Below, piece after piece: positions 1 through 20,000 of a stretch of DNA of 20,000 nucleotides. The notes below the pieces were generated by a model, which was not told where the DNA came from, made no database searches, and saw only the letters and a list, made by a program, of their open reading frames with translations. The position numbers and the translations under genes are program-made. Position 1 is the first letter of the stretch; every line of letters starts with the position of its first letter. The DNA comes from an uncultured virus (IMG/VR IMGVR_UViG_3300002231_000147) (lineage: Duplodnaviria; Heunggongvirae; Uroviricota; Caudoviricetes): positions 55,809-75,808 of the IMG/VR virus record IMGVR_UViG_3300002231_000147. One strand, given 5' to 3'.

Positions 1-1607
1 ATCCATATGATAATGCTCATCCGATGGGTGAATTCTCTGCTACAGGGGATTATCACTCATTCATGTATGCGAGTGTTGAGCCTGATAAGATCAAACGACT
101 TCAAGAATATCGATTAATGGCTAGTTATGACTTCATCACTAGTGCGTTAGATGAAATTTGTGATGACTTTATTGTAGTTGATGAGGATGATCACATTTTT
201 ACATTCAGGATTGATGATGATGACATGGATAAACAAGCCAAAGAGACTTTGGAGAAGGAGTTTAGACGTATTATACAACATTTTGACTTAGAAAATAAAG
301 GGTTGGGAGTATATTCATAACTTATTAATTGATGGTGAGGTATATTTTGAGCATATTATCTCAGAAGATGAGCCAGATAAGGGTGTTTTAGGTGTATTAT
401 CCGTCCCATCCGATCAAATTGACCCTATTTTTAATTAATGTCCAAAATAATGTTGGTAAAGGGGTATCTTTTAAGAAAGCCTGTGTATGATCCAGAGACT
501 AGACAAGTTAAGGAGATCATTCCAGTCATTTTTGACAAGAATCAGATTTCGTATTTCCACTCTCACTTGTGGAATGACCAAAAAACGTTCAGATTACCTC
601 ATGTTGAGAAGGCTACTCGTGCATATAAGCAATTAAATATGATCGAGGATAGTATTGTTATCCACCGTTTGGTAAATGCCCCAGAAAAACTTGTTTTCAA
701 CGTGGATACTGGTAATATGAGTCAACCTCAGTCCGAGCGATACATTAGTCAACTCGCTCAGAAGTATTGGTCTAAGAAAACTTACGATTCCAAGCAAGGT
801 GGGGTAAATATGTTCAATCCTCAGTCTATGTTGGATGCATTTTGGTTCCCTAAGCGTAATGGTAGCGATGGAACATCTATTGAGAAGCTTAAGGGTGAAT
901 CTAACCTTGGCGATTTGCCTGAATTAGCGTTTTTCACAAATAAGCTATATAAGTCACTCAATGTTCCTACAAATCGCCTGATGCCTGAGTCAACGCGCTC
1001 AGATGGTGCGGAAATGGTTAACGAAGAGTTGAAATTTGGTAAATTCATTGAACGTTTACAAAAACAATTCTCAGAGACTATCAAACAGACATTTATCACT
1101 CACTTGAAGCTTCGCGGATGGTGGAAGGAATATAATTTATCCAATGATTTGATTAAGTTGAAAATGAACCCACCAACTCACTATGTTATGCTTAGGCAGC
1201 AACAGATTTTTGAATTGGAAAGTTCTAACTATGCTAATATGGCAGCATCTGAACTTATCTCGGAAACATTTTGTCAAAACCTATATTTGAAGTGGAATGA
1301 CAAACGTATTCTTGCTAATAGAGAACATTTACGTAAAGAGCAAGGTTTCCTATGGGAACTTCAAAATATTGCAACATATGGTCCAGATTGGCAGAATGAA
1401 ATGCAAAAAGCTGGGGATGCTGGTGCTGAAGACTTTAATGGTGGTGCTGGTCCTACTGGTGGTGCTATGGGTGGTGATAGTGGATTAGGTGGAGATGACT
1501 TCGGTGGCGCACCTGATGAATCTGTTCCACCTGATGGATTGGGTGATGCTGCTCCTGCAACTGCCCCAGCGGATACTGCACCTCAACCAGCAGTTGATGA
1601 AGTTTAA
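1..1607 (+). CDS. gp20: T4-like portal vertex protein (5'-truncated; ORFs 24..320 and 438..1607 joined across ~3 single-base insertions at ~300, ~436, ~449)
   Basis: gp20 motifs YRLMA..ITSALDEICD, LIDGEVYFEH (in the +1 frame 301-435, missed by the ORF track), QLNMIEDSIVIHRLVNAPEKLVFNVDTGNM, SMLDAFWFPKRNG..GTSI, KLYKSLNVPTNRL, EELKFGKFIERLQKQF; G/D/P/A-rich C-terminal tail. Confidence 0.95.
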
Positions 1608-1609
1608 AT

Positions 1610-1644
1610 AAAAAAACCCTCACAAATTAATGTGAGGGTTTTTT
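1610..1644. terminator. Bidirectional intrinsic terminator between convergent gp20 and 1650..2438
   Basis: AAAAAAACCCTCACA-aattaa-TGTGAGGGTTTTTT perfect stem with A-tract and T-tract. Confidence 0.9.
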
Positions 1645-1649
1645 GTTAA

Positions 1650-2438
1650 TTATTTAGGTCGTTTACAATATCCGTTGAATGCTTTCGGAACATGAACTTC
1701 CTTCTTTTTTCTGAAGTCGATACCGATATCTTTCAATGATTCACGAGAAGCATAATAGATTTCAAACTCGGACTTAAGCGCACCTGTTTCAAATTCTACA
1801 TGTTTAATATGTGAACTAACATCTTTACCCATTTTACTACCAAGATCAAAATCTGGTGTATTGTTGGCTGAACATTCTATAGAATTCATCGATAACATAT
1901 TATTATCAATTTTACAACTATATAAGGATGACGATATATCGTTATTATCTAAACCAAGTGTTTCTGAGTTTCCACTATCTAGGAATGATCTAATATTACT
2001 TTGTGAATCAGTCCAATGTGCGTTGATACTTTGTACCATACCCACTGATACGTATGTTGTTGTTTTTCTTTCATACATACGAACACCAATCACACCACAA
2101 TTCTTAGCATAGCCTTGAACCTTTNNTGCTCGACTATCACCCTTTGTGGTGAATGTGAATTCAGCTTCAGTTTCATCACTGGTTCTAAACCCTTTGATTG
2201 TGATTGTCTGACGAGCATCTACTAAGTAACCAGATTCATAGTCTTCCTTATCATCATTTAGAACAGAAAAACCATCTACTGTAATAACAGCCTTAGCTTT
2301 CTTGTATGTGTTATTGGTAATTTTAATTGCATATACTGAATTTTCTTTACCTTCAATATATGTCTTCCAATCTTTAGTATACTCTACTACTTTACGTCCG
2401 TTGACAGTTATATCAACAGAATAATTATTTTTATTCAT
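1650..2438 (-). CDS. Conserved hypothetical protein of large phages (DUF7918-like beta-rich domain)
   Basis: 262-aa ORF, the only long minus-strand gene; pattern VDITVNG..EY..YIEG..YAIKITNN..VITVDG..GYLV..IKGFR..F.F..NCGVIGV; AAGGAAG upstream of ATG; contains Ns. Confidence 0.75.
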   Translation of the reverse strand: MNKNNYSVDITVNGRKVVEYTKDWKTYIEGKENSVYAIKITNNTYKKAKAVITVDGFSVLNDDKEDYESGYLVDARQTITIKGFRTSDETEAEFTFTTKGDSRAXKVQGYAKNCGVIGVRMYERKTTTYVSVGMVQSINAHWTDSQSNIRSFLDSGNSETLGLDNNDISSSLYSCKIDNNMLSMNSIECSANNTPDFDLGSKMGKDVSSHIKHVEFETGALKSEFEIYYASRESLKDIGIDFRKKKEVHVPKAFNGYCKRPK

Positions 2439-2499
2439 TTTACTTCCTTTTGTTTATTGTTATTTGGACAAGCCCACCATACATGGGATTTCGCATAAT

Positions 2500-2529
2500 T
2501 ATTTATATAGATATGTAGTTAAATGTCAA
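2500..2529 (-). promoter_or_regulatory. Promoter for the minus-strand gene: TTGACA-N16-TATAAATA (T4 late box plus sigma70-like -35)
   Basis: Plus-strand tgtcaa 2524-2529 and tatttata 2500-2507. Confidence 0.6.
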
Positions 2530-2548
2530 CAACTAAATAAATATTTCC

Positions 2549-3121
2549 ATGGATATAGAGAGTGAATTAATTTATGAGGCATATTTATTGAACGAAATGC
2601 CGTATCGTATTAAAGGTAACATAACTGATAAAACTATTGATAACGATACAAAAAATAGGGAAGAAGCTAACCGTATTGTGCATGATGAAAATTATGAGCA
2701 TATCGGTGATTTTGGTGGACATGATGTATATGAGTTAGATATAGGGTTTGGTAGTTATTATTTGGATTTAATTAAAGATGGTAAAATACGTCTTCACTAC
2801 TACTTTAAAGACTATAATGATGATTTCATACAAACCAAGGGAGTATATCAAATACGAGAAGATCGTGGATTGATGCAAGAGTTCTTTATAAACTTTATCT
2901 TAAAGGAATATAAGAATGTTGTATCTGATGATAGCTTGACGGATTTGGCTATGGGGTTTTGGATAAAGATAATAACCAAACTACAGAATCAAGCCGAATT
3001 TGGTGTGGTTGATCCAGATGGTGAATTCTTTGAGTTGGGTGATATCGAATCACTTAGAGAATTCCATGACTCCACTGAAAACATGCGTAAGTATAATTTT
3101 TATATAAAATACTTTGGATAA
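2549..3121 (+). CDS. Hypothetical protein, possible internal head protein with GNAT-like C-terminal half
   Basis: 190-aa ORF; N-terminal LIYEAYLLNEMP resembles gp21-cleaved propeptides; VSDDSLTDLAMGFW resembles a GNAT motif-B-like segment; TAAATA box ends 6 nt before ATG. Confidence 0.55.
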   Translation: MDIESELIYEAYLLNEMPYRIKGNITDKTIDNDTKNREEANRIVHDENYEHIGDFGGHDVYELDIGFGSYYLDLIKDGKIRLHYYFKDYNDDFIQTKGVYQIREDRGLMQEFFINFILKEYKNVVSDDSLTDLAMGFWIKIITKLQNQAEFGVVDPDGEFFELGDIESLREFHDSTENMRKYNFYIKYFG

Positions 3122-3129
3122 ATAATTGT

Positions 3130-4017
3130 ATGTCAGAACCACTTTCAGCATATTATTCCACTCATTTGAATTCACGAGTTGATTCAATCGAGAAGTTGGC
3201 AACACGAAACTTACGTTTTCTTGGTTGTCCACTCATCAAACTAGAACTAGCTAAGGATATGGCATATGAAGCTATTTCTAAAGCAGTTGAGCTTTATACG
3301 CAATACACTGAGCCTGATAGGGAATTCTTGTTATTTGACTCTGAGTTATATGAAGAGGGTCGAGGTATTAATATTGAAGCACTTATCAACAATACTCCTG
3401 AGTTATCCTCAACTATCGATCCAGATGATCCTGAATCAGTTAGAGCTTGGGATACGGATTTACAAGATTATCGTAAGGTTATCGACGTTGTTAATGTTGA
3501 AGAAGGTGAGAATCAGGGAACAAACATCCTATTCACTATGCAATATGCTATGGTGCAGCAAATGGGTGCTATGATGCACTCATCTGGACTAAAGAAGGGG
3601 TTTGACCTTGTTACATGGTATAATATGAATGAATTCCTTGAGCTACGTAATAAGATGTTAGCTCTTAAGACATTTTCTAGGTTTGATCAGAATACACAGA
3701 TGTTAAGATTATTCCCTGAACCAAGTAACGATGGTTCTGGTAAATATTGGGCATTGGTTGAATGCTACTTGGAACCACGTTTCCGTGATTGTTTAAAGAA
3801 TCACTTTGTTCAATCATATTCACTAGCATTGATGAAGATTATGATTGGTAATGTTCGTGGTAAGTTCAATGGTGTTAATCTATTAGGTAACGGGACATTA
3901 AATTACAATGATATGCTACAGCAAGGTTTGACGGAGAAAGAAAAACTCGAAGAACAACTACTCAATGGAACAGGTGGATTCGTAAATGGTGCTCCACCAG
4001 CATTCCTTGTATTCTAA
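3130..4017 (+). CDS. gp13: T4 gp13-like neck protein
   Basis: LRFLGCPLIKLEL...AISKAVELY N-terminus; C-terminal YSLALMKIMIGNVRGKFNGVNLLGNGTLNYNDMLQQGLTEKEKLEEQL...PPAFLV typical of gp13; ATAAATA at 3118-3124. Confidence 0.8.
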   Translation: MSEPLSAYYSTHLNSRVDSIEKLATRNLRFLGCPLIKLELAKDMAYEAISKAVELYTQYTEPDREFLLFDSELYEEGRGINIEALINNTPELSSTIDPDDPESVRAWDTDLQDYRKVIDVVNVEEGENQGTNILFTMQYAMVQQMGAMMHSSGLKKGFDLVTWYNMNEFLELRNKMLALKTFSRFDQNTQMLRLFPEPSNDGSGKYWALVECYLEPRFRDCLKNHFVQSYSLALMKIMIGNVRGKFNGVNLLGNGTLNYNDMLQQGLTEKEKLEEQLLNGTGGFVNGAPPAFLVF

Positions 4018-4018
4018 T

Positions 4019-4568
4019 ATGAAAAAATTTATAGATGTATATTACGAAGGGTTACTTAGTGGTATATCTGATGGTAAGACTATCTCAGATATAGCTAAGA
4101 AGCATGGCGTAAAGTATAATCAGATTGTTACACAACTCCGTAAGGGTCGTAGAGTTGAAATGGAGNATACAAAGAGTAAGGATATTGCTATGCGTATTGC
4201 TTTAGATCATCTCATGGAAGACCCAGACTATTATGATAAGTTAGCGACAATAGAAGAGGGTGTATATTCGACAATGGAGGGCGTGGATGTTACCTAATGG
4301 TAAGTATATCCCAAATCATAGTGGTGAAGGTCATTATGGCTCCCTTAGACGTTTAACAAACGAACCCAAACCATCATTTGAGGTGGTGTTTAAAAAAGGT
4401 TGGCAACGTATTGTTTCGATAGGGGAAAACCTATATGCAAATAATTCAATGGTGCGACCAAATGCACGACAAATTTCAGAACTCAAGGATTTGGTTATTG
4501 AGAATAATAAAAACGAGCTACTTTGGGATAACGATTCTGAAGATAGGGTAATATGGAGAAATGAGTAG
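4019..4568 (+). CDS. Hypothetical protein, DUF5661-like N-terminal domain; probably one gene with a +1 insertion at ~4258
   Basis: ATG at 4019; motif G.RVEMExT...IA.RIALDHLMEDPDYYDKL; removing one G from gaagagggtg fuses it to ORF 4260..4568 (length 550 = 3n+1). Confidence 0.6.
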
Positions 4569-5154
4569 TTTAATTATAGTAGATATACAACCATTCTATG
4601 AACCATGGCATAATCACATAACAGACCACGTTATGCAGTATGTTAATAGAAATTGTTCCAAATATGAGAAAGTAGTTTGGTTCTTTAACGATGCTGACGT
4701 TGGTGTAAAGAATGATGTGGATGATATGGTCGAATTCGTATACACTAACGGAGTTAAGGAGGACTGCGTAGAGCAAATAAATTTTGTAAACAAACAATAT
4801 ATGTTTTTCAGGGATTGGATGGACGTTATGGTAGATGAGGAATTCATTATCAAGGTTGCTAGATATATGATTCGTAACGGCATTACTGATAGTAAACAAA
4901 TTGATGAAAATACAATGGAGATGCTTATATTATCATATTTCGATACACCAGAGGGTGTGAATATTAGAGAAGAGTATGATTACTTATTTAAGGATTCTAT
5001 TAAGATACCCTCATTCGATTGGTCTCAATTACAAGAATTAGGTGAGGTTGATACATGTGGTGGCGGTCGTTATGAATGTTTACTTGAAATTGAAATTTTA
5101 TTGAAGGTTGTTGGTGTTAAGGTAAATCGCATCGAGTTATTGGTATATGGCTAA
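4561..5154 (+). CDS. Isochorismatase/cysteine-hydrolase-fold protein
   Basis: N-terminal LIIVDIQP (catalytic Asp position), Lys in FVNKQY, and CGGGRYECLLE (nucleophile Cys position). Confidence 0.6.
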   Translation: MSSLIIVDIQPFYEPWHNHITDHVMQYVNRNCSKYEKVVWFFNDADVGVKNDVDDMVEFVYTNGVKEDCVEQINFVNKQYMFFRDWMDVMVDEEFIIKVARYMIRNGITDSKQIDENTMEMLILSYFDTPEGVNIREEYDYLFKDSIKIPSFDWSQLQELGEVDTCGGGRYECLLEIEILLKVVGVKVNRIELLVYG

Positions 5155-5629
5155 GAAACATAGGCAATATAAGCAAGGTATATATCGACCAAGGAACCCA
5201 AATAAGTTCGGGGAACATAAGTGCATATATCGCTCATCATATGAGTTAGCGTTTATGAAGTGGTGTGATGATCATCCTCGTGTAATTAACGTTAGATATG
5301 AGAAGGTAGTAATACCATATAGGTGTAAGACTGATGGCAAAATGCATAAATATTATTTAGATGTGTTAATAACATTAGTTGAGAAGGATGGTCCTAAAAA
5401 CTATCTGATTGAGATTAAACCATTTAAACAAACCCACCCACCCAAACCATCAAAACGTAAGAAACGAAAGACTGTTATAACAGAGGCTTTCAATTGGGCT
5501 AAAAATTCATGCAAGTGGGATGCTGCTAAGAAATATTGTAAAGAGAATAATCTTAGGTGGACTATAGTGACCGAAAAGGGGTTATATATCGATGATAAGT
5601 TCTATGAAGGTAAGCTATTTGGTAAATAA
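5147..5629 (+). CDS. gp4: T4 gp4-like head completion protein (TnsA-type endonuclease fold)
   Basis: YKQGIYRPRNPNKF, IYRSSYELAFMKWCD, EKVVIPY..DGKMHKYYLD, LIEIKPFKQT.PP, KWDAAKKYC, IVTEK. Confidence 0.9.
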   Translation: MAKKHRQYKQGIYRPRNPNKFGEHKCIYRSSYELAFMKWCDDHPRVINVRYEKVVIPYRCKTDGKMHKYYLDVLITLVEKDGPKNYLIEIKPFKQTHPPKPSKRKKRKTVITEAFNWAKNSCKWDAAKKYCKENNLRWTIVTEKGLYIDDKFYEGKLFGK

Positions 5630-5674
5630 TCTAACATATGTAATTCGGTATGAGCAATTTTAATCTCATTATGG

Positions 5675-5682
5675 TATAAATA
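5675..5682 (+). promoter_or_regulatory. T4-type late promoter
   Basis: Perfect TATAAATA upstream of gp21. Confidence 0.8.
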
Positions 5683-5702
5683 ATTAAAAGAATTTATATC
5701 AT

Positions 5703-6382
5703 ATGAATAACGCATTAAAGTTGATAGTTGAAGAAGTGGATTTCGATTCATTCCAATATTTAGTAGAAGAAAAGAACTCTAAGTCTGACCCTAAGTATTA
5801 TATTGAGGGTCCAATGATCCTTTTGGATGAACAGAACCAGAATGGTCGTGTATACGAAGCGGGTGAGATGAACCCAGCGGTTGAGCGGTATATTAAANNA
5901 TTTGTAGAAACGAATAGTGCGTTGGGTGAAATGAATCACCCTAATAATCCAGACGTTAATCCAGAACGTGCATGTGATAGAATTGTAATCAACTACGTCA
6001 GGAGGGTAATCACTGGATTGGAAAGGCTGTTTGTCTTTCTACACCTATGGGTAAACTTCAAGAGTCTCTAATCCGTGATGGTGTGAGACTTGGTAAGTCA
6101 ACACGTTGCCTTGGTCAACTCGTGGAACGTAATGGATGTAATGTTGTTATGTCTCCTAATATGATAGCTGTTGATACAGTTATGAACCCAAGTGGTCAAG
6201 GTAAGAATGTATCATGCTTTGTTAACGGTATTCTAGAAAATAAGGAATGGAATATCAATTATAATAACGGCAATGAAGAAATATATGATGCGTTCGAAAA
6301 CAATCTTTCAACCCTTCCTAAAAAGGAATTAGATAAGTATCTAACAGAACAAATTCTTAAGTTCGTTAGTGCATTGCGTTAA
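5703..6382 (+). CDS. gp21: Prohead core protease (frameshift artefact near 5985-5992)
   Basis: YYIEG..NQNGRVY, ALGEMNHP (catalytic His), HWIGKAV.LSTPMG in the shifted frame, GVRLGKSTRCLG (catalytic Ser), AVDTVMNPS. Confidence 0.93.
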
Positions 6383-6383
6383 T

Positions 6384-6698
6384 ATGACACCTTTAAATAC
6401 ATTTTTAAAGGATATTCAAGTTATCGAGGAATCTATCAACGACTATGTTGGTATTTTAGAGGAAGAGGATCAATATGTTAATAATCCCCAAGTAAAATCT
6501 CAAGAAAATAAACGAGTATCTAAATATTTCATGAAGCGATCTGACTTTGATCGTCATATTGAAAGTGGAGTTATCACATGGAATAAAATGCATGATGATG
6601 GTGGTGGTGACGTTAGAATAGGAACTAATATCCCAGCAAATGCAGTATATTTCGAAGGAGATGTTGTGTATTTCGAAGGTGAAATAGTAATTAACTAA
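6384..6698 (+). CDS. Hypothetical protein (possible virion protein)
   Basis: ATG at 6384 directly after the gp21 stop; acidic N-terminus; C-terminal tandem YFEGDVV/YFEGEIV. Confidence 0.55.
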   Translation: MTPLNTFLKDIQVIEESINDYVGILEEEDQYVNNPQVKSQENKRVSKYFMKRSDFDRHIESGVITWNKMHDDGGGDVRIGTNIPANAVYFEGDVVYFEGEIVIN

Positions 6699-6715
6699 AA
6701 ATAAATAATCATAAC

Positions 6716-8237
6716 ATGGCTATACAATTCTCAGAAGTAATTAAACAAGGTGGTGGAACAATGGAACTTAATGTCCTTGATCCAACTCAAACAGGTGTAG
6801 ATGCATCTATTTCAACAATTGGGACATCTACCGACAATAAGCAGTGGGTTAAAGTTGGTGCATTAGCTACTGATTGGAGACAAATTTTATCAAGTGAAGA
6901 AGATGGATCATANTTAGCTACTATCGAATTAGTTGATGTTACCGAGACTACTCCATCTACAAATGTATTAGGTGTTAAATATAACAAACCTACTCTCGGT
7001 GATGGTGAAACAGTTGGTGGTTTACCAATTGTTATGCAATCTAATTTACCACCCCAAACCTTAATCGGAACAGCTACTGATGTATTCATGGTGAACAGCA
7101 CTACGCTGTTACCTGCTGACGTTCCACTACTACCAACAAGTTTATATATTGGTAATAGTGTTACTGACATTGGCGCAAATACTTTCGACATTGAGGTTAC
7201 TTTAGAAGGTAGTTTAGCAATTCCAGATTCGGTTACTTCAATTGGTGATTATGCGTTTAACGATTGTTCTGGTTTCGATGGAACACTAACACTTGGTAAC
7301 TCACTTACTACGATTGGAGATAGTGCTTTTAGGGATTGTAGTAGCTTCATTGGTGAATTAACAATCCCAGATTCAGTTACTTCGATTGAATTAAATACTT
7401 TTAGAGGTTGCAGTAGCTTCACAGGTAGTTTAACAATTCCAGATTCAGTTACTACGATTGGAGATAGTGACTTTCAGACTATGTTCTAGTTTCACTGGAA
7501 CATTAACACTTGGTAACTCAATTACTTCGATTGAGACCGCTGCTTTCGCTGGTTGTTTTGGTTTTACTGGAGGATTAACAATTCCAGATTCAGTTACTTC
7601 GATTGGAATAAACGCTTTCGTAAGCTGTTCTGGTTTCGATGGAACACTAACACTTCCTACAAATCCATCATTTACTGCGATTGCCTCTAACACTTTCAAC
7701 GGTTGTAGTGGATTCGTCGGTAGTTTAACAATTCCAGATTCAGTTACTTCGATTGGAAATAATGCTTTCGATTCATGTCTGGGTTTCAATGGAACACTAA
7801 CACTTCCTACAAATCCATCATTTACTACAATTGAGGATAATGTATTTAACGGATGTTCTAATTTCACAGGCAACTTAACTATCCCTGATAGTGTAACAGA
7901 TATTGGAACAGACGCTTTCAACGATTGTAATGACTTCAATGGAACGTTAACACTCGGTAACTCACTCACTGATATCGGAAGTGGGGCTTTCCGAAATTGT
8001 TTTGGATTTATAGGCACGTTATCAATTCCAAGTTCAGTTAATCAAATTAGAAATAGTGCTTTTAGGGCTATGGTTAGTGTTACTCGCATTGAGATACATG
8101 CTACAGTAGCACCTACAATCAACGCTGCTGCATTTGCTGATATGACTAGTGTAAGTCCTGCTGAAATACACGTTCCATCTGGCGCAACAGGTTATGCCGC
8201 ATCTTACGATGGTTTAACCGTGGTTTATGACCTGTAA
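6716..8237 (+). CDS. BspA/TpLRR-type leucine-rich repeat protein, copy 1 (~506 aa, 13 repeats; extra A at ~7470 splits the ORF)
   Basis: Repeats LTIPDSVTSIGxxAFxxCxxFTG; comparison with copy 2 (gataatgctttc vs gatagtgactttc) pinpoints the inserted base; TAAATA box upstream. Confidence 0.9.
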
Positions 8238-8253
8238 TAAATTCTAAGGTATA

Positions 8254-8261
8254 TATAAATA
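8254..8261 (+). promoter_or_regulatory. T4-type late promoter
   Basis: Perfect TATAAATA ending 6 nt before ATG 8267. Confidence 0.8.
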
Positions 8262-8266
8262 ATTAT

Positions 8267-8839
8267 ATGAAAGACGCATTAGTAAATATAGAATATAAAC
8301 ACATTAGTCGTGTAGATGAAGATGGTTCAATAACAGATATCCCAGAAGGTTATGAAGTTGTCTCGATCTCAAACGTAAAAGCTGCTGAATTNGAAGCATC
8401 TGCTGAATCATTATACTTAGTTGATGGCGAATTAAAGAACCAAGATGAGATGGATGAAATTATTTCTACAGAGCGTAAGGAATCTCGATTCCAGTCGAAT
8501 GTTGAATTTTTCAAATCTCGTAAGATTCGAAAAATCAAGTTAGCTCGCGATACTGAATACAAATCAATCTTAGTAACATCTGATGGACTCCATTTCAAAG
8601 CTGATTTGGAAACAATCATAGATGTTAAATCGATTATCGAGATGTTACCAGATGGTGGAAGCTACGCTGATTATAAATGCGCAGACGGAACTTATAACAC
8701 GGTTACTAAAGAGCAGTTTAAAACTGCTATTACCGAGGGTATTACTCGTAAGGGTATGGTCTTCGCTAAAGAGAAGGCGTTAGATGATGCTATTGAAGCA
8801 GCGACATCATTCGCTGAACTCGATAGTATCGTATGGTAA
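8267..8839 (+). CDS. DUF4376-like / fibre-assembly-chaperone-like protein
   Basis: KIKLARD...FKADLET...YKCADGT..VTKEQF...KEKALDDAIEAATSFAELDSIVW C-terminus, a pattern typical of proteins encoded beside phage fibre genes. Confidence 0.65.
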   Translation: MKDALVNIEYKHISRVDEDGSITDIPEGYEVVSISNVKAAEXEASAESLYLVDGELKNQDEMDEIISTERKESRFQSNVEFFKSRKIRKIKLARDTEYKSILVTSDGLHFKADLETIIDVKSIIEMLPDGGSYADYKCADGTYNTVTKEQFKTAITEGITRKGMVFAKEKALDDAIEAATSFAELDSIVW

Positions 8840-8864
8840 TAAATTAACACTAAATAATCATAAC

Positions 8865-9870
8865 ATGGCTATACAATTCTCAGAAGTAATTAAACAAGGT
8901 GGTGGAACAATGGAACTTAATGTCCTTGATCCATCATCATCAGGTGTAGATGCATCTATTTCAACAATCGGAACATCCACTGATAATAAACAGTGGGTTA
9001 AAATCGGTGTATTAGATACGGACTGGCGACAAATCTTATCAAGTGAAGAAGAGTGGGACATATTTAGCTAATATCAAATTAGTTGATGTTACCGAGACTA
9101 CTCCATCTACAAATGTATTAGGTGTTAAATACAACAAACCTACTCTCGGTGATGGTGACGCAGTTGGTGGTTTACCAATTGCTATGCAATCTGATTTACA
9201 ATCTCAAACTTTAATTGGAACAGCGACTGGAACATTAATGCTTACTACACCTACACTGTCACCTGCTGACATTCCACTACTACCAACAAGTTTACATATT
9301 GGTAATAGTGTTACCGACATTAGCGCAAATACTTTTGATACTGAGGTTACTTTAGAAGGTAGTTTAACAATTCCAGATTCAGTTACTTCAATTGGAATAA
9401 ATGCGTTTAGTGGATGCACTGGTTTCACAGGTAGTTTAACACTTAGTAACTCACTTGTCGCTATCAACGACGATACTTTTTACGGATGCACAGGTTTCAC
9501 TGGTAGTTTAACAATTCCAGATTCAGTTACTACGATTGGAATAAATGCTTTCAGGGAATGCAATAGCTTCACTGGTGAATTAACAATTCCAGATTCAGTT
9601 ACTACGTTTGGAGATAATGCTTTCAGACTATGTTCTAGTTTCACTGGAACATTAACAATTCCAGATTCAGTTACTTCGATTGGTAATGCTTCTTTCGCGG
9701 GTATGGTTGGTGTTACTCGCATTGAGATATATGCTACAGTAGCACCTACAATCACCCCATCTTCATTTAATAGTATGCCTGGTGTAAGTCCTGCTGAAAT
9801 ACACGTTCCATCTGGCGCAACAGGTTATGATGCATCTTATAGTGGTTTAACCGTGGTTTATGATCTATAA
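8865..9870 (+). CDS. BspA-type LRR protein, copy 2 (~334 aa, 6 repeats; +1 frameshift at ~9051-9060)
   Basis: Same start MAIQFSEVIKQGGGTMELNVLDP and same end EIHVPSGATGY..SY.GLTVVYDL as copy 1. Confidence 0.9.
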
Positions 9871-9916
9871 TATCATTTATTATATATTATTTCATAAAAA
9901 ACAATAAATAATTAAA

Positions 9917-10058
9917 ATGAAGAACAAACAAGATATTTCTAAAACTCATTAAGAACATTGCTGAAGGTAATTATGCTAACGCAAAGACAAACGTGAAAAC
10001 TATCATCGAGAAGAAGATATCTGGTAGAATTTCTAATCTCAATAAAATTTCAAAATAA
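9917..10058 (+). CDS. Small gp67-like prohead core protein (not in the ORF track; one extra A at ~9942)
   Basis: Corrected translation MKNKQDISKLIKNIAEGNYANAKTNVKTIIEKKISGRISNLNKISK*; ATAAATA 9904-9910; directly upstream of gp22. Confidence 0.55.
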
Positions 10059-10067
10059 GCTTATACC

Positions 10068-10952
10068 ATGGATAAAATCAAAGAATTACTCAAAGAAATG
10101 ACTCAAGATGCTCTCTCCGAAGAAAATCTTGATAAGTTAGTTGAAGCAATCGAATCGAAGGCTCAAGAAAAGGGTCAAGAGGGTTTCGACCTTAAACTTG
10201 AATCAGCACTTGCTAAACAAGATGCCGAATACGCAGCTAAGCTTGAGCAATTGCTCGAAGCTATTGATGCGGATCACTCACAGAAACTTGAAACTATCGT
10301 AGAGGGTTTGGAAAACAAACACTGTGGTATGTTAACAAAGGTTGTTAAGAAATATAAGAATGATTACCTAACTGAGTGTCAATCATTCAAGGATGATCTT
10401 GTAAACAAGGTTGATAAGTATTTTGACATCGTTGTTGAAGAACAAATTCCACAAAAGGAATTGAATGAAGCTGTCGAGAACACACGTTCTCGTAAGTTGA
10501 TTGAAGAGATTGGTAAGATGATCGGACTTGATAAGCTTCAACAAAATGATCTTGTTCGTGAAGGTATCGAAGAAGCTAAGGATCAAATCAAAGTTCTTAA
10601 TGAACAAGTAACTGCTCTTAAGACAGACAAATCTTCTCTTATTGAAGAAAAGGTAGAAGCAAAGCGCGAAGCTCTTATCGAAGAAAAGTGTGCTGGTCTA
10701 CCAAAGGTGAAAAAAGATTACGCAAGAAACCTTCTTGGTTCTAAGTCGCTTGAATTCATCAATGAAAACTTCGATCTTACAATTAAGATGTTTGATAAGG
10801 AGGATGTAGTATCTTCTGAGCGCATCGTTGAGAAAGCAAAAAAGAAATCCAAGGTTATCTCCGAGGAAATTGATCGCACGGAAAAGGTAGTAGAGGAATC
10901 TACCAAAATTGAACACGCTGATCAATACATGGACGACCTTAAGGGTTGGTAA
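10068..10952 (+). CDS. gp22: Prohead core scaffolding protein
   Basis: E/K-rich coiled-coil protein; LVNKVDKYFDIVVEE and terminal DQYM..L; directly upstream of the capsid gene. Confidence 0.85.
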   Translation: MDKIKELLKEMTQDALSEENLDKLVEAIESKAQEKGQEGFDLKLESALAKQDAEYAAKLEQLLEAIDADHSQKLETIVEGLENKHCGMLTKVVKKYKNDYLTECQSFKDDLVNKVDKYFDIVVEEQIPQKELNEAVENTRSRKLIEEIGKMIGLDKLQQNDLVREGIEEAKDQIKVLNEQVTALKTDKSSLIEEKVEAKREALIEEKCAGLPKVKKDYARNLLGSKSLEFINENFDLTIKMFDKEDVVSSERIVEKAKKKSKVISEEIDRTEKVVEESTKIEHADQYMDDLKGW

Positions 10953-10975
10953 AAAAAAGAAATTTAGACAAGATG

Positions 10976-10983
10976 TATAAATA
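10976..10983 (+). promoter_or_regulatory. T4-type late promoter for gp23
   Basis: Perfect TATAAATA. Confidence 0.8.
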
Positions 10984-11087
10984 ATTATACATAAACAATT
11001 TAAAAATGAGGTAAATCGCCTGAGTTAAGTAAAAAGACAAACCAATAAACAAAACAAATATTTTAAGGAAAATATAACAAAAAAATT

Positions 11088-12545
11088 ATGAATAAACCAT
11101 CACAATCTTATATCGGTAGAGACCGTGCTTCTGCACTTCTCTCCAAGTGGGGTAAGGTATTGGACTATTCTTCTGAAAAGGTAAAGCCTATCGAAGAAAG
11201 TAACTTACGTCTTAACACAGCGATTCTTCTTGAAAACCAAGAAGCATGGTGCAAGGAAAACGGTGGCGTTATCAATGAAGCAAATTCTGTTTCAGGTGGC
11301 GCACTCGGACCAAATGCAGGTGCTGGGTTAGGAACTAACACTGCCAACCAATTCTCATCCGACTCTTACGCATCTGGTGACGCTCGTCTACCAAAGGTGC
11401 TTATCCCAATGATTCGTAGAACGTTCCCAGAACTTATCACGAATGAAATCGTAGGTGTTCAGCCAATGTCAGGTCCAGTAGGTCTTGCTTTCGCTCTTCG
11501 CTACAAGTATGAAGCTGATCCACTCGGTGGTTCTGGTTATCACGGTGATTCTCGCCCATCCGCTGCTACAGCTGACGCTGACGGTAAGGAAGCTGGTTGG
11601 AACTATCTTGATTCCCGTTTCACAGGAACTGAATCTGATCAACTTTCTGGTGATGCAGCTGGTGACTTCCACGTTGCTGACTCTGATAAGGGTGTAGCTG
11701 ATCTTCTTAAGAACTTCGAGCTTAATGACAACATTCCACAAATGGTGATCTCTTTCGAGAAGACTGCTGTTGAAGCTGGAACTCGTCGCCTCGCAGCTAA
11801 GTGGTCAGTAGAACTCGAACAAGACGTTCGTAACATGAACGGTATTGATATCGACAACGAAATGACTAATGCAATGTCATACGAAATCCAAGCGGAAATT
11901 GACCGTGAAATGATTATGCGTATGATTCAAGTAACTCTTACTGCTGGTCGTGGTCGCGGTTATACAATCTGGGAGCCAGCTTCTGCTGATGCTCGTTGGT
12001 TGGGTGAGCGTAATCGCCACTTCTATCAAAAGGTTCTTGTTGAAGCTAACCGTGTTGCTATCCGTAACAGACGTGGTTCCGCAAACTTCATCGTAGCAAC
12101 TCCAAATGTTTGTGCAATGATTGAAGCTCTTCCAGAGTTTGAATTCATGCCAGTTAACGGTAACGTTAACACACAACCAGTAGGTATCGCTAAGCTTGGA
12201 ACACTTGCAGGACGTTTCAACGTATACCGTGACACAAGAACTGAAGCTCAATACCAATATGGTGAGCGTTCCGCAGCACAAGCTGTTGACTACGCACTAC
12301 TTGGTTATAAGGGTCCAGAATTCTTCGACACAGGTATTATCTATTGCCCATACATTCCAGTTATGGTTCAAAGAACAATCGATCCTGTTCGCTTCAATCC
12401 AATCACAGGTCTCATGACTCGTTATGGTGTTGTTGATCATCTCTTCGGTGCTGATCTCTTCTACCACACAATTATCGTGAAGAACCTTGATGTAGCGTTC
12501 ACACCAGGTGAAACATCCGTGTTCATGCCTGATCTCTACGTCTAA
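11088..12545 (+). CDS. gp23: Major capsid protein
   Basis: LLSKW..VLD, TAILLENQE, LIPMIRRTFPELI..EIVGVQPMSGPVGLAFALR, VEAGTRRLAAKWSVELEQD, EIQAEIDRE, GYKG...DTGIIYCPYIP, FNP..GLMTRYG. Confidence 0.98.
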   Translation: MNKPSQSYIGRDRASALLSKWGKVLDYSSEKVKPIEESNLRLNTAILLENQEAWCKENGGVINEANSVSGGALGPNAGAGLGTNTANQFSSDSYASGDARLPKVLIPMIRRTFPELITNEIVGVQPMSGPVGLAFALRYKYEADPLGGSGYHGDSRPSAATADADGKEAGWNYLDSRFTGTESDQLSGDAAGDFHVADSDKGVADLLKNFELNDNIPQMVISFEKTAVEAGTRRLAAKWSVELEQDVRNMNGIDIDNEMTNAMSYEIQAEIDREMIMRMIQVTLTAGRGRGYTIWEPASADARWLGERNRHFYQKVLVEANRVAIRNRRGSANFIVATPNVCAMIEALPEFEFMPVNGNVNTQPVGIAKLGTLAGRFNVYRDTRTEAQYQYGERSAAQAVDYALLGYKGPEFFDTGIIYCPYIPVMVQRTIDPVRFNPITGLMTRYGVVDHLFGADLFYHTIIVKNLDVAFTPGETSVFMPDLYV

Positions 12546-12570
12546 TAGCGGAAAAGATATAAATTAATTC

Positions 12571-12601
12571 AAATCCCACCAGAAATGGTGGGATTTTTTT
12601 T
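12571..12601 (+). terminator. Intrinsic terminator after gp23
   Basis: AAATCCCACCA-GAAA-TGGTGGGATTT followed by a T-tract. Confidence 0.92.
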
Positions 12602-12603
12602 GG

Positions 12604-12632
12604 TTTACTTATACGATATCGTATGATATTAT
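12604..12632 (+). promoter_or_regulatory. Sigma70-type early promoter with palindromic spacer
   Basis: (G)TTTACT-N17-TATTAT with TGn extension; 14-bp palindrome ATACGATATCGTAT at 12611-12624. Confidence 0.7.
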
Positions 12633-12638
12633 ATTGAT

Positions 12639-13079
12639 ATGAATATTACTCCATATATATTTTTAGATGATGAGCGTGATCCATATAAGGTATCACATGT
12701 TCAATTACCACTCCTACCGTGGACTGTAGTTCGCAACTATACTGATTTTGTTAGAATAATTGAACAATATTATATTGACTTCAACAAACTTCCTGAATTT
12801 ATCGCATTTGATCACGACTTAGCTCCTGAGCATTATAGACAGTCTATGTATAACCCTGATGAACATTATTCTGATTATTATACAAATGGAACATTCCTTG
12901 AGAAGACTGGATATGATGCGGCAAAGTGGTTAATCGAGTTTTGTGATAAAAAAGGTCTTGACATTCCTGAATATATGGTTCATTCCATGAATCCTATAGG
13001 CAAGAAGAATATCATTTCGATAATCGAGTCCTATAATAAAATCAAAAAATTAACAATAAACAAAAAGGAAACAAAATGA
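12639..13079 (+). CDS. Cyclic-phosphate-processing receiver-domain protein
   Basis: IFLDDERDP..W.VVRNY..F, FIAFDHDL, TGYDAAKWL, VHSMNPIG..NI. Confidence 0.8.
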   Translation: MNITPYIFLDDERDPYKVSHVQLPLLPWTVVRNYTDFVRIIEQYYIDFNKLPEFIAFDHDLAPEHYRQSMYNPDEHYSDYYTNGTFLEKTGYDAAKWLIEFCDKKGLDIPEYMVHSMNPIGKKNIISIIESYNKIKKLTINKKETK

Positions 13080-13366
13080 TCTCACTGAAACAAAAAATCT
13101 TTCGCGCAATGGTAATCCTCCAAAGTGGACACTCAGGTAGTCTATTACTCAATGCTGAAAACACTGAGGATGCTATCAAGCAGGTTAATAATAAGGGCTA
13201 TCGCCTAATTGAAGTGACTACAACAAGTCGCAGAAAGGATATGGATGGTAACGAAATCACGATGGATATAAAACCGCTTATCGATGTAAGTGGTGTCAAC
13301 TTCAGTCTATTTGAACGACTATTTCCGTTGACTAACTTCCGTAATTACTGTGGAGCAGGTAAATAA
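13076..13366 (+). CDS. Hypothetical protein
   Basis: 96-aa ORF, ATGA overlap with the previous stop, AAGGA upstream. Confidence 0.6.
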   Translation: MISLKQKIFRAMVILQSGHSGSLLLNAENTEDAIKQVNNKGYRLIEVTTTSRRKDMDGNEITMDIKPLIDVSGVNFSLFERLFPLTNFRNYCGAGK

Positions 13367-13657
13367 ATGAAAAAAATATTCCCAGATTTAGCTGAACGTG
13401 CTATTGAGTGCGCAAAATTGATTGGTCCAGAGACGACAAAGTATACTGAATGGTATATTGATCAAGTTAATAATCATGGACTACTTAGTGTTAGTTTCAC
13501 GACTAAAGATAGTATCGATGTGTTCTTAGATACGGATATTGATGATGTCCTTGCTGGGAAATTTCCTGATCGTAAAAAAATAGATACAGAAGAGTTCTTT
13601 AAAGAGGTAAACGCGATGCATAATGCACCTAGTTTACCACTCCCGAAAGATTTCTGA
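13367..13657 (+). CDS. Hypothetical protein
   Basis: 96-aa ORF abutting the previous stop (TAAATG). Confidence 0.6.
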   Translation: MKKIFPDLAERAIECAKLIGPETTKYTEWYIDQVNNHGLLSVSFTTKDSIDVFLDTDIDDVLAGKFPDRKKIDTEEFFKEVNAMHNAPSLPLPKDF

Positions 13658-13666
13658 ATTTAACAC

Positions 13667-13696
13667 TTGACGTAATTAAACAGATATGTATAAATA
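13667..13696 (+). promoter_or_regulatory. Promoter of the NAD-salvage cluster: TTGACG-N16-TATAAATA
   Basis: ttgacg 13667-13672, TATAAATA 13689-13696; same architecture as the 2500-2529 promoter. Confidence 0.65.
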
Positions 13697-13741
13697 ATTA
13701 CTCAAGATATTGATAAAACCCGTTGGAGTTATCCAACACAA

Positions 13742-13754
13742 CTAGATATAGATA
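13742..13754 (+). promoter_or_regulatory. CTAGATATAGATA motif copy 1 (last A is the A of the ATG)
   Basis: Exact 13-mer shared with 14841-14853 and 15792-15804. Confidence 0.75.
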
Positions 13755-14812
13755 TGTATAAAAATAAAGTAGACGCTATTAACCATAGTGATCTTAAGAT
13801 CAACATGGTTGCAACAGGTGGAGGAACTGATTTTATCGGTGAATTCCTATCCTATGGTGGTGGAAGTGCCACTATTTTAAATTACGAGGTTCCATATAGT
13901 ATGGAAGCTCATGAAAAATATGTTGATCGTAAGATTGACTATAGGTTCGTATCGGAACGAGCCGCTTATGAATTAGCTAAGGCAGCTTATCGAAAGGGTA
14001 AGTATGATGACTATGATAACCTATTGGGTGTCAGTGTTACAGCTTCGCTAATGAAGACTGAGGGTGAGCGTGAAGGTCGAGTAAACCAGTTTTATATTGG
14101 TGTATCGGATGGTCAAAAAGTTGATGTTTATCATATCATAATTGACAAAGGAGAGTTCGACTTTCGCCAATCTCAAGAGAAATACATTACATGGGCATTG
14201 ATTGATATTCTTGATCCACGTATTACACCACAAAATAAGTTCAAGAGCGTTAAGAAGACTTATTTCCATAATCCAGTTGGGTTAACAAGAAATAAATTAG
14301 TCCGTGCTGATCTTCCCACATGTTTCTTCTTGGGGTTCGTTTAATCCTATCCATGAGGGTCATATTGGTATTCACGATATCCTTGAACAGAGGTTCTTTG
14401 ATCCTGAAAACATCTATTTCGAACGTTCGTATAATACACGTGGTAAAGGTAACGTGAATATGAAGGATATTATCGCGATAACAACACATGATTTGTGGAA
14501 ACCTAAATATAATCTAATTGGCACGGAATTTCCACTGATCGTAGATAAAATTGGTAGATTCCGTGAACTTGGATTCACCAAAATCGGTATCGCTATTGGT
14601 ATCGACACATGGGTTCGATTTTATTGCTGATTTGATGGATGATGAATATAATGATCATCGTGATACATTAAAGAATGTCCGATTCTATGTATTCAACCGT
14701 GGCAATGCTACCAAATTTGATGATCACGGTCTAAACGCGAAATTTATTGAAGATTACAACATCAACATGAGTAGCACAGAAAATCCGAAATAAACAGTTG
14801 ACAGACAAGTAA
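13754..14812 (+). CDS. CinA/PncC-like domain fused to a NadD-like HxGH nucleotidyltransferase (3 single-base insertions at ~14333, ~14620, ~14780)
   Basis: N-terminal VATGGG..F...L...GGS.T....VPYS, VSERAAYELAKAA, GVSVTASL (CinA C-terminal fold); corrected C-terminal FLGSFNPIHEGH, IAIGIDTW.RF, FYVFNR, INMSSTEIRNKQLTDK*. Confidence 0.8.
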
Positions 14813-14840
14813 AGTCAGTCCAACATGAATTCAAATTAAC

Positions 14841-14853
14841 CTAGATATAGATA
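14841..14853 (+). promoter_or_regulatory. CTAGATATAGATA motif copy 2 (6 nt before ATG 14860)
   Basis: Exact 13-mer repeat. Confidence 0.75.
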
Positions 14854-14859
14854 AACAAA

Positions 14860-15767
14860 ATGAATAAACAAACTAAAACAGACGTTGGCGTAATTATCGC
14901 ACGTTTCCAAATTCCATACTTGCATGAAGCATTCGTGGAACTAATTCAGGGTGTAGTAGATCAACATGATAACACAGTTATTATGCTTGGACTAAGTGCT
15001 ATCCCCTTCGACTAAAAATAATCCATTTGGATTTTAAAGCACGAGCTAAAATGATCTCTGCTAAATTTCCAGATGTTACAATTCTTTTCCTAAAGGATGT
15101 GGCATCTGATGAACTATGGAGTAGCAATCTTGATTACAACCTATCTAATGTGGTTGATACTCATCAAAGTGTTACACTATATGGTAGTCGCAATACAGTA
15201 TCTAATCGATACACTGGTCGATATGATGTTGAGGAACTTGATACAGGTCGTATGATTTCCTATGATGAATTATGCAAGAAGGTTATTAACAAGCCTGTAT
15301 ATAATGATGATTTCCGTGCGGGAGTTATTTGGGCATTGAATAATAAATACCCTACAAGTTTCACAACTGTAGATATTGTAATTATCGATGATACTGGAAA
15401 GGGTCGTAGAGTCCTTCTAGGTCGTAAGCGCAATGAAACCAAATATCGCTTGGTTGGTGGTTTCGCTGATCCAAAGGATAATAGCTTTGAAGATGCTGCA
15501 CTACGTGAAGCCGAAGAGGAAACTACTCTTACATTAACTGATCCAAAATATGTGGGATCGTTTAAGATCGATGATTGGCGTTACCGTCATGAGGTTGACA
15601 AGATCAAGACAGCGTTGTTCACTGTTCAATACGTTGAGGGAACACCTGAAGCCAAGGATGATATCGTGGAAGTCCGTTGGTTCAAATATAATGAATTAAA
15701 TGATGAGATTTTTGTTGACGAACACAAAGTTCTCTTCCACGCTCTAATGGATGCCTTACATGTGTAA
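14860..15767 (+). CDS. nadM: Bifunctional NadM-Nudix (NMN adenylyltransferase-like + ADP-ribose pyrophosphatase); true start 14860, insertions at ~15004 and ~15026
   Basis: VGVIIARFQIPYLHEAF, NPLDFKARAKMI, DELWSSNLD, LYGSR, DFRAGVIWA...YPTSFTTVD, Nudix box GGFADPKDNSFEDAALREAEEET, AKDDIVEVRWF. Confidence 0.88.
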
Positions 15768-15791
15768 GGTGAAATAAATATTAACTTCAAA

Positions 15792-15804
15792 CTAGATATA
15801 GATA
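15792..15804 (+). promoter_or_regulatory. CTAGATATAGATA motif copy 3 (2 nt before ATG 15807)
   Basis: Exact 13-mer repeat. Confidence 0.75.
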
Positions 15805-15806
15805 AA

Positions 15807-17337
15807 ATGAATACAAATACAAAAACAAAATGATGAAAAGGCAACTCTTGTTGACCTAATTCTAAAAACAAACGAACACATCTTAGGTGAGATTGATCCA
15901 ACAACTACAACTGATAGTTATAAGTTCGGTGGTCACTGGAAGATGGAAAAGCGTGGCGCACAGATCACGTTTAGTTACGATGAAGCGCGTAATGGGGCAA
16001 AGTTCCCATATACTCAATGGGTGGGGCTACAATTGATCCTCAAGCGCATTCGTCGTGTAACAATGGATGATGTTGAGAAGTGTGCTATCCTTAGTAAATT
16101 CCACTTGGGTAACAAATCTCATTTCAACTATGAGGGTTGGAAATACATCGTTGAAAAACATGATGGCTACTTGCCATTGCGTATTCGTGCAGTTGATGAA
16201 GGAACTAAGGTTCCCGTTGGTAACGTAATGATGACAATTGAAAACACTGATGAAAAGTGTGCGTGGTTGACAAATTACGTCGAAAGCTTCCTCATGCAGA
16301 ATTGGTATCCTTCGAATGTTGCAACACAGAGTGCAATCATTAAGGAAATTATTGATCGTAACTATGAGCGTAGTAGTGATCACACAGCAGAAGAGCGAGC
16401 ATTTAACAGTAAGTTCTTGCTTCATGATTTCGGTCTACGTGCTGCAACTTGTCCAGAAGCTGGTGCAATCGGTGGTTTCGGACATGCAACAAACGGGCTT
16501 GGTAGTGATACAGTTCCCGCATTCATCTTAGCTGTTAAATATTACAGTGCTGATCCAGAACTACTATTACTTAGTGTTGCTGCAACTGAACACAGCATTG
16601 CTTGCCCATTCGGGTTGGATCAAGAGGGTGAGATGGAATACATTATGCATCAACTTGAACAATTCCCTGATGGTATTCTATCGCTTGTTGGTGATAGTAG
16701 TGATATCGTTCGTTTCACAAAGAATATTTGTGCAATCAAGGAAATTATTATCAAACGTTGGGAAGAAGGTGAACAGCCACTCAACCGCTTGGTTATTCGT
16801 CCTGATAGCCCACGTTGGAAGGGTGATACACCATACGAACAGGTTAAGTGGATCATGGATACACTATGGGACACCTTTGGTGGTAGTATCAATAGCAAGG
16901 GTAGGCGTGTGCTTCATCCAGCGGTTGGTGTCATCTACGGTGATGGGTTGAGTCTCGAAGAGATTGAATTCCTTTATGATAACATGGCTGATCATTATGA
17001 CATTTACAATGTTGTTGTCGGTCAAGGTGGTGGACTCATGCAGAAACATGATCGTGATACTCAACGCAAGGCAATCAAATGCAGTGCTCAGAAGCGCGAT
17101 GGTGTATGGGTTGATGTTGCCAAGAAGCCATTGGATGAAACCAAAGCAAGTAAGAAGGGTCGCCTGACACTTATCTTTGATGAAGATAATGGTTATCAAA
17201 CAATCCTTATTGAAGATTTGGGTGATCGTGAAGAACTTCTAAAGGATCGCTTCCTAAATGGTGCGCTTCCTAATCAGACAACCTTAGCGGAAATTCGCAC
17301 TATCGCTGATAAACCATTCAATTATGAACTACTTTAA
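15807..17337 (+). CDS. nadV: Nicotinamide phosphoribosyltransferase family (NAMPT/NadV); true start 15807 with an extra A near 15828
   Basis: TDSYK (upstream of the ORF-track start), GYLPLRIRAVDEG, WLTNYVES, WYPSNVAT, LHDFGLR, GSDT, AATEHS, IRPDS, IYGDG, GGGLMQK.DRDT..AIKCS, KASKKGRL. Confidence 0.95.
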
Positions 17338-17749
17338 TATCGAACGAGCATTCAAAACCAAGAAGGATCGAGGTTGGGATAAGATTTACATCGCAATTGA
17401 TTTACATGATACTATCTTTAAGGGATATTATCAGAATGATCAAGATTTTAAATTCTATCAATATGCTGAACAGATTCTTCGTCATTGGACTAAGCAGGAT
17501 AATGTAGTATTAATTGCATACACATGTTCCCATGCTAAAGATTTTGAAAGGGTTAATAAATGGATGAACACTAAGGGGATCAATTTCGATTACCTGAATG
17601 AAAATCCTGAATGTGGCAACACTGAGTTAGCTGCATTCCACCAAAAACCATATTTCAATATTCTACTCGAAGATAAGGCAGGATTCGAAGGTGAGACCGA
17701 TTGGGTCTATGTCCTGAGAGAATTGAGACGAATTGGAGAAATCAAATAA
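17324..17749 (+). CDS. HAD-superfamily phosphatase-like protein
   Basis: Motif I IAIDLHDTI, motif II AYTCS, KPYFNILLEDKAG. Confidence 0.75.
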   Translation: MNYFNIERAFKTKKDRGWDKIYIAIDLHDTIFKGYYQNDQDFKFYQYAEQILRHWTKQDNVVLIAYTCSHAKDFERVNKWMNTKGINFDYLNENPECGNTELAAFHQKPYFNILLEDKAGFEGETDWVYVLRELRRIGEIK

Positions 17750-17753
17750 ATTC

Positions 17754-17781
17754 AAAACCCACTAGAAATAGTGGGTTTTTT
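17754..17781 (+). terminator. Intrinsic terminator
   Basis: AAAACCCACTA-GAAA-TAGTGGGTTTTTT. Confidence 0.9.
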
Positions 17782-17783
17782 GT

Positions 17784-17811
17784 TTGACACGGTATAGGGC
17801 GTATGCATACT
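17784..17811 (+). promoter_or_regulatory. Sigma70-type promoter
   Basis: TTGACA-N16-CATACT immediately after the terminator; CGTATG in the spacer as in the 12604 promoter. Confidence 0.5.
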
Positions 17812-17817
17812 GAGGTC

Positions 17818-18240
17818 ATGAAATTTTATCATAAAATAGACGAAATTAACCTATGGTTATTAGATAATAGTATAAAAAGTTTAATAATTTTTATAACATT
17901 ATTGGCAGTATGCGTTGGGATGTTTTCAAGTTGTAGTGACACATCTNCATCACCTGACAATTACCTCGATGTTGGTGATAGTGTCGTATTTGTTTCGAGT
18001 GGTTTTACAAACGAGAAGTATACCATTACCATAAANGATGTGAGNCAAGAAGGTGAGCCAAGAATCCTTATACCAAAGGGTGTCCCACAAAANGGAGATA
18101 TTGGAACGGTTGTCTATGTTGATGGAACGTCTATTGAGATTAAGGAATTTCCTATGTATAGAAATGGTAAGAAATGTTATTGGTCTTACACATACTTTCT
18201 TAAGGAAGAAGATTATAACGAAGCAATTAACAGAAAATAA
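17818..18240 (+). CDS. Putative membrane lipoprotein
   Basis: Hydrophobic stretch LIIFITLLAVCVGM followed by FSSC lipobox-like motif; start 17818 is preferred because 17803 lies inside the promoter; several Ns. Confidence 0.55.
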   Translation: MKFYHKIDEINLWLLDNSIKSLIIFITLLAVCVGMFSSCSDTSXSPDNYLDVGDSVVFVSSGFTNEKYTITIXDVXQEGEPRILIPKGVPQXGDIGTVVYVDGTSIEIKEFPMYRNGKKCYWSYTYFLKEEDYNEAINRK

Positions 18241-18242
18241 TT

Positions 18243-18756
18243 ATGAATGAAAATGTAAAAACAATAACCTCCCCAGAACTATACGATCCACGTGATAATA
18301 TAGGTAAGAAAGTATTTTTAGCAGGTAGTATCGAACAAGATACTGCTACTAAATGGCAGACCGACTTGATTGATTATATCAAGCGACATACATCCGATAG
18401 GCGTGTAACGCTATTTAATCCACGTAGAGATGAATGGGATGCTTCTTGGGAACAAGATAAAGAAAATCCTGAATTTTATAAACAAGTCACATGGGAGTTG
18501 GGTGCATTGGATCATGCTGACGTGATCGCATTGTATCTTGATCCAAATACCAAAATCACCAATATCTCTCATAGAATTGGGGATTCATGTGAAGGATAGG
18601 AATCATATCAATGGCACATCAAAGCTTGTTGTATGCTGTCCTAAAGGCTTCTGGCGTAAAGGAAACGTTGACATCACCTGTAGTAGATACGGTGTTCAAT
18701 GCTTCTCGTCCATGGATGCGTGGAAAACTGAAATTGTTAATCGTATTGTGCATTAA
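18243..18756 (+). CDS. Nucleoside 2-deoxyribosyltransferase-like protein (extra A at ~18555)
   Basis: VFLAGSIE..WQ, FNPRRDEWD.SW.Q, QVTWEL.ALD.AD, corrected TKSPISLIELG, VCCPKGFWRKGNVDI. Confidence 0.85.
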
Positions 18757-18758
18757 TT

Positions 18759-19278
18759 ATGAGTGAAACATATAAGAATGGGGATTATAAAAGGTATTAT
18801 ACTGTAGATGAACTACGTATATTCGGGTTCTTTGAAGAACACCGATACCTATCTAATTTCCATAAATGTCCTGTATTGTGGGATGGTCATATGTTCCCTA
18901 GTTCGGAACATGCGTATATGGTAGCAAAGTGTAGATATCGGAACTACGGTAGTTCGGATACTCATTATAATGACCAATTAGCTTCATATATTAAAGATAT
19001 GTCATGTGCTCAAGTAAAGAAATGGGGTCAAATTGTTTATCTGCGTGAAGATTGGGAAGATGTTAAGAATAATATGATGTTTTCTATCTTGTTAGAGAAA
19101 TTTACTAGAAACAAAGATATCCGAGAGAAATTGATCAACACTGGTGATAAGATCATCATCGAAGCAAAACTCATGGGGTGATCAGTGGTGGGGATATGAT
19201 GTAGATGCCAAGAAGGGTGAGAATTATTTAGGACAAACATTAATGAAAGTAAGGGAGATTTTAAAATGGGACCAATAG
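18759..19278 (+). CDS. NADAR (YbiA-like) family protein (extra A at ~19168)
   Basis: YLSNFH, FPSSEHAYMVAK, KKWG..V.LREDWE, KFTRN..IREKLINTGD..IIE, corrected ANSWGDQWWG..GENYLGQTLMKVRE. Confidence 0.9.
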
Positions 19279-19976
19279 ATAAAGAAGGTATGATGCAGGT
19301 TGCTCTCGACTTAACCTTTAGTATTGCTGAGGATGAGACGAAGAGTATTATGGCACAATATGTGAAACTCAATGAAGAGGTGGGCGAACTTGCTGTAGAG
19401 GTGCTTATCCGTGAAGGATTAGAGAAACCAGAAAAAGGTGGTGACGATGGTATATTGGGTGAATGTGTGGATATTGCTCAAATTGCTATGAGTATATTTA
19501 CCAAGGCTGGTGGAACACCTGAAGACTTCATGAAAACACTACTTGAGAAGAATATGAAATGGAATAAATCTATTCAAAAGAGAGAAAGTAGTGTAGCAAA
19601 ATGCCAAGCGTTGATGAATTATAAAGAAGATCAGAAGCGTGCTGATTTGAGTAATAAAGAGGAAGTTGAGATAATCGAAGCTAATCGCCAATCTCATGAA
19701 GCGACTGTAAATGAGGTATTTACATTCACTCAAGATTATATGGGATTTAAGAAAGGATATGTTCTCGACTTAAGTGTAGTTAAAGAAGATGTTAAAAATG
19801 GTTTCAGTGAATATTATTCCCCAATGAGTGGGGGTATTCTATATTACAAGGGAGAAGAAATACCATATGATTATTTTGAATGTAGTGATGAGAATTGGAA
19901 ACATATATATGGAACAAAGATATGGAAAGATCATATTAAAAATTCAAACGATTATGAATTAGGTAGCGGTAGATAA
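19266..19976 (+). CDS. MazG-like all-alpha NTP pyrophosphohydrolase domain plus unknown C-terminal extension
   Basis: KLNEEVGELA...GECVDIAQ (EExxE...ExxD) and KNMKW. Confidence 0.75.
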   Translation: MGPIDKEGMMQVALDLTFSIAEDETKSIMAQYVKLNEEVGELAVEVLIREGLEKPEKGGDDGILGECVDIAQIAMSIFTKAGGTPEDFMKTLLEKNMKWNKSIQKRESSVAKCQALMNYKEDQKRADLSNKEEVEIIEANRQSHEATVNEVFTFTQDYMGFKKGYVLDLSVVKEDVKNGFSEYYSPMSGGILYYKGEEIPYDYFECSDENWKHIYGTKIWKDHIKNSNDYELGSGR

Positions 19977-19979
19977 ATT

Positions 19980-20000
19980 ATGGAAAAAAGTAAAACATTA
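19980..20000 (+). CDS. Start of next gene (truncated by the window)
   Basis: ATG 3 nt after the previous stop, open to the end (MEKSKTL). Confidence 0.4.

Follow-up and report, generated by a model that had tools for sequence, protein, structure and literature searches.

A T4-like phage carries an intact gene for a two-domain protein, CinA-fold in its N-terminal part and NadD-like in its C-terminal part, which probably converts NMN to NAD+ in NadM's stead. The gene lies in the window, a stretch of 20,000 nt at the very end of a viral contig from IMG/VR (75.8 kb, CheckV completeness 35%). At 11088-12545 the window encodes a major capsid protein of the Gp23 type, with genes for the portal, head closure and prohead protease upstream of it, and DNA searches with the region gave no match in GenBank phages, near or distant. 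We propose that NadV would form NMN from nicotinamide and PRPP, and that the C-terminal domain of the fusion would form NAD+ from NMN and ATP, doing the job that NadM has in the NARP2-type pathway of NadV and NadM-Nudix. For the N-terminal domain, the most likely role is binding, but not deamidation, of a phosphoribosyl-pyridine ligand (NMN or a related compound); it may be a capture or regulatory module.

An intact gene split by homopolymer over-calls

In the deposited contig, the fusion gene (13754..14812, plus strand) is listed as three overlapping ORFs in three frames, at 13754-14344, 14304-14630 and 14551-14793. Each frame junction is a four-base homopolymer with one artefactual base: GGGG at 14332..14335 takes the reading from frame 1 to frame 2, TTTT at 14619..14622 from frame 2 to frame 3, and AAAA at 14780..14783 from frame 3 to frame 1 (all on the plus strand). 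With these three bases skipped, the gene has 351 codons and a stop at 14810-14812. Re-assembled public contigs (Logan) over 13600-15900 have exactly one base fewer at 14332, 14619 and 14780; this evidence consists of contigs at a depth of 2-4, not of raw reads. The extra G, T and A are all absent in the X1 contig, from a 2011 run that may be the source sample, and the extra G is also absent in the X6 contig, from an independent 2024 sample with 12 other differences.

When the gene was read through with an X at each break, the resulting 351 residues gave a one-domain match to the family HMM (positions 4-378 of 380, 198 bits). All of the five intact homologues compared with the window by tblastn crossed from frame 1 to frame 2, and the frame-3 piece was represented by a single weak HSP, from P0001 (E 3.6). 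Breaks of the same kind are found in neighbouring genes. Single bases at 15003 and 15026 in nadM-nudix are absent in the X3 contig, and one base at 15827 in nadV is absent in the X1 contig; the prohead protease is likewise split between two frames (5703-6068 and 6047-6379), whose products match consecutive profile positions.

Because the junctions are homopolymers, the Logan contigs are one base shorter, the profile match runs from end to end and the protease is identically split, we conclude that 13754-14812 is a single intact gene and that its three frameshifts reflect over-called homopolymers in the assembly, not pseudogenisation. The suggestion of the earlier note that correction of three insertions would restore one gene of ~351 aa is thereby confirmed. 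The same note had named true pseudogenisation or separate genes as the case against its reading. A pseudogene or three separate small genes would agree with the three frames of the deposited contig and with another NadV-bearing viral contig, L040, which carries the two domains in two overlapping ORFs, but this explanation is extremely improbable given that the base is missing at all three runs in the re-assembled contigs, at one of them in the independent sample too, that the profile match is continuous, and that like breaks occur in an essential protease, in nadM and in nadV. As the contig is rich in homopolymer indels, its gene calls understate its coding content.

The fusion gene is followed directly by nadM-nudix and nadV. 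The nadM-nudix gene (14860..15767, plus strand) is one gene when single bases are skipped in CCCC (15003-06) and TTT (15026-28). The nadV gene (15807..17337, plus strand) encodes a NAMPT with matches to PF04095, PF18127 and phrog_448, and its first 45 codons are out of frame by one extra A in the run at 15827-15830. The island also contains cREC_REC, NADAR, a nucleoside 2-deoxyribosyltransferase-like gene and a MazG-like gene.

A 13-mer, CTAGATATAGATA, occurs on the plus strand in front of each of the three adjacent genes. The first copy (13742..13754) ends in the A of the fusion start codon, the second (14841..14853) lies 6 nt 5′ of the nadM-nudix ATG (14860), and the third (15792..15804) lies 2 nt 5′ of the likely nadV ATG (15807), so that the spacings to the start codons are 0, 6 and 2 nt. 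The three exact copies compare with 0 expected from 200 shuffles, and the inner 12-mer with up to one mismatch has no further site in the 75.8-kb contig. The sharing of this 13-mer by the three genes, already noticed on first inspection, is thus real, and a link of the fusion to nadM-nudix and nadV is supported by both position and a private 13-mer. In a scan of 13300-17500 for sigma-70 promoters and terminators, the promoter signal was no better than in shuffled sequences.

The two domains of the fusion protein

The NadD-like domain is encoded in two parts on the plus strand, 14334..14618 in frame 2, with GSFNPIHEGH, E.S...K, IVDK and GIDTWVR, and 14620..14781 in frame 3, from VFNR to MSSTE. 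Frame 2 contains GSFNPIHEGH without any correction (its G is X in the read-through), and SSTEIR is obtained on hand-read codons without the extra A, where the raw frame gives SSTENPK followed by a stop and the read-through gives SSTE-X-R. The initial description of a nucleotidyltransferase with both motifs intact therefore stands. In the read-through, the window protein retains both His residues of HxGH, the later Lys, GxDTxxR, VFxR and SSTxxR; the two His residues are at least 90% conserved in a 96-row alignment and invariant in a 13-row alignment.

The family profile matched S. aureus NadD (2h29) over the whole domain (profile positions 214-377, E 3.6e-10) and E. faecium NadD (8aih) with E 5.6e-6, and matches to phosphopantetheine adenylyltransferases were confined to the first ~60 positions. 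PF01467 was found in 13/13 intact members (E<=1, best 6.3e-11) and scored 28.9 bits on the relative L004; on piece B of the window, which comprises 98 aa only, it reached 14.5 bits where the cut-off is 21. Structure prediction, recommended at the outset together with profile searches, gave a NadD/NMNAT fold: the AlphaFold model of the homologue P0002, not of the window protein itself, had a pLDDT of 93.3 and matched the NadD/NMNAT structures 8aih, 3dv2, 1kaq and 1nup with a probability of 1.00. From these motifs and matches, the C-terminal domain is predicted to be an intact NadD-like nucleotidyltransferase of the HxGH/SSTxIR type. It has HxGH, SxTxxR and, by way of P0002, the fold in common with bacterial NadD (2h29, 8aih, 3dv2, 1kaq). 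In contrast to bacterial NadD, the fusion has an additional N-terminal CinA-fold domain and the family has its own E-x-S-x(2)-N-x(2)-K block downstream of HxGH, and the window pieces all score far under the cut-off of the NCBIfam NadD equivalog. The E-x-S..N..K block may resemble yeast Pof1.

The CinA-fold domain (aa 1-160; 13754..14233, plus strand) contains a TGGG loop at aa 21-24, GGGS at aa 35-38, PYS at aa 47-49, ER.GR at aa 105-109, R138 and E142. A model of aa 1-160 of the window protein, built with 96 homologues, reached a pLDDT of 94.3, and all 21 Foldseek matches of this model at E<=1e-3 were CinA-superfamily structures. Pfam CinA (PF02464) gave no match to the window even at E<=10; one member, P0048, passed its cut-off (25.1 vs 23.5 bits) and 2/13 members matched weakly (E ~0.08).

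We compared this domain with the CinA/PncC structures 2a9s, 4ct8 and 6mr3. Residue equivalences were taken from the block definitions given in the accessible part of PMC3855486, with gap-free spacing from P-I/P-II, and also from a HMMER alignment that pairs profile positions 16-84 with residues 27-100 of 2a9s. On this basis, T21, G36, S38, Y48, M50 and H53 of the window correspond to S31, G46, S48, Y58, N60 and K63 of PncC (2A9S numbering), respectively. The window reads MVATGGGT at the place of the PncC AESCTGG, and block P-II reads GGS (GAS in L004 and P0010). Among 97 aligned sequences, the Ser31 equivalent is Thr in 83, Ala in 8 and Ser in 3, being Thr in the window, and the pocket positions G36, S38, Y48 and R138 are conserved in 82, 96, 96 and 96, respectively. 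The Asn60 equivalent is variable in the same alignment. At the position of the general-base Lys63, Lys occurs in 0/97 members; the residues are F in 35, T in 23, L in 17, S in 7, W in 6, M in 3, Y in 2 and H in 1, and the window has His.

In T. thermophilus CinA, the corresponding catalytic residue, Lys-301, is described as 'absolutely conserved' and proposed as the general base of the NMN deamidase, and the phosphate is bound by Gly-284, Ser-286 and Tyr-296, according to the accessible text of PMC4246079; PMC3855486 likewise supports the conserved Lys as general base. Since the residues that hold the NMN phosphate in PncC, namely Gly and Ser of P-II, Tyr of P-III and an Arg, are conserved and the general-base Lys is absent in 97/97 sequences, the phosphate-binding half of the pocket appears to be kept and the chemistry half gone. 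Whereas PncC has AESCTGG in block P-I, the Lys in P-III and block P-VI, the fusion domain has VATGGGT, no Lys (0/97) and no recognisable P-VI (S/T-G-I/V-AGPxGG). It is closer to the inactive CinA paralogues than to active PncC, as far as these are characterised in the accessible part of PMC3855486. Judged on sequence by the family's own criteria, the N-terminal domain is a CinA-fold domain and not a PncC deamidase, which agrees with the earlier note, where a CinA/PncC-like domain without the AESCTGG Ser motif had been recognised; the Ser is replaced by Thr. The family would thus illustrate how nature can reuse a deamidase fold that has lost its catalytic base.

NadM and the fusion beside NadV

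The rebuilding of NAD+ has lately been recognised as a means by which phages counter Thoeris, DSR, SIR2-HerA and other defences of this type. NARP2 comprises the KVP40-type Nampt and Nmnat, which convert nicotinamide and PRPP to NMN and NMN to NAD+, and Nmnat was detectable in 94% of the phages with KVP40-type Nampt (Osterman et al., bioRxiv 10.1101/2024.02.11.579819, as far as the accessible text goes). Because the detected fraction given there is just 94%, there is room for an undetected substitute of Nmnat, and the fusion may account for part of the remaining 6%. Like the Nampt and NadM-Nudix of Vibrio phage KVP40, the window has nadV beside a nucleotidyltransferase and a Nudix domain. NARP2 uses a NadM-type Nmnat, whereas the candidate here combines a NadD-like with a CinA-fold domain and stands in place of NadM at 7/23 NadV loci; the window keeps NadM with HEAF as its motif. 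Thus, NAMPT is found beside a candidate NMN adenylyltransferase in the window, and a NadM with an intact HxGH is not. Two other systems were set aside. NARP3, which is described in Enterobacteriaceae phages as PnuC plus NadR and likewise ends in NMN adenylylation (PMC13464706, accessible part), is a different pathway, with nicotinamide riboside import and a bifunctional NadR-type enzyme but no NAMPT and no CinA-fold domain. The cyanobacterial NMNAT-C has HxGH at residues 16-19 and appears unrelated, no CinA-like domain being described in the accessible part of PMC13036487.

To follow up a co-occurrence analysis suggested in the earlier note, we scanned loci anchored on NadV in 22 viral contigs and the window, 23 in total, so that the counts below apply to NadV-anchored loci and are not a viral census of the family. 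Flanks of 5-6 kb per side were scanned with HMMs of both fusion domains and of Tunturi_5 gp218, split into its NadM and Nudix halves; G000, G001, G403, G404 and W01-W06 were searched as whole records and the remaining NadV loci by their flanks. NadM-Nudix without the fusion was found in 13/23 (L034-L038, L049-L052, L054-L056, L059) and the fusion without NadM-Nudix in 7/23 (L039/G403, L040, G001, L045, L046, which is partial at a contig end, L047 and L053). Two contigs (L057, L058) had neither, and the window alone had both (1/23). As L045-L047 are close kin of G001 (NadV 83-85% identical), the seven contigs with the fusion only represent about four independent lineages.

Two records rated 100% complete by CheckV contain NadV and the fusion without NadM. 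G001 (306 kb) encodes a Nudix domain alone, the fusion and NadV, with no NadM domain, and a PF01467 search of it found nothing besides the fusion. G403 (527 kb) encodes NadV and the fusion with no NadM-Nudix, and the three further PF01467 genes in it encode sugar-nucleotide enzymes resembling HldE/RfaE. Five huge-phage records with NadM-Nudix had no fusion, and a profile search found pieces resembling the C-terminal domain in only two of them. In another huge phage, LR745208, the fusion is present and a NAPRTase-family gene is absent, which speaks against a strict coupling of the fusion to NadV.

These results indicate that, beside NadV, NadM and the fusion hardly ever occur together. The pattern fits a non-orthologous displacement of the NMN adenylyltransferase in a NARP2-type pathway, which is well supported by the genomic context, and the window looks like an intermediate of the displacement. 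The proposal that the fusion replaces NadM is hence supported by comparative genomics, including G001 and G403, as regards the displacement; we infer the reaction from NMN to NAD+ from this context. NARP2 surveys built on Nampt and the KVP40-type Nmnat would overlook the phages that use the fusion.

The HxGH motif of NadM in the window reads HEAF (codons 14923-14934), and the X1, X2 and X3 contigs show no difference over these codons. Thus, the view of nadM as degenerate holds for the change of HxGH to HEAF and fails for the frameshifts, which are artefacts according to the X3 contig. Ten NadM relatives read HEGH, HEVH, HEAH, HQAH, HDGH (twice), HDAH, TEGH, HDVH and HEGQ, and the final His was present in all of eight more NadM proteins of NadV loci. 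This residue is retained by 13/13 NadM proteins from NadV loci without the fusion and by 4/5 GenBank relatives. The NadM with HEGQ belongs to L029, yet its 636-kb record has no fusion, so that a NadM without the final His does not necessarily require a substitute.

Readings of the fusion and its family

If NadM in the window is still a working NMNAT, the fusion would be a redundant or accessory enzyme or a sensor, for example in feedback control via the CinA-like domain. A full-length NadM-Nudix is left after correction of the artefacts, and relatives that look active have G, A or V at the third position of HxGH, with Q at the last position in one relative; but none of the 13 NadM proteins from NadV loci that lack the fusion has lost the final His, and G001 and G403 have no NadM at all, which makes this arrangement quite improbable. 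A rather unlikely alternative is a two-step recycling of NMN, in which the CinA-like domain would be an active non-canonical NMN deamidase using Thr21 and other residues, the NadD-like domain would convert NaMN to NaAD and host NadE would complete NAD+, like the bacterial PncC-NadD-NadE route. The retained G36, S38 and Y48 in the pocket of a CinA fold, the conservative change of Ser31 to Thr, the similarity of the C-terminal domain to NaMN-preferring NadD and the name 'NMN deamidase PncC' given by JGI to one member are in line with this route. Against it, the general-base Lys is missing in 97/97 sequences, with a mostly hydrophobic position in its place (F 35, T 23, L 17), the Asn60 equivalent is likewise unconserved, the fusion stands in for NadM, an enzyme that uses NMN, beside NadV, and no nadE was noticed next to it.

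It is also unlikely that the fusion acts on another ligand, such as an immune signal derived from ADP-ribose or a pyridine nucleotide, or its precursor, and that the link to NadV reflects a shared anti-defence island rather than a pathway. This explanation would suit the accompanying cREC_REC, NADAR, nucleoside 2-deoxyribosyltransferase-like and MazG-like genes, the sporadic occurrence in bacteria and the existence of a fusion without NadV (LR745208). However, it hardly accounts for the near-exclusivity with NadM; moreover, the whole-domain matches are to NadD/NMNAT and to no other nucleotidyltransferases, and a PADLOC match is absent.

For the preferred reading, the adenylylation of NMN by the fusion in place of NadM, the substrate could instead be NaMN, as the best sequence matches of the C-terminal domain are NaMN-preferring NadD enzymes. 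A more specific version, which we put forward as a tentative possibility, is that the displacement has been caught midway in the window: the old NadM, its catalytic His changed to Phe, would be kept for its Nudix half next to its successor, and the CinA-fold domain, a dead deamidase, would capture NMN, shield it and hand it over. If so, the relatives with Nudix alone, the fusion and NadV, or with the fusion and NadV, would be the end states, NMN would be shielded from host PncC before being passed to the adenylyltransferase, and the system would be a substrate-channelling variant of NARP2 that standard Nmnat searches have missed. The family of the successor, with its thousands of clusters, would then consist of NMN adenylyltransferases.

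The fusion is a member of a large, so far uncharacterised enzyme family. A profile of 13 members matched 2,222 representative clusters at E<=1e-30 among 1.84 billion representatives, and among 150 matches listed of the 2,222, 148 covered both domains in one stretch and 2 in two stretches. With the N-terminal piece as query, a word-seeded search limited to longer proteins retrieved 15 sequences of 352-423 aa, PF01467 being present in several; a relative of 417 aa is encoded in a 306-kb phage contig. In the ESM Atlas the members, mostly bacterial, are automatically labelled 'putative CinA C-terminal domain-containing protein', 'cytidylyltransferase family protein' or 'hypothetical protein', and the genomic context described here offers a testable function for proteins so annotated. 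The raw three pieces of the window gave no match over threshold in Pfam, PHROGs, NCBIfam or PADLOC.

Full-text searches of the literature revealed neither an account of a CinA-fold::NadD-like fusion, be it in phages or in other organisms, nor enzyme activity data for any family member. Genes for nadD, nadM and NAMPT feature in a survey of jumbo phages, and the words 'deamidase' and 'CinA' have no occurrence in its accessible part (PMC11662467).

The family is sporadic, being present by profile search in 1/401 Pseudomonadota genomes, namely the genome at the centre of the search itself. With the member P0002 as the tblastn query, 2/50,697 GenBank phage records matched, only one of them over most of the length. 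A related-locus search of genomes with P0004 gave one bacterial locus with unrelated or uninformative neighbours, and a related-locus search with P0015 found none. The same type of search with the window pieces gave L004 as the sole true relative, L003 and L007 being chance matches. In a FastTree tree, in which the origin of the other rows is undefined, seven phage sequences fell in at least three places held apart by starred branches, and the window protein was on a long branch (2.39) in this FastTree-only tree.

Sequence elements at the starts of the NAD genes

Three identical copies of a 13-mer are each located immediately 5′ of the start codon of one NAD gene, at 13742-13754 for the CinA-fold::NadD-like fusion, at 14841-14853 for nadM-nudix and at 15792-15804 for nadV, and the exact 13-mer has no further copy anywhere in the 75.8-kb contig. 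The distance from the 13-mer to the ATG is not constant, as the first copy overlaps that of the fusion by 1 nt, the second lies 6 nt ahead of that of nadM-nudix, and the third lies 2 nt ahead of the likely start of nadV. The 13-mer may represent a promoter, an operator or a translational element. The sequence TATAAATA, which we take to be the T4 late-promoter consensus, is located at 13689-13696, 58 nt 5′ of the fusion start codon.

When Logan contigs of the public sequencing run X3 were compared with 13600-15900, a 5,991-nt contig (depth 53.6) matched the window solely at 13698-13719 and 15797-15818, 22 nt each. Both matches adjoin 13-mer-like motifs and are separated in the X3 contig by 1,945 other letters. 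This contig may derive from a different, commoner phage carrying the same element.

The genes surrounding the NAD genes

The NAD genes form an island with five genes, which encode a cREC_REC domain protein (12639-13079), a phosphoheptose-isomerase-like protein (17324-17749), a nucleoside 2-deoxyribosyltransferase-like protein (18243-18599), a NADAR domain protein (18759-19181) also matching PADLOC PDC-M42C, and a MazG-like protein (19266-19976). It is possible that this island functions in NAD/ADP-ribose counter-defence.

Frame breaks in the contig, and variants among relatives

Overlapping ORFs in differing frames occur in runs at 3-1607, 3130-4568, 5703-6698, 6716-8237 and 8267-9870, and the prohead protease (phrog_207) is split into pieces that cover consecutive profile positions. 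Homopolymer indels seem to be abundant throughout the contig, and therefore its gene calls are unreliable. Directly after NadV, the viral contig L040 (54 kb) carries two overlapping ORFs in differing frames (6454-7035 and 7017-7700) that encode the CinA-like and the NadD-like domain, an arrangement that could reflect either a genuine split into two genes or one more frameshift error.

The NadM-Nudix protein encoded by a 636-kb phage (LR756504.1, 2815-3813) has HEGQ where HxGH is expected, and a search with the family profile did not find the fusion gene in this record. Long N-terminal extensions are present in the fusion-family members P0146, P0016 and P0135; those of P0016 (~300 residues) and P0135 (~190 residues) have no Pfam match, and that of P0146 contains TPR repeats.
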